Assembly: GCA_038131655.1 (NCBI GenBank)
Contig: JAYPPT010000004.1
Span: 56,767-120,766 of the forward strand
From: Alphaproteobacteria bacterium
GTDB lineage: Bacteria; Pseudomonadota; Alphaproteobacteria; SMXQ01
Direction of reading: 5' to 3'
DNA length: 64,000 nt
This document shows, piece after piece, positions 1 to 64,000 of this stretch. The position numbers were made by a program, and so were the translations under genes. Positions within the stretch are counted from its first letter, which is position 1. Each line of letters opens with the position of its first letter. The notes beneath the pieces are model-generated. The model searched no databases, was not told where the DNA came from, and saw only the letters and a program-made list of their open reading frames with translations.

Positions 1-596
1 TCCTGCAGCACCGTCGGCGCCACCTTGTAGGCGGCACCGTGCGCGCAATCGACGACGATCTTGAGACCATCCAGCCGCAACCCGCGCGGAAAGCTGGCCT
101 TGACGTACTCGATATAGCGCCCCGCCGCGTCGTCCAGACGCATGGCGCGGCCCAGATCGCAGGGGCTGGCCAGCAAGCCGTCGAAGCCTGCGTCCATGCG
201 CGCCTCGATCTGGCTTTCGACATCGTCGGAAAGCTTGAAGCCGGCGGGGCCGAACAGCTTGATGCCGTTATCCTGGTAGGGATTGTGGGAAGCCGAGATG
301 ACAACGCCGAGATCGGCGCGGAGCGAGCGCGTCAGCATCGCCACCGCCGGGGTCGGCAACGGCCCGACCAGCACCACGTCCATGCCGACGGAGATGAACC
401 CCGCCGTCAGCGCCGGTTCCAGCATGTATCCCGAAAGCCGCGTATCCTTGCCGATCACCACCCGGTGACGATGGGCGCCGCGGGTGAACTGCAATCCAGC
501 CGCCATGCCCGCCGCCAATGCCACATCGGCGGTCATGGGCGCCGTGTTGGCCGTGCCGCGAATGCCGTCGGTGCCGAAATACTTGCGTGATGCCAT
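1..596 (-). CDS. glmM: phosphoglucosamine mutase, N-terminal ~198 codons (gene runs out of the window at its 3-prime end)
   Basis: Hand translation of the minus strand from ATG 594-596 gives [18 protein letters not shown]. Further in, VVISASHNP (phosphoserine loop) is encoded around 283-309. It is absent from the ORF track because its stop lies outside the window. Track ORF 39..590(+) is its antisense shadow. Confidence 0.85.
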
Positions 597-678
597 GCCG
601 TTCCCTTGGGGCCCCCTGACCGATACCGGCGGAGTGTAGCGGCTTCGCCGCCCGCGTGAAAGCGTCGGGGCCCGGGGA

Positions 679-1788
679 TCAGCCTTCGGAACCCGCTATT
701 CCTTCCCAGACGGCCAGCGCCTGGGCGGTATCGGCGCTGTCGTGGACGCGCACGATCTGGGCACCCTGCCCCACCGCCCACAGCATCGCCGCCAGCGACC
801 CCGGCATCCGCGCCTTGGGCGCCTCGATCCCGGCGAGATGACCGATGAAACTCTTGCGCGAGACCCCTACCAGCATGGCGCAGCCAAGCCCGTGAAACAG
901 CGCCAGATCGGCCAGCACCGCCATGTTGTGCGCCAGGCCCTTGCCGAAACCGATACCGGGATCGATGACGATACGGTCGCGTGGAATGCCCGCCTGCTCG
1001 CAAGCGATGATCCGCGCCGACAGGTAATCGAAGATTTCCGTGGGCGCATGGCCGTAGCTGGGCTTTTGCTGCATGGTCTTGGGATCGCCCTGGCAGTGCA
1101 TCAGGACGACCGGCACGCCCAGCTTGGCAACCATCGCCAGCGACTCTTCATCGTAGGTCAACGCCGAAATATCGTTCACAACCTGGGCACCGGCGCCAAC
1201 GGCGTCCTTCATCAACGACGCCTTGCGCGTATCGATGGAAATCGCCGCGCCGGGCCGCGCTTCATGCAATGCGCGAATGATCGGCAACACGCGGCGGCGC
1301 TCTTCATCGGAAGCAACGGGATCGGAACCGGGCCGCGTCGATTCGCCACCGATATCCAGGAAAGACGCCCCCGCGCGCACGTGTTCCAGCGCGCGCCGTG
1401 CCGCCGCTTCCGGCGTGGCAAAATCGCCGCCGTCGGAAAAGCTGTCGGGGGTCACGTTGACGATGCCCATGATGCGCGGGCGTTCAAGCGTGACGCCCGC
1501 AAAGTCGAGGCGCGGTTTGGTGATCCGATCAAGCAGCGAATCCACATGACGCCCGATTTCACGCCCCTGCTGGCGCGACCAAACCCGCAAATCCTCCAGC
1601 GGTGCGATGGCCCGCGCCATGTCGGCGCCCTTGCGGCTCATGATCTCAAGCGCATCGAACCCGGCCCAGCCACCGCCGACACGCGCGGTCATGCGCGCCG
1701 CAGGCGCCAGCACCGTCAGGGGACGGAGATAGAGATCATTGACCTCAAAAGCCTTGAGCTCACCGAGCGGCGTAAGCGTTGCTTCCAT
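679..1788 (-). CDS. folP: dihydropteroate synthase with ~95-aa N-terminal extension
   Basis: 369-aa ORF with the pterin-binding signature [16 protein letters not shown], plus [10 protein letters not shown] and GIGFGK motifs. The ftsH-folP-glmM order is common in proteobacteria. Confidence 0.85.
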
Positions 1789-1817
1789 TGATCCAGGGTC
1801 CCGCGAAAGCGGACAGA

Positions 1818-3738
1818 TCAGCCTTCGGGTTGCGGTTCGGGGGTGATCCCCGGCCCGGAACTGCCCTTCGGCTTGGGCTTGGCGCCGGAGGTCGGCACCG
1901 TGGAGCGGGTGCCCTGATCCTTGGGCGGCTCGTTGGATTCGCGCACGATGGTGCCGCCGTCAATCAGGGTTTTAACCTCATCGCCCGACAGCGTTTCATA
2001 TTCCAGCAAGGCCTGGGCAATGGCTCCCAGCTTGTCGTTGTTTTCACCGATAATCCTGCGAGCAGAGGACTCGCCCTCCTCGACCAGGGTGCGGATTTCC
2101 TCGTCAATCAGGGCCGCCGTCGCGTCGGAAGTGTTCTTGCGCTGGGTCACGGAATGGCCGAGGAACACCTCTTCCTCGTTGTCGGAATAACGCAGCGGGC
2201 CGAGCTTTTCGCTCATGCCCCATTCCGTCACCATGCGGCGGGCCAGGTTGGTCGCCTGGCGGATATCATCGCCGGCACCGGTGGTACGTTTTCGGCTCGA
2301 AGGTGAGCTCCTCGGCGACGCGGCCGCCGAACATCATCGCGATGCAGGAGGTCAGCTCAAGGCGCGAATAGCCGTAACGGTCCTTTTCCGGCAACGACAT
2401 GGTTACACCCAGCGCGCGGCCGCGCGGATGATGTTGACCTTGTGCAGCGGGTCGTGCTTGGGCGTGAACAACGCCACCAGCGCGTGACCCGCTTCGTGAT
2501 AGGCGGTGAGCTTCTTTTCATCCTCGGTCATCACCATGGAGCGGCGCTCGCTGCCCATCATGACCTTGTCCTTGGCCTCCTCCAGTTCGGCCATGGTGAC
2601 CATGCGCCGGCCCTTGCGCGCCGCCATCAGCGCCGATTCGTTGACCAGGTTGGCCAGATCCGCGCCGGAAAATCCGGGCGTGCCGCGGGCAATAACCTTG
2701 GCATCGACATCGGGGGCGAGGGGCACCTTGCGCATATGCACGCGGAGAATCTGTTCGCGGCCCAGAACGTCGGGATTGGGCACCACGACCTGGCGATCGA
2801 AGCGGCCGGGACGCAAAAGCGCCGGATCGAGCACATCGGGGCGGTTCGTCGCGGCGATCAGGATCACGCCTTCATTGGCTTCGAAGCCGTCCATTTCAAC
2901 CAGCAACTGGTTGGTCTATTCGCGCTCGTCATTGCCGCCGCCGGCCCGGCGCCGCGATGACGGCCGACAGCATCGATTTCGTCGATGAAGATGATGCAGA
3001 GCGCGTTCTTCTTGCCCTGTTCGAACATATCGCGCACCCGCGACACCGACGCCGACGAACATTTCGACGGAAGTCAGAGACAAATGGTGAAGAACGGCGC
3101 GTTGGCTTCGCCCGCAATGGCGCGCGCCAGCAGCGTCTTGCCCGTGCCAGCAGGCCGACCAGCAGAACGCCCTTCGGGATCTTGCCGCCGAGGCGCTGGA
3201 ACTTCTGCGGATCCTGGGAAATCACCACCTCTTCCAGTTCCTGCTTGGCTTCCTCGATGCCTGCGACATCTTCAAAGGTGACGCGACCGACCTTTTCGGT
3301 CAGCAGCTTGGCCCGCGACTTGCCGAATCCCATGGCCTTGCCGCCACCGGACTGCATTTGCCGCATGAAGAATATCCACACGCCGATCAAGAGCAGGATC
3401 GGGAACCACGACAGCAGAACACCGAGCAGCGACGGCGTGGATTCTTCCGGCGGCAGGGCGGATATGCGCACGCCCTGCTTGGTCAGCTTGTCCACCAGGT
3501 TCGGGTCATAGGGCGCATAGGTCGAAAACGCGCGGCCATCGGAGAAATGGCCCTGGATGTTCTGGCCCTGGATGGTGACATCGGCGACCTTGCCGCCCTC
3601 GACATTGCCGAGGAATTCCGAGAATGCGACCCGGCTCTGCGGACCGCCGGAATTGGGCGACTGGAACAGGTTGAACACGGCGATCAGCAGAAGCCCGATA
3701 ATCACCCAAAGTGCCAAGTTACGACCGAACTGATTCAC
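1818..3738 (-). pseudogene. ftsH: ATP-dependent zinc metalloprotease FtsH, reading frame interrupted at least 5 times (true pseudogene or sequence error)
   Basis: Track fragments 2929..3738 (N-terminal TM and periplasmic part up to KGVLLVG), 2864..3046 ([28 protein letters not shown]), 2403..2906 ([36 protein letters not shown]) and 1818..2234 (MVTEWGMSEKLGPL... C-terminus). Together they tile a complete FtsH in different frames. Confidence 0.85.
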
Positions 3739-3821
3739 GCCCCATTCCTTCTGCTGCCGCCGGGGACCGGCGGGGTTTCCGCATTGAAAACGGTGGGAGC
3801 TAAAATCTCCCTAAGAGTGCC

Positions 3822-5185
3822 CTATAGATAGTGTCGGGGGGCTTCCCAAACAAGCGCCCAAAGATGCCGGCACGCGCGGCCCCGCGAGAGGTTCCGCCAC
3901 CAGCGGCCTGACTTCAATGATTTTGAGGGTAGCAGCCCCCCTTGATACAGGTCCATAGCCGATGTGCGGCACCTGAACCGGCCCGAAACGCCCGAAAAGC
4001 GCGGGCAGCGTGGCCTCACGGGCACCGGGATAGCCTGGGCCCGGGGCCCTGCAGCCAGTTCCGGGGCGCGACAGGCAGGGCGCGCCAGCCAGAAATGCCG
4101 AGCGCGCCGACCCGGTACCCTGTCCCTGGCCCCGCAGACGCGGGAAAAAGAACGTCCATCCCAGGAAAACGTCCCGGCACGGACGCGCAGGCTATCGGCC
4201 TGGGCCGAGGTTCGCGGCACACCAGCAGCCCACTGGGACCATCGGGCAACACCCTGCAACCGCCGAGCGTCGCGCCCGTGAAATCGCGTCGCGCCAGGGC
4301 ATCGAACAATTCAGGCCAGGCGTTCCCGGCGCGGCGCGAAGGGGCGCGCCGGAAACCGCGCCGATTCGCGGGCCAGGCCTTGTTGGCGCTTCTTCGGTAA
4401 CGCCATCGCAAAATGCCCGGCGATCGAGACACATAAAACCCGCCGGGTGAGGCCGCACCGCCACGGCCAGACGCCGCGCCAGCCTGTCATCGAGCCTCCG
4501 CCGAACGGTGGCGAAGCGCGCCGCCAGCGCCGCCATGTCGGCCCCCTCCATCCCGGCGTCGGTCATTTTGTGGCATCAGGGCGCGCAGGCGCACCCGGGC
4601 ATAGGTGCTATCGCGGTTGGAAGGATCTTCGAGGTCCAATCCTGGCCACGGCTCAGGGTCGCCTCCAACGCTGCTCGCGGTCGAAGCCGAGCAAGGGGCC
4701 GGAGCAGGCGCACCCAGGTCAGTTCGCGTACCGGGCTCATGGCGGAAGGCCACGGGGCCCCGAATGCGCCGCCGGGCGCAGCAGGAAGGTTTCCGCTGAT
4801 CGCCCCGGTGATGGGCGGTGAGCAGGTGCAACGCCGTTGCCGGCACCAGTCTTCAAAGCAGGCCGTACCGCGCCGCTTCCGGGCACAGGCCTGCGGGGAC
4901 CCGCCCCTTCGCCCCTGCGCCCCTTGCCACACCAGGGTGCGATGCCGTGATGCCCGCCGCCGCGAGCCAGCGATGGACTTGCCGGGCTTCCAGCTTTGCA
5001 GCGGGCCGCAGGCGATGATCGACGGTCAGCGCCGTGACACTTGTCCGCCCGCATGGATGCCCAGCGCGCCGCCAGCAACGCCAATGCCATGCTATCGGCG
5101 CCACCCGATACCGCCACCCAAGATGGGGTCGCGGCTCGAACAGGCCGAGCGCCGCCATCGCGGCGGCAAAGGCACGCGCCGTCAC
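3822..5185 (-). pseudogene. tilS: tRNA(Ile)-lysidine synthase TilS, multiply frameshifted; 3-prime end approximate
   Basis: Fragments 4853..5185 (MTARAF...TALTVDHRLRP), the 4737..5393 frame (VAVSGGADSMALALLAARWA, a PP-loop SGGxDS), 4192..4566, 4016..4432 (TLGGCRVLPDG..LLVCREP) and 3822..4259. Its position between cpoB and ftsH is conserved in alphaproteobacteria. Confidence 0.6.
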
Positions 5186-5257
5186 GGGCGCACCGAAGAT
5201 GACGGGAAGTCGCGGAGACGATGCAGACGGAGATGCGGGGCCGACACGAGGCGGCGC

Positions 5258-6207
5258 CTAGCCGGCAGCAGGTTTCTTGCGCTCCGCCGCGGCACGGGAC
5301 TTGATCGCCGCCGATGCGTCGGGAAATCCTTCGCCACCGTGCGAAGGTCTTGCACACTGGCGGTCTTTTTGAGGTTGGCGAGCGACAGGCCAAGCGAGCA
5401 GGTTGTCCGGCCCCTTCGCGCTTTCGAGATTCCTTGTAGCCCTGGGCAAAGGCAGCGCCGCATTGCCGTAATCGCCGCGCACGTGATGGCTTTCACCCAG
5501 CCAGTACTGGGCATTCCCGGCGAGCGGGTGCTTGCCGTGCGCCGCCAGGAAGGCGTTCAACGCCTGCTCGGCCCGGGTCCAGTCGGAACGGGCAAGAAGG
5601 AGATGTCGCGAACTGGTACTGCTCTTGCGCCGTACCCTTGGGCAGGATCGATTGGGCTTCTGCGGCAGGCTTAGGCGCTATCCGGCGCCGCCAGGGCGCC
5701 TGACCGACGCCGCTCTTGGCCACATCCTTCAGCGACAACGTGCCCAACACACCCGGCTTGGCCGGCGCAGGCGGCGGTGGCGGCGCGCCGCTCAGCGGTG
5801 GCAGCACCGTCGCCGGAGCGCCGGGCGCAGCGATTGGAAGCGTACTTCGATATCGCCGCTCAACGCCTCAGGCTTCGTCAGCCCGCTGATCGCGTGATTG
5901 GTTTCCTCAAGCCTGCCGGTAAAGGTCCGCATCTGGGTCTCGATCTCGTCGAGGCGAACCTGCATGGCGGCGGCAAGGTTGGAACCGCCGGGCAACGGCG
6001 CCGAGGCCAGATCCTCAGTCGGCGCCGCCGAAAGGCCGCCGTCTCCCCGATACGAACGCGGCGCTGGCAATTCATGTCGCGTTGAAGACGCTCGATACGC
6101 TGCAACAGGGACTGGATTTCGGGACTGGCGGCTGCCTGGGCGCGGGCACCTGGAAGGCCAGCCAGCGACAACATGAACGCCACCATCGCCCCAGCGCCCC
6201 AGCGCAT
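5258..6207 (-). pseudogene. cpoB: cell division coordinator CpoB/YbgF (Tol-Pal associated TPR protein), frameshifted
   Basis: N-terminal signal peptide and coiled coil in 5878..6207 (MRWGAGAMVAFMLSLAGLPGARAQ...QSLLQRIERLQRD). C-terminal TPR part in 5258..5560 (HPLAGNAQYWLGESHHVRGDYGNAA). It lies directly downstream of pal. Confidence 0.65.
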
Positions 6208-6349
6208 CAGCGTGCGAGAGGAATAACCCGGGATCGAAAGTTTCCATGGTCTTCAGCATGTCAGAATTCTAGACATAAATAAGGCGCCCGCCTATCCCGC
6301 GACACTAAGGCAGGACGGGCGACGCCGAGTAAAGCACGAAACCGTGGCG

Positions 6350-6844
6350 TCAGCTGCCGACGGAGTTGACGACGGTCACACCGCGGCGGTCTGCGACCAC
6401 GCGGCCTCGTTCCGAGCCGGTGACGGCAGGACGTTCCTTGCCGTAGGGGATCGTCTTGATGCGGTTCGGATTGACACCGAGCGCAACGAAGATAATTCTT
6501 CACAGAGTTAGCGCGACGCTCGCCGAGGGCGAGTTGTATTCGCGCGTGCCACGTTCGTCACAGGTGACCTTCGACGGTCACGGTAACGGACAAATTTCTT
6601 CAACCAGGTCGCCTGGCGCTGCAAGGCATCGCGCGACTGAGGCTTCAGGTTGTATTTGTCGAAATCGAAGAACACGCGGTCCCGACGTTGACAACGAAAT
6701 CCTCGGCAGAACCGGAGCGCGGTCCCGGCGGCGAAGAAGCACCAGACCCGCCGGAGCCGGAAGCACCACCGGAACCCTGGGTCGACGTCTCGCATGCAGC
6801 GAGGAGCAAAGCGCGGCCAACACGCTAACAAATCGCAGAGCCAT
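6350..6844 (-). pseudogene. pal: peptidoglycan-associated lipoprotein Pal, frameshifted
   Basis: 6578..6844 gives MALRFVSVLAALCSS (lipobox-like). 6508..6981 contains VFFDFDKYNLKPQSRDALQRQATWLKKF (OmpA-like domain). Hand translation of 6350-6470 gives PNRIKTIPYGKERPAVTGSE...VTVVNSVGS followed by a stop. Confidence 0.75.
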
Positions 6845-7037
6845 TTTATTATTCCCTCAGTGGAAAAAGCCGGGCAGTTACGGGCCCACGACCTTGGCAG
6901 GCCCCGGTAATGTCGTTTGAAACCATTAACACCAAGTAAGGTACTGATTTTATGGTTAACGGGAAACACTATAGAACACAATGCGCTAGCTTACAACAGA
7001 GCGTCTCCGGACAGACAAAAAACCGTCCCTCGGACGC

Positions 7038-8415
7038 TTATTCAGGGATCAGGGGCGACCACGCGGGGTCAGGCATCAGTGGGGGTGACGATTTCGCGCT
7101 CGTTATAACCGGTGATGTCTATGGAATAGAGCTTGCTGGAGCGCCCCGGCCCTGATCATCCGCCAGAGTCTGGCGGAAAAACATCAGAACCCGCCCGTTG
7201 GGGGCCCAGGTCGGCCCTCGACCAGGAAGCTTTCCGTCGGCAGTCGCTCGCCGGTGCCGTCCGTCCGCATCACACCGATGAAAAAGCGACCCTGCGCAGC
7301 TTGGTGAAGGCAATCAGGTCGCCGCGCGGCAGCCAGACCGAGGTGCCGTACCGGCCCTTGCCGAAGAAATGCGCCGGACGTTACTGCCGTCGCCGTTCAT
7401 CACGTGAGATCTGCTGGCTGCCGCCGCGATCGGATTCGAACGTCACCTGGCGCCCGTCAGGCGGAAATACGACGGCGAGGTATCGATGGCCGGATGATTG
7501 GTCAGCCGCCGCACCCGCCGGGTGCGCAAGTCAGGGTGAAGATATCGAATTGCCGTTCTGGGCCATGGACATAAGATCACCCGGTTGCCGTCGGGGGAAA
7601 ACCGCGGCGCGAAGGTCATGCCGGAAATCGCCGACGACTTCCTGTTGCCCGGTCTCGATATTGAGCAAGTAAACGCGCGGATTGTTGCCCGTAGTACGAC
7701 AGGTAGGTAATTTCCTGGGCCGTCGGCGAAAAGCGCGGCGTTAGCACCAGGTGCGAGCCATCGGTCAGGAAACGCAGGTTGCGACCATCCCTGATCCATG
7801 ATCGAAAGCCGCTTGATGCGGCGTTTTCCAGGCCGGTTTCTGAAATGAACACGACACGGGTATAGAAATAACCGTCTTCACCGGTAATGCGTTTGTAAAT
7901 CGCGTCGGAAATGATGTGCGCAACCCGGCGCCAGTTTTCCGAGCAGGGTGAAATAAGGCCAGTCCCATCATTTGCTGTTCGGCGAACGTCCCACAATCGG
8001 AACTCGAGCCGCAACACGCCGTCCCGCCTGCATATGGGCGGCGCCCGAGCACCAGCGCCTGCGCGCTGATCACGCGCCAGTCGGCGAACCGGGGCTGCAG
8101 GCGCAGCGCTTCCGGCTTCTGGATGAAGGCCTTGGGATCGATGGGACGAAACAAGCCCGAGGACTGGAGATCGCGGGAAATGACCTCGGTCACCTTGCGG
8201 CCGAGGTCGGTCTCTTGCTCGTTCGTCCCCAGGAAATCGGTGATCGCCACCGGCATCGGCTCGACCTTGCCGCGAGTGATGTCGATGCGCAGTTCCGCCC
8301 GAGCCGGCAGCGCCGCCATGCACGCCAGCACCCATATACCCATGAGCGCCATGAACCGGGCCGACAGCCCGAACAGGCTGCGATGTCTCGGATACTCTTG
8401 ATTGATATACGTCAT
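7038..8415 (-). pseudogene. tolB: Tol-Pal system beta-propeller protein TolB, frameshifted at least 4 times
   Basis: 7765..8415 (N-terminus ...AELRIDITRGKVEPMPVAITDF), 7616..8335 (HIISDAIYKRITGEDGYFYTRVVFISETG...RNLRFLTDGSHLVLTPRFSP), 7443..7799 (FAPRFSPDGNRV), 7119..7313. The C-terminus LYSIDITGYNEREIVTPTDA runs into a stop that a 1-nt insertion near 7070 would convert to ...ASDPAWSPLIPE followed by a stop. Confidence 0.85.
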
Positions 8416-8449
8416 GTCCCCGCGCTCTTAGGATTGTTGTGTGGCCGAA

Positions 8450-9325
8450 TTATGACCCAGCCGCTCGCTTGGGATTGAAATCGAGGACCATTTCCTTGAA
8501 CTGGTCATACTTTTTAGGCGGAATCGGCAATGGGCTGCAACGGGGATTGAGTACCGCGCGTAATGCGCTCTCCGCTGCCGTCCGGAAAAAAGGCTCACTC
8601 ATCCGGCCCTGATCAAGGATGCGCGCATCGCGCACCTGCCCATCGGGATTGACCCAAACCCTTATGGAAACCACCAGTTTATCGGCATCCCGCGCGCCCG
8701 CGGGGATGACCCAGCACTGTTCTATCCGGTGGCGAATCGCGTCGATTTCCGACATCGTGGCGACCGCATCAAGGGGGGCCTGATTCTGCACAACCTTTTC
8801 CTGGGGCGCGGGCGGCGTCTTTTCCGGCTTGTCCTTTTGCGGCGTGCCGCGCTCCTCCGGCGCGACATCGCGCAGGACGGATTGCAGGAAATCGTCCTTT
8901 GGCGCCAGCGGCCGACGCTTGGGCCGGGCCTTGGCGATGGCCCTGGGAGGCGGTGGCGGGCGGGTATCGGCTTTCTTTTTCGGTTTGGGCTTCGGCTTCG
9001 CCTTTGCCTTGGGCTTGATCAACGGCACCTTTTCCGCCTTGGAGCGCGGTTGCTCAGCCAGTTCGGGCGGTGGCGGCGGTGGCGGACGATCAGCGCTGCG
9101 CGGCGGCGCCGGTGGCGGCGGCGTTTTCTCCTTCACCGGCTTTTTCTTTTTTTCCGCCCGCTTGGGCTGTTCCTTCGAGCGGGTCTGATCGTCGATCTTC
9201 ACCATTTCGACGATCATCGGCGCGTCGCTCAGATGCGTGCTGTCCCACAGCCGGGGCAGCCCGAAGATCGCCAGCACCAGCACCAGGAGGTGCAGGCCGG
9301 CCGACCATATGAGCGAACGACGCAT
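8450..9325 (-). CDS. tolA: Tol-Pal system protein TolA (N-terminal TM anchor, Pro/Lys-rich spacer, TonB/TolA C-terminal domain)
   Basis: 291-aa intact ORF. It has the TM helix LHLLVLVLAIFGLP and a long PPPPAP/KPKPKPK low-complexity region. It sits between tolR and tolB. Confidence 0.7.
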   Translation of the reverse strand: MRRSLIWSAGLHLLVLVLAIFGLPRLWDSTHLSDAPMIVEMVKIDDQTRSKEQPKRAEKKKKPVKEKTPPPPAPPRSADRPPPPPPPELAEQPRSKAEKVPLIKPKAKAKPKPKPKKKADTRPPPPPRAIAKARPKRRPLAPKDDFLQSVLRDVAPEERGTPQKDKPEKTPPAPQEKVVQNQAPLDAVATMSEIDAIRHRIEQCWVIPAGARDADKLVVSIRVWVNPDGQVRDARILDQGRMSEPFFRTAAESALRAVLNPRCSPLPIPPKKYDQFKEMVLDFNPKRAAGS

Positions 9326-9336
9326 GTGCCCCCGTC

Positions 9337-9792
9337 CTAGCGGCGCGAACCGGCGGTGCCCGAATTAGGCAGCTCCGCGATCAGCGCAACCCGCGTGAAG
9401 CCCGCGGCACTAACCGTGCCCATGACCTCGACAACACGCCCATAGACGACCGCGCGGTCGCCGCGCACGAAGATACGCGTATCGGGCTTGTTGCCGGTAA
9501 TCGCCCGCAGGCGCGGCACCAATGTCGCCATCTCCAGCTCGGTCTCCTGCAGGAAAATCTTGCCCGCGCGATTGACGCTGATGACCAGCGGCTCATCCTG
9601 ACCGGTGATCACGGTGGCCTGGGTCTTGGGCAAGTCCACCGGCACGCCGACGGTCAGCAACGGTGCCGTCACCATGAAAATGATCAGCAGCACCAGCATC
9701 ACATCGACGAAGGGCGTGACGTTGATCTCGCTCATCGGCGCGCGGCGCGCGCCACGTCCCCCGCGCCGGGGCGGGATGATCGCGCCTGCCAT
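9337..9792 (-). CDS. tolR: Tol-Pal system protein TolR (ExbD/TolR family)
   Basis: 151 aa with the typical MSEINVTPFVDVMLVLLIIFMV TM segment. It abuts the tolQ stop. Confidence 0.8.
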   Translation of the reverse strand: MAGAIIPPRRGGRGARRAPMSEINVTPFVDVMLVLLIIFMVTAPLLTVGVPVDLPKTQATVITGQDEPLVISVNRAGKIFLQETELEMATLVPRLRAITGNKPDTRIFVRGDRAVVYGRVVEVMGTVSAAGFTRVALIAELPNSGTAGSRR

Positions 9793-10530
9793 TTACGACT
9801 TCTCCTGCAATTGCCGCGACAGGATGGACGTGAAATCGTTGATGAAACCTTCCATGCGGCCCGCGTAGCGCCCAAGGTCGGTGGAGAACTTGTTATAGGC
9901 CAGCACCGCCGGGATCGCCGCGACAAGGCCGAGCGCCGTCGCGAACAGGGCTTCGGCAATACCCGGCGCCACCACCGCCAGCGAAGTGTTCTTGCTGACC
10001 GCGATGGCCTGAAACGAATTCATGATGCCCCAGACCGTGCCGAACAGCCCGACGAAGGGCGCGGTGGAGCCGACCGAGGCGAGGAAGATCATGTGCCGCT
10101 CGAGCCGCTCATTCTCCCGCGCCATGGTGGTCGTCATCACCCGCTCGATCCGCGCTTGCAACGCCTCGCGCGCGGCATCGGAGGTCAAAAGGCCCTTCTC
10201 CGTCGAACGTCGCCACTCGCGCATGGCGGCGGAAAACAGGCTTTCCATCGGATCGCCGGGCTGACCGCCGATCTTTTCGTGAAGTTGCTCCAGCGATCCC
10301 CCGGCCCAAAACACATCCTCGAACTGGGTGGCATCGGCCTCGATCCTGCGGATGCGCCGGAACTTCTCGAAAATAATGGCCCAGCACCAGAACGATGCGG
10401 CAATGAGAATGATCATGACCAGCTTGACGATAATGTCGGCGCGCATGAACAAATGCACGATCGACATGCTCACATCCGCCTGCCCCCCGAGGGAAACGGC
10501 TTCAATCGCAGCAGACTCCATGTTCTCCAA
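9793..10530 (-). CDS. tolQ: Tol-Pal system protein TolQ (MotA/TolQ/ExbB proton channel)
   Basis: 245 aa, three TM segments. The C-terminal motif SVGSTAPFVGLFGTVWGIMNSF...GIAEALFATALGLVAAIPAV is canonical for TolQ/ExbB. Confidence 0.85.
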   Translation of the reverse strand: MENMESAAIEAVSLGGQADVSMSIVHLFMRADIIVKLVMIILIAASFWCWAIIFEKFRRIRRIEADATQFEDVFWAGGSLEQLHEKIGGQPGDPMESLFSAAMREWRRSTEKGLLTSDAAREALQARIERVMTTTMARENERLERHMIFLASVGSTAPFVGLFGTVWGIMNSFQAIAVSKNTSLAVVAPGIAEALFATALGLVAAIPAVLAYNKFSTDLGRYAGRMEGFINDFTSILSRQLQEKS

Positions 10531-10561
10531 ACCTTTCCAGTATCACGTCGTTTTTTTTAAT

Positions 10562-10987
10562 TCAGGCCATCGCGAAGGCTCGCGCCGCGGCTTCCGGCAA
10601 GCGCGTCGCCCGTCCCCGCCCGTTCACGCAAGCGATCTGCACCATCATGCGCACCAGAACGTCATCGCCCCGGCGCACCACTTGTTCCATATCCACCGAC
10701 GCGCCGCGCGCAGTCGTCACGCGGGTCACGACCTCAAGCCGGTCATCAAGCCGCGCCGGGGCGAGATATTCCGCCTCCACCCGGCGCACGGCGAAGACCT
10801 GACCGGTTTCCGCCGCCAGGATCCGCTGATCGATACCGGCGGCGCGCAACAGTTCGGTACGCGCACGCTCGGCAAAGCGCAGGTAGTTGGCGTAATAGAC
10901 GATGCCACCCGCATCGGTGTCTTCCCAGTAAACCGTAACCGGAAAAACATGGTGTTCCAGGGAAGCAGCCGATTGCGGCGCTGTCAT
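10562..10987 (-). CDS. ybgC: Tol-Pal associated acyl-CoA thioesterase (YbgC/4HBT family)
   Basis: 141 aa with the hot-dog fold signature [25 protein letters not shown]. It lies directly upstream of tolQ and has a 4-nt overlap with the ruvB stop. Confidence 0.75.
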
Positions 10988-12075
10988 GGCATGTCGTCTC
11001 CCTCGGTGCCGTCGAGCAGGCGCAACTGGCGCGCCCCCTTCGGCGGGGCAAGCCCGATGTGGCGCCAGCCGCCATCGGTCAGCACCCGGCCGCGCGGGGT
11101 GCGCTGCAAAAGTCCCTGCTGCAGCAAATAGGGCTCGATCACTTCTTCGATGGCATCGCGCTGTTCGGACAGGGCCGCCGCCAGGGTTTCAACCCCGACC
11201 GGGCCGCCGCCGTAATGTTCCGCCAGCGCCAGCAGGTACCGCCGGTCCAGCGCGTCGAGACCGCGCCCATCCACTTCCAGCCGGTTGAGCGCCGTATCGG
11301 CAATGGCGGCATCCACGACCTTGGCATCGGCGACACTGGCGAAGTCGCGCACGCGGCGCAGCAGACGCCCGGCCACACGCGGTGTGCCGCGAGCCCGGCG
11401 CGCGATTTCATGGGCGCCATCGTCGGCAAGATTGAGACCGAGAATGCCCGCGCCGCGCCGCACGATCTTTTCCAGGTCGGCAACGTCATAGAAGTCGAGC
11501 CGCAACGGAATACCGAAACGATCGCGCAGCGGCGTCGTCACCAGGCCGGTGCGCGTGGTTGCGCCGACCAGGGTAAAGGGCGCCAGTTCGATCCGCACAC
11601 TGCGCGCGGCCGGACCCTCACCGATGATGAGATCGAGTTCGAAATCCACCATCGCTGGGTAGAGAATTTCCTCGATCGCCGGTTGCAGCCGATGAATTTC
11701 ATCGATGAACAGCACGTCGCGCGGTTGCAGGTTGGTCAGCAGCGCCGCCAGGTCACCCGCCCGCGCGATCACCGGACCCGATGTTGCGTGAAAACCCACC
11801 CCCAGTTCGCGCGCCACGATCCGCGCCAGGGTGGTCTTGCCAAGACCGGGCGGCCCCGACAACAGAACGTGATCCAGCGCATCGCCGCGCTTGCGCGCAG
11901 CGGCGACGAACACGGCAAGGTTTTCACACACCCGCGCCTGACCGGTGAAATCGGCGAGCCGTTCGGGACGCATCGCGTCGTCGCCGTCGCCCTGGGCCGC
12001 GCCGTCTATGATGCGTTCGTCCTTGATGTCCTTGCCGCCGGTCATCGCTTCATCCGCCTCAGGCCGCCGCGCCAA
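10984..12075 (-). CDS. ruvB: Holliday junction branch migration DNA helicase RuvB (start may be the internal ATG at 12045)
   Basis: 363 aa with [14 protein letters not shown] (Walker A), [10 protein letters not shown] (Walker B) and [16 protein letters not shown]. Confidence 0.95.
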
Positions 12076-12703
12076 GCCGGGCGAGACCGGCCCGGATCAG
12101 CACATCGATACGCACATCGTCACCCAGTTCGTGGGCCGCCTCGATCACCGCGCCATAGGCTTCGGTCCGGCCATAGCCGAGATTGACCAGCGCCGACACC
12201 GCGTCGCCGACCAACCGTTCAGCCGCATCCGCATCGGTCGCCTTGGCGGTCTTCTTGCCCTTGCCCTTGGTTTCCTCCGGCGCCGCCGGGCCAAGGGCGA
12301 TGGCGCCCGCCTTGTCCTTCAATTCTATGGCGATGCGCGCCGCCAGCTTGGGCCCGACCCCGCTGGCGCGGCCGAGCGCCGCCTTGTCCTGGGCCGCGAT
12401 GGCGCGGGCGAGATCCCCCGGCGCCAGCGCCGACAGGATGGCCAGGGCGACACGCGCACCGACGCCCTGCACCGTGGTCAGCAGGCGAAACCAGGCGCGT
12501 TCGATCTCGGTGGAGAAGCCGTAAAGATGGATGTGATCTTCACGCACATGGGTCTCGATGCGCAGGCTCACCGCCTCGCCCGCACGCGGTAGCGCCGATA
12601 GGGTGCGCAACGAACAGAACACCAGGTAGCCGACACCGGACACGTCAATGACGGCGCTGTCGTCGCCGACGTGATCCACGAGACCGCGCAGCGCCGCGAT
12701 CAT
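12059..12703 (-). CDS. ruvA: Holliday junction branch migration protein RuvA
   Basis: 214 aa with N-terminus MIAALRGLV...VGYLVFCS and HhH region [18 protein letters not shown]. It lies between ruvC and ruvB. Confidence 0.9.
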
Positions 12704-13242
12704 CGTGCGCCCGCGGCCGCGGCGGCGGCTTCACGCACGCGCGCGGAAGTCGCGGCGACATGCGCATGGCAAATGGCAACGGCGAGCGCATCGGCGGCAT
12801 CTTCGCCGGCGATCTCGGCCTGGGGCAGCAGCGTCTTGACCATCATCATCACCTGGTTCTTGGCGGCGTGACCGGCGCCGACGACGGACTTCTTGACATG
12901 GTTGGCGGCGTATTCCGCCACATCCAGCCCGGCACGGGCGGGCGCCAGCAGCACCACGCCGCGCGCCAGGCCCAGGCGCAATGCACTTTGCGGATTGCGA
13001 TTGACAAAAGTTTCCTCGATCGCGGCGCTGAGCGGCGCAAATTCCGCGATCACATCGCTGATGCCGCCATAAAGGGTGCTCAGACGCACGCCGATCGCGG
13101 CGTCGGCGCGGGTGCGCACGATGCCGTTGGCGACATGGCGCAAACGCCCCTCTGTCGCCTCGATAATGCCCCAGCCGGTCTTACCCAGGCCGGGATCGAG
13201 GCCGATCAGCCTCATGGCCGGGCGAGCTCCCGCCACGGGCAT
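12700..13242 (-). CDS. ruvC: crossover junction endodeoxyribonuclease RuvC
   Basis: 180 aa with [17 protein letters not shown] (catalytic Asp region) and [12 protein letters not shown] at the C-terminus. Confidence 0.9.
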
Positions 13243-13263
13243 GAAGCGAACCGGCGCGATTCG

Positions 13264-14010
13264 TCAGGCACCGAGTTTCTCCATGATCTCGTCGGACACG
13301 TCGAGGTTGGTGGAAACCGAACGCACGTCGTCATTGTCCTCCAGTGTTTCAATCAGGCTCATCATCGTGCGCGCCAGGTCTTCATCCACGGGAACGGTGA
13401 CACTCGGCTTCCAGGTCAGCCCCGCATTTTCAGGATCGCCGAACTTTTCCTTCAGGCCGTCGCAGACGCGTGCGAAATCATCCGGCGCGGTGACGATCTC
13501 ATGCCCGTCGCTATCGGACACGACATCTTCCGCACCCGCTTCCAGCGCGGCTTCAAAGATTTCGTCATCCTTCGCGGTGTCAGCCGCGTAACGGATCGAA
13601 CCGACACGGCGAAACTGAAACGCCACCGAACCTGATTCACCGAGATTACCGCCATGCTTGGTGAAGATGGCGCGCACTTCCGATGCGGTGCGATTGCGGT
13701 TGTCGGTCAGCGCATCGACGATGACCGCGACGCCACCGGGCCCGTATCCTTCGTAGGCAATCTCCGTGTAATCCGCCCCGTCGGCCCCGCCCGAGCCGCG
13801 CGCGATGGCGCGCTCGATATTGTCCTTGGGCATGTTGTTGCTCTTGGCCAGCGCAATGGCCGCACGCAATGCCGGATTGAATTCCGGCTCGGCACCGGAT
13901 TTGGCGGCAACGGTCAGTTCGCGCCCGATCTTGGTGAAAAGCTTGGCGCGCTTGGCGTCCTGCGCGCCCTTTCGAAACATGATGTTCTTGAATTGGGAAT
14001 GCCCGGCCAT
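13264..14010 (-). CDS. yebC: YebC/PmpR family DNA-binding transcriptional regulator
   Basis: Trimmed to the internal ATG giving MAGHSQFKNIMFRKGAQDAKRAKLFTK, the family-typical N-terminus. The track ORF 13264..14070 carries a 20-aa upstream extension. Confidence 0.85.
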   Translation of the reverse strand: MAGHSQFKNIMFRKGAQDAKRAKLFTKIGRELTVAAKSGAEPEFNPALRAAIALAKSNNMPKDNIERAIARGSGGADGADYTEIAYEGYGPGGVAVIVDALTDNRNRTASEVRAIFTKHGGNLGESGSVAFQFRRVGSIRYAADTAKDDEIFEAALEAGAEDVVSDSDGHEIVTAPDDFARVCDGLKEKFGDPENAGLTWKPSVTVPVDEDLARTMMSLIETLEDNDDVRSVSTNLDVSDEIMEKLGA

Positions 14011-14326
14011 GGCAGTGAAAAACCTAGGTTCTGATGAATCGGAGGCTCCTTTTACCACATGTTGTGGCAAAAGGCACCAGAACTGCCTTCGTTATCAAGG
14101 GAATATGACCGATTTCGGGCGCCCGCCCCCGCATTTTCGTTAACCCTATGTTTACGAAGATAATCTAGATACCTGCACCTATTGTAAAACGCTTTCAGTA
14201 ATACGCTTCTTCAATTAGGCGCCAACTGAAAGCACGAAACGGTTCCGGTCTGTGCGATGTCGCCCCAGAGCATCGAATAGGCCCTCCCCGGTCGGCGTTG
14301 CCCCAGAGCACCGGTCGGCCCAAAGG

Positions 14327-14361
14327 AGAGGCGGCGCCAAAAGCGTCGCCTCTTTCTTTTT
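14327..14361 (+). terminator. strong intrinsic terminator oriented on the plus strand with no annotated plus-strand gene upstream
   Basis: 11-bp stem agaggcggcgc/gcgtcgcctct (one G-U pair), loop caaaa, followed by ttctttttc. It lies 3 nt from the ymdB-like stop, but the U-tract is on the opposite (plus) strand. Confidence 0.6.
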
Positions 14362-14364
14362 CGG

Positions 14365-15174
14365 CTAGGGCCGGGTCGGGGCCAGGCGGCCGCCGAGGCG
14401 CACCGGCGCGACACGGACCGCGCGCCCGGTGGCATCATCGGTTTCGCAATAAACCGCGCAGAACGTACCCTCGCCCATCGCCGGCGACAGGCGTTCTATG
14501 CGCATCCGCGTCACGAAACGGGCGATGGCTTCGTCCTTTTCCATGCCGATGACCGAATTGTAATCGCCGCACATGCCCGCATCGGTCTGGTACGCGGTGC
14601 CGCCGGGCAGGATCTGCGCGTCCGCCGTCGGGATATGGGAATGACTGCCCACCGCCAGCGAGGCACGCCCATCGACGCTGTGCGCCAGCGCCATTTTCTC
14701 GCTCGAGGCTTCGCCGTGAATATCAACAATCACCGCGTCCACGCTCTTGCCCAGTTCGTGATCCGCCAGCGCCGCATCCACGGCACGGAACGGATCGTCC
14801 AGCGCCTCCATGAACAGGCGCAGCATGACCTGCACCACCAGAACTTCGCGGCCCGAAGCGGTACGCACCAGCGCCGCGCCGCGTCCCGGCGTGCCCGGCG
14901 GGTAGTTCGCCGGGCGCAGGATGCGCGCATCGCTGTCCATGTAGGGAATGATCTCACGCTGGTCGAAAGCATGGTTGCCGGTGGTGATGATATCGACCCC
15001 GGCGTCGTGCAGCTCGGTAGCGATCTTGGGCGTGATGCCGAAACCGGCGGCGGCGTTTTCGCCGCAGGCGACAACGAAATCGAGACTCAGGTCATCGCGC
15101 AATTCCGGCAGGTGACGCTTCACCGCCGTGCGCCCGGCGCGTCCCAGGATATCGCCGCAATACAACAGTTTCAT
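14365..15174 (-). CDS. YmdB-like metallophosphoesterase (TIGR00282 family, 2',3'-cyclic-nucleotide 2'-phosphodiesterase)
   Basis: 269 aa with MKLLYCGDILGRAGR..., GENAAAGFGIT and TGNHAFDQ motifs typical of the YmdB family. Confidence 0.8.
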   Translation of the reverse strand: MKLLYCGDILGRAGRTAVKRHLPELRDDLSLDFVVACGENAAAGFGITPKIATELHDAGVDIITTGNHAFDQREIIPYMDSDARILRPANYPPGTPGRGAALVRTASGREVLVVQVMLRLFMEALDDPFRAVDAALADHELGKSVDAVIVDIHGEASSEKMALAHSVDGRASLAVGSHSHIPTADAQILPGGTAYQTDAGMCGDYNSVIGMEKDEAIARFVTRMRIERLSPAMGEGTFCAVYCETDDATGRAVRVAPVRLGGRLAPTRP

Positions 15175-15761
15175 GCTTCGCCCTTTTCGCCGAACCGCTC
15201 GACACCGAGCTCCGTCAGCACCGCATCGAGGCGCTGATCATGCTTACCGGCGGGCAGGCTGTCCACCCGTTGATCGGAATAGGCGATGCCGATCACCATC
15301 ACGGGCCGCGCCGCGCGCAGGGCCGCCAGCGTGCGATCGTAAAAACCGCCGCCGTATCCGAGCCGGTGCCCCGATGCGTCATAGGCCAGCAACGGCACCA
15401 GCACGATGTCGGGTTCGATCACCGGCGCCGTGGCAACGGGTTCGGGAATGTTCTGATAGCCCACGTCCAGCGCATCGCCCGGCACCCAGGCGTGAAAACG
15501 GAGCGCCGACCCCGGCGCCACCACGCGCGGCAGGCCGACGCCATGCCCGCGTTCATGCAGCGCCGTCAGCAGGGGATCGATGTCGGCTTCCTCGCCGATG
15601 GCGTGATAGCCCGCCACCACCGCCGCGCCGGGCAGGGAAAATACCTGCATGAAATTGGCCCGCAAAACCGGACCGATGCGCGCGCCGAAACGCGCATGGG
15701 CGGCACGGCGCCGCGCCCGGGCGCGGATCCTGATGTCGTCTTTTTGGGGATCGGCGGGCAC
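15171..15761 (-). CDS. 5-formyltetrahydrofolate cyclo-ligase
   Basis: 196 aa, GTG start. C-terminal LGYGGGFYDRTL motif. The zapA / 6S RNA / cyclo-ligase synteny matches the E. coli zapA-ssrS-ygfA arrangement. Confidence 0.8.
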   Translation of the reverse strand: MPADPQKDDIRIRARARRRAAHARFGARIGPVLRANFMQVFSLPGAAVVAGYHAIGEEADIDPLLTALHERGHGVGLPRVVAPGSALRFHAWVPGDALDVGYQNIPEPVATAPVIEPDIVLVPLLAYDASGHRLGYGGGFYDRTLAALRAARPVMVIGIAYSDQRVDSLPAGKHDQRLDAVLTELGVERFGEKGEA

Positions 15762-15774
15762 GGGCGGACTTTCT

Positions 15775-15950
15775 TATCGGGAATACAAGAGCGGAACGGA
15801 CGCCACCCCGCCGTCGGCCGGTAATATCCTCTGTGGCCCTCATCTGTAAGGTGGGCGCCATATACCGGGACCTCGATCCCGGCAGGGACAGCTCCCGAGG
15901 GCTAGAGTAACGGCCCCAGGGATAAAGTGGCCTAACGAGCGACGCAGCGC
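15775..15950 (-). ncRNA. ssrS: probable 6S RNA (ends +/- 15 nt)
   Basis: A 204-nt non-coding gap lies between the zapA stop (15966) and the cyclo-ligase start (15761), the conserved ssrS position. By hand the minus-strand RNA folds as an extended hairpin. UAUCCCUGGGGCC pairs with GGCCACAGAGGAUA, an apical hairpin CCGGGA-ucgagg-UCCCGG forms, and large internal loops remain. Not verified with a covariance model. Confidence 0.5.
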
Positions 15951-15965
15951 CCGCCCACCCCCTGT

Positions 15966-16325
15966 TTAGGCGCGTTCAAGCCCTTCGGCAATGCCCTCGA
16001 TGCGCCGGGCAAGCGCGCGAATGCTTTCGACAGCGGCCGAATCCGCCGCCTCACCGGCGCCATTGGCGCCCTCACCCTGCCCCCCGACACCGGCGGCGCC
16101 TTCGCGGATGTTCTCCAACTCGCCATAGGCTTCGGACAATTCGTCGGTCAGCATCAGGGCCGCCATAACCAGAAGCCGCGTGTCGCCGACCTGACCGACC
16201 TGACCGGCCAGCTCGGCCACCTTTTTTTCGACGTAGCGCCCGAGCCGGGTGACGTGCTCTTCCTGGCCGTCGTCGCAGGCGACCTCGTAGGAACGGCCGT
16301 TGATGGTTACGGTGATCTGGGCCAT
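15966..16325 (-). CDS. zapA: cell division protein ZapA
   Basis: 119 aa. MAQITVTINGRSYEVACDDGQEEHV...LLVMAALMLTDEL matches the ZapA family pattern. Confidence 0.8.
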   Translation of the reverse strand: MAQITVTINGRSYEVACDDGQEEHVTRLGRYVEKKVAELAGQVGQVGDTRLLVMAALMLTDELSEAYGELENIREGAAGVGGQGEGANGAGEAADSAAVESIRALARRIEGIAEGLERA

Positions 16326-16338
16326 GGCCTCCGCTCCC

Positions 16339-16560
16339 TCAGGCCCCGGTTTCGAGGGCGGACTTCAGCCGCCCGATAGCGGCATCCAGCCGGCCGGAAA
16401 CCGTTTCGGCGACCTGGCGCAGGTTTTTGGTTTCAGCCCGCGCATCCGCCAGGGCGCGTTCCAGCGCCGCGTCGTCGCCGCGGGTCGCCAGGGCCTGCTC
16501 AAGCCGTGAAATCGCCTGTTCCAACTGCTCTCTTGCGGTCGCGAGTTCGCTCATATCCAC
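16339..16560 (-). CDS. DUF4164-type coiled-coil protein (ZapB-like) found upstream of zapA in alphaproteobacteria
   Basis: 73-aa Ala/Leu/Glu-rich coiled-coil ORF in the same orientation, 13 nt upstream of zapA. Confidence 0.55.
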   Translation of the reverse strand: MDMSELATAREQLEQAISRLEQALATRGDDAALERALADARAETKNLRQVAETVSGRLDAAIGRLKSALETGA

Positions 16561-16629
16561 TCCAGAATTACGGGCACTTCCTCACCATAAAACCCGGTCG
16601 CGGCCAAAGCAACGCCCGTCACCGGCGGC

Positions 16630-17324
<695 letters not shown>

Positions 17325-17328
<4 letters not shown>

Positions 17329-18584
17329 TGCCCGCCCCGCAGGATGACGACGGGATCGAGGTCCGCCGCGTGGCGTGCGGGCAGGTAGGCCGCCAGCGTC
17401 GCCGTCGCCACCGCCATGGCGCCGGAAATGGCGTAATGCCCCCACCAGCGTTCCAGCACGAAGCCCTTGAGGGTGGCGATCAGGTCCATTTCGAAACGCA
17501 CCTGAGCCATCATTTCGATCAGCCCGAAGCCAAGCACCCAACCCAGCATCGCGCCCACCCCGCCAAGGGCCATGCCTTCAAAGACGAACACAAGGCGCAA
17601 ATCGCGTTCATGGAAGCCGATGGATTTCAGGATGGCGATGTCGCGGCTCTTTTCATGGATGACGGTGGAAATAATGTTGAAAATGCCGAACCCGGCGACG
17701 ATCAGGATGGTGGACACCACCGAAAACATGATGGCGCGCTGAACCACGAACAGGCCGAGGACTTCCTCGTTGGCTTCTTCCCATGATTCCGTGCGGTACC
17801 CGTGCAGCCGTTCGATCTGCAACGCCATGTCACCGGCCCGCGTCACATCGTCGAGACGCATGTTGATGCGGTTGACCACGTTGGGACGGCCTTCCAGCAC
17901 CTGCACCTTTTTCAAAAGCGCGTAAGCCTGGAACGAATCGATATTGGTGATGCCCGTGCGCAAAAGGCCCGCCACCTTCATCCGCAGCACGGCACCCGTG
18001 GGTGAAACAACGCTCAGCGTATCGTGCATGCCGATGCCGAGCTTGCGCGCGATCCCCACCCCCAGGATGATGCCGTTGGCCGTGGTCTTGAGCGCGCCGA
18101 GGGTGCCCGCCGTCAAATCCCCCTCGATGGTGCTGACCTGGCGCTCGAGGTCCGGCTCGATGCCGATCAGGGTGGCGGAAATATCGGTAGAGCCGAAACG
18201 CAGGATAGCCTGGCCGCGCAGGCTGGGCGCGGCGCGCAGGCCCGGCAGCGCCTGCACCGAGGCCAGCCTTGCGCCGGGATTGCGGATGCCGCGCAGTTCC
18301 TGCTTGGGCCGCAGGCCCGCGATGGCCACCACGGCCCCCGGATTGGCTTGCAAGACCGGTTGGGCGGGCGGGTTGCGAAACTCGTCGAGCATCGACACAT
18401 GGGGCGAGACATCGATGATGCGGCGAATGAAATCGTTCTGGAACCCAAGCATCATCGCCGAAATCGCGACATAGGCGCCGACGCCCATCATGACGCCGAA
18501 AATCGACACCGCCGTTTGCCGGGGCCGGCGCCGCAGATGCGACCAGCACATGTCCCACAGCAGACGCAACGCCGCGGGCTTCAT
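17325..18584 (-). CDS. ABC transporter permease, FtsX/MacB/LolC-like
   Basis: 419 aa. It has an N-terminal TM segment, a large periplasmic domain and a C-terminal FtsX-type 3-TM bundle (ILKSIGF motif). Confidence 0.85.
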
Positions 18585-18585
18585 G

Positions 18586-19596
18586 TCAGGGACCCCGGGT
18601 GATGCGGACCCGCGCGCCTTCGGCCAGCCCCTCCGGCGGCGCGTCGATCACCGCATAGCCGGGTTTCAGCCCGTCGCGCACTTCCACCGTCGCTGTTCCC
18701 TTGGCGCCAAGGGTTACCGGCAACTTGTGCACCCGGCCCTCGCGCACCTGCCAGACGATATCGCCCGCACCGCCCAACGCCGTCACCGGGATCAGCACCG
18801 CCGCATCGGTTTCGCGCACCACGATATTGGCTTCCACCGTCATGCCGATCAGAAGCGGCGTGTCTCCCGGCAGCGCCAGGCGCACGCGGTAGCTTTTCGT
18901 CACCGGATCGCCCTTGGGCGTGATTTCGGCCACGGTGGCGCCAAGGGCGCGGCCGGGAAAGGCATCGGCCTTGATTAGCACCTTCTGGCCGACGGCCACG
19001 CGGGGAATGTCTTCTTCATCGACCTCGGCCTCGGCGCGGAGCGGGCGCGGCTTGCCGACCCAGAACAGGGCGCGTTCGGGGCCCACGGTCTCGCCGATTT
19101 CGCCGTCGCGGCGCAGCACGATGCCGTCGAGCGGTGCGCGCAGGATCAGGTCGTCCAGCAGATGCCGCGCCTGGGCCAGCGCGGCGCGGGCCTGTTTCAG
19201 TTCGCTTTCGGTGCGTTCCAGGGACTGGCGCGACGAATAACCTTCCCGCGCCAGCGGCCGCAGGCGGTTGACGTCGGCGCGCAACTGCTCGATCCGGGCG
19301 TTCAGTTCCCGGATCCGCGCCCGCGCCGCGCCATCGTCGAGCCGCGCCAGCTCGGCGCCCGCCTTGACCGTGTCGCCTTCGCGCGCGGCGATGCTCTTGA
19401 TCCGCCCGACGCCGATAGCGCTGACCCGACCCCAATGTACCGGCTCGACCACGGCGGTGGCGTAAACCGCCTCGACCGCCCGGCCCGTCTTGGCCGCGAC
19501 CACGGTGACGGCGGGCCCGGCCAGGCGCGGCCACAGCAACAGCCCGGCGCCGGTAACGGCGGCGGCCAGCAGCAGGATCGTCAAAATGCGCTTCAT
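18586..19596 (-). CDS. efflux periplasmic adaptor (HlyD/MFP family)
   Basis: 336 aa with a signal/anchor MKRILTILLLAAAV, a coiled-coil hairpin region and a beta-barrel C-terminus. It is the first gene of the three-gene efflux operon. Confidence 0.8.
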   Translation of the reverse strand: MKRILTILLLAAAVTGAGLLLWPRLAGPAVTVVAAKTGRAVEAVYATAVVEPVHWGRVSAIGVGRIKSIAAREGDTVKAGAELARLDDGAARARIRELNARIEQLRADVNRLRPLAREGYSSRQSLERTESELKQARAALAQARHLLDDLILRAPLDGIVLRRDGEIGETVGPERALFWVGKPRPLRAEAEVDEEDIPRVAVGQKVLIKADAFPGRALGATVAEITPKGDPVTKSYRVRLALPGDTPLLIGMTVEANIVVRETDAAVLIPVTALGGAGDIVWQVREGRVHKLPVTLGAKGTATVEVRDGLKPGYAVIDAPPEGLAEGARVRITRGP

Positions 19597-19672
19597 GGTT
19601 CAAGATAGGCGCCGCTCCGCCGCGCTGTCAAAGCGCACGGGACCACGAACAAACCGTAATGGCCCCGCCCCG

Positions 19673-20119
19673 ATGGCAAAAACCCGAAAGACACCCGCCT
19701 TCATCGTCCATGACCTGGCCCAGGCCCGCGCCGCGCTGGCGGCGGCGGCGGCGGCGGACATTCCCGTGCGGATCGAAAGCGCGCCCGGTGCCGCCCTGCA
19801 AGGTGGCGCCGCCTGGTTCTGCGCGCTGATGACGGCGGCCACGGAAGCGGAACCCGGCGCGAAGGCCCAATGGGTGCTTGATTGCGGGGCCGAGGCCGGC
19901 GCGGCACTCGGCGCCCTGCGCGAAGGGATGCCCGCCATTCGCACCCGCGTGCCTGCCCGTGCGCGGGTGCCGCTGGCGGCGCTGGCCGGGCGCTACGGGG
20001 CCCGGTTTTACGAAGGCGCCCTGCGCGGGGCCTGCGATCTCGGCCCGGAGCCGGACCCGGCGGCGGCGGCGGCGCGCTTCCTCGCCCGCCGGGGGGCCAA
20101 AAAGGACACTCGCGCCTGA
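19673..20119 (+). CDS. hypothetical Ala-rich protein, no recognisable domain
   Basis: An internal ATG of track ORF 19490..20119 avoids overlap with the divergent adaptor gene. It is the only sizeable plus-strand ORF in this gap. Coding status is not proven. Confidence 0.4.
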   Translation: MAKTRKTPAFIVHDLAQARAALAAAAAADIPVRIESAPGAALQGGAAWFCALMTAATEAEPGAKAQWVLDCGAEAGAALGALREGMPAIRTRVPARARVPLAALAGRYGARFYEGALRGACDLGPEPDPAAAAARFLARRGAKKDTRA

Positions 20120-20215
20120 TTGCAAAAACGCCCCCGCTCCTTTATTCCTGAGGGCTGTTCCGCGACAGCGGCGATGCCCGGAACGGGTCCAATCCTCAGG
20201 GGGAAAAAGCAGGCG

Positions 20216-21145
20216 ATGAAGATCACCCAGCGCGTCAAAAAGATACTCGACAACTATGAAAGCGACAGTCCCGGCACCAAGGCCAACCTTGCCCGTATCC
20301 TGATGAACGGGCGGCTCGGCGGCACCGGCAAGCTGGTGATCCTGCCCGTGGACCAGGGTTTCGAACACGGCCCCGCGCGCTCCTTCGCCCCCAACCCCGA
20401 TGCCTACGACCCGCATTACCATTTCAAGCTGGCGATCGACGCGGGGCTTTCGGCCTACGCCGCCCCCCTCGGCATGATCGAGGCGGGTGCCGACAGCTTC
20501 GCCGGTGCCGTACCGACCATTCTCAAGGTGAACTCAAGCAACTCGCTGGCGCGCTTCAAGGAAGACGCCAACCAGGCGGTGACCGGCTCCATTGGCGATG
20601 CGCTGCGCCTCGGCTGCTCGGCCATCGGGTTGACCATCTATCCCGGCTCCGACGCCGCCTTCGACATGATGGAAGAAGCCCGCGAACTGGCGGAAGAAGC
20701 CAAGTCCGTCGGCCTTGCCGTGGTCATGTGGTCGTACCCGCGCGGCGGCGACCTGTCGAAGGCCGGCGAAACCGCCTTCGACATCTGCGCCTACGCCGCC
20801 CACATGGCGGCGCTGCTGGGCGCACACATCATCAAGGTCAAGCCGCCGACCGATGCGCTGGAACTCGATGCCGCCAAGAAGGTTTACGAGGAGCGCAAGA
20901 TTCCCAGCGCCACCCTGGCCGAACGCGTTGCCCACGTGGTCCAGTCGTCGTTCAACGGGCGCCGCCTGGTGGTGTTCTCCGGCGGTGAGGCCAAGGGCCT
21001 CGACGGCCTGATGAACGAAGTGCGCGGCATTCGCGACGGCGGCGGCACCGGCTCGATCATCGGGCGCAACACCTTCCAGCGCCCGCGCGAAGAAGCGCTG
21101 GCGATGCTGGACCAGATCATCAAGATCTATCAAGGCAAGGCATAG
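20216..21145 (+). CDS. fbaB: class I fructose-bisphosphate aldolase (FbaB/DhnA family)
   Basis: Trimmed to MKITQRVKKILDNYESDSPGTKANLARILMNGRLGGTGKLVILPVDQGFEHGP, which closely resembles the E. coli FbaB region [20 protein letters not shown]. A purine-rich SD lies upstream. Confidence 0.85.
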   Translation: MKITQRVKKILDNYESDSPGTKANLARILMNGRLGGTGKLVILPVDQGFEHGPARSFAPNPDAYDPHYHFKLAIDAGLSAYAAPLGMIEAGADSFAGAVPTILKVNSSNSLARFKEDANQAVTGSIGDALRLGCSAIGLTIYPGSDAAFDMMEEARELAEEAKSVGLAVVMWSYPRGGDLSKAGETAFDICAYAAHMAALLGAHIIKVKPPTDALELDAAKKVYEERKIPSATLAERVAHVVQSSFNGRRLVVFSGGEAKGLDGLMNEVRGIRDGGGTGSIIGRNTFQRPREEALAMLDQIIKIYQGKA

Positions 21146-21155
21146 GGAGAAAATC

Positions 21156-21584
21156 ATGGGCACCCTGATCAAACGCGTCGATCACCTCAACGTGCAGGTT
21201 CCGCCCGAAAAGGAGGAGGAGGCCAAGCTGTTCTACAAGGACCTGCTTGGCCTCACGCCGCTGAAGAAGCCCGACAGCCTGGGCCCGGCGGGGCAGCATT
21301 TCTGCATTTCCGAAGACCCCTATTACGAACTGCACCTCGGCGTCGCGCGCGGCACCACACAGGCCGACGTGAACAAGAACCTGCGCAATCATCTGGGCTT
21401 TCAGGTGGACGACCTGGCGGAAGCGCGCAAGCGGTTCGAGGCAGCGGGTGTGGAGGTCGAGGAGGCCGAGGCCGCCTATTCCGAGGAACGCGGCTTCCAC
21501 CAGGACCGCTTCTTCGTGCGTGACCCCGGCGGCAACCGGCTGGAGATTCTGGAACCGCGCCGTCCCTATTCCAGCGCGCACTAG
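21156..21584 (+). CDS. VOC (glyoxalase/bleomycin-resistance/dioxygenase) family protein
   Basis: 142 aa with [10 protein letters not shown]...HLGFQVDD...[15 protein letters not shown], the typical paired beta-alpha-beta-beta-beta module pattern. Confidence 0.65.
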
Positions 21585-21588
21585 GCGC

Positions 21589-22236
21589 ATGGAAAACGAA
21601 GCGGCGCCGCCCTGCCGCCTTTACCTGATTACGCCCGAACGGCTTGATCCCCTCGTCTTTCGCGACGATCTCGCCGCCGCGCTCGATGCGGGCGATGTCG
21701 CCTGCGTGCAGCTGCGCCTGAAAAACCTCGACGACGATGCGCTGCGCCGCGCCGCCGATTGCCTGTGCCCCGTCGCACAATCGCGTGACGTCGCCTTCAT
21801 CATGAACGACCGGCCCGACATCGCCCAGTCATCGGGCTGCGACGGCGTGCATATCGGACAGGACGACGGCAGCTATAAAGAGGCCCGCAACATCGTCGGG
21901 CCCAACGCCATCGTCGGCGTGACGTGCCACGATTCGCGCCACCTGGCGATCGAGGCCGCGGAACAAGGTGCGGATTACGTCGCCTTCGGCGCGTTTTATC
22001 CCACGACGACGAAGGACGCCAAGGGCCACCCGGACCCGGAAATCCTGACATGGTGGTCGGAGATGACGGAAGTGCCCTGCGTCGCCATCGGCGGCATTAC
22101 CGCCGCCAACTGCGCGCCGCTGCTCGCCGCGGGGGCCGACTTCATCGCCGTCATGGGCGCGGTGTGGAACCATCCGGACGGCCCGGCGGCAGGGGTGAAG
22201 GCGATGATTGAGGGGATTGGAAGAATTTCAGAATGA
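21589..22236 (+). CDS. thiE: thiamine phosphate synthase
   Basis: Trimmed to [17 protein letters not shown]. It carries the ...[15 protein letters not shown] and GAFYPTTTK...VAIGGI motifs of ThiE. The last ~8 codons (IEGIGRISE) lie in low-GC DNA. Confidence 0.85.
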
Positions 22237-23119
22237 TAATGACAAAAGTTGGCTTCCAACGATATTTAAAGTAGCGCGGGACCTCGGGTCAAATTTAACA
22301 CCGGTTGCCACAACTGGTGAGGTGCTGAATGGTTATGGCCCATCTATAGCACAAACAATCGATCGCGATTCCCCGCTTAACTTTGTGTTGCGAGTCGAGA
22401 TTGGTGACATTCTTGATGAAGACATCGATCTTAGAATTAGGGAAACCCTTTCCGCTCTTTCTTTGAGCCCATCTCAGTGTTTTGTCATTTTAGATTTTGG
22501 AGACGCCGACTTAACGGACGTAGAAGTTGCGACCGCAATCATAAAATCTGGAATCGAAACAATTCAATCCTTGGGCAATTGGAAACGGATAGTATTTCAA
22601 GGCACAAATTATCCAGAGAAAAATCCCGCGAGGGATGATGCTACCGCAATCGTTCCCCGCAATGAATTCCGTATTTGGTCAAAGATATGGGAAGACTCAG
22701 ACAACTATCGGCAGTGCCTGTTCGGCGATTTTGCGGCTGATAGCGCAAAGTTTAATTTTGGATCAGGCGGCGGAGGTTGGGTAATTCGCCATTTTCGTTA
22801 CTGTACTGCCGATAGGAATTGGATCGTAATAAGTGGGAAAGCTACCGACTCCTATAAGTATAAGGCCGCAATGACTTCCGTTAGCAATAGAATCCTTGCC
22901 AGCGGTAAATTTGCTGGAAAGGATTTTTCCTCAGCTGAGGACTACATTTATCAATTAGCCAAAGGAACAGGGGGGCCTGGCAACGCATCCACATGGCGTG
23001 AGATCAATGTAGCGCACCACGTAACTCAGGTGGTTCATGATCTTGGAAAACTTTATGGATTTAACGTGAATAAAGTTGCGGTCCGAGAATCAAGGACACA
23101 GAAATCGTTGTTCGATTAA
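22208..23119 (+). CDS. orphan low-GC protein, possibly Beta-protein family (Pfam PF14350, P4 gop-beta-cII), assigned from memory only; start uncertain (TTG 22208, TTG 22217 or GTG 22322)
   Basis: Uninterrupted 303-codon ORF with AT-rich codon usage. Counted lines 22381-22440 are 40% GC and 22801-22860 are 43% GC, against 78% for 22081-22140 in thiE. Motifs: [52 protein letters not shown]. It is followed by a terminator. Confidence 0.6.
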
Positions 23120-23158
23120 AAAAACGCCGGAGCGATTTTCACCGCCCCGGCGCTTTTG
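23117..23158. terminator. bidirectional intrinsic terminator shared by the low-GC ORF and the convergent binding-protein gene
   Basis: An A7 tract, a 10-bp stem cgccggagcg/cgccccggcg (1 mismatch), then cttttg. Confidence 0.55.
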
Positions 23159-23176
23159 CATTCACTCACATGGCCG

Positions 23177-24436
23177 CTACTTGCAGCTGATGTTCTTGGC
23201 CTGACCGCCTTCACCGAAGTAATCGATGTCGCACATCATGCCGGCCTTGAGCGCGCTGCGCTTGGCCTTCTTGCCGTTGATCTTGATCTTGGTCTTCTTG
23301 CCGACGCGCATCTTGGCGGTTCCCGCACCGGCGGAAACTTCGAGCCGGCCCTTCTTCTTCACCGCCTTGATGACGCCCGCAATGCGAACCGTCTTGGCCT
23401 TGTCGAGCTTGCCCGGCGGGCGGATGGCAGCGCGCAGAAGCTCCTGCACGTTCTGCGGCGCGGCATAGGCTTCGGCCACGATGCCCGCGACCTTTTCACC
23501 CGACAGCGGCGCGATGTCCACGCGAGCCTTCTTCGCTTCCGCCAGCAGTTCCTTCGACGCAAAGGTATCGGCATAGCCCTTGCGCAACGTCGCCACCCGT
23601 TCGGCGGGCGTGCCCGGCGGCGCGTAGATCGGGTAACCGACATCATAGGCCGCCATCTTCAGCTTCAGCGCCGCCTTCTTCATCGGGTCTTCCACCGCGT
23701 CGATAATCAGCGGCACGCTGGCCGGCACGCCGGGATAGCGTTCAAGCCCCATCTGGTAAAGAAGCGTGACCTTCTTGTCGGTCAGCCAGTCGGGATGGCG
23801 GCTGGTGATGCCCGCCCAGGCGGTGGTCACGCGGCCTTCTGTCTCGCCGCGGATCATGGCGAGATCGATGTCCGAACCCGACGGGTAGCCGATGATGACC
23901 TTGTACTTGAAGCCCATCAGGTTGTTCATCACGAAGCCGTCCACGGTGCTGGATGAGCCCATGCCCGAAGACCCCACCACCGTGGTGTGCTTGCGCAGGT
24001 CCTGCCACTTCTTGATTTTCGACGTGTGCCAGGCGATGGACACGGCGACGAATTTCACCGGGCTGCCGATCCAGTTGAACTTGTTGGGATCGAATTTCGC
24101 CTTCGACTTCTTGCCGTAGAACAGCGGCGCGAAGGGGATGGAGTTGAGCGAGCTGCCCAGCTCCGTGCCGTCCTTGGGCGCCTGGTTATAGATATAGTTG
24201 GCCCCGACAAGGCCGCCCGCGCCGGTCTTGTTCTTGGCCAGCACCGTGGGGTTGCCCGGCAGGTGCTTGCCGAGATGGCGCGCGCCGAGCCGCCCCATCA
24301 GGTCGACCGAGCCGCCGGAGCCCGACGTGATGAACACGGTCACCTTTTTTCCCTTGTAGAAATCCGCCGCCGTCGCCGCACCGGTGCCGAGCACCAGCGC
24401 CGCGCCCGCGGCCAATGCGAAGGATACTGTTTTCAT
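23177..24436 (-). CDS. TctC/Bug-like periplasmic solute-binding protein with ~85-aa Lys-rich C-terminal extra domain
   Basis: 419 aa. Signal peptide MKTVSFALAAGAALVLGTGAATA. The core ADFYKGKKVTVFITSGSGGSVDLMGRLGARHL...GAGGLVGANYIY resembles TTT-family receptors. A paralogue lies at 52189..53235. No tctA/tctB genes are nearby. Confidence 0.65.
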   Translation of the reverse strand: MKTVSFALAAGAALVLGTGAATAADFYKGKKVTVFITSGSGGSVDLMGRLGARHLGKHLPGNPTVLAKNKTGAGGLVGANYIYNQAPKDGTELGSSLNSIPFAPLFYGKKSKAKFDPNKFNWIGSPVKFVAVSIAWHTSKIKKWQDLRKHTTVVGSSGMGSSSTVDGFVMNNLMGFKYKVIIGYPSGSDIDLAMIRGETEGRVTTAWAGITSRHPDWLTDKKVTLLYQMGLERYPGVPASVPLIIDAVEDPMKKAALKLKMAAYDVGYPIYAPPGTPAERVATLRKGYADTFASKELLAEAKKARVDIAPLSGEKVAGIVAEAYAAPQNVQELLRAAIRPPGKLDKAKTVRIAGVIKAVKKKGRLEVSAGAGTAKMRVGKKTKIKINGKKAKRSALKAGMMCDIDYFGEGGQAKNISCK

Positions 24437-24487
24437 GATCCATACTCCCTGTCTGTTATGGGTTTTACATGGTCCATCCGAATACGC

Positions 24488-26215
24488 TCACGCAGCCACA
24501 CGGGTGCTGCGCAGAAGTTTCCCCGGCAACGCGCCGGTGTGCTCATGCCCACGCAGCAACACCTGGCCGCCGACGATGGTTTCCTTGATGCCGATCGCAC
24601 GCTGGCGAATGCGCGCGGCACCGGTGGGAAGGTCATGCACTAGCGAGGGCAGTTCCGGCGCGATTGTCTGTGGGTCGAACACGACGATATCGGCGTGCCA
24701 GCCCGTGGCCAGCCGCCCGCGCCGTTCAAGCCCCCAGAAGGCGGCGATATCGAAGGTGATCTTGCGCACCGCCGCTTCTACCGTGATGGCGCCTTTTTGC
24801 CGCACCCAGTTGCCGAGCAGGTCCGCCTGCACCGGGTTGACGATGGTTTCCACATGCGCGCCGGAATCGCCGAAGGTCACCGCCGTGTTGGGGTGGCGCA
24901 GCATGGCGAGAACGTAATCCTGATCCTCGCAATTGGTGGGGGCGAGGAAGAACAGCTTCAAATCCTTTTCCAGCGCCAGGTCGATCACGGTGTCGAGCGG
25001 CTCCTGGTTCCGTTCGCGCGCGATTTCCGCCACCGAACGATAGGGCGGCAGCGTCCTGTCCATGGGGAAGTACCAGTTCCAGTCGATCTCGCGCAGCAGC
25101 ACGTTGTTGTAGGCCGGGTTGGTTTCACGCGCACGGTTGCGCGTCGCTTCCACCAGCCGCTTGCGGGTTTCCGGGTCGCGCAAGCCCTTGATCTGCTCCG
25201 CCAGCGGCAGCTTGCGGAACGGCTTCCACACCGGCGCCATGTCGTAGGGCATGAAGGTCTCGAACGAGCGCAGCGAGCCGTTCCACGCCGCCGTCGCCTG
25301 CACCAGCATCTTGCCGCCCGCCGCCGTCACTTCATCCACCATGGCGAACTGGTCGCGCCAGGTGTCGGTATTGCCACGGTTCGACCACGCGCCGCCGAAG
25401 GTGCAGGGCACGCGGGTCTCTATCGCCAGGTCGCGCATGCGTTTGATCTCGCCATGACGCACTTCCGGCTCGGCATTGATGACGCCGCGTGAAATCTCGA
25501 ACACGCCCTTCGGCCCGCGCCCGCGTTGGGGACGCATGATATCGACCAGCGCACGGATCTCCGACCAATCGGCGTAGCGGCTGGCGACCGGGCCGCCCGC
25601 CGCCGTGCGATGGTTGGCCGACGTGGTGGTGGAAAAGCCGACCGCGCCCGCATCCAGCGCGATTTCAACCTGGCACTGCATGGCTTTGATATCGTCTTCG
25701 CCCGCTTCCTCGCCGAAAGCGCGATCACCCATGACATAGGTGCGAATGGCGGAATGGCCGACATAGGTAGCGAAGTTGATGCCCTTGGGCAGGCGATCCA
25801 CCGCGTCCATGTAATCGGGGAATGTTTCCCAGCTCCAGTCGATGCCCGCTTCCATCGCACGCGGGGGAATTTCTTCCGCCATTTCCAGGTTGGTGAAGAC
25901 GCGGTCCTTGTGCGCTTCCGCGCAAGGGGCCAGGGTAAAGCCGCAATTGCCCATGACCGTCGAAGTGACGCCATGCCAGCAATCGTTGGTGCCGAGCGGG
26001 TCCCAGAAGACCTGGGCGTCGTAATGGGAATGGCCGTCGATGAAGCCGGGCGCCACGACGTGGCCTTCGGCGTCGATGACCTCTTGCGCGCTTTCGCCCG
26101 CAAGGTCGCCGATGGCGGCAATCATGCCGTCCTTCACCCCGACATCGGCGCGGAACCCGGGCAGGCCCGAGCCGTCCACCACCGTGCCGCCCCTGATCAA
26201 CAGGTCGTAGGCCAA
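24488..26215 (-). CDS. N-acyl-D-amino-acid deacylase (D-aminoacylase) family amidohydrolase
   Basis: 575 aa, TTG start preceded by GGGAGG. MAYDLLIRGGTVVDGSG...VVAPGFIDGHSHYD is the family-typical metal-binding N-terminus. Confidence 0.8.
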   Translation of the reverse strand: MAYDLLIRGGTVVDGSGLPGFRADVGVKDGMIAAIGDLAGESAQEVIDAEGHVVAPGFIDGHSHYDAQVFWDPLGTNDCWHGVTSTVMGNCGFTLAPCAEAHKDRVFTNLEMAEEIPPRAMEAGIDWSWETFPDYMDAVDRLPKGINFATYVGHSAIRTYVMGDRAFGEEAGEDDIKAMQCQVEIALDAGAVGFSTTTSANHRTAAGGPVASRYADWSEIRALVDIMRPQRGRGPKGVFEISRGVINAEPEVRHGEIKRMRDLAIETRVPCTFGGAWSNRGNTDTWRDQFAMVDEVTAAGGKMLVQATAAWNGSLRSFETFMPYDMAPVWKPFRKLPLAEQIKGLRDPETRKRLVEATRNRARETNPAYNNVLLREIDWNWYFPMDRTLPPYRSVAEIARERNQEPLDTVIDLALEKDLKLFFLAPTNCEDQDYVLAMLRHPNTAVTFGDSGAHVETIVNPVQADLLGNWVRQKGAITVEAAVRKITFDIAAFWGLERRGRLATGWHADIVVFDPQTIAPELPSLVHDLPTGAARIRQRAIGIKETIVGGQVLLRGHEHTGALPGKLLRSTRVAA

Positions 26216-26301
26216 ATCCGCCTCCCGTGCGAATTTTTCTTTTCATGTTAGGCGAAAAGGCGCGGGTTTGTCCCGGCCGCAATATTATATTTATATTACA
26301 A

Positions 26302-27384
26302 TCAGTTAGGTGGCGATACCGGGGCCCAGAGCACGTCTTCGATGGCGGCGGCACCTGTGGCCGCCATCACCAGCCGGTCGAAACCCATCGCCATGCCCGC
26401 CGCAGCGGGCATATGGGCAAGCGCCGCGAGGAAGTCCTCGTCCAGCGGCGCCGTGGCGCCGTAAAGGCGTTGCTGCTTGGCCCGGTCGGCGTCGAAGCGG
26501 CGGCGCTGCTCGGCGGCGTCGGTCAGCTCATTGAAGCCGTTGGCCAGTTCCAGCCCGGCGACATAAATCTCGACCCGGTCGGCGCAGCGCGGATCATGGG
26601 CCGACGCCCGCGCCAGCGCCGCCATCGACAGCGGCCATTCGGTCAGCGCCGTCGCCCGACCGATACCGAGACGCGGCTCTATGTGGCCGAGGAAAATATG
26701 AAAGAACAGGTCTTCCCAGTCGCCGCTGTCGGGGACGCTCAATCTCGCCTCACGCGCCGCCCGGCGCAGGTGCCCCGCATCGGGCGCCAGCGGATCGGGC
26801 GCGGTGGCCAGAATGTCGAGGCCCGCGTAGCGGGTAAAAGCCTCGGCCACGGTCAGCACTTCCGGCGCCGCCATCGGGTCGCACGCCGCACCTTGCCAGC
26901 GCAGGCCACGCCCGCGCAGGTCTTCGGGCACCGCCTGCCAGACCGCGCGCAGCAGGGCCGCCGCATCATCGATCAGCGCATCGGTGCCGGCGCCGGCGCG
27001 GTACCATTCCAGCATGGAAAATTCCGGGTGGTGGGTGGCGCTGCGTTCGCCGTCGCGGAATACGTGGGCGATCTGGAAGATGCGCGTTTCCCCTGCCGCC
27101 AGCAGCTTCTTCATGGTGAACTCGGGCGAAGTCTGCAGGTGCATTTCCCACGCCGTGCCGTCGAAGGGCGCGTGCAGCCGGGTGGCGAAGGATTTGAGGT
27201 GCGGCTCCATCCCCGGCGAAACCTGGAGCGCGGGCGTATCGACCTCTATAAAGCCCTCCGCCGCGAACCAGCCGCGCAAGCCCGCCAGCACGCGGGCCCG
27301 CGCCGCCAGCAGCGGGCGGCGGCGGGCGAAACGGTCACGATCCCACCACGCGGTTTCCCGCGCGCCTGATTTTCGACTATTCAT
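26302..27384 (-). CDS. epmA: EF-P lysine aminoacylase EpmA (GenX/PoxA)
   Basis: Trimmed to MNSRKSGARETAWWDRDRFARRRPLL...GFIEVDTPALQVSPGMEPHL. It is a class II LysRS-like catalytic core, divergent from epmB-efp. Confidence 0.85.
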   Translation of the reverse strand: MNSRKSGARETAWWDRDRFARRRPLLAARARVLAGLRGWFAAEGFIEVDTPALQVSPGMEPHLKSFATRLHAPFDGTAWEMHLQTSPEFTMKKLLAAGETRIFQIAHVFRDGERSATHHPEFSMLEWYRAGAGTDALIDDAAALLRAVWQAVPEDLRGRGLRWQGAACDPMAAPEVLTVAEAFTRYAGLDILATAPDPLAPDAGHLRRAAREARLSVPDSGDWEDLFFHIFLGHIEPRLGIGRATALTEWPLSMAALARASAHDPRCADRVEIYVAGLELANGFNELTDAAEQRRRFDADRAKQQRLYGATAPLDEDFLAALAHMPAAAGMAMGFDRLVMAATGAAAIEDVLWAPVSPPN

Positions 27385-27393
27385 AGGCGCATA

Positions 27394-28551
27394 ATGCCGA
27401 CGTCGCCCCACGCCGGTCAATTCACCGCCACCGGGAAGCCCGCCATGCCCGCCCCCAAGCCGACAATCGCATCCGCCCCACCTTCGGAAACGCTTCGCAG
27501 CGCCGACGAGCTTGCCCGCGCCGGACTGATCGAACCCGCCGACATCCCCGCGGTGCGCGCCGTGACCCGGCGCTACGCCGTCGCCGTGACCCCGGCGGTG
27601 CGCGACGCCATCGCGGCCGCGCCCGGTGACGCGCTGGCGCGCCAGTATGTGCCGAGCGCCGATGAACTGGTCATCGCCGGGGAAGAACTTCTCGATCCCA
27701 TCGGCGATGCGGCGCACGCGCCGGTAAAGGGAATCGTGCATCGCTACCCGGACCGGGTGCTTTTGAAGCCAATGCACGCCTGCGCCGTCTATTGCCGCTT
27801 CTGCTTTCGGCGCGAAGACGTGGGCCCCAGCGGCGATGCGCTGGACGGCGACGAACTGGCGGCGGCGCTCGCCTACATCCGCAACGACAAAAATATCTGG
27901 GAAGTGATCCTGTCGGGGGGCGATCCGCTATTGCTGTCGCCCAGGCGGCTGAAGGCGATTATCGGGGAACTGGCCCGGATGGATCATGTCGGGGTCATCC
28001 GCATCCATACACGCCTGCCGGTGGCCGATCCCGACCGGGTGACGGCGGAACGGGTGGCGGCGCTGAAATGCGCCAAGGCGGTTTACGTCGTCGTGCATTG
28101 CAACCACGCCGACGAGCTGACGGCCCCGGCGCGCGCCGCCTGTGCGCGGCTGGTGGACGCGGGCCTGCCGATGCTGGCCCAGACGGTCCTGCTGAAGGGC
28201 GTGAACGACGATGCCTTGCAGATGGAGCGGCTGTTGCGGGAACTGACGGCGGCGCGCATCAAGCCCTATTACCTGCACCACCCGGACCTGGCGCGGGGCA
28301 CCGGCCATTTCCGCACCACCCTGGCCCGTGGCCGGGCGCTGCTGCGCCGCCTGCGCGGGCGGCTTTCGGGGCTGGCCCAGCCGACCTACGTGCTCGACAT
28401 CCCCGGCGGCCACGGCAAGGTGCCCATCGGCCCCGATTACCTCAGCCGGGGGCCGGACGGCCGCTGGCGGGTGCGCGACCCCGCCGGACGCAGCCATCCC
28501 TACCCGCCCCGGCGCCAGGGTCCGCCTGCGCCTTGCGGGGGCGATGCCTAA
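27394..28551 (+). CDS. epmB: EF-P beta-lysylation protein EpmB (lysine 2,3-aminomutase-like radical SAM)
   Basis: 385 aa with the CAVYCRFCFRR radical-SAM cysteine triad and KamA-family context next to efp. Confidence 0.85.
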   Translation: MPTSPHAGQFTATGKPAMPAPKPTIASAPPSETLRSADELARAGLIEPADIPAVRAVTRRYAVAVTPAVRDAIAAAPGDALARQYVPSADELVIAGEELLDPIGDAAHAPVKGIVHRYPDRVLLKPMHACAVYCRFCFRREDVGPSGDALDGDELAAALAYIRNDKNIWEVILSGGDPLLLSPRRLKAIIGELARMDHVGVIRIHTRLPVADPDRVTAERVAALKCAKAVYVVVHCNHADELTAPARAACARLVDAGLPMLAQTVLLKGVNDDALQMERLLRELTAARIKPYYLHHPDLARGTGHFRTTLARGRALLRRLRGRLSGLAQPTYVLDIPGGHGKVPIGPDYLSRGPDGRWRVRDPAGRSHPYPPRRQGPPAPCGGDA

Positions 28552-28611
28552 CTGCTAGGTTCCGCCCGCTTTCGGGGCACGCCCCCACCCACAACATTCA
28601 TAAGCGCCAAC

Positions 28612-29178
28612 ATGAAGATCAACGCCAATCTCATCCGCCCCGGCAACGTGCTCGAACACAACGGCAAGCTGTGGAGCGTGCTCAAGATCCAGCTCATCCA
28701 GCCCGGCAAGGGTGGGGCCTTCATCGCCGTCGAAATGCGCGATGTTTTCACCGGCACCAAGACCAATGAACGCTGGCGCACCGCCGACACGGTGGAAAAG
28801 GCGATGGTCGACGAGATCGAGGCGACGTTCCTGTTCGCCGACGGCGACAACCTGACCTTCATGAACAGTGAAACCTTCGACCAGTTCTCCGTGCCGACGG
28901 AAGTCGTCGGCGACCCGGCCCAGTTCCTTCAGGACGGCATGGTAGTGACGGTGGAAATGATCGAGGGCAAGCCGGTGTCCGTGACCCTGCCCCAGACCGT
29001 GGTAATGACGCTGGTCGAAGCCGACCCGGTGGTCAAGGGCCAGACCGCGTCGTCGAGCTACAAGCCCGGCGTGCTGGAAAACGGCGCACGCATCATGATC
29101 CCGCCCCACGTGGCGTCCGGTACCCGTTTGGTGGTGAACACCGCCGACGGCACCTACGTCGAACGCGCCAAGGACTAA
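28612..29178 (+). CDS. efp: translation elongation factor P
   Basis: 188 aa with MKINANLIRPGNVLEHNGKLWSVLK...IQPGKGGAFIAVEMRD, including the modifiable Lys in the PGKG loop. Confidence 0.95.
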   Translation: MKINANLIRPGNVLEHNGKLWSVLKIQLIQPGKGGAFIAVEMRDVFTGTKTNERWRTADTVEKAMVDEIEATFLFADGDNLTFMNSETFDQFSVPTEVVGDPAQFLQDGMVVTVEMIEGKPVSVTLPQTVVMTLVEADPVVKGQTASSSYKPGVLENGARIMIPPHVASGTRLVVNTADGTYVERAKD

Positions 29179-29188
29179 GCGGCCGCAC

Positions 29189-30016
29189 ATGGCCAACAAA
29201 TCGCCGCTGATCAACGTGATGGAACGCGCCGCCCGCAAGGCGGGGCGCGGGCTGCTGCGCGACTTCGGCGAAGTGGAACAGCTCCAGGTCTCGGCCAAGG
29301 GACCGGGGGATTTCGTTTCCAACGCCGACCACAAGGCGGAACGGGTCCTTTACGAGGAACTTTTGCGGATGCGCCCGGACTTCGGCTTCCTGATGGAAGA
29401 ATCGGGCGAAAAGCCCGGCAAGGACGATGCCTACCGCTGGATCGTCGATCCGCTGGACGGCACCACCAACTTCCTGCACGGCATTCCGCACTTCTGCATT
29501 TCCATCGGCGTTGAAGCGCAATCGGTGCTGGGCGGCAAGCTGACCCGCGAAATCGTCGCGGGCATCGTCTATGACCCGGTTCATGACCAGACTTACTGGG
29601 CGGAAAAGGGCGCGGGCGCCTTTCTCAACGACCGCCGCATCCGGGTGTCGGGTCGCGTCGACCTCGCCACTTCCGTGATCGCCTCGGGCCTGCCGACGCT
29701 GGCGCGTGCCGATCACGACGAACACATTGCCCAGACCCGCGCCCTGATGGACAAGGTCGCCGGTCTGCGCCGCTTCGGCGCCGCCGCACTTGACCTCGCC
29801 TGGGTCGCGGCAGGACGCTACGACGGCTTCTGGGAACTGGCGCTGTCGCCTTGGGATATCGCCGCAGGCATCATCCTGGTGCGCGAAGCGGGCGGCACCA
29901 TTACCGAAATGGACGGCGGCACGGGCATGATGGCCTCGGGCTCGGTGCTGGCGAGCAACGGGCGGATGCACGTGCAATTGCAGGACATTCTGCGCAAATC
30001 TACCGAAAACTCCTGA
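29189..30016 (+). CDS. suhB: inositol monophosphatase family protein (SuhB-like)
   Basis: 275 aa with motifs FLMEESG and WIVDPLDGTTNFLHG, and a C-terminal WDIAAG. Confidence 0.85.
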   Translation: MANKSPLINVMERAARKAGRGLLRDFGEVEQLQVSAKGPGDFVSNADHKAERVLYEELLRMRPDFGFLMEESGEKPGKDDAYRWIVDPLDGTTNFLHGIPHFCISIGVEAQSVLGGKLTREIVAGIVYDPVHDQTYWAEKGAGAFLNDRRIRVSGRVDLATSVIASGLPTLARADHDEHIAQTRALMDKVAGLRRFGAAALDLAWVAAGRYDGFWELALSPWDIAAGIILVREAGGTITEMDGGTGMMASGSVLASNGRMHVQLQDILRKSTENS

Positions 30017-30141
30017 AGCAAGACGGTTGTGAGCCGCCCCGGCGTTGGTTTAAGGTTGCGCCGGGAGCCGCCAATTAAGCCCCAGCCGCCAAGGCTTTAA
30101 TCGCTTGCAGCCCAACGCTGCGCCGAGGAGACGCCGACACC

Positions 30142-30996
30142 ATGCCCGTCGCTCGCTTGCTTGCCATCTCGCCGGTCTTTGCTCTTGCCGTTCTGTTCGG
30201 CATGAACGCGACCGGCGCCCGCGCCCAGGATGACACCGTGATGATCGGTAGTCCCGGCGGCGGCGGCGTCACCGTCGATCTTTCCGTGCTTAATGATTTC
30301 GGCCGCCCCCAGGATGGCAGTGACGGCTTGCGCTTCCCCGGCAGCCCCGTCGGCCCCGAGGACGCGGTGCGTTTGCACCCGCCCGGCGCCAAGCCCGCGC
30401 TCAAGCGCCCGACCCGCAAGAAGCCGCGTCGCGCCAAGAAGAAAAAGCCCGCGACCCCGAAGCCCAAGGCCCCCGCCGTCGCCAAGGCGGCCCCGCCGCC
30501 GCCCACGCCCAGCCTGAGCCGCAGCGATGTGCCGCCGCCTCCGCCGCCGGCCGCCATGAAACCCGACCTGCCGCCGGTCACGCCCGCGCCGCGCACCGCC
30601 GTGGACCAGTCCAAGATCGCCCCGCCGCCGGAACAGACGGCCGCCCTGCCCAAGCCCCCCGCCGCCGATACGGCGTTCAAGGTCGGCACCACCCGCGCCA
30701 TTGCATTTGGCGCCGGCTCCGCCAGCCTGCCCGACGATGCCGCGGCGACGCTGAAAGCGGCCGCGGATTTGCTCAAGGCCGACAATTCCCTCCGGGTCCA
30801 GATCAAGGCCTACGCGACCGGTGAAAAAGACAACGAATCGAAGGCCCGGCGCCTGTCGCTGTCGCGCGCGCTCGGCGTGCGCTCGGTCCTGATCAAGGAA
30901 GGTGTGCAACCCACCCGCATTGATGTGCGTGCACTCGGCAGCCAGGTCCCCGATGGCGCCGCCGACCGCGTTGACCTGTCCGTAGTGGCGCGCTGA
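30142..30996 (+). CDS. secreted OmpA-like (peptidoglycan-binding) protein with Pro-rich linker
   Basis: 284 aa. Signal peptide ...FGMNATGARAQ, a PPPPTP/PPPPPPAA linker and a C-terminal OmpA_C-like block (RVQIKAYATGEKDNESKARRLSLSRALGVRSVLIKEGV...RIDVRALG). Confidence 0.7.
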   Translation: MPVARLLAISPVFALAVLFGMNATGARAQDDTVMIGSPGGGGVTVDLSVLNDFGRPQDGSDGLRFPGSPVGPEDAVRLHPPGAKPALKRPTRKKPRRAKKKKPATPKPKAPAVAKAAPPPPTPSLSRSDVPPPPPPAAMKPDLPPVTPAPRTAVDQSKIAPPPEQTAALPKPPAADTAFKVGTTRAIAFGAGSASLPDDAAATLKAAADLLKADNSLRVQIKAYATGEKDNESKARRLSLSRALGVRSVLIKEGVQPTRIDVRALGSQVPDGAADRVDLSVVAR

Positions 30997-31037
30997 ACGT
31001 AATAACGGTCCCCAGGGCCAGAAGAACCGGCAAACCC

Positions 31038-32210
31038 ATGTTCAAGTTCGGTCCTTACCTTTTTCGCATGATGGTCTTTCTCGCCATCGTCGTCGCTGCC
31101 TGCGGGGCGCTGAGCGAGTTGCTGGCCCGCGCCTTCATGGCCAACCCGGCGCTGAACGGCCTGATTGTCGGCGTCGCCGTACTCGGCATCCTTTACGCGC
31201 TCCGCCAGGTGCTGATGCTGCGCCATGAAACCGCATGGACCGTCGCCTTCCGGCGCCAGCGCGACCAGGAATCGGCGGGCGCGGCCCCCGGTGAATTGCC
31301 GAACCCGCGCCTTTTGGCCCCGATGGCGACGATGCTGAAGGACCGCGACGGCAATATGCGACTGTCGGCGGTTTCCATGCGCTCGTTGCTGGATTCGATT
31401 TCCTCGCGCCTCGACGAAGCCCGCGCGCTGTCGCGCTACCTGATCGGGCTGCTGATTTTTCTGGGCCTGCTCGGCACGTTCTGGGGCCTGCTGATCACCA
31501 TCAACTCGGTCTCCGACGTGATCGGCAATCTCGATATCGGCAACGGCAACGTCAATGACGTCTTCGGCAACCTGAAAGCCGGGCTGGCGGCGCCGCTGTC
31601 GGGAATGGGCACGGCATTTTCATCGTCCCTGTTCGGGCTGGCCGGTTCGCTGGTGCTGGGATTCCTCGACCTGCAATCGAGCCAGGCGCAGAACCGCTTC
31701 TATAACGACCTCGAGGAATGGCTGTCCGGCCTGACGCGGCTGTCCGGTCCGTCGCCGGTTTCCGGTGGCGACGGCGCCGTGCCCGATTACCTGGAAGCGC
31801 TGCTGGAACAGACGGCGGAAGGTCTCGACGGGCTGCAACGCACCCTCGCGCGCGGCGAGGAAAGCCGCATCGCCGCCAACACCGCGCTCACCCAGTTGCA
31901 CGAACGCCTGTCCACCCTGACCGACCAGATGCGTGCCGAACAGACGCTGCTGGCACGTCTGGCCGAGGGACAACTGGAACTGAAGCCGATCCTTGCCCGC
32001 CTCGCCGATGCGCCGGCGCGAAGCGGTGGCGAAGCGCTGGATGATGCCACCCGCGGGCACATCCGCAATATCGAGGTTTATCTCGCCCGGCTGCTGGAGG
32101 AAATTTCGTCGGGCCGCGCGCAATCGGTCGAGGACATCCGCGCCGAAATCAAGATTCTTGCCCGCACCATCGCCGCCGGCGACAAGTCGGCCGGCAAGGG
32201 CGGCAGCTAG
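31038..32210 (+). CDS. MotA/TolQ/ExbB-family proton-channel protein with ~160-aa C-terminal coiled-coil tail
   Basis: 390 aa. TM helices at the N-terminus, and the family motif LIFLGLLGTFWGLLITI...LSGMGTAFSSSLFGLAGSLVLGFLD. Residues ~235-390 are heptad-rich (LEALLEQTAEGLDGLQRTLARGEE...). Confidence 0.7.
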   Translation: MFKFGPYLFRMMVFLAIVVAACGALSELLARAFMANPALNGLIVGVAVLGILYALRQVLMLRHETAWTVAFRRQRDQESAGAAPGELPNPRLLAPMATMLKDRDGNMRLSAVSMRSLLDSISSRLDEARALSRYLIGLLIFLGLLGTFWGLLITINSVSDVIGNLDIGNGNVNDVFGNLKAGLAAPLSGMGTAFSSSLFGLAGSLVLGFLDLQSSQAQNRFYNDLEEWLSGLTRLSGPSPVSGGDGAVPDYLEALLEQTAEGLDGLQRTLARGEESRIAANTALTQLHERLSTLTDQMRAEQTLLARLAEGQLELKPILARLADAPARSGGEALDDATRGHIRNIEVYLARLLEEISSGRAQSVEDIRAEIKILARTIAAGDKSAGKGGS

Positions 32211-32216
32211 GCCCCC

Positions 32217-33335
32217 ATGGCCGCGTATACGCGACGCCGCTCGTCCTCATCCGCCAACGCCGATATCTGGCCCGGCTTCGTCGACGCACTGGCGACGTTG
32301 CTGATGGTCATCATTTTCCTGCTGACCGTTTTCGTCCTGGCCCAGTTTTTCCTGTCCGATCTGCTGGCGGGGCGCGACCAAGCGCTGAAGCGTCTTGAAA
32401 CCCAGGTCTCGGAACTGGCCGACATGCTGGCGCTGGAACGCCAGGCGGGTGCCGAATTGCGCCAGTCCGTCGCGGCGCTGTCGTCGCAACTGCAAGCCTC
32501 GACCACAGCGCGCGATGCGTTGACCGCGCGAGTATCGGAGCTGAGCGCCAGCCTTAAAAGCGCGCAAGCCGACGCGGCAACCGCGAAGGACGAACTGGCG
32601 GCGACGCGCAGCGAACTGACGACAGCACGGGATGCGTTGGCGGCGCGCGAGAAAAGCCTCACCCAGAGCAAGACAGCACTTGCCGAAGAACAGCGCGTGT
32701 CCAACGCCAGGCGTGCCGAGGTCGAACGGCTGAGCCAGGCGCTGGCCTCGCTTCGCAACCAGATCGCGCGCCTGAACGCGGCACTGGAGGCATCGGAACA
32801 GAAATCCAAGGAACAGCAGGTCCAGATCGTCAACCTCGGCAAGCGGCTTAATGCCGCGCTGGCCAGCAAGATCGAGGAGCTGGCACGCTATCGCTCGGAA
32901 TTCTTCGGCCGCCTGCGCGAGGTTCTGGGCAACCGCCGCGATATCCGCATCGTCGGCGATCGTTTCGTGTTCCAGTCCGAAGTCCTGTTCGGTTCGGGCG
33001 ATGCCCGCCTGCAGGCCGGCGGCACGACCCAGATCAAGCAACTGGCCGCGACGCTTCTGGAATTGTCGCGGAAAATTCCGCCGGGCATCGACTGGGTGTT
33101 GCGCGTTGACGGCCACACCGACGTGCGGCCGATCAAGACCGCCGCGTTTCCATCGAACTGGGAATTGTCCACCGCCCGCGCGCTGTCGGTGGTGCGCGCC
33201 CTGGTGGCGGAAGGCGTGCCGCCCCAGCGACTGGTCGCGGCGGGATTCGGTCCCTACCAGCCCATGGATTCGGGCAACAGCGAGCAGGCGTTCGCCCGCA
33301 ACCGGCGCATCGAGTTCAAGCTGACGGAGCGCTAA
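32217..33335 (+). CDS. MotB-like stator/plug protein: N-terminal TM with conserved Asp, ~160-aa coiled coil, C-terminal OmpA-type peptidoglycan-binding domain
   Basis: 372 aa. ADIWPGFVDALATLLMVIIFLL is a MotB/ExbD-type TM with Asp. There is a long coiled coil (LKRLETQVSELADML...EQQVQIVNLGKRL) and an OmpA domain (FQSEVLFGSGDARL...NWELSTARALSVVRAL...NRRIEFKL). It starts 6 nt after the MotA-like gene. Confidence 0.75.
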   Translation: MAAYTRRRSSSSANADIWPGFVDALATLLMVIIFLLTVFVLAQFFLSDLLAGRDQALKRLETQVSELADMLALERQAGAELRQSVAALSSQLQASTTARDALTARVSELSASLKSAQADAATAKDELAATRSELTTARDALAAREKSLTQSKTALAEEQRVSNARRAEVERLSQALASLRNQIARLNAALEASEQKSKEQQVQIVNLGKRLNAALASKIEELARYRSEFFGRLREVLGNRRDIRIVGDRFVFQSEVLFGSGDARLQAGGTTQIKQLAATLLELSRKIPPGIDWVLRVDGHTDVRPIKTAAFPSNWELSTARALSVVRALVAEGVPPQRLVAAGFGPYQPMDSGNSEQAFARNRRIEFKLTER

Positions 33336-35172
33336 GCTCCGTTCCCGCTTCACCGTCATCATCATTGGCCGCACCGGCGCGGGCCTGGTTGAATTGCAGT
33401 TCCGCCAGCCGAGCATAAAGACCGCCCGCCGCCATCAACTCTTGATGGGTGCCGGTGGCGACCACGCGGCCTTCTTCCATCACCACGATCCGGTCCGCTT
33501 CCAGCACCGTCGCCAGCCGGTGGGCGATGACGATGGAGGTTCGCCCCACCATCAGGCGCGACAGGGCTTCCTGCACAAGGCGCTCGCTTTCGGCATCGAG
33601 CGCGCTGGTCGCCTCGTCCAGCAGCAACAGCGCCGGATCGCGCAGGATGGCCCGCGCAATGGCGATGCGCTGGCGCTGACCGCCGGAAAGCCGTACGCCT
33701 TTTTCACCAAGGTGGGTGTCGAAGCCGTCTGGCATTTCCTCGATGAACTCGAAAGCGGCGGCGGCGCGGGCGGCGGCGCGCACTTCCTCGTCCGTTGCCT
33801 CGGGGCGTCCGTAGCGAATGTTTTCGGCGGCAGAGGCGGAAAAGATTACCGGGTCCTGGGCCACCAACCCGATGCGCGCGCGCACGCCGGATGGATCGGC
33901 ATCGCGCAGATCAACCCCGTCGAAGGTGATGCGCCCCTGGCCGGGGTCATAGAAACGCAGCAGAAGCTGGAACACCGTGGTCTTGCCCGCGCCGGACGGG
34001 CCCACCAGCGCGAGGCGCTCGCCGGGCCGGACGGAAAGATCGAAATCGCTAAGCGCGGCGCGATCGGGACGCGCCGGGTAATGAAAGGTGACACCGGCAA
34101 AGGCAACGGCGCCGCGCGCCGGTTCGGGCAAGGCCATGGGCTCCGCCGGCGCGGTAATCTGCGACCGGGTTTCCAGGATCTCGGTCAGGCGTTCGGTGGC
34201 ACCCGCGGCGCGTTGCAGATCGCCGATGACTTCCGATACCGCCCCGGTCGCCCCGGCAACCACCACCGCGTAGAAAACAAAGGCCGAAAGCTCACCCGCC
34301 GTAATGCGCCCGGACAGCACGTCATGGCCACCGATCCACAGGATCGTGCCGACACCGCCGAACACCAGCATGATGACAACGGCGGTCATGGCGGCCCGCG
34401 CCCGGATGCGCTGCACCGCGGCGGCGAAGGCATCCTCGACCCGCGCAGTGAAATGATCGCTCTCTAGGGTTTCATGGCAGAAGGCCTGGATAGTGCGGGT
34501 CGCGTTGAGACTTTCCTCGACCTGGGCACCGACATCAGCGACGCGGTCCTGGCTGGCGCGCGACAGTTTCCGCACCCGGCGCCCGAACAGGATGATCGGC
34601 ACCACCACGGCGGGCACGAACAGCACCACCATCAGGGTCAGCTTGGGGCTCGTCACCGCCAGCATCACCAGCCCGCCAACAAGCAGCAGGACATTACGCA
34701 TGGCAACGGAAGCCGAGGAGCCGATGACGACCTGCAACAGTGTTGTATCGGTGATGATGCGCGACAGCACTTCACCGACGCGGGTGGTCTCAAAAAACAC
34801 GGCATCGAGGCGCAGCACATGATCGAACACGCGGGCGCGTAAATCCGCGACCACCCGCTCACCAAGCCAGCTGACCAGCGAGTAGCGCGAATAGGTCGCG
34901 AGCGCGAGCAGGACAATAATCCCCAGCAGCACGAACAGCGCCCGGTCCAGCAGGCCCGAATCGCCCGACGAAAACCCCTGGTCCACGAGGGTGCGTAATC
35001 CGACCCCCATGAACAGCACCGTCGCCGCCGCCACCACCAGGGCCAGCGCAGCCCCGGCCACCGCCAGCTTGTAGGGGCGCACGTAGGCCCACAGCCGCCC
35101 CAACCGGGCGAGCGAGCCCCGCGGGCGATCCTGGGCAGCCGGATCCTTGGGCGATGAGGGTTTTCGGGCCAT
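33316..35172 (-). CDS. ABC transporter permease/ATP-binding fusion (ABCB/MsbA-like exporter)
   Basis: Trimmed to MARKPSSPKDPAAQ... It has 6 TM segments, then Walker A GPSGAGKTT, signature LSGGQRQRIAIA and Walker B LLLLDEATSALD. The 3-prime end overlaps the convergent MotB-like gene by 20 nt. Confidence 0.85.
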   Translation of the reverse strand: MARKPSSPKDPAAQDRPRGSLARLGRLWAYVRPYKLAVAGAALALVVAAATVLFMGVGLRTLVDQGFSSGDSGLLDRALFVLLGIIVLLALATYSRYSLVSWLGERVVADLRARVFDHVLRLDAVFFETTRVGEVLSRIITDTTLLQVVIGSSASVAMRNVLLLVGGLVMLAVTSPKLTLMVVLFVPAVVVPIILFGRRVRKLSRASQDRVADVGAQVEESLNATRTIQAFCHETLESDHFTARVEDAFAAAVQRIRARAAMTAVVIMLVFGGVGTILWIGGHDVLSGRITAGELSAFVFYAVVVAGATGAVSEVIGDLQRAAGATERLTEILETRSQITAPAEPMALPEPARGAVAFAGVTFHYPARPDRAALSDFDLSVRPGERLALVGPSGAGKTTVFQLLLRFYDPGQGRITFDGVDLRDADPSGVRARIGLVAQDPVIFSASAAENIRYGRPEATDEEVRAAARAAAAFEFIEEMPDGFDTHLGEKGVRLSGGQRQRIAIARAILRDPALLLLDEATSALDAESERLVQEALSRLMVGRTSIVIAHRLATVLEADRIVVMEEGRVVATGTHQELMAAGGLYARLAELQFNQARAGAANDDDGEAGTELSAPSA

Positions 35173-35378
35173 GAGGGACAATCGGTTGAAATTAGTCGGT
35201 TTCCGCCGGGCCACGCCCTGTCTGGCGCACCCGTCCGGGGGCCGTACTGTAACCGTCCCCAAGGCCGCGGCCCACCCCCCTTTTGCGCCGGGGCACGGCC
35301 CCTTGCATTCCCCCCCGCGAGGGGCTATAGAACCCGCTCTCGCGCCTTGGGCGCCCAACCTATTTGCGGAAACGGGCC

Positions 35379-35600
35379 ATGAAGAAAGATATTCATCCCG
35401 ACTATCACGAGATCAACGTGCTCATGACCGACGGGTCCACCTACAAGACCCGTTCGACCTGGGGCAAGCCCGGTGACACGATGAAGCTCGACATCGATTC
35501 GAAGTCGCACCCGGTCTGGACCGGTGTGCACCGCCTGATCGATTCCGGGGGCCAGCTGGCCAAGTTCAACAAGCGTTTCCAGGGCCTCGGCCTCAAGTAA
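35379..35600 (+). CDS. rpmE: 50S ribosomal protein L31
   Basis: [27 protein letters not shown]...HPVWTG. The track ORF starts 5 codons upstream. Confidence 0.9.
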
Positions 35601-35619
35601 ACGCCTGTCTCGATTTGCG

Positions 35620-35650
35620 AAAAGGCCGGTCCCAGGGACCGGCCTTTTTC
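35620..35650. terminator. bidirectional intrinsic terminator between rpmE and rcdA
   Basis: aaaa-GGCCGGTCCC-a-GGGACCGGCC-ttttt, a perfect 10-bp stem flanked by A and T tracts. Confidence 0.75.
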
Positions 35651-35675
35651 ATTTAGGACCCGTACCCGCCCCGGA

Positions 35676-36083
35676 TCAGGCGCCGACATCGCGGCGCGCC
35701 AATTCGTCGAGGCGCGACACGCGGACATAAAGCCGCTGGCTGCGTTCGGTCAGGCTTTCCAGCATCGGCGGCAACGGGGCCCCCACCAGTGACGTGTCGT
35801 CGCTGGCCAGCAGTTCCCGGCGCTCGAAACTGTAGGGTGGCTGGTTGGCCTCGGCAGCGGTGATTTCGCCGGCATGAACCGCCTTGCGCGCCAGCAGCCA
35901 GGCCATGACATGGATCAGGCGCGACGTCATGCGGGTGGTTTCCAACGCCACCCGCGCGCGCACCGGGGTGGTGACATCGCGGCATTCGATCCGCTGGCCG
36001 TGGGCGACGTAGTCGCGCGCTTCCTCCAGCAAGGCAAAGGCCTCGTCGTAGGTGCGACCGAAGAATGCGGTAGGTGCCGACAT
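35676..36083 (-). CDS. rcdA: DUF1465 family protein (protease adaptor RcdA family)
   Basis: MSAPTAFFGRTYDEAFALLEEARDYV...RMTSRLIHVMAWLLARKAV matches the DUF1465/RcdA pattern as I recall it. The longer track ORF starts at 36125. Confidence 0.6.
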   Translation of the reverse strand: MSAPTAFFGRTYDEAFALLEEARDYVAHGQRIECRDVTTPVRARVALETTRMTSRLIHVMAWLLARKAVHAGEITAAEANQPPYSFERRELLASDDTSLVGAPLPPMLESLTERSQRLYVRVSRLDELARRDVGA

Positions 36084-36187
36084 GGCCCAAGCATCGCCCA
36101 AGCGCTTGTCCAAGGCAACTCTCAACTGAAAATTAAGAATGATTTTTCATATGGTTAACGCGCATTTGCGGGGTTGCGCCCAGGCCT

Positions 36188-36215
36188 CTTGAAACCGTGC
36201 GGACAGCGCCTAAAT
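36188..36215 (+). promoter_or_regulatory. RpoH (sigma-32)-type heat-shock promoter for hsp20
   Basis: CTTGAAA (36188-36194), a 14-nt spacer, then CCTAAAT (36209-36215), about 100 nt upstream of the small-HSP start. It matches the CTTGAA...CC(C/T)AT-type consensus. Confidence 0.5.
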
Positions 36216-36236
36216 CAGTTCCAAGCGGTGCCGATT

Positions 36237-36312
36237 GGGCCGTGAAACGGGCGCAACCCGGCCCTTGTGGCGGGGCGCCGGAAGACCAACCATGTTGCTT
36301 CAACTGGAGAAT
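36237..36312 (+). promoter_or_regulatory. ROSE-like RNA thermometer in the hsp20 5-prime UTR
   Basis: Hairpins GGGCCG...CGGCCC (36237-36264), plus a final hairpin in which UUGCUUC (36295-36301) pairs with the SD GGAGAA (36306-36311). The G of UUGC is left bulged, the hallmark U(U/C)GCU anti-SD of ROSE elements. Confidence 0.5.
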
Positions 36313-36318
36313 ATGGAC

Positions 36319-36780
36319 ATGACCAGCTTTGATTTTTCCCCCCTGTTTCGTTCCTCCGTCGGCTTCGACCGGCTGAACCGATTGATGGAGAGCACGCTCA
36401 CGCCCCACGGCGACAGCGGCTACCCGCCCTACAACATCGAGAAGACCGGCGAGAACGATTACCGCATTTCGATCGCCGTGGCCGGTTTCGGCGAGGACGA
36501 GCTCGACGTCACGGTCAAGGAAAACACCCTTCTGGTGACCGGCAAGAGCCGTGAAGCGGAGACCCAGGACAACCGCGTTTTCCTGCACCGCGGCATTGCC
36601 GGCCGGGCCTTCCGCCTGGCCTACGCGCTGGCCGACGCCGTCCGCGTGACCGGGGCGCACCTCGATAACGGGCTCTTGCATATCGAGCTTGAGACCGTGG
36701 TGCCTGAAGAGGCCAAGCCGCGCAGCATCAAGATCGGCCGCGGCCCCACCCCCAAGGTCATTGACGAAAAGGCGGCATAG
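36319..36780 (+). CDS. Hsp20/alpha-crystallin family small heat-shock protein (IbpA-like)
   Basis: MTSFDFSPLFRSSVGFDRLNRLME... parallels E. coli IbpA MRNFDLSPLYRSAIGFDRL. The alpha-crystallin core is YRISIAVAGFGEDELDVTVKENTLLVTGK. The alternative ATG at 36313 is too close to the SD. Confidence 0.85.
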   Translation: MTSFDFSPLFRSSVGFDRLNRLMESTLTPHGDSGYPPYNIEKTGENDYRISIAVAGFGEDELDVTVKENTLLVTGKSREAETQDNRVFLHRGIAGRAFRLAYALADAVRVTGAHLDNGLLHIELETVVPEEAKPRSIKIGRGPTPKVIDEKAA

Positions 36781-36821
36781 GACGCCGCCCGCGGGCAAAA
36801 AGAAAGGCCCGCAAAGAATTA

Positions 36822-36866
36822 GAGCCGCCCCCCGCGTCCTCCCGCTTGGGGCGGCTCCTTCTTTTT
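36822..36866 (+). terminator. intrinsic terminator of hsp20
   Basis: GAGCCGCCCC (36822-36831) pairs with GGGGCGGCTC (36848-36857), followed by cttcttttt. Confidence 0.7.
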
Positions 36867-37089
36867 GAGCCTCGACCTGTCAAACCTGCGGTCGCCGGGG
36901 AATCTAGCCGCGCCGCGCCGGAGAGTCAAAGAAAGATGACAGGCTTATGAACCCCTGTCCCGGAAACGAAAAAAACCGCCCCGGAGGGGGGTTTAGTTTA
37001 ACAGGGAGGCGTCAAAAGGATTGGACAGAGCGTCCAATGGACAAACCTATGACGAGGAATTGTCTGATACACAAAATAGGGCGAGATAG

Positions 37090-37105
37090 TTAATGAACCC
37101 TTAAC
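37090..37105. promoter_or_regulatory. perfect CtrA box TTAA-N7-TTAAC
   Basis: Reads ttaa-tgaaccc-ttaac. It lies in a ~300-bp AT-rich spacer between the convergent hsp20 and DUF1192 genes. Confidence 0.45.
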
Positions 37106-37174
37106 AAAGTACATTTTTTTGTCGATGAATGTTAAGGATTTGACCCAAATTCCGCAATTCGGGCCGATCAGGCC

Positions 37175-37366
37175 CTATTTTTTGAAAAAGGCCTCGGCGC
37201 CGTCGCGCACGGCGCGTTTCTTTGCGATATCCGCCTCGACCCGGGCAATCTCGTCCCGCAGGTTGGCGATGTAATCCGTCAATTCCCCGACCGACAGGCG
37301 ATCCAGCACCAGCGGCTGAAAACCGGTAGTTTTCCTGGGTTCGAGATCGTCATCCTCGGCCGCCAT
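37175..37366 (-). CDS. DUF1192 domain protein
   Basis: MAAEDDDLEPRK...LDRLSVGELTDYIANLRDEIARVEADIAKKRAVRDGAEAFFKK, the typical DUF1192 coiled-coil pattern. The track ORF starts 11 codons upstream. Confidence 0.6.
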   Translation of the reverse strand: MAAEDDDLEPRKTTGFQPLVLDRLSVGELTDYIANLRDEIARVEADIAKKRAVRDGAEAFFKK

Positions 37367-37564
37367 GCCCCGTCTCCCGGCCGGTCCGAAATTTGCCACC
37401 TTTTGGCTTGGTACCGGCGCGCCGAAAACTATATTATGGCGCGAATCTGAATGCCACCGCCCCCTGCGCGGGGCACCCGGCCCGGGCCTCGAAAATGGGG
37501 TCCGGCCGTATCACGTCTTAGGCTTAGCCCGTCCGAGGCGCATCACATCACGAAGGAGGGATGA

Positions 37565-38290
37565 TTGGCACTCCCGCTCATGCCCAAGGCTACCGCCGTT
37601 TGGCTGGTCGAGAACACGGCCCTGACATTTACCCAGATCGCGGAGTTCTGCGGCCTGCACGCCCTGGAAGTTCAGGCCATCGCCGATGAGGAAGTGGCAG
37701 TGGGAATCGTCGGTCTCGACCCCATCACCAACGGCCAGCTCACGGCCGAGGGAATCAAACGCTGCGAAGCCGATGAAGACGCCCGCCTGGTCATGGCCGA
37801 GGCGACGACACCGCGCCCGGCGACCAAGACCAAGGGCCCGCGCTACACACCGCTGGCCAAGCGCCAGGAGCGGCCCGACGCCATCGCGTGGCTGCTGCGC
37901 AATTACCCGGAACTAGCGGACGCCCAGATTTCACGCCTGATCGGCACCACGAAAAGCACGATCAACGCCGTGCGCGAGCGTACCCACTGGAAGGGCGCCA
38001 ACATTAAGCCGGTGGATCCCGTCGATATCGGCATGTGTTCGTATGAAGACCTGCTGGCCGCGGTCCAGACCGCGCGTCTGCGCCTCGAACGGGCGGAAAA
38101 ACGCGCCCAGCGCGAGCAGCGCAAGCGCGAACGCGAAGCCGCCAAGGCCGCCGCCGAAGCCGCCCCTGCGGCCGAACCCCAGGCGGATGTTCCGTCCGAA
38201 GTTCCGACCGACCCTCAGCCCGAAGCGCAACCCCAGGACACCGGCGCCTTTGGTGACGACAATGACGGAAACAATCGCGGCGCCATCTGA
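37565..38290 (+). CDS. DUF1013 family protein (annotated in some databases as cell-cycle transcriptional regulator TrcR); start TTG 37565 or ATG 37580
   Basis: PLMPKATAVWLVENTALTFTQIAEFCGLHALEVQAIADEEVA... is the conserved DUF1013 N-terminus. The C-terminal tail is acidic and low-complexity. GGAGGG lies 5 nt before the TTG. Confidence 0.65.
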   Translation: MALPLMPKATAVWLVENTALTFTQIAEFCGLHALEVQAIADEEVAVGIVGLDPITNGQLTAEGIKRCEADEDARLVMAEATTPRPATKTKGPRYTPLAKRQERPDAIAWLLRNYPELADAQISRLIGTTKSTINAVRERTHWKGANIKPVDPVDIGMCSYEDLLAAVQTARLRLERAEKRAQREQRKREREAAKAAAEAAPAAEPQADVPSEVPTDPQPEAQPQDTGAFGDDNDGNNRGAI

Positions 38291-38311
38291 AGCCCGATCA
38301 CGTAGTAAAGC

Positions 38312-38348
38312 AAAAAAAGAACGCGCCGTTTTGGGCGCGTTCTTTTTT
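38312..38348. terminator. bidirectional intrinsic terminator between the DUF1013 gene and the DUF465 gene
   Basis: An A7 tract, stem GAACGCGCC/GGCGCGTTC, then a T6 tract. Confidence 0.7.
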
Positions 38349-38356
38349 GATTACGG

Positions 38357-38524
38357 TCATGCGGCGTGAAGTTTTAGAAGCTCGTCCTTAATCTGCAACT
38401 TTTTTCGCTTGAGCTTGGCCAGCGCGTCTTCATCGGGGAGTGGGCGGGCCATTTCATTTTCAATGGCAAGTTCAAGGTTCGCGTGTTGTGACTTGAGTTG
38501 CGATACGAGATTCCGTTCAGCCAT
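38357..38524 (-). CDS. DUF465 (YdcH-like) small protein, 55 aa
   Basis: Not in the ORF track (<60 aa). Hand translation gives MAERNLVSQLKSQHANLELAIENEMARPLPDEDALAKLKRKKLQIKDELLKLHAA. AGGAGG lies 5 nt upstream of the ATG. Confidence 0.6.
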   Translation of the reverse strand: MAERNLVSQLKSQHANLELAIENEMARPLPDEDALAKLKRKKLQIKDELLKLHAA

Positions 38525-38688
38525 ATGCACCTCCTTGGCTTGGGTAAGCCGGACCGTGCCGCTGGCCAGCGGGAGGAACTCCCTCGACCACTATCCCCCG
38601 CCGACGGCACGGGACGAATCTTCGCCAAAATTCTACCCCTAAAGGCAGATCGAATCCAAGGCCGCTTTTCGCCCGGAACCGGGCCCGG

Positions 38689-39249
38689 CTACATCAGGTT
38701 TTCCGAAAGATCGAGCGCCGTATCCGGCTTCAGTCCCGCGAATCCCTTGCCCAGAATATGGGCGAAATCCACCGCGTCGCGGGGCTCGAACTGCACGTCA
38801 ATGGCGCGGAAATAGGCGGCGACGTTGGATACGGCATCGGCGGCACGGTCAACGACGGGGGCATCTTCCAGCGTGACCTCGCGATGCACCTGCGCCGCCA
38901 GCATCAGCTGTTCCAGGTGCTCGGCATCGATTTCGGTTGCCTGTATCTGCGCACGCAACTGCACGCGCAAATCCGCCGGCGCATCTTCAAAGCCGTCTTT
39001 CAGCGCCCGGCGCACCAGGCGCAGTCCCTTGACCACCGTTCGGTGCCAGCGGTCGGTCGCGGCCATGACCGCAAGCACTTCTTCTTCCGCCAGGATGCCG
39101 CGGCCAGACGCGCCCAGCCACAGGCAAAACAGCAGCAGGTTCACATCCAGCCCATGACGTTCCTGAAGGTGCAGACAGGCCGCCGGCACACCTTCGGACT
39201 TGTAAACCGAAAGCGCGAAATCCCAGAAGGGATGATCTGGAAACTTCAT
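38689..39249 (-). CDS. TIGR02444/DUF2390 family conserved hypothetical protein
   Basis: Trimmed to MKFPDHPFWDFALSVYKSEGVPAACLHLQERHGLDVNLLLFCLWLG, which matches my recollection of the family N-terminus. Confidence 0.55.
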   Translation of the reverse strand: MKFPDHPFWDFALSVYKSEGVPAACLHLQERHGLDVNLLLFCLWLGASGRGILAEEEVLAVMAATDRWHRTVVKGLRLVRRALKDGFEDAPADLRVQLRAQIQATEIDAEHLEQLMLAAQVHREVTLEDAPVVDRAADAVSNVAAYFRAIDVQFEPRDAVDFAHILGKGFAGLKPDTALDLSENLM

Positions 39250-39256
39250 CCTGTCC

Positions 39257-40345
39257 TCACTCGTCACCGAAAGAAATGCCCAAACCACGGGCCGAGCGCA
39301 CAAGATCGCCAGCGACATCGACACTCTGGGTCCGGGTGACGACATTTTCCAGTGGAATATCAAGGACCCGGCGATTTTGCCATACCACGACTCGGCCGAA
39401 TTCCCCGGCGGCAATCAAATCCACCGCGCGCACCCCGAAAGCCGCGCCGAGCACCCGGTCCGTCGTGGACGGCGTCCCGCCACGCTGGACATGACCGAGA
39501 ACCGTTGTGCGAATTTCAAAATGCGTGGCCTCGGCCAGCTGTTCGGCAAGCCAATAGCCGATGCCGCCGTAATGCTCCGCACCTGCGCTGCGAACCTGGG
39601 TAATACGCTCGCCGTCTTCCGTCCGACACCCTTCGGCAACCACGATCAGGAAAAAATTCCGGTTCTGGCTTTCCTGCAAGGCGTGGATCCGGTTCAAAAG
39701 ATTTTCGACCCGGTAGGGAATTTCAGGGATCAGGATAATATCCGCACCGCCCGCCACGCCGGCGGACAACGCGATATGCCCCGCGTCACGGCCCATGACT
39801 TCAAGAACCATCACCCGCGAATGGGATGCTGCCGTGGTTTGCAGGCGATCCAGCGCTTCCGTCGCTACATTAACGGCGGTGATATAGCCAATGGCGTTTT
39901 CGGTACCGACGACATCGTTGTCGATGGTCTTGGGAATACCAACGACATTGATATCACCCTCGCGCACCAGCCGCTCAATGATCCGGAATGAACCGTCGCC
40001 GCCGATGGCGATAAGCGCATCAAGGCCCAGGGCACGATAGCCCCGATAAATATCCGTCGAACGATTCTTGCGGGTGCCGTCCGGCATGGGAAAATCAAAC
40101 GGGTTCCCGCTGCTGGTGGTGCCGATAAGCGTACCACCCATGCGCAGAATACCGCCGGAAAACATATCCGGGCTCAGGGGCAACGTCACCGGCGGATCGG
40201 CCATCAGGCCCTTGGTGCCATCGCGGATGCCGATGATCTCCCAGCCGAAACCATCGGCAGCGCGCAGCACCGCGCCACGGATAACGGCATTAAGCCCGGC
40301 GCAATCGCCTCCGGTGGTCATGATGCCAATGCGTTTACGCGCCAT
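39257..40345 (-). CDS. pfk: 6-phosphofructokinase (ATP-dependent type by the GDGS motif)
   Basis: Trimmed to MARKRIGIMTTGGDCAGLNAVIRG. It carries IAIGGDGS, GIPKTIDNDV and MGRDAGHIAL motifs. Confidence 0.85.
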   Translation of the reverse strand: MARKRIGIMTTGGDCAGLNAVIRGAVLRAADGFGWEIIGIRDGTKGLMADPPVTLPLSPDMFSGGILRMGGTLIGTTSSGNPFDFPMPDGTRKNRSTDIYRGYRALGLDALIAIGGDGSFRIIERLVREGDINVVGIPKTIDNDVVGTENAIGYITAVNVATEALDRLQTTAASHSRVMVLEVMGRDAGHIALSAGVAGGADIILIPEIPYRVENLLNRIHALQESQNRNFFLIVVAEGCRTEDGERITQVRSAGAEHYGGIGYWLAEQLAEATHFEIRTTVLGHVQRGGTPSTTDRVLGAAFGVRAVDLIAAGEFGRVVVWQNRRVLDIPLENVVTRTQSVDVAGDLVRSARGLGISFGDE

Positions 40346-40532
40346 TCCAACTCCTATCCGCGCCAGAAGGCGAAGGATTGCACACTTGGCGGAGCACCGG
40401 AACAGATCGCAGTCCTTCAGGCGCAAAAAAGGGGGCAGTCACCCGCGCCCCGGCACCGGAAAGAGAGATCGCAATGATCAGGAAGAACTCTGCCCCTCAC
40501 GCGGCTTGGCCGCATACATGGCGGCCGCAGAC

Positions 40533-41024
40533 CTACTCCAGCATGGTATGAGCATCATCATCAGCCTGCAAGGCATAGGCCGCGTCGCCGAAGGGATAGC
40601 CATAGGTGTCGTTGATATGCTTAATGTCGTCAATGTCGAAATACAACACACTGACGCGGGAACCATAGCCTTGCGCGAACGACAGCATGCGCGACAATTC
40701 GCGGACGAAGGCGCGCCGGTTGGCGACCGGCGTCAGGGTATCCTGGTCGGCAAGCTTCTCGAGATGCTGGATGCGTTTCTTGCTCTGCTCCAGGTCATGG
40801 CGCAGGCTGTCCACTTCCTAAGGAAGCATCATGATGGCCGTGCGGACCTTGGGGGTGAACTCCGTATCGGGGATACCGAGAACGCTTGTCGTATCCTGCC
40901 CGGCACCTAGCGCCGCGACAGACGCGGTTTTGGCCGCGCCGCGCGTGGCACTGACGACACCGACCCGACTTCCAGCCCCTACAGGCCTTTGCCCACCGAT
41001 TTTCAGGGCGGAAAGCTCCCTCAA
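40533..41024 (-). pseudogene. remnant of a coiled-coil GGDEF diguanylate cyclase: in-frame TAG plus loss of the catalytic half
   Basis: ORFs 40818..41024 and 40533..40814 are in the same frame, separated by TAG at 40818-40820 (…AIMMLP-stop-EVDSLRHDLEQ…). The GGDEF domain begins (LTPVANRRAFVREL...LYFDIDDIKHINDTYGYPFGD) but stops about 25 aa later. No GGDEF motif is left before pfk. Confidence 0.5.
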
Positions 41025-41228
41025 CCCAGTCTGCCGACCGTCGGCAAGCTCACGGTTAAGGAAAATTTAGGCGTAATTACCTAACCGGTGGTTAACGCGC
41101 CCCCAATAGGGGCCCGCGAAGCCCTTGGAAAACGTCAATTTTTCCCTTCCCCGCCCAGCCCCTTGCCGGTTGCCAAGGGCCCCGGCGTCCATATAATGGC
41201 CGCTTTCCCGCGCAGGGGGCCGATACCC

Positions 41229-41723
41229 ATGCCCAAGCCAGTGCCAGCCGTCGTCATTATCATGGGCAGTCAGTCCGACTGGGATACCATGAGGCATGCC
41301 GCGGACACGCTTTCCGATCTCGGCATCGCTTTCGAAGCCCGCATCGTTTCGGCCCATCGCACTCCCAAGCGCCTTTACGACTTCGCTACCACCGCCAAGG
41401 CCAAGGGCCACAAGGTCATTATCGCTGCCGCCGGCGGCGCCGCGCACCTACCCGGCATGGCCGCCGCGATGACCCCCCTGCCGGTGCTGGGCGTGCCGAT
41501 CGAATCGAAGGCCCTCAAGGGCATGGACAGCCTGCTGTCCATCGTGCAAATGCCGGGCGGCGTCCCCGTCGGCACGCTTGCCATCGGACGCGCCGGTGCC
41601 ATCAACGCAGCACTTCTGGCGACATCCATCCTAGCGCTGACCGACAAGAAAGCGGCTGCCGCGCTCGACAAGTTCCGCGCACGCCAGACCAAGTCTGTCG
41701 CCCCCACTCCCAAGGACAGCTGA
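41229..41723 (+). CDS. purE: N5-carboxyaminoimidazole ribonucleotide mutase
   Basis: Trimmed to [21 protein letters not shown]...RIVSAHRTP...[11 protein letters not shown]. Confidence 0.9.
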
Positions 41724-41736
41724 CCCCGGCCCGACC

Positions 41737-42852
41737 GTGAGCACACCCGTCCGTTCCCTCTCCACCCCGCTGCGTCCCGGCGCCACCATTGGCATCGTCG
41801 GCGGCGGCCAGCTCGGCCGCATGACGGCGCTGGCGGCGGCCAATCTCGGCTTTCGCGTCCATGTGCTGACGCCGGAACAGGATGCACCCGCGACCCAGGT
41901 CACCGATCGCGCCACCATCGCCGCCTATGACGACGTGGCCACGCTCGATGCTTTCGCCGATGCCGTGGACATCGCCACTTTTGAATTCGAAAATGTTCCC
42001 ACCGCCACGGTCGCAAGGCTGGCTGCAAAGGTGCCGGTGCATCCGTCCGCCCGCTGCCTGGAAATCGCCCAGGACCGCGTGAAGGAAAAAACCTTTCTCA
42101 ATGCCAACGGCGCGCCGACGGCGCCTTTCGCCCGCGTCGCCTCCCCGGCGGAACTGGCCTGCGCCCTGGATGAGATCGGCCGCCCTGCCGTACTCAAGAC
42201 CGCGACCCTGGGCTACGACGGCAAGGGCCAGGTGATGATTGACGAGAACACCGACCCGGCCAAGGCCTACCTGGAAATGGGCGCGACGGTGGGCGTTCTC
42301 GAAGGTTTCGTGGATTTTGCCTGCGAGGTATCGGTGGTGCTGGCGCGCGATGCGGCAGGCGAGATTCGTGCCTTCGACTTGGTCGAGAACCGCCACGCCC
42401 ACCACATTCTCGATATCACCCTGGCGCCCGCATCGGTTTCCGCCGAGGTCGCTACCGAAGCCCAACGCATCGCGGCGCGGGTTGCCGGGGCGCTGGACCT
42501 GATCGGCCTGCTGGCGGTGGAAATGTTCGTCTGCAAGGACGGTCACGTCCTGGTCAACGAGATCGCACCACGGCCGCATAATTCCGGCCACTGGACCATG
42601 AATGCCTGCCCCACCAGCCAGTTCGAGCAATTCGTGCGCGCCGTGTCGGGCCTGCCGCTCGGCGATCCCACGCGCCATTCCGATGCGGTCATGAAGAATC
42701 TGATCGGTGACGAGGTGAATCGCTTCGACGAGCTGAGCCGTGACCCCGGTGCGCACCTGCACATCTACGGCAAAGGCGAAGCCCGGCCTAAGCGCAAGAT
42801 GGGTCACGTCAACTGGCTGTTCCCCAAGGGCAGCGGACCGAAACTTCCCTGA
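41737..42852 (+). CDS. purK: N5-carboxyaminoimidazole ribonucleotide synthase
   Basis: 371 aa, GTG start. IGIVGGGQLGRM, an ATP-grasp core and NEIAPRPHNSGHWT. Confidence 0.9.
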   Translation: MSTPVRSLSTPLRPGATIGIVGGGQLGRMTALAAANLGFRVHVLTPEQDAPATQVTDRATIAAYDDVATLDAFADAVDIATFEFENVPTATVARLAAKVPVHPSARCLEIAQDRVKEKTFLNANGAPTAPFARVASPAELACALDEIGRPAVLKTATLGYDGKGQVMIDENTDPAKAYLEMGATVGVLEGFVDFACEVSVVLARDAAGEIRAFDLVENRHAHHILDITLAPASVSAEVATEAQRIAARVAGALDLIGLLAVEMFVCKDGHVLVNEIAPRPHNSGHWTMNACPTSQFEQFVRAVSGLPLGDPTRHSDAVMKNLIGDEVNRFDELSRDPGAHLHIYGKGEARPKRKMGHVNWLFPKGSGPKLP

Positions 42853-42861
42853 AATTCCGCC

Positions 42862-43518
42862 CTAGCGGCGCGGCGGAAACGCATTCTTGAGGATGCGGAA
42901 AGGATCGGGCAGCTTCACCCAGGCATCCCGCGCCCGTGCCTTGGCCTTTTCGATGCTCATGACATCGTTGAGACGACGGTCGAGAAAAGTCCAGGTCGCC
43001 TCGAACCCGTCGCTGTCGTCGCCAAGCCAGAACAGCACCGTCGCCGCCAGTACCGCCGCCAGGATCGCCCGCTTGGTGTAGAAGTTGAAGTCTGTCGAGC
43101 TGTCGCCGATGCCATGCCAGATGGCATCAACGGTACGGTAGAGGCATTTGGCCCCCAGCGCCTGGTTGCCGGGCAGGGCTAGCCAGCTCATCAGGGCACG
43201 CACCGCTTCGCGCTCGGGTGCGGCCTGCTGCAGGCGCAGGCGTACGACGTGGCCGATACGGTCGCGGATTTTCAGCGCCGCCAGCACCTGATCGTCAAGA
43301 GCGGCGAGCATTCGCTCATCTGCTATGCGGGCGTAATACTCGGCTAGTTCCGTGATGCCACCCTGGAACGCCAGGCGGGCCAGCGGTCCCTCGACCCCGG
43401 CATCATAGATACCGGCCTCCAGCGCATTGGCGCTCCAGCCATCGAAGGGCACATGGGTGAGCGTGGCGCTGAGAATGCGCGCCCGTGCCGAAGAAAGATC
43501 CGCCGGATCAACGGCCAT
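42862..43518 (-). CDS. COQ9-like / rpsU-divergently-transcribed protein family
   Basis: Trimmed to MAVDPADLSSARARILSATLTHVPFDGWS... It is the typical family member near rpsU, here separated from it by def. Confidence 0.65.
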   Translation of the reverse strand: MAVDPADLSSARARILSATLTHVPFDGWSANALEAGIYDAGVEGPLARLAFQGGITELAEYYARIADERMLAALDDQVLAALKIRDRIGHVVRLRLQQAAPEREAVRALMSWLALPGNQALGAKCLYRTVDAIWHGIGDSSTDFNFYTKRAILAAVLAATVLFWLGDDSDGFEATWTFLDRRLNDVMSIEKAKARARDAWVKLPDPFRILKNAFPPRR

Positions 43519-43528
43519 CGAAGGCTTC

Positions 43529-44134
43529 CTAGGCTGCCGCGCCCTCGGAGGGCGGGGCATCGTCGTCATCCCCGGCGCCGGGCAGGCCGATGGGATGGCG
43601 ATCCCACTCGGCATTAAAGCCGAACAGCGACAGGTCGCGCACGCGCATCGGGTAAAGCACACCGTCGAGATGATCGCATTCATGCTGGATGACGCGGGCG
43701 TGGAATCCCTCGGTCTCGCCCTCGATTGCATTGCCGTCGAGACCTACAGCTTCGTAACGCACGCGGTTGAAGCGCGGCACCACGCCGCGCATGCCGGGCA
43801 CCGAAAGGCAGCCTTCCCAGTCCAGCGTCTGTTCATCGCCAATGGGCGTGATCACCGGGTTGATAAAGACATGAAGCGCCCCGGCATCCCCATCCTCCTC
43901 GTCGGCTTCGCCACCCTCTTCCGCCGCCAGCCGCTGGGCAGGCAGGTGAAAGATGACGATCCTGAGCGGGACGTGGACCTGGGGGGCGGCCAGCCCGACG
44001 CCACCGGCATCAAGCATGGTTTCCACCATGTCGGAGACAAGGGCGCGGATCGCCGGATGGGTGGCGTCTTCCACAGTTTGGGCCGGGCTGCGCAGCGCCG
44101 GATTGCCCATGCGGGCGATTTTGAGTATGGCCAT
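43529..44134 (-). CDS. def: peptide deformylase with C-terminal extension
   Basis: GVGLAAPQV, EGCLSVPG and HECDHLDG motifs are all present. Confidence 0.9.
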   Translation of the reverse strand: MAILKIARMGNPALRSPAQTVEDATHPAIRALVSDMVETMLDAGGVGLAAPQVHVPLRIVIFHLPAQRLAAEEGGEADEEDGDAGALHVFINPVITPIGDEQTLDWEGCLSVPGMRGVVPRFNRVRYEAVGLDGNAIEGETEGFHARVIQHECDHLDGVLYPMRVRDLSLFGFNAEWDRHPIGLPGAGDDDDAPPSEGAAA

Positions 44135-44245
44135 GGCCGGAATATGGGACCCGGGCCCGCCAAGGTAAAGGCCCGTTTCCGGCCCGAAAGCGGAAAAAGG
44201 CTGAAAATCGGCGGTTTTTTCGCGGCGCCCCCGGTGCCTTAGCCC

Positions 44246-44274
44246 TTCACAAGCGGCGGCGGAAGTGCTAAAAG
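44246..44274 (+). promoter_or_regulatory. candidate sigma-70 promoter of rpsU
   Basis: TTCACA (44246-44251), a 17-nt spacer, then TAAAAG (44269-44274), about 70 nt upstream of the rpsU start. Confidence 0.35.
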
Positions 44275-44346
44275 CGCGCCTTCCAGCGGGAACCAGGCGG
44301 GTTGCCGCGTCCGAAATTGAAGTTTTTGAAAGAAGGTCGAGGCCCC

Positions 44347-44550
44347 GTGCAGGTCACCGTCAAGGACAACAACGTCGATCAGGCTCTCCGCGCGCTCAAG
44401 AAGAAGATGCAGCGCGAGGGCATTTACCGTGAAATGAAGATGCGCCGCAACTTCGAGAAGCCCTCGGAAAAGCGCGCCCGCGAGAAGGCGGAAGCCGTTC
44501 GCCGCTATCGCAAGCTCCTGCGCAAGCGCATGGAGCGCGAGGGATACTAG
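44347..44550 (+). CDS. rpsU: 30S ribosomal protein S21
   Basis: The GTG start gives [43 protein letters not shown]... The track ORF is extended 15 codons upstream. Confidence 0.9.
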
Positions 44551-44596
44551 TCCCCGGCAAAGGAAGGCCGGCGTAAAAACGCCGGCCCTTCAGCGA

Positions 44597-44631
44597 AGCC
44601 GTCCCACCCGGTAAAGGGGGGCGGCTTTTTT
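44597..44631 (+). terminator. intrinsic terminator of rpsU
   Basis: AGCCGTCCC...GGGG(G)CGGCT stem followed by a T6 tract. A weaker GGCCGGCG/CGCCGGCC hairpin precedes it at 44566-44587. Confidence 0.65.
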
Positions 44632-44638
44632 ATTGTCC

Positions 44639-46036
44639 CTAGTCCAGCGCCTTGACCACGCCTTCGCACAGCGCCTTGGCGTCGGCGAACAGCATCATGG
44701 TGTTGTCGCGGTAGAACAGTTCATTTTCCACGCCCGCATAACCCGGCGCCAGTGACCGCTTGATGAACAGCACGGTCTTGGCCTTGTCCACGTCGAGGAT
44801 CGGCATGCCGTAAATCGGGCTTTGCGGATCGTCGCGGGCGGCGGGGTTGGTGACGTCGTTGGCGCCGATGACGAAGGCGACATCGGCGGTCTGGAACTCG
44901 GAATTGATCTGCTCCAGCTCGAACACCTCGTCGTAGGGCACGTTGGCTTCCGCTAGCAGCACGTTCATGTGCCCCGGCATGCGCCCGGCGACGGGATGAA
45001 TGGCATAGGCGACTTCCACCCCTTCGGCCTTCAGCTTGTCGACCATTTCACGCAGCGCGTGCTGGGCCTGGGCCACCGCCATGCCGTAGCCGGGCACGAT
45101 GATGACCTTGGATGCGTTCTTCATGATGAAGGCCGCATCCTCGGCCGAACCGGCCTTGACCGGCTTGTCGGCGGAACGCTGCGCGCCGCCCGCCGCCGCC
45201 GTATCGCCGCCGAAGCCGCCAAGAATGACATTGAACAGCGAGCGGTTCATGCCCTTGCACATGATGTAGCTCAGGATCGCACCCGATGAGCCCACCAGCG
45301 CGCCGGTGACGATGAGCGCGGTGTTTTCCAGCGTAAAGCCGATGCCCGCCGCCGCCCAGCCCGAGTACGAATTCAGCATCGAGATCACCACCGGCATGTC
45401 GGCGCCGCCGATGGGAATGATGATGGTGAAGCCGACCAGGAAGGCCAGGGCCGTCATCGCCCAGAACCACTTGGGATCGGCATCGCCGCAGAACATGACG
45501 ATCAGGCCGATGATGACGACGCCGAAGGCGAGGTTGAGCAGGTGCTGGCCCGGAAAGGTGACGGGATTGCCCGACACCAGCCCCTGCAACTTGGCGAAGG
45601 CGACGACCGAACCCGAAAAGGTGATCGCACCGATGACGACGCCGAGCGACATCTCGATCCGGCTGGCGAGCTTGAGCGTGCCCGAGGCATCGACAATGCC
45701 GTAAGCGGCGGGGTTGTAGAACGCCGCCGCCGCGACCAGAACCGCCGCCATACCCACCAGCGAATGGAAGGCCGCAACCAGTTGCGGCATCGCCGACATC
45801 TGGATACGGCGCGCGATGACGCCGCCCACCAGCCCGCCGATCAGAAGGGCCGCGCCGATTTCCGGGTACGACAGGACGCCCGGCATGGCGATGGTGGTAA
45901 CGATGGCGATGGCCATGCCGACCATGCCGTAGACATTGCCCTGGCGCGAGGTGACGGGGCTGGAAAGCCCGCGCAACGCCATGATGAACAACACCGATGA
46001 AACGAGGTAGGCAAGCGCCGCGAAATTGGCTGTCAT
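44639..46036 (-). CDS. pntB: NAD(P) transhydrogenase subunit beta
   Basis: 465 aa. It has a multi-TM N-terminal half and an NADP(H)-binding dIII C-terminus (GYGMAVAQAQH...PVAGRMPGHMNVLLAEA). Confidence 0.9.
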   Translation of the reverse strand: MTANFAALAYLVSSVLFIMALRGLSSPVTSRQGNVYGMVGMAIAIVTTIAMPGVLSYPEIGAALLIGGLVGGVIARRIQMSAMPQLVAAFHSLVGMAAVLVAAAAFYNPAAYGIVDASGTLKLASRIEMSLGVVIGAITFSGSVVAFAKLQGLVSGNPVTFPGQHLLNLAFGVVIIGLIVMFCGDADPKWFWAMTALAFLVGFTIIIPIGGADMPVVISMLNSYSGWAAAGIGFTLENTALIVTGALVGSSGAILSYIMCKGMNRSLFNVILGGFGGDTAAAGGAQRSADKPVKAGSAEDAAFIMKNASKVIIVPGYGMAVAQAQHALREMVDKLKAEGVEVAYAIHPVAGRMPGHMNVLLAEANVPYDEVFELEQINSEFQTADVAFVIGANDVTNPAARDDPQSPIYGMPILDVDKAKTVLFIKRSLAPGYAGVENELFYRDNTMMLFADAKALCEGVVKALD

Positions 46037-46039
46037 GGC

Positions 46040-46348
46040 CTAGCTCCGGTCTTTTTTCTTGTACATGGCGAGCATTCGGCTCGTCACCATGAAGCCGCCG
46101 AAGATATTGACCGCGGCCAGGGCGATGGCCACCAGCCCGAAAATTTTCGACAGCTCGAACCCGGTGGGGCCGGCGGCGATCAACGCGCCGACGATAATCA
46201 CCGAGGAAATGGCGTTGGTCACGCTCATCAGCGGCGTATGCAGCGCGGGCGTCACCGACCACACAACGTAATAACCGACGAAGACCGCCAGCACGAAGAT
46301 GGCGAGGCGGAAAACGAACGGATCGACGGCGGTTGCGGCATCCATCAC
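46040..46348 (-). CDS. pntA: NAD(P) transhydrogenase subunit alpha part 2 (membrane dII fragment)
   Basis: 102-aa, 3-TM protein between pntAA and pntB. This is the three-gene organisation known from Rhodospirillum rubrum. Confidence 0.85.
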   Translation of the reverse strand: MMDAATAVDPFVFRLAIFVLAVFVGYYVVWSVTPALHTPLMSVTNAISSVIIVGALIAAGPTGFELSKIFGLVAIALAAVNIFGGFMVTSRMLAMYKKKDRS

Positions 46349-47484
46349 GCGGCTCCTTCCGTAAGCAGGGGGTGAACGACGGCCCCGTCGCGGGTCAGCC
46401 CGGCGCCCTTGACGATTTCATCATCCCAGTTGATGGCAAGCGCACCGCTTTCCTTGTCCACCAGCGGCGTCAGGAAATTGAGAAGGTTGCGCGCGTAAAG
46501 AAGGCTCGAGTCCTCGGCCAGCATGGACGGCAGGTTGGTCCAGCCGATCAGCGTCACGCCGTGCTTTTCCACCACCTTGTCCTTTTCCGACAGCGGGCAG
46601 TTGCCCCCCGCCTCCACCGCCAGGTCGACGATGACCGAACCGGGACGCATGGTCTTGACCATATCCTCGCTGACCAGCACCGGCGCGGGACGGCCGGGGA
46701 TCAGCGCCGTGGTGATGACGATATCCTGCTTGGCGATGGTCGCAGCAATCAGTTCGGCCTGTTTCTGCTTGTAGGCGTCGGACATTTCCTTGGCGTAGCC
46801 GCCGGAGGTTTCCGCCGCAGCAGTTTCCTCATCCTCGACCATGACGAACTTGCCGCCCAGGCTTTCGACCTGTTCCTTGGTGGCGGGGCGCACATCGGTG
46901 GCCGAGACCACAGCCCCCAGGCGCTTGGCGGGGGCGATGGCCTGCAGGCCGGCGACGCCGACGCCCATGACGAAAACCCGCGCCGGCGCGATGGAACCGG
47001 CGGCCGTCATCATCATCGGCAGGACGCGCTTGTAATGCGCGCAGGCTTCCAGCACCGCCTTGTAGCCCGCCAGGTTGGCCTGGCTGGAAAGTACGTCCAT
47101 GGACTGCGCGCGGGTGATGCGCGGCACCAGTTCCATGGCAAAGGCCGTGATGCCCGCCGCCGCGTAGGCCTTGGCATCATCCTTGTGAACCAGCGGCTGC
47201 AACTGGGCGACCAGCACCGCACCGGATTTCATCGCCTTGATCTCGTCCGCCGTGGGCCGGGCGACCTTGAAGACGATATCGCCGCCGCCAAGGGTAGCCG
47301 CGCTGTCCGCCGCGATTTCCGCGCCCGCATCGGCATAGGCCTGATCGCTGATCCGCGCGCCCGCACCGGCGCCCGCCTGAACGACCACGTCGAGACCCAG
47401 TGCCTTGAGCTTCTTCACGGTCTCCGGCGATGCGGCAACCCGCGCTTCGCCCGCCGCGGTTTCCTTAGGGATAGATACTTTCAT
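46345..47484 (-). CDS. pntA: NAD(P) transhydrogenase subunit alpha part 1 (dI, NAD(H)-binding)
   Basis: Trimmed to MKVSIPKETAAGEARVAASPETVKKL... It contains the Rossmann motif VFVMGVGVAGLQA. Confidence 0.9.
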   Translation of the reverse strand: MKVSIPKETAAGEARVAASPETVKKLKALGLDVVVQAGAGAGARISDQAYADAGAEIAADSAATLGGGDIVFKVARPTADEIKAMKSGAVLVAQLQPLVHKDDAKAYAAAGITAFAMELVPRITRAQSMDVLSSQANLAGYKAVLEACAHYKRVLPMMMTAAGSIAPARVFVMGVGVAGLQAIAPAKRLGAVVSATDVRPATKEQVESLGGKFVMVEDEETAAAETSGGYAKEMSDAYKQKQAELIAATIAKQDIVITTALIPGRPAPVLVSEDMVKTMRPGSVIVDLAVEAGGNCPLSEKDKVVEKHGVTLIGWTNLPSMLAEDSSLLYARNLLNFLTPLVDKESGALAINWDDEIVKGAGLTRDGAVVHPLLTEGAA

Positions 47485-47619
47485 TGGGTTCCCCCGCAAA
47501 TGTGCGCTTCACAATGCCCAATCGAAGGGCATTTGCCAAGGGGCACCATCCCTCTCGCCGGACGGCCCGGCCAGCGCTAATCTGGACACGGTAGTTTACC
47601 TTTTGAGAATGAGGCAACG

Positions 47620-48573
47620 ATGAGAGCGTTCTGTATTCTTGCAACCCTGGCCTTGCTGGCCGCAAGCGGCACCCCGGCCCGCGCCGCCGAACATGTAGAT
47701 ACCATCGCGACCCGACCGGGGGTGACGGTCAAGGCCATTGTCCGCAACGAGGGCGCAGTCGCCACGGCACCGATTGCCATCCTGTTCGCCGGTGGCGACG
47801 GGATCCTCAGCCTCGATTCCTGGGATGGGAAGAAAAACCCGACAAGTAATTTCCTGGTCCGTACCCGCAAGCACTTCGCGCGGGGCGGCCTGTGGACGGT
47901 GGTGCCCGACGTGCCCTCCGACATGCAAACCGACGGCCTGGTATCGTGGCGCACGAACAAGGAACATAGCGCTGATATCGGCGCCATCGTTCGCCATGTC
48001 CGCAAGTATTCGAGCGGCCCGGTATTCCTGGTCGGCACCAGCCGCGGCACGGTATCGGCCGCCGCCGGCACCGCCAACCTGCCCCCCGGCACCATCGCAG
48101 GCGTGGTGCTGACGGCATCGGTCACGCGCTACAACAAGTCCGGAACCAAGCACCGCGTTCACGACGCGCCGATCAAGAACATCACCGTGCCGGTGCTGTT
48201 CGCCCATCACAAGGACGATGTCTGCTACGTCACCGTCTATACGGACCTGGAAAAGCTGGCCCGCGAATTCACCCGCGCGCCCAAGGTCGAGATCAAGGGC
48301 TATACCGGCGGCGGCAAATATCGCGGCTCCGAATGCGGCGCCCTGTCGGCCCACGGCTTCAGGGGGATCGAAATCCAGGTCGTCGGCGATATCGTCACCT
48401 GGATCAAGGCCGTGGCGGCGAACGCGAAACGCCAGCTCAGGCCTCCAGCTCGTCGATCAGGCCCGAAAGCATGGACAGGCCGCGGTTCCAGAAGGCCGGA
48501 TCGGCGGCGTTCAGGCCGAAAGGCTTCAGCAGTTCCTTGTGACGCAGGGTGCCGCCCGCGTGCAGCATGTTGA
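47620..48573 (+). CDS. secreted alpha/beta-hydrolase-fold protein; 3-prime end uncertain (overlaps convergent pepF by 137 nt)
   Basis: Signal peptide MRAFCILATLALLAASGTPARA, nucleophile elbow G-T-S-R-G (LVGTSRGT) and a late HHKDD. The Arg-rich tail after ...WIKAVAANAKRQ looks like antisense read-through. Confidence 0.5.
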   Translation: MRAFCILATLALLAASGTPARAAEHVDTIATRPGVTVKAIVRNEGAVATAPIAILFAGGDGILSLDSWDGKKNPTSNFLVRTRKHFARGGLWTVVPDVPSDMQTDGLVSWRTNKEHSADIGAIVRHVRKYSSGPVFLVGTSRGTVSAAAGTANLPPGTIAGVVLTASVTRYNKSGTKHRVHDAPIKNITVPVLFAHHKDDVCYVTVYTDLEKLAREFTRAPKVEIKGYTGGGKYRGSECGALSAHGFRGIEIQVVGDIVTWIKAVAANAKRQLRPPARRSGPKAWTGRGSRRPDRRRSGRKASAVPCDAGCRPRAAC

Positions 48574-50249
48574 GGTATTTCGCCTCGAACCCCGCCGGGC
48601 GCGCGGCGTAAGTCGCATAGAGCGAATTCACCAGGCAATCGCCGAACGCATACGCATAGACGTAGAACGGCGAATGGATGAAATGGGGAATGTAGCTCCA
48701 GTAATAGCGGTAATCGCCGTCCAGCCGGATGGCGGGGCCCAGGCTTTCGCGCTGCACCGCCAGCCAGATATCGCAAAGGGCATCGGCGCTGACCTCGCCC
48801 TCGTGGCGGGCCGCATGGACGCGGGATTCGAATTCGTAGAACGCAACCTGGCGCACCACGGTATTGATCATGTCCTCGACCTTGCCGGCAATCAGCGCCC
48901 GGCGCTTGCGCGGGTTCTTTTCTTCCGCCAGCAGGCGACGGAAGGTCAGCATTTCACCGAATACGGACGCGGTTTCCGCCAGCGTCAGCGGTGTTTGCGA
49001 CATGAAGTGCCCGCACTTGCCCGCCATGACCTGGTGCACCCCGTGGCCCAGTTCATGGGCCAGTGTCATCACGTCGCGTGACTTGCCCTGGTAGTTCATC
49101 AGGATGTAGGGATGCGCGCTCGGCACCACGGGGTGCGAAAACGCCCCCGATTCCTTGCCCGGCCGCACCTCGGCATCGATCCAGCCTTCATCGAAGAAGC
49201 GCCGCGCCGTGCCCGCCATGGTCGGAGAGAACGCCTCATAGGCCGACAACACGGTATCGCGGGCGCGGCCCCAGGGGATGGTGGCATCAGCCGAATCGGG
49301 CAAGGGCGCATTGCGGTCCCAGTAATCGAGACGCTTGCGGCCCATCCACCTGGCCTTCAGCTTGTAATAATGATGGCTGAGCTTCGGGTAAGCCTTCTGC
49401 ACCGAACGCACCAGCGCATCCACCACTTCGTCCTCGACGTAATTGGACAGGTTGCGCGCCGACACCGAACGGGAGAAGCCGCGCCAGCGTCCTCGACCTC
49501 CTTGTCCTTGGCCGGGGTATTGGTGATCAGCGCGAAGGTGCGGATATTTTCGCCCAGAACCTTGCCGATGCTTTGCGCCGCCGCCTTGCGCTTGGCCGCG
49601 TTGCGGTCAGACATTCTCGAAAAAACCTCGGCCGAAGTGAGCATCTTGCGGCCTATGGGGAAACGCAGGTCTGCCATGGTTTCGTCGAACAGCCTGATCC
49701 AGGCGGACCGGCCCGCCGGTGATTTTCGTGCAGCAGCTTTTCCATGCTCTCGTCAAGCTCATGGGCACGCCATACCCGCACGTCACGCAACCACGGTGCG
49801 TAATGGGCCAATGCCCTGGCTTCCAGCTTCGGCTTCAGAATCTTGTCCGGGATCTGGTTCAACTCCAGCGTGAAGAACAGCAACCGGGTAGAGATCGCGT
49901 TCACTTTCTCGCTGGTGGTCTGGTAGAACTGCGCGACCTTCGGATCGCTGACCGCGCCGGCGTAGAGCAACTGCGCGTACGACATGATCTTGCCGAGGAT
50001 TTCGTCGATCGACTCATATTCCTTGACCGCCATGCCCAGCGTGTCGCCCGATGAACGCCGCAGCCGCCCCTTGTACTTGGCCTCGAACACACCGGCACGC
50101 TTTTCCGCCGCCGCGAGGTCGCGCGCCAGTTCACGTGCGCCGGGATCCTTGTATAGATGCGCGAGGTTCCAGCGCGGCGGACGATTGGCGGATGCCTTGC
50201 CACTTTTGCGGGGCTTGCGGCTGGGAACTGAACGGGAAGCTGCCATCAA
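48437..50249 (-). pseudogene. pepF: M3B oligoendopeptidase F family, two frameshifts (or sequence errors)
   Basis: Three tiled fragments: 49653..50249 (N-terminus), 49357..49677 and 48437..49465 (with HELGHGVH zinc motif). Frame changes occur near 49665 and 49450. Confidence 0.8.
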
Positions 50250-50323
50250 AATCTCCTTGTCCGGCCCCCTTGGCGGGGACCGATTGAGGCCGCATTATAG
50301 GCGGCGAAACCAAAGGCGAAAGG

Positions 50324-52128
50324 GTGCGAACATTGCCGGGACATGAGCGTTCGATCGATCTCGATTCCCAGTCCACGTTGCATGGCATGTTCTTCGCCCA
50401 GGCGGGACGCTTCACCAGCGATCCCCTGCTCCATGCCCGCGACGGCGACGGATGGCGGGACCTGACCTGGGGGAAGCGGCCACCGCGGCGCGGCGCCTCG
50501 GCGCCGGGCTTCGGACCCTCGGCATCAAGCCCGGCGACCGGGTCATGCTGGTGGCGGGAAACCGGCCCGAATGGCTGATCGCGGAAATCGCGATCCTGTC
50601 CGCGGGCGCCATCGCGGTTCCAGCCTATACCACCAATACCGTCGCCGACCACACCCATATCCTGGGTGATTCCGGTGCCCGGGCGGCCATCGTTTCGACC
50701 GCGGCACTGGCACGCCCGCTTCTGCCCGCCATCGGCAAGGCCACGGCCGTTGAGAACGTCATCGCGATGGAAGCCCCCGACCCCGAATTGGCGACGGACG
50801 TAAAAATCCATTCCTGGGATGCGCTGATCGCCGCCGGCGGCGACACGCCGCCCCACGACGGGGCCCGCACGGATACCGCCGTCATCATCTACACTTCGGG
50901 CACCGGCGGCGCCCCCAAGGGCGTGATGCTGAGCCACGGCGCGATTCTTTCCAACTGCGCCGGGGCGCAGCACCTGTTCCGCAACGTTCCCTTCGGACGG
51001 GAAAGATTCCTGTCCTTCCTGCCGCTCAGCCATTCCTATGAACATATGGCCGGACAGTTCCTGCCGCTCGCCATCGGTGCCGAGATTTTTTACGCCGGCG
51101 GCCTCGATACCCTGGCCCAGGACATGCTGGACGCCCGTCCCACCATTATGACCGCCGTGCCGCGCCTTTACGAAGTGCTGAAGGGCCGCATCAGTGCGGC
51201 GGTGGCACGTGCAAAGCCCCTCAACCGCGCCCTGTTCGAACGCGCGCTCGCCATCGGCCGCAAGCGGCTGGAAGCGCCGGAGACACTGACCTGGAGCGAA
51301 CGCCTGCTCGACCCGCTGCTCGACATTGCCGTGCGGCAAAAAGTTGCCGGGCGCTTCGGCGGACATCTGCGTTTCCTGGTATCGGGCGGCGCGCCGCTCA
51401 ATTACGAGGTCGGCATCTTCTTCGCCGCGCTGGGCGTGCATATCCTGCAAGGCTATGGCCAGACCGAATCCTCACCGGTGATTTCATGCAACCCGCCCGA
51501 ATGCTCCCGCATCGATACGGTCGGCCCCATCTTTCGCGGCTGCGAGGCGCGCATCGCCGAGGACGGGGAGATTTGCGTGCGCGGCGAACTGGTCATGCAG
51601 GGCTATTGGCAAAATCCCGCCGCCACGGCGGAAGCGATCCGCGACGGCTGGCTGCACACCGGCGACATCGGCGCCTTCGACAACCACGGCTACCTGCGCA
51701 TTACCGATCGCAAGAAGGACATCATCGTCAATTCCGGCGGCGACAATGTCGCCCCCCAGCGAATCGAGGGATTCCTGACCCTGGAACCGGAAATTTCCCA
51801 GGCCATGGTCTATGGCGACCGGCGGCCCCATTTGGTGGCGCTCCTGGTCCCGGATAAAACCCAGGCCCGCGCCTGGGCCGCCGCCCAAGGCCACGACGGC
51901 AAGGCGGCGCTCACCGATATCATCGAAATGCCCGGCTTTCACGATCACGTCGCGGCGGCGATCAAGCGCGTGAACGCCAACCTGTCACCCATCGAACGGG
52001 TACGGCACTTCATCGTTACCTATGAAGCCTTCACGGTCGAAAATGCCCAGATGACGCCGACCATGAAACTGCGCCGCCATATCCTCAAGGAACGCTACGG
52101 CGACAGGCTGGAAGCGCTGTATCGTTAG
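50324..52128 (+). pseudogene. long-chain acyl-CoA synthetase (AMP-forming), one frameshift near 50460 (or sequence error)
   Basis: 50324..50578 encodes the N-terminus (...LHGMFFAQAGRFTSDPLLHARDGDGWRDLTW). 50452..52128 continues with ...LGIKPGDRVMLVAGNRPEW and IIYTSGTGGAPKGVMLSH (AMP-binding motif). Confidence 0.8.
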
Positions 52129-52188
52129 GCCCACGAAAAAGGGCTCCCCGAGGGGGGAGCCCTTTGCGCATTCGAACCTTCGCGCCTG

Positions 52189-53235
52189 TTAGCGACCAAT
52201 CGCCTTCTTGGCGGCGGTGATCGCCGAAGCCGGGTAATTGCCGAAGCTTACCAGCAGCTTGATCGCCTGCTCGGCCGAAACCGGCTCGATGGCGATCCGC
52301 GTCTTCTTGGCGTCCGCCAGGAGCTGTTCGTCCTTGAGCGCGGCGAGGAAGCCCTCTTGCAACGCCTTGGCCCGATCGGCCGGCATACCCGGCGTGGCGA
52401 CGAAGGGTCGGCCCAACAACAACTGGCCGAAGTGGACTTCCAGAACCTTGCGCTGGGTATCGTCCTTGGCAAAGTCAAAGACGCTCGGCACCTTGCCGAA
52501 AACGTCGGTGGCGTCGGCACCACCCTGAATGACCAGGGTCATATCCTTCGAGTCCACGAAGCGCTGGTACTGCGCCTTGATCGATGACGTGAACAGGCCA
52601 CAGGTGCCGTCCACTTCACCGCGCTGCATCGCCAGGTTGACGTCCTTGGTCCCCTTGTAGCCGGTCAGCACCTTCGCCTTCACGCCACTGACGGCGGCGA
52701 TGATCTTCGGGTGCTGCGCGGTAATGGCGGCGGGGCCGGTTGCACCGAAGGTCAGCTGCTTGCCCGACTTGAGCCACTGGTCCATGGAGGAAATACCGGC
52801 TGTCTTCCAGACGGCACAGAAAGCGACGTCCTTGCTCATGGAGCCGATCCAGGTGAACTTGGTCGCCTCGAACAACGCCTTCTTGTTGCCGAACAACGGC
52901 TCCATCAGCGTCGAGGCACCGACCAGCGCCATTTCCGTGCCGTCCTTCTTGGCGGCGGCATAGATGTAGTTGGCGGCACGCAATGCGCCGGAACCGGGCA
53001 TGTTGCGCGGTATTACGTTGGGACGGCCGGAAATATGGCGGCCGTAATGGCGCGCCAGAACGCGCGCGTAGGTGTCATAACCGCCGCCGGCACCGAAGCC
53101 GATGTTGATGGTGACGTTCTTGCCCTTGTAGAAATCTGCTGCCGTGTCGGCCTTTACCGCGGGCGCCGACATGGCACCGAGCGCGAGCGTAAGCACGGCC
53201 GCGCCGAAGCCCGCCCGAACCTGAATGATCTGCAT
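52189..53235 (-). CDS. TctC/Bug-like periplasmic solute-binding protein (paralogue of 23177..24436, without the C-terminal extension)
   Basis: Trimmed to MQIIQVRAGFGAAVLTLALGAMSAPAVKA. ADFYKGKNVTINIGFGAGGGYDTYARVLARHY...GSGALRAANYIY is collinear with the other copy. Confidence 0.65.
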   Translation of the reverse strand: MQIIQVRAGFGAAVLTLALGAMSAPAVKADTAADFYKGKNVTINIGFGAGGGYDTYARVLARHYGRHISGRPNVIPRNMPGSGALRAANYIYAAAKKDGTEMALVGASTLMEPLFGNKKALFEATKFTWIGSMSKDVAFCAVWKTAGISSMDQWLKSGKQLTFGATGPAAITAQHPKIIAAVSGVKAKVLTGYKGTKDVNLAMQRGEVDGTCGLFTSSIKAQYQRFVDSKDMTLVIQGGADATDVFGKVPSVFDFAKDDTQRKVLEVHFGQLLLGRPFVATPGMPADRAKALQEGFLAALKDEQLLADAKKTRIAIEPVSAEQAIKLLVSFGNYPASAITAAKKAIGR

Positions 53236-53375
53236 GGAATGTTCTCCCAAAAAACGGCCGGCACCCCGATCGGCACCGTGCACCAAGGGCGGCGAATTTA
53301 TCATTCTTCGCAGCCCCTCGCCACGCAGGAAACGCGGTCGGGCAGGACAAAATGGCAGGCTGAAAAAGGGTAAGT

Positions 53376-54668
53376 TTACTGGCCGCTGGCCGTCCGCGAC
53401 TGTGCCGCCAGCCGGGCAAAACGCTCCGACAACTTGGCGCCGGCCAGGGTGGCGCCCGCCAGCACGGTCCGTTCCAGCCTGGCTTCGCGCATGTCCACCC
53501 CCGACAGGTCGGCGCCGGAGAAATCGGTCCGGGTCAGGTTCGACGGCAGGAAACGGCCGGTGGACTGGCCGTCACCGGTCTTCAGTTCCTTGGGCCGGAA
53601 ATGGGCATCTTTCAGCTTGGCCTTGAGAAACTTTGCCTCGCTCAGGTCGGCACCATCGAAACTAGCGCCCTCCAGGCGAGCCTCGCTCAGGTTAGCCCGC
53701 GTCAGCATGGCAAATTCAAACTTCGCGCCTTCCAGGTTGGCGCGATGAAGAACCGTCTCCACCAGCTTGGCGCCGGAAAAGTCCATCCCGCGCAAATCCT
53801 TGCCGGCGAGTGAAAGGCCCGAAAGGTCCGCAGGTTTCCCTTCGCTGCCGCCGCTTTCGATCCAGGCACAATGACTGGCGATAATCCGACCCGCGTCGCT
53901 GTCGGTTTCGACCTTTTCACCGTGATCCACCGCGACAACGGGCTTACCGACATTCGCATCCATGGTGTAAGCGCCGCGCAAATCCGCTTTCTCGAGATCC
54001 ACGTTGCGGAAATTCGCGCCGGTCATGATTGCACCGGCCAGGCGCGCACCGGTCACATTGGCGCCTTCCAGATTCGCGTTACGCATGTTGGCATTGGAAA
54101 GGTTCACGTTGGTGAGATCTGCACCGCTCAGGTTCGCGGCATAAAGAACCGCGTTGCTCAGGTTGGAGCCCTCCAGCTTCGCATCATGCATGTCGGCCTC
54201 GCTCAGGTTCGCGACCCGCTCACCGTCCTTGTAAATGGAGGAATCATCAATGGTGCCTTGCCCGGCGTCGTAGATGGCACCGGGGCGCAAGTCGGTATTT
54301 TCCATGATCGCGCCGGCCAGGCGCGTTTCCACGAAAAAGGCACCACGCAAATCGGCACCCAGAAGATTGGCGCGCCGCATATCTGCACGCTCGAAATGCG
54401 CGCCGAACAAATCGCTTTTCGAAAGATCCGCCATGCGCAAGCTGGTGTCGTTGAAACGCACGCCGGATGCCTGCATGGTGCGCAGGTCGATACCATCGAG
54501 GCTGAGCTTCGACAAATCCGCGTTCTGGAAATTGGCGCAGCGCCCGCCGGCCTGACCGGTCAGGAAGCGTTGATGCAGGATGATAATTTTTTTAACAAGA
54601 TCGGCTTGCATCCGCTTCTCCATGGAGAACATTCTCACTGTCCGGGGATACGGAACTCGCTGCCCCAA
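53376..54668 (-). CDS. pentapeptide-repeat protein (two repeat blocks separated by a ~50-aa linker); start may be the internal ATG at 54623
   Basis: Dozens of A(D/N)LxG-type pentapeptides, e.g. ANLSGADLTNVNLSNANMRNANLEGANVTGARLAGA. No signal peptide. Confidence 0.7.
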   Translation of the reverse strand: MGQRVPYPRTVRMFSMEKRMQADLVKKIIILHQRFLTGQAGGRCANFQNADLSKLSLDGIDLRTMQASGVRFNDTSLRMADLSKSDLFGAHFERADMRRANLLGADLRGAFFVETRLAGAIMENTDLRPGAIYDAGQGTIDDSSIYKDGERVANLSEADMHDAKLEGSNLSNAVLYAANLSGADLTNVNLSNANMRNANLEGANVTGARLAGAIMTGANFRNVDLEKADLRGAYTMDANVGKPVVAVDHGEKVETDSDAGRIIASHCAWIESGGSEGKPADLSGLSLAGKDLRGMDFSGAKLVETVLHRANLEGAKFEFAMLTRANLSEARLEGASFDGADLSEAKFLKAKLKDAHFRPKELKTGDGQSTGRFLPSNLTRTDFSGADLSGVDMREARLERTVLAGATLAGAKLSERFARLAAQSRTASGQ

Positions 54669-54715
54669 AACACATGGAGCACATCAGACAGTAAATTGGT
54701 TAAGAGAATGTAACT

Positions 54716-55696
54716 TTAAAGCGCGTGGTGGTTGCAAAACCACTCGATAAAACGTGGAATTCCCGCGGAAATCGGTGTTTTTGGCTCATAGCCTAGGTCT
54801 CGGGCCGCGGCGGAAATATCGGCGTATGTTTCCTTCACGTCACCGGGCTGCATCGGCGCCATCTTGATTTGCGCCTTGCGCCCCAGCGCCTTCTCGATCT
54901 CACCGATGAAATCCATCAGGGGCTCGGCCCGGTGATTGCCGAGATTGTAAACCCGGTGCGGCGCCGCACCGCCGCGTCCCTCCGGCGGACGGTCGAGCGC
55001 GGCCAGGACCCCGTCCACCACATCGTCGATGTAGGTAAAGTCGCGCTTCATGTCGCCATGATTGAAGACATGGATCACCTCGCCGCGCGTGATCGCTTCG
55101 GCAAAGCTGTAATAGGCCATGTCCGGCCGCCCCCACGGACCGTAGACGGTAAAGAAACGAATTCCCGTCATCGGCAGGCCATAAAGATGACTGTAGCTGT
55201 AGCTCATCAGCTCATCGGCCTTCTTGGTCGCGGCATAGAGCGAGACCGGGTGATCCACCGGATCGTCTTCCGAAAAAGGCAATTTCACATTGCCGCCGTA
55301 AACCGACGATGACGACGCGTAAACCAGGTGCTTGATTCCATCGCCGTGACGGCACAGCTCGAGAATGTTGAGGTGCCCCACCAGATTACTGCGCACATAA
55401 GCCTGCGGGTTGGCCAGCGAATAGCGCACGCCTGCCTGCGCGGCGAGATGAATGACCCTGTCGATCCTGGGCAGGTGGCGGGCCAGCTCGACCATTTCGC
55501 CTTCATCGGCGACATCCATTTCATGGAAACCGAACCCGTCATGGGCAGACAGCCGCGCCAGCCGGGCACGCTTCAACGCCGGGTTGTAGTAATCGTTCAT
55601 ATTGTCGACGCCGACCACCGCATCGCCCCGCGCGAGCAGGGCCTCGCTGACGTGATAGCCGATAAACCCGGCGGCGCCGGTAACAAGAACCGTCAT
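54716..55696 (-). CDS. NAD-dependent epimerase (UDP-glucuronate 4-epimerase-like SDR)
   Basis: Trimmed to MTVLVTGAAGFIGYHV. It has the YAATKKADE catalytic YxxxK and extended-SDR architecture. Confidence 0.85.
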   Translation of the reverse strand: MTVLVTGAAGFIGYHVSEALLARGDAVVGVDNMNDYYNPALKRARLARLSAHDGFGFHEMDVADEGEMVELARHLPRIDRVIHLAAQAGVRYSLANPQAYVRSNLVGHLNILELCRHGDGIKHLVYASSSSVYGGNVKLPFSEDDPVDHPVSLYAATKKADELMSYSYSHLYGLPMTGIRFFTVYGPWGRPDMAYYSFAEAITRGEVIHVFNHGDMKRDFTYIDDVVDGVLAALDRPPEGRGGAAPHRVYNLGNHRAEPLMDFIGEIEKALGRKAQIKMAPMQPGDVKETYADISAAARDLGYEPKTPISAGIPRFIEWFCNHHAL

Positions 55697-55845
55697 CGAT
55701 AAAAAGCTTTCCCAGTTGCCACGGCCCACCTATAGCGCGCCGGGGGGCAGAAATCACCCCTCGGCGCCGCCCGGGCATCCAAATAGCGGCGTTCAGCCGT
55801 TGCGCCGGCGCGGCCGGGGCGCTAGGAACATGGCAAGGAGGCACC

Positions 55846-58800
55846 GTGCCCCAATCTCGACCCCATCATCCGGCCCCGTTGGCCGAGACCAGCCTTGCCG
55901 ACCGCTTTGATGCGGCGAAGTCGCGCATCTTCGTCACCGGCACCCAGGCTTTGGTCCGCGCGGCGCTGAATATCGCCTGGCGCGACCGCGCGGCGGGAAT
56001 GCAGACCGGCGGGTTCGTGTCGGGCTATCGCGGCTCGCCGCTCGGCGGCTTTGACCGCGACCTGAACGAGGCCGCAGCCCAGCTGACCGCCGCCAACATC
56101 CACTTCACCCCGGGCGTGAACGAAGAACTGGCCGCCACCGCCATCTGGGGCAGCCAGCAGTTGGGCCTGTTTCCCGGCGCCCGCGCCGAAGGCGTGTTCG
56201 GCATCTGGTACGGCAAGGGGCCGGGGGTGGACCGGGCGGGAGATGCGCTCAAGCACGCCAACCTGGCAGGCACAGCGCCGCGTGGCGGCGCGCTGGCCGT
56301 TGCCGGTGACGATCATGCAGGCGTCAGTTCGACCACCGCGCACCAGTCCGAATTCGCCTTTATCGACGCGCAAATTCCGGTGCTGGCGCCTGCCTCGGTG
56401 CAGGACGTTCTCGACCTCGCCATCGCAGGGGTGGAAATGTCGCGGGCGGCGGGCCTGTGGGTCGCGCTCAAGTGTCCATCCGATATCATCGAACAGGCCG
56501 CCGCCATTGACGCGGCACCGGAGCGCCTGCGCTTCACCGCCGCGCCCGCGTCGGATTTGCATATCCGCTGGCCCGATCGCGTCGGCGATGCCGAAACCCG
56601 CCTGGCCGGGCCCAAGCAGACGGCGGCGCGGGCCTTCGCGCGCGCCAATAGGCTCGACCGCGCCCATTGGAAAACCCCGCAAAGCCGCATCGGCATCATT
56701 GCCGCGGGCAAGGCCTGGGCCGATGTGCGCGAGGCGCTGGATATCCTCGGTCTCGACGAAGCGGCGGCGGGGGCGGCAGGCATCGCGCTTTACAAGCCGG
56801 CGCTGGTCTGGCCGCTGGAGCCTTCGGCACTAAGCGAGTTCGCCAATGGGCTTGAGACCCTGATCGTGGTCGAGGAAAAGCGCCCCCTGATCGAACCCCA
56901 GGTCCGCGACATTCTTTACGATGCGCCCGACCGCCCCCGCGTCATCGGCAAGGGTGTTGCCGGGGACGGCGCACTGGCGCTGGCGCTGGCGGGACCGGTC
57001 AATCCCCGCGACGTTTCCCGCGCGCTGGCGCCCCACATCGGCCGCGAAGCCGACGCCGCGCCGACAGCCGCCCTGCCCCGGCCCGTGCTGCGCCGTCCGC
57101 CGCATTTCTGTTCGGGCTGTCCGCACAACACGTCCACCCGCGTGCCCGAAGGTTCACGCGCTCTGGCGGGTATCGGCTGTCATACCCTGGCGCTGTGGTC
57201 CGATCCCCACACCCAGACCCTGACCCAGATGGGTGGTGAAGGCGCAAGCTGGATCGGTCAGGCGCCCTTTACCGACACGCCCCATGTGTTCGCCAATATC
57301 GGCGACGGCACCTATTACCATTCGGGCCTGCTGGCGATCCGCGCCGCACTGACCGCCGGGGTCAACATCACCTACAAGCTGCTGTTCAACGATGCCGTGG
57401 CCATGACCGGCGGCCAGAAGGTCGAAGGCGGCCTCACCGTGCCCGCTATTACCCGCGAACTAGCGGCGGAAGGTGTCGGGCGCATCGTCGTCGTCGCCGA
57501 AGACCCCGATCATTACGACCGCGCGGATGCCTTCGCGCCCGGCGTCACCGTTATGGGCCGCGACGGTTTCGATTGCGCCCAGGCGGAACTGGCGGAAACC
57601 ACGGGCGTCAGCGTCCTGATTTTCGATCAGGCCTGCGCCGCCGAAAAACGCCGCCGCCGGCGACGCGGCACGCTGGAAGATCCGGCGCGTTACGTCTTTA
57701 TCAACGAACGTGTCTGCGAAGGTTGCGGCGATTGCCAACGCGCTTCGCACTGCCTGTCGGTGGTGCCGGTGGCGACACCTTTCGGCGAAAAGCGGCGCAT
57801 CGACATCGCCAGTTGCAACAAGGATGAAACCTGCCGCGATGGTTTCTGTCCCGCCATGGTCACCATAGAAGGCGGCCGCCCGCGTCGGGCCGAGCGCCCC
57901 GCCGCCACTAATATTCCCGAAGCGCTGACGAACCTGCCCGAACCGCAATTCGCGGCAGGGCCAAATCCGTGGCGCGGACTTTGCGCCGGGATCGGCGGCA
58001 CCGGCGTTGTTACCATCGGTCACCTGATCGCCATGGCCGCCCATCTCGACGGGCATGAAACCGTAGTGCTGGACCAGACGGGCCTCGCGCAAAAGGGCGG
58101 CTCCGTCGCCAGCCATGTCACCATCGCCCGGCAGGCGGATGCCATCGGCACGGCGCGGATCGCGCCGGGACGCGCCGACGTGGTGATCGGATGCGACCTT
58201 GTCGTCACCCAGGACGCGCCGCAACTGGATGCGATGCAGCCGGGCCATACCAAGGTCGTGGTGAATACCGAAGAAACCATCACCGGCGCCTTCCTGCGCG
58301 ATGCCAGGCTGACCTTCCCTTCCGATTCGCTGCTCGGTGCCGTTGCCGCCCGCGCCGGACGCGATCACGTCACCGCCGCCGATGCGCGGCGTCTCGCCGA
58401 ACGACTGACCGGCGCGGCCATCGCGGCCAACGTGCTGCTGCTCGGTCTCGCCTGGCAGAAGGGATTGGTGCCGGTCAGCGAATCGGCGCTCCGTCGTGCC
58501 ATCGAACTGAACGGTCAAGGCGTTGCCACCAACCTGGCCGCCTTCGATTGGGGACGCCGCGCCGCCCATGACATGGCGGCCGTGCGCCGCCTCGCCGGTC
58601 TCGACGCGACCGAAGAAAAGCCCGCTCCTTCGTTGAACGATGTCATTGACCTGCGCGCCCGCGAACTTTCCGCTTACGGCGACGCAGCTTTGGCCGACGC
58701 CTATCGCCACCGCATCGACGCCATCGCCGAACGCGCCCGGGTACTTGGCCTCGACGCCGACGGGCTGTCGCGTGCCGTGGCCGAGGGTTATTTCCATGTG

Positions 58801-59286
58801 CTGGCCGCCAAGGATGAATTCGAGGTCGCGCGCCTGTTCACCGACGGCAACTTCGCCGCCGCGCTGACCGACACCTTCGAGGGCGATTACCGCGTGCATT
58901 ACCACCTGGCGCCGGGCTGGCTGGCGGCACCCCGCGCCGGGCAGCGCATCAAAAAACGCGATTTCGGCCCGTGGTTGCGGCCTTTTCTCGGCCTTCTGGC
59001 CTATTTCCGGGGCCTGCGCGGCGGAATTCTGGACCCGTTCCGCGCCACCGATGACCGCACCCTTGAGCGCAAGCACCGTGAAGCGTATGAAGAAGACCTT
59101 GATCGCATCCTAACCGTGCTCTCGCCCGGCACCTTCGACCTTTGCCAGGAGCTGGCCCGACTGCCGACGGCGGTCCGGGGCTTCGGCCCCGTCCGGCGCG
59201 AAAGCTTCGATGTGGCCGAGACACGGAGGGCCGAAATCCTCAAGATGCTGGAACAATCCGGCACGACGGGGGTCGCGGCGCAATAA
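55846..59286 (+). CDS. indolepyruvate ferredoxin oxidoreductase family protein (fused IorA/IorB-type 2-oxoacid:ferredoxin oxidoreductase)
   Basis: 1146 aa. It has a TPP-binding N-terminal half, the ferredoxin-like cluster CEGCGDCQRASHC...CNKDETCRDGFCP and a gamma-like C-terminal half. Confidence 0.85.
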   Translation: MPQSRPHHPAPLAETSLADRFDAAKSRIFVTGTQALVRAALNIAWRDRAAGMQTGGFVSGYRGSPLGGFDRDLNEAAAQLTAANIHFTPGVNEELAATAIWGSQQLGLFPGARAEGVFGIWYGKGPGVDRAGDALKHANLAGTAPRGGALAVAGDDHAGVSSTTAHQSEFAFIDAQIPVLAPASVQDVLDLAIAGVEMSRAAGLWVALKCPSDIIEQAAAIDAAPERLRFTAAPASDLHIRWPDRVGDAETRLAGPKQTAARAFARANRLDRAHWKTPQSRIGIIAAGKAWADVREALDILGLDEAAAGAAGIALYKPALVWPLEPSALSEFANGLETLIVVEEKRPLIEPQVRDILYDAPDRPRVIGKGVAGDGALALALAGPVNPRDVSRALAPHIGREADAAPTAALPRPVLRRPPHFCSGCPHNTSTRVPEGSRALAGIGCHTLALWSDPHTQTLTQMGGEGASWIGQAPFTDTPHVFANIGDGTYYHSGLLAIRAALTAGVNITYKLLFNDAVAMTGGQKVEGGLTVPAITRELAAEGVGRIVVVAEDPDHYDRADAFAPGVTVMGRDGFDCAQAELAETTGVSVLIFDQACAAEKRRRRRRGTLEDPARYVFINERVCEGCGDCQRASHCLSVVPVATPFGEKRRIDIASCNKDETCRDGFCPAMVTIEGGRPRRAERPAATNIPEALTNLPEPQFAAGPNPWRGLCAGIGGTGVVTIGHLIAMAAHLDGHETVVLDQTGLAQKGGSVASHVTIARQADAIGTARIAPGRADVVIGCDLVVTQDAPQLDAMQPGHTKVVVNTEETITGAFLRDARLTFPSDSLLGAVAARAGRDHVTAADARRLAERLTGAAIAANVLLLGLAWQKGLVPVSESALRRAIELNGQGVATNLAAFDWGRRAAHDMAAVRRLAGLDATEEKPAPSLNDVIDLRARELSAYGDAALADAYRHRIDAIAERARVLGLDADGLSRAVAEGYFHVLAAKDEFEVARLFTDGNFAAALTDTFEGDYRVHYHLAPGWLAAPRAGQRIKKRDFGPWLRPFLGLLAYFRGLRGGILDPFRATDDRTLERKHREAYEEDLDRILTVLSPGTFDLCQELARLPTAVRGFGPVRRESFDVAETRRAEILKMLEQSGTTGVAAQ

Positions 59287-59357
59287 TCACCGCGTAGGAG
59301 ACCCATGCGCGCCCAATCCTGCCCGCGCCCGCCGGGCCCGTCACCAAGACCGCACCC

Positions 59358-60632
59358 GTGAGTATCGGCAATCCCTTCGCCGGCGCCCTGCGCGCCCTCG
59401 GCCACCGCGACTACTGCTACTACACCGTCGGCAGCGTACTGTCGCTGATCGGCACCTGGGTGCAGCGCGTCGCGCTTGGCTGGCTGACGTGGGAAATCAC
59501 GTCTTCCTATGCCTGGCTCGGCATCATCGCTTTTTCGGACCTGTTCGCGATGATGCTGTTCGCGCCCTTCGCCGGCGATCTGGCCGACCGCATGGACCGC
59601 TTGCGCCTGTCGATCTGGGCACAAGTCAGCATGCTCGGGCAAGCCGTCGCCATCGCCCTCGCCTATTACACCGGGCTCGCCAATATCTGGGTGGTGTTCG
59701 CCCTCACGCTCGCGCTTGGCGTCATGCACGCCTATCACACCGGCGCGCGGCTGGCGCTCGTGCCCAACCTGGTGCCGCGTGAAGACCTGACCGCCGCCAT
59801 CGCCGTCAATTCGGTGATCTTCAACCTGGCGCGTTTTCTCGGCCCCGCGGTCGCCGGACTGGTGATCGTCAATCTTGGTGTCGGCCCCGCCTTTATCTTC
59901 AATGCCGTGTCCTTCGTGATCTTCCTGATCGCGCTCCTGCGCATTCGCAACGTGCGCATCGAAAGCGCCAACACATCGGGCGGCGGCATGTGGAGCAATA
60001 TCGCCGAAGGCGTGCGCTATTCCGTGCGCCACGCGGGCATCGGCCCGGTGCTGATCGTGCTGGCGGTTACCGCGCTGACCGGCCGCGCCCTGCCCGACCT
60101 GCTGGCGGGCTATGCCGACGGCGTGTTCGATCGTGGCGCGGAAGGACTGGCCTGGCTGACCTCGGCCATGGGGCTCGGCGCTACGCTGTCGGGCTTTTAC
60201 CTGCTCAGCCGCGACGGTATCAGCGGCATGACCAACGTCGTCTTCGCCAATGTTGCGCTGATGGCCGGGTCCTGTATCGCGCTGGTCGTGTTCGGGAATT
60301 TCTGGCTCAGCGTACCGCTGCTGGTACTGGCGGGCTTCGCCATGAACAATTCTTCCATCGCCACCCTGAACCTGATGCAGAACGCCGTGCACGGCCAGAT
60401 CCGGGGACGGGTGATGTCCATCTATACGGTGATCCTGCAAGGGGCGCCCGCGCTCGGCACGCTTCTGATCGGCGCGGTGGCGGAAGTGACCGGGCTGCCC
60501 TGGCCGGTGGCGATTTCTTCCGCCCTCGGTCTCGCGCTTTGGGCACTGATGCTGCCGCGCATCAAGCCGATCCGCGCCGCCCTGGAAATTGAAGCGCCGG
60601 ATGATAAAGTCGTGCAGAAGGCCACGTCATGA
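59358..60632 (+). CDS. MFS transporter (EntS/MFS_3-like, 12 TM)
   Basis: 424 aa, GTG start, hydrophobic throughout. The N-terminal RALGHRDYCYYTVGSVLSLIGTWVQRVALGWL is typical of the family. Confidence 0.8.
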   Translation: MSIGNPFAGALRALGHRDYCYYTVGSVLSLIGTWVQRVALGWLTWEITSSYAWLGIIAFSDLFAMMLFAPFAGDLADRMDRLRLSIWAQVSMLGQAVAIALAYYTGLANIWVVFALTLALGVMHAYHTGARLALVPNLVPREDLTAAIAVNSVIFNLARFLGPAVAGLVIVNLGVGPAFIFNAVSFVIFLIALLRIRNVRIESANTSGGGMWSNIAEGVRYSVRHAGIGPVLIVLAVTALTGRALPDLLAGYADGVFDRGAEGLAWLTSAMGLGATLSGFYLLSRDGISGMTNVVFANVALMAGSCIALVVFGNFWLSVPLLVLAGFAMNNSSIATLNLMQNAVHGQIRGRVMSIYTVILQGAPALGTLLIGAVAEVTGLPWPVAISSALGLALWALMLPRIKPIRAALEIEAPDDKVVQKATS

Positions 60633-61888
60633 TCGGCGGCGGCAACTGGGCCCATGTGGTGCAGGCGTTACGCCACCGCGACCACCGGTTGTTCAACATC
60701 ACCCTGACACCGGCGCTGATAAGCCTGTGGGCGCAACGCACCGGCGTCGGCTGGCTGGCCTGGGACCTGACCCATTCGCCGACATGGCTCGGCGTCATCG
60801 CCGCCGCCGACCTGCTGCCCGCCATGATCCTGGCACCGATGGCCGGCGTCACCGCCGACCGCTCCGATCCGGTGCGCATGATGTGGCTGACCCAGGCCAT
60901 TATCATGATCCATGCCGGGGCGTTATTCCTGATGACCTGGACCGGGGCGATCAATATCTGGTGGCTGCTCGGGTTCTCGGTGATTACCGGCTTTAACCAG
61001 CCCTATTCCACCGCCGCGCGCATGGTGTTCTACCCGACGCTGGTGCCGCGCGAAGACCTGGCCACCGCGGTCGCCATCAATTCCGCCATCTTCAATGGTG
61101 GACGCGCGCTCGGCCCGGCCATCGGCGGCCTGATGATCGCGCCCTTCGGCGTGGCGTCGCTGTTCTTCCTCAACTTCGCCGCCTTCGTTGCCCACAGCAT
61201 CAACTTCATCCGCATTCGCGGTGCCTTCGCCGATACCATCATTCGCCAGCGCAAGTCGGTCTGGCGCGAGATCGGCGATTCGGTCGCCTATGTCGCCAAG
61301 CATCCGGGCATCGGGCCCATGCTGGCGCTGCTGATGGTGACATCCATGGCGGCGCGCCCCGTGCAGGAAATGCTGCCCGGCTTCGCCGACGAGATTTTCT
61401 CGCGCGGGGCCTCGGGCCTCGGCTGGTTGCTGGCCTCGCTCGGCGCGGGCGGGCTGGCGGGGGCCGTGTGGCTGACCCAGCGCGGACCGGTCACCGGGCT
61501 CACCCGCGTCGTCGTCACCCAGACCCTGGTCATGGGGGCGACCGCCGCGGCCTTTGCGCTGTCGGGGAATTACTGGCTCGGCCTTGTTTGCATCTTCATG
61601 GTCGGTTTTACCCAGACCGTCACCGGCACCGGTACCCAGTCGCTTCTTCAAATGTCGGTGGCACCCGAAATGCGTGGCCGGGTGATGTCGCTCTATTCAC
61701 TGGTCTGGCGCGGCACGCCGGCCATCGGCGCCATCGTCGTCGGCTGGGTGGCGGAGCGCCTGGGCCTGTCATTGGCGGTCGCGGGCGCGGGCGCCGTCTG
61801 CATGATCGCCTGGCTATGGTCCCGGACCCTGCTCGGACGCATGACACCGTCGCTTGAATCCAATCCGGGAGCCGGAAAATCCAGCTAA
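60629..61888 (+). CDS. MFS transporter, tandem paralogue of the preceding gene
   Basis: 419 aa. Its start overlaps the upstream stop (ATGA). It is collinear with the upstream copy (QALRHRDHRLFNITLTPALISLWAQRTGVGWL...). Confidence 0.8.
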   Translation: MIGGGNWAHVVQALRHRDHRLFNITLTPALISLWAQRTGVGWLAWDLTHSPTWLGVIAAADLLPAMILAPMAGVTADRSDPVRMMWLTQAIIMIHAGALFLMTWTGAINIWWLLGFSVITGFNQPYSTAARMVFYPTLVPREDLATAVAINSAIFNGGRALGPAIGGLMIAPFGVASLFFLNFAAFVAHSINFIRIRGAFADTIIRQRKSVWREIGDSVAYVAKHPGIGPMLALLMVTSMAARPVQEMLPGFADEIFSRGASGLGWLLASLGAGGLAGAVWLTQRGPVTGLTRVVVTQTLVMGATAAAFALSGNYWLGLVCIFMVGFTQTVTGTGTQSLLQMSVAPEMRGRVMSLYSLVWRGTPAIGAIVVGWVAERLGLSLAVAGAGAVCMIAWLWSRTLLGRMTPSLESNPGAGKSS

Positions 61889-61977
61889 ACCGGGCCCCAT
61901 GCCCTTGCGATACGGGGGGTCCAGTGCCTACATTAGCGTTAGCCCTTCACATTCACTTGCGTTGAGACCGAGCGGCC

Positions 61978-62982
61978 ATGAGCCTGACCGAGACCCTGGA
62001 CTACACCGATGCCATCGCGCGCGAAACCGCCGGCATGTACGAGCGCGTGCGCCACGTCATCCCCGAGGTGGAGTGGCCCGTTCACGCTCCTTACGTCGCC
62101 GCCATCAACCGGCTGAAGAAGGAAAAGAACGCGGTCATCCTGGCCCATAACTACATGACGCCGGAAATCTTCCATTGTGTCGGCGACAAGGTCGGCGATT
62201 CCCTGGCCCTGGCCCAGATGGCGCAGACCACCGATGCCGACATCATCGTGCTGGCCGGGGTCCACTTCATGGCCGAAACGGCGAAGCTGATGAACCCGGA
62301 AAAGATTGTCCTGGTTCCCGACGCCAATGCGGGCTGCACGCTGGACGCTTCGATCACCGCCGCCGACGTGCGCGCGCTGAAGGAAAAATATCCGGGCCGC
62401 CCGGTGGTGACCTATGTCAACACCTCCGCCGCAGTAAAGGCCGAATCGGACATCTGCTGCACCTCGTCAAATGCCGTAAAGATCGTCGAAAGCCTGGGCG
62501 TGCCGGAAGTCATCATGACGCCGGACGAATACCTTGCGGGCTACGTCGCCTCCCAGACCAAGGTCAAGGTGATCCCCTGGAAGGGACACTGCATGGTGCA
62601 TGAGGCCTTCACGGCGGATGAAATTCGCGGCTACCGCAAGATGTACACCGACATTGCCGTCATCGCGCATCCCGAATGCCCGATGGACGTGCAGCAGGAA
62701 GCCGATTTCGTCGGCTCCACCGCCGCCATGATCAACTGGGTGCGCACCCGCAAGCCCAAGCACGTTTTCATGGTTACCGAATGTTCCATGAGCGACAACG
62801 TCGCGGCGGAAGAGCCGGAAATCGATTTCGTCCGGCCCTGCAACCTGTGTCCCTACATGAAGATGATTTCGCTGCCCAAAATCTTGCGGTCGCTGCAAAC
62901 CCTTGAGCCGAAGGTCGAAATCCCCGAGGACGTCGCCGTCCGCGCACGGCTTGCGGTCAGCCGCATGCTCGACGCCAGCTAG
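61978..62982 (+). CDS. nadA: quinolinate synthase
   Basis: 334 aa. [18 protein letters not shown] and PECP motifs, plus conserved cluster cysteines. Confidence 0.9.
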
Positions 62983-64000
62983 GCGCCCGCCGCCGCCGAA
63001 AGGGGCGGCTTCAGCGCCGCCTCGATAGCGTCGCGATCAAGGGACTCATCCGCCTCCAGCGCCCTGACCAGTGATTCGATCCGCGCCCGGTGGGATCGGA
63101 TGATCTCCACCGCGTGGGCTTCCTCCTCGACCAGCAGCGCACGCACCGCCTTGTCCACCGCGCTCGCCGATTCCTCGGAAAAACGGCGCGGCAACGCGAT
63201 CTCGCGGCCGAGGAACGGATACTCATCGCTTTCGCCCAGGTCCACCGGCCCCAGGTCTTCCGACATGCCCCAGCGCCCTACCATGGCGCGGGCCAGTTGC
63301 GTGGCGCCGCGAATATCGTCATCGGCGCCGGATGAAATCTCGCCGAGGATTTCCTTTTCCGCCGCCCGTCCCGCCAGCATCACCGCCAGGCGCGCGCGCA
63401 GGTAGGCTTCGGGCAGGGTATGGCGTTCTTCTTCCGGCAGCTGGTAGGTGGCGCCGAGCGCCCGGCCACGCGGGATGATCGTCACTTTGTACAGCGGATC
63501 GGCTTCCGGCAAGTAGTAAGCGGCAGCGACATGCCCCGATTCATGCACCGCGAGACGATGACGTTCATCGGGCTGGATCGCCAGCGTGCGCACGGTGCCC
63601 AGCATGATGCGGTCGCGCATATCGTCGAAATGATGCATGGCGACATCATCGGCACCGTCGCGCGCCGCCGCCAAAGCCGGTGCCGCGCACGCGGCCCACC
63701 GCGTCCAGTTCATCGATAAAGATGATCGAAGGCTGACGCGCCTTGGCCTCGTCGAACATGCGCCGCACGCGCGAAGCGCCGACGCCGACGAAAACCTCGA
63801 TGAATTCGGACGCGGAAATCGAATAGAAAGGCACCCCCGCTTCCCCGGCAAGCGCACGGGCCAGCAGCGTCTTGCCGGTACCCGGCGGCCCCATGAGCAA
63901 GATACCACGCGGCACTTCGGCGCCGAGCCGCGTATACTTTTCCGGCTTGCGCAGGAAGTCCGCCAGCTCCGCCACCTCGCGCTTGGCGTTGTCCTGCCCG
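62979..64000 (-). pseudogene. second FtsH-family AAA+ metalloprotease, 5-prime end outside window, carrying a frameshift and a ~100-codon internal deletion
   Basis: 63646..63975 encodes ...[49 protein letters not shown]...[21 protein letters not shown]. The next frame (62979..) resumes at [23 protein letters not shown]...HESGHV (HExxH). The SRH/arginine-finger region present in the first ftsH copy is missing. Confidence 0.7.

Follow-up and report, generated by a model that had tools for sequence, protein, structure and literature searches.

Between thiE and a convergent gene for a periplasmic binding protein, the 64-kb stretch of alphaproteobacterial DNA analysed here (the window) carries a short AT-rich block that holds one open reading frame (ORF) of 303 codons. 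An initial annotation, made from the DNA letters alone, had read this ORF as an intact orphan gene and as the best candidate in the window for a defence or accessory function. What is this block, how did it come to lie between two genes of the host, and does it specify a working protein?

Composition and boundaries of the block

The features to which we refer are the following.

21589 to 22236, plus strand: thiE, thiamine-phosphate synthase (PF02581), from ortholog C-termini, the empty-site allele L125, the tails of the thiE cluster and the Pfam label on sister contigs
22208 to 23119, plus strand: chimeric 303-codon ORF, from the ORF list, reconstruction of the junction and the in-frame starts
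22221 to 23119, plus strand: 899-bp foreign insert, the 3' three-quarters of a PF14350/PD-lambda-2_C gene, from the comparison with L125, HMM matches and alignment A2
23120 to 23160, minus strand: intrinsic terminator of the binding-protein gene, from folding of both strands and a three-allele comparison
23177 to 24436, minus strand: TctC-family periplasmic binding-protein gene (PF03401), convergent and part of the host core, from the ORF, Pfam and source names

The abrupt shift in composition that the initial annotation described is reproduced both by its own 60-nt counts (GC 0.783 at 22080, 0.40 at 22200 and 0.433 at 22800) and by sliding windows, GC being 0.405-0.48 in 200-nt windows across 22200-23199 and 0.59-0.82 in the flanks. 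The bin holding the insert (0.504) is the sole 1-kb bin of the 64-kb window with a GC below 0.58, and GC3 falls to 0.42 in the Beta-derived ORF from 0.83 in thiE, the value for the binding-protein gene being 0.87. With 44.5% GC in a genome of about 65%, the block is indeed foreign.

Because L125, from a sister lineage that is 91% identical, carries the empty site, a base-by-base comparison with this allele could place the junctions exactly, at 22221 and 23119 (899 bp). The insert replaces 32 bp, comprising the last three thiE codons, the stop codon and a 19-nt spacer, and thereby changes the ThiE tail from ...GIGAAK to ...GIGRISE. The insert had been thought to provide the end of thiE, and it does supply the stop, but only the last four codons (RISE) rather than about eight. 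It runs from the equivalent of Beta residue ~85 to the Beta TAA stop, and its right junction is formed by the terminator, an A/U-tract followed by a GC-rich hairpin, whose A-run is 7 nt long in the window and 5 nt in the empty allele. The description of this terminator as bidirectional fits one strand better than the other: on the minus strand, where it serves the binding-protein gene, it is strong (-32.7 kcal/mol, z=-4.2, with a U7 tail), but on the plus strand it is weak, at -20.2 kcal/mol (z=-1.4).

No flanking direct repeats were found at the insert junctions; direct and inverted matches between the two ends are short and chance-like, and we rejected the ends as att sites for this reason. 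The 64-kb window holds no tRNA gene, and probes for IS3 transposase and tyrosine integrase, the two used, detected no homologue in it, so that within the reach of these searches the earlier report of a locus free of integrase, IS, tRNA and direct repeats stands. We also considered the terminator hairpin and GGGGATTGG as repeated REP-like elements, but either the window has just the one copy or matches are no more frequent than chance would give. The block thus has none of the usual marks of an integrative island (integrase, tRNA or att target, direct repeats) and its junction motifs are unrepeated; what it shares with islands is an unusual composition and its presence in only some of a set of close relatives.

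A reading frame joined across the left junction

The ORF at 22208-23119 begins with TTG, encodes 303 aa and has its earliest in-frame ATG at codon 222. Codons 1-4 (TTG AGG GGA TTG) and one further base belong to thiE but are read in its +1 frame, and the remainder, after the junction, is Beta-derived. Both candidate TTG starts (22208 and 22217), the only plausible ones, therefore lie within thiE sequence, out of frame; on sister contigs the ORF is called from the second of them and has 300 aa. The ORF is thus an accidental chimera in which a 5'-truncated Beta fragment is fused to thiE. Translational coupling of the ORF is conceivable, since its first 29 nt coincide with the end of thiE and a GAAGG motif, recognised by sequence only, precedes the TTG at 22208 by 6 nt. 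The 303-codon frame was open in none of 20000 composition-matched shuffles.

A truncated member of the Beta family

The family that had been named in the initial annotation is the right one, and all of the protein motifs it quoted are found in the 303-aa translation. The ORF matches PF14350 (Beta_protein) with 135.4 bits (cut-off 27, E=4.2e-39), its best PADLOC model is PD-Lambda-2_C (2e-24), and PF14350 is carried by all 55 database homologues, the closest full-length one being 47% identical to the ORF. An NCBIfam search of the ORF gave no match, and tblastn against a phage collection gave two weak matches only (23-25% identity). A sequence-profile search found no solved structure for the family. 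In an AF2 model of a full-length relative (pLDDT 91, pTM 0.91), to which a 379-aa homologue from a Gordonia phage corresponds over 378 alignment columns (TM 0.77), Foldseek matches in the PDB were weak and all to TIM-barrel proteins (TM 0.25-0.37); the model suggests a beta/alpha barrel-like architecture, and we claim no specific enzyme fold.

The 5' part of the gene is missing. Of the 342 positions of the PF14350 profile only 80-342 are matched, the matches to PADLOC and PHROG models begin at about position 90-130 (of the PD-Lambda-2_C model, about 90/129-361 is present), and full-length relatives have 378-386 aa. The first Beta-derived residue of the ORF aligns to residue 85 of the relative P0004 (alignment A2), so that 84 N-terminal family residues are absent, among them 16 columns with at least 90% conservation. 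The missing conserved block (Y9, R14, K16, G18, E19, P36, P41, P42, W71 and R74 in P0004 numbering) is found neither in the ORF nor in the rest of the window. In the AF2 model residues 1-80 form b1-a1-b2-a2-b3, and three strands and two helices are accordingly lost here. The retained part keeps 47 of its 50 columns with at least 90% conservation; Arg288, which does not vary among 44 homologues, has been replaced by Ser in the window and by Gly in sister strains, and in the window ORF the invariant Asp321 is Glu and W233 is Phe.

Could the ORF be a natural short form of the family? One candidate, P0007, was rejected as having a mis-called start, its short form being an artefact since the full ORF is present in L002, and P0015 is probably an artefact too, as a similar gap of about 260 nt follows its upstream partner gene. 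A natural short form is therefore unlikely, but P0026, an N-terminally short homologue on a long contig that begins at about residue 116, may be one. The ORF of the window is shorter than the intact family members checked and has a non-native start, as a gene fragment would. The truncation and the fusion to thiE sequence together overturn the view that it is an intact orphan gene.

The absent partner gene

In all six full-length relatives examined, a gene encoding an HTH_3 domain and a Peptidase_M78 domain lies directly upstream of the Beta gene, and this Xre-HTH/M78-peptidase neighbour matches PD-Lambda-2_B (1e-70). A tblastn search of the 64-kb window with four such B proteins returned nothing at E<0.1; the actual neighbours of the fragment are thiE and the TctC-family gene. 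The 899-bp insert contains the Beta fragment only, and component A of PD-lambda-2 (HigB-like) is absent from it; in the full-length relatives, too, the system consists of two genes (B+C), no HigB-like A gene having been called upstream of them. In Nitrospirillum (L116) the M78+Beta pair forms a compact two-gene block of 46% GC in DNA of 65-72% GC, with no integrase near it. The gene is thus solitary, as had been noted: neither gop/cII-type partners nor PD-lambda-2 A or B was found.

In PD-lambda-2, C is needed for defence along with A and B, and B is toxic when alone (PMC9519451). The beta protein of satellite phage P4 likewise acts jointly with gop, of which it is the antitoxin-like partner (PMC9122126), and gop-beta-cII as a whole is a toxin-antitoxin-like abortive-infection system (PMC9122126; bioRxiv 10.1101/2023.04.06.535777).

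Distribution and probable decay

The Beta fragment is present in all assemblies of a clade of about 99.5% identity and lies at thiE in none of 56 related genomes; this, with the empty site in the 91%-identical lineage, upholds the earlier proposal of horizontal acquisition. A comparison of the thiE locus across relatives had also been called for, and it shows that the gene is not universal there, its presence being polymorphic. The species-level genome set offers no thiE closer than 75% identity, a distance at which junctions cannot be analysed. A low-GC block after thiE in Acidiphilium was considered as the same phenomenon and rejected, as it is a glycosyltransferase island beside a glycosyltransferase cluster.

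Between the window and its sister strains, a single pairwise lineage comparison with 8 substitutions in the Beta ORF, five of these are non-synonymous and three synonymous (omega 0.49, dS 0.0146), against three and 12 in the flanking genes (omega 0.08, dS 0.0137). Under host-like constraint the probability of at least five non-synonymous changes is 0.015, and neutrality fits (p=0.26); the omega of 0.49 is below 1, but not significantly, and Fisher's test against the flanks gives p=0.07. Sister-strain copies carry L84P and D67G, and in one sister-strain metagenome-assembled genome (MAG; GCA_038153805.1) an IS3-family element lies inside the ORF at about 23098. An open frame is to be expected by chance at such an age, since a frame would escape any stop with probability 0.71 after 8 substitutions and 0.28 after 30. 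The initial annotation had allowed for a decaying remnant as its fallback, and the truncation and elevated dN/dS suggest that this is essentially what the block is. Its choice of the ORF as the foremost candidate for a role in defence or an accessory function does not hold for a gene that is truncated, partnerless, apparently under relaxed constraint and hit by an IS in a sister strain.

A second insertion at the same site

Three alleles of the locus occur within one 90% thiE cluster: empty, Beta fragment and DUF6680. The last, in a third lineage, is a frameshifted (dead) AT-rich DUF6680 gene inserted at almost the same breakpoints as the Beta insert. The right junction is common to both inserts (TTAA and a lengthened A-run), the TAA of each lying flush against the lengthened terminator A-tract; the left junctions are 0-3 nt apart, each within 3 nt of thiE GGGGAT, and the DUF6680 allele keeps its own 5' region. 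The tree of the flanking genes, ((empty, DUF6680), Beta), implies independent insertions. We considered a single ancestral island with DUF6680 and Beta, reduced by deletions in each lineage, and disfavour it, as the empty lineage is sister to the DUF6680 lineage and the deletions would have to end exactly at the junctions. The L059/L129 cargo showed no similarity to the DNA around full-length Beta modules.

Discussion

We consider it highly probable, from the comparisons of sequence set out above, that the AT-rich block is a horizontally acquired, 5'-truncated and probably non-functional fragment of a Beta gene. A foreign AT-rich piece of 899 bp has replaced 32 bp between the convergent thiE and TctC-family genes, presumably by illegitimate (microhomology-type) recombination, either as a one-step capture or as a larger module later reduced by deletion. 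The fragment would now be a passive passenger, lengthening the thiE transcript by 900 nt ahead of the shared terminator, and would be drifting. That it has no function is the most likely reading, and we think it most likely that it acts by no mechanism at all, because the start codon is accidental, the N-terminus is lost and the M78 partner is absent. Its demonstrable effects are limited to a new four-residue ThiE tail and a wider gap between the convergent genes.

How the fragment arrived is less clear, and one possible history, which we hold tentatively and which is compatible with a dead fragment, has two steps. A full Xre-HTH/M78 and Beta (B+C) module would have been inserted ahead of the terminator A-tract, and one deletion, from thiE codon -3 to Beta codon ~85, would then have removed B and the 5' end of Beta. 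B lies immediately upstream in every full-length relative examined, the L116 pair is likewise compact, AT-rich and free of a nearby integrase, the insert ends in what looks like the natural stop of Beta, and the toxicity of B alone (PMC9519451) would favour its loss. Against this, no intermediate allele was found among the alleles searched; in L116 the AT-rich DNA does not end until about 70-120 nt after the Beta stop, while the present insert is flush with the stop; and the independent DUF6680 allele, with nearly the same breakpoints and its own 5' region, suggests that the breakpoints were set at insertion.

Those shared breakpoints raise the question of whether foreign genes are captured specifically in the gap that separates the thiE tail from the terminator, by a site-specific or structure-guided process that is directed by the A-tract or the terminator, operates without a recombinase or mobile backbone, and repeatedly exchanges the ~32-bp thiE tail and spacer for single AT-rich genes. 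We think this unlikely. It would account for three alleles in a single 90% thiE cluster, for the common right junction and closely spaced left junctions, and for the independent events that the tree implies. Yet no recombinase, att-like repeats or repeated junction motif was found, selection leaves room for viable breakpoints only within the roughly 32 bp that separate the end of a needed gene from a needed terminator, microhomology in the A-tract could set the right junction with no dedicated machinery, the events number only two, and recombination between lineages could distort the tree.

More improbable still is a working solitary Beta-like protein, translated from a TTG within thiE through coupling to thiE translation and acting as an orphan antitoxin ('anti-addiction') against gop- or M78-type toxins, or in stand-alone defence or an accessory role. 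The frame is open, the retained part keeps 47 of its 50 conserved residues, an SD-like GAAGG precedes the TTG of an ORF that overlaps thiE, the fragment is fixed within its clade, and P4 beta is described as an antitoxin-like partner of gop (PMC9122126). But such a protein would lack 84 N-terminal residues, among them the conserved block that is easiest to recognise and three strands of the fold, and would carry mutated invariant residues; its dN/dS is six times that of its neighbours, a sister strain has an IS in it, the window holds no partner, its start codon is an accident of the junction, and the parallel allele at the same site also holds a dead gene. A cis-acting DNA or RNA role (3' UTR, spacer of the convergent units or silencer-binding patch) is the least credible reading of all, for although the block fills the interval from a stop codon to the only strong terminator, so that co-transcription with thiE is expected, and AT-rich DNA is retained here in a second lineage as well, the empty allele works with a 19-nt spacer, and the region has no Rfam match, no excess of promoter or terminator motifs and no sequence sign of structured RNA.

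Taken as a dead fragment, the insert can be set beside several known systems. PD-lambda-2 C (Vassallo et al. 2022, PMC9519451) is its best defence-model match, and its full-length relatives sit behind a PD-Lambda-2_B-type Xre-HTH/M78-peptidase gene; unlike that system, the ORF covers only part of the C model and the A and B genes are absent, so a PD-lambda-2 system cannot be assembled. With the Beta protein of satellite phage P4, founder of PF14350 in gop-beta-cII, it shares the Pfam family (135 bits), and with P4-type hotspots the AT-rich accessory DNA, but it comes without gop, cII or a satellite backbone and as a 5'-truncated copy. Conserved thiE and TctC flanks, alternative AT-rich cargo, an empty state and one cargo from a defence family also recall accessory or defence hotspots, from which the locus differs in that its cargos are of 0.65-0.9 kb with one gene each, both dead, and in that no integrase or mobile-element backbone is found here. 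It most resembles ordinary bacterial pseudogenes in being an internal piece of a gene that adjoins host DNA with neither repeats nor a recombinase, with a small host deletion, an accidental chimeric ORF, elevated dN/dS and an IS insertion in a sister strain; the replacement of the same ~32-bp segment twice, with different cargo, would not be expected of random events.

Taken by itself, the Beta fragment is nothing unusual as a product of horizontal transfer, being a broken and partnerless gene of a known defence family. It also calls for caution in annotation, as gene callers and HMM scans label the ORF 'Beta protein' and a defence-finder could count the chimera. The empty, Beta and DUF6680 alleles together are a clean natural case of repeated small-scale capture of foreign DNA between convergent genes, and the three-allele locus could be used for studying how such joins form in high-GC alphaproteobacteria. 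If targeted capture, rather than coincidence and selection, did prove to lie behind it, the locus would reveal an undescribed route by which single foreign genes are acquired.

Composition and family of the ORF

The ORF between thiE and the convergent TctC-family binding-protein gene lies in DNA whose composition shifts sharply: over about 22200-23200 GC is 0.405-0.48 in 200-nt windows, against 0.59-0.82 in the flanks, and this region forms the sole 1-kb bin in the window below 0.58. The 60-nt counts of the initial annotation were reproduced (0.783 at 22080, 0.40 at 22200 and 0.433 at 22800), as was its remark that the ORF has no in-frame ATG near its 5' end, the first lying no earlier than codon 222.

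22208-23119, plus strand: Beta ORF, 303 aa, TTG start

GC3, 0.42 in this ORF, reaches 0.83 in thiE and 0.87 in the binding-protein gene that follows. The reported absence of integrase, IS, tRNA and flanking repeats also stood: the window holds no tRNA genes, no flanking repeats were found around the insert, and an IS3 transposase and a tyrosine integrase probe (these two) found no homologue in the window. Scanning the window with Rfam at gathering threshold yields one family match, a 6S/SsrS RNA gene (15796-15953, minus strand; RF00013, 67.5 bits, E=3.5e-11). A second, diverged TctC-family paralogue lies at ~52845-53145; over part of the binding-protein gene at 23177-24436 the two are 67-70% identical in nucleotide sequence.

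The resemblance to PF14350 that had been proposed is correct: Pfam Beta_protein matches the ORF at 135 bits (cut-off 27, E=4.2e-39), PADLOC identifies it as PD-Lambda-2_C (2e-24) and PHROGs as phrog_9159, while NCBIfam gives no match. The 5.8 billion proteins searched contain 55 homologues, usually 378-386 aa long, the closest being 47% identical once a single 98%-identical copy is set aside. The Pfam match starts at profile position 80 of 342 and the PADLOC and PHROG matches at model positions ~90-130; in the alignment the first ~80 residues are absent, including the strongly conserved Y-P-LR-K-GE ... PP-KERD block. The first Beta-derived residue maps to position 85, meaning that 84 residues, and with them 16 alignment columns conserved at 90% or more, are lost. 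We found no trace of the Beta N-terminus in the window.

The homologue P0007 was considered as a natural short form and rejected: the DNA of its contig, L002, has a full-length frame (MRSKTPICYVPALRLKQGEY...) upstream of the called start, and the public gene call (L002:2645-3907) takes an internal Met or Leu as its start, ~80 codons too far in. Another apparently short homologue, P0015, has a similar ~260-nt gap behind its upstream gene. Late start calls of this kind, confirmed for at least one homologue (that of L002), create spurious short Beta members that mimic the window's real truncation.

An AlphaFold2 model of P0004, a full-length relative, built on a 45-sequence alignment (pLDDT 91, pTM 0.91), has alternating strands and helices, with three strands and two helices predicted for residues 1-80. 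No solved structure was found by sequence match to the family. Foldseek matches to the PDB are weak (TM 0.25-0.37) but all to TIM-barrel proteins, and we therefore claim for the family only a predicted barrel-like β/α architecture. In the viral library a Gordonia phage protein (379 aa) matches the model over 378 alignment columns (TM 0.77), which argues that the N-terminal part belongs to the conserved Beta fold.

Full-length loci

PD-lambda-2 is a defence system with components A (HigB-like), B (Xre-HTH/M78 peptidase) and C (Beta family). In all six full-length contexts the Beta gene lies directly 3' of an HTH_3+Peptidase_M78 gene (413-440 aa) that matches PD-Lambda-2_B (1e-70), and where the Beta start is correctly called the two overlap or are at most 13 nt apart. 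The surroundings are often rich in mobile or defence genes (integrase/AlpA/DUF3987, ArdA, OLD-TOPRIM with a UvrD-like helicase, or DNA methylase), and the pair has 46-52% GC regardless of host. In Nitrospirillum sp. BR 11752 (L116:4700-7260) it forms a compact 2.5-kb, 46% GC block in a 65-72% GC chromosome, and integrase, IS and tRNA are all missing among the called neighbours; this pair is an intact island of minimal size, and the window may once have carried one like it. We note that in alphaproteobacterial-type relatives (L114-L117, L002) the PD-lambda-2-like module is a two-gene B+C pair, with no HigB-like A gene called upstream and with an extra ~80-residue N-terminal extension on the B proteins. 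This pair may represent a two-gene form of the system published with three genes.

In PD-lambda-2, C is required for defence along with A and B, and B on its own is toxic (PMC9519451). The P4 gop-beta-cII module confers protection against lambda and P1, and its gop is toxic when beta is missing (PMC9122126); the system is triggered by the phage accessory gene orf184 (bioRxiv 10.1101/2023.04.06.535777). From the literature on PD-lambda-2 and gop-beta-cII, the only Beta-family proteins known are therefore members of multi-gene modules. The window holds a Beta fragment without a B gene, of which no trace was found there.

Junctions and the empty site

The same arrangement, at 99.2-99.7% identity, is present in L001, L118/L121, L119/L122 and L123, sister contigs from three JGI samples and one MAG that were found through an identical binding protein or thiE. 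Searching with the binding protein also found a 92%-identical relative on L125, a contig of the same sample series, which aligns to window 24739-23120 and then straight on to 22220-22179. In window orientation this empty allele reads ...GTGAAGGCGATGCTGGAGGGGATTGG / CGCCGCTAAATAAGGCCGCCGCACACACAAAG / AAAAACGCCGGAGCG..., and its thiE ends in VKAMLEGIGAAK before the stop. In the window 32 nt of this allele are exchanged for 899 nt (22221-23119, 44.5% GC), altering the thiE tail. The stop and last codons of thiE do come from the insert, as had been proposed, but the comparison with L125 makes these four codons rather than ~8. In 18 relatives the thiE orthologues stop at the same point to within a few residues, and thiE is therefore essentially intact. 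Some Beta-insert strains of other assemblies (P0130, P0133) have the tail ...GIGRISN, not ...GIGRISE, which requires two base changes within the first 16 nt of the insert and represents further variation in the fragment.

Codons 1-4 of the Beta ORF (TTG AGG GGA TTG) are thiE DNA in another frame, which makes the ORF a chimera whose start codons are accidental. The TAA that ends the insert directly abuts the A-tract of a hairpin, the terminator of the binding-protein gene. Described initially as bidirectional, this terminator is strong on the minus strand (-32.7 kcal/mol, z=-4.2) and weak on the other. A relative with 83% identity (L126:1419-2600) has, downstream of the binding-protein gene, a co-directional glyoxalase gene and a membrane-protein gene instead of a convergent thiE; only a narrower clade therefore has thiE and the binding-protein gene side by side.

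A second insert and routes of arrival

L059, a metagenome contig, follows window 20213-22217 at 92% identity before passing into different, 42% GC DNA. The thiE 90% protein cluster contains three tail alleles, ...GIGRISE/...GRISN (Beta insert), ...GIGAAK (empty) and ...VKGMNT (L059-type), and in L129-L131 the third accompanies a ~646-bp, 43.5% GC insert between thiE and the same terminator.

L129:1456-2101 (also L130, L131, L059/L132): DUF6680 insert, upstream region and DUF6680 gene

The gene matches PF20385 (E=1e-55, scored on a repaired translation) and has a frameshift at an A7 run in three of three assemblies. At the left junction this insert reads GGGGAT/GAATAC and the window GGGGAT(TGG)/AAGAAT; at the right, ...GTCTTAA + A9 and ...GATTAA + A7, against A5 in the empty allele. 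In the tree of the binding-protein gene, ((empty, DUF6680), Beta), the first two alleles share 36 derived sites, compared with 12 and 9 for the other two pairings. Parsimony therefore favours a site that was ancestrally empty and received two insertions independently. In a distant alphaproteobacterium, Acidiphilium sp. C61, a further low-GC block touches the thiE 3' end (L029:6600-8600, ~2 kb, 40% GC in a 70% GC genome); it carries, on the opposite strand, a glycosyltransferase-like ORF of 548 aa beside a large glycosyltransferase gene, and we set it apart from the two inserts described here.

The right junction may be set by A-tract microhomology of the donor gene's own terminator with the host terminator, and selection for thiE and the terminator would confine viable breakpoints to about 32 bp. 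Microhomology and selection do not account for the left-junction coincidence or the recurrence at this site. The fragment may have been captured in a single step. Arrival of a complete B+C module, such as the pair in Nitrospirillum, later cut down by one deletion, seems possible but rather doubtful. A site-specific capture process, to which the shared site might point, is improbable; neither junction motif is repeated elsewhere in the window.

Selection and probable decay

Between the window and its sister strains the Beta ORF has 8 differences (5 amino-acid changes, 3 synonymous), and thiE, the binding protein and the amidohydrolase together have 15 (3 non-synonymous, 12 synonymous). dS is equal (0.0146 in the Beta ORF, 0.0137 in the flanking genes), which argues that the fragment has been vertically inherited with its flanks. 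The resulting dN/dS is 0.49 in Beta, from its 8 differences, and 0.08 in the flanking genes. Were Beta constrained like a host gene, at least five non-synonymous changes among the 8 would arise with P=0.015; neutral evolution fits the counts (P=0.26), and a Fisher test comparing Beta with the flanks has p=0.07. R288, an Arg in 44 of 44 homologues, has been replaced by Ser in the window and by Gly in the sister strains, the family-invariant D321 is Glu and W233 is Phe in the window, and the sister strains carry L84P and D67G at conserved positions. In the MAG GCA_038153805.1 (L120:1438-2658) an IS3-family element (HTH_Tnp_1 + rve) with TGATCCT... terminal inverted repeats lies in the 3' end of the ORF, at ~23098. 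Past this element L120 continues into an unrelated host gene, reflecting either a rearrangement or contigs joined across copies of the IS during assembly. Because only 4.2% of substitutions in the Beta ORF create a stop (the chance of a still-open frame is 0.71 after 8 and 0.28 after 30), the open frame is no strong evidence of function.

The initial expectation of a defence or accessory gene is not borne out. Very probably, the ORF is a horizontally acquired, 5'-truncated fragment of the PD-lambda-2C / P4-beta family that was accidentally fused to thiE sequence, stands without its partner and is probably non-functional.
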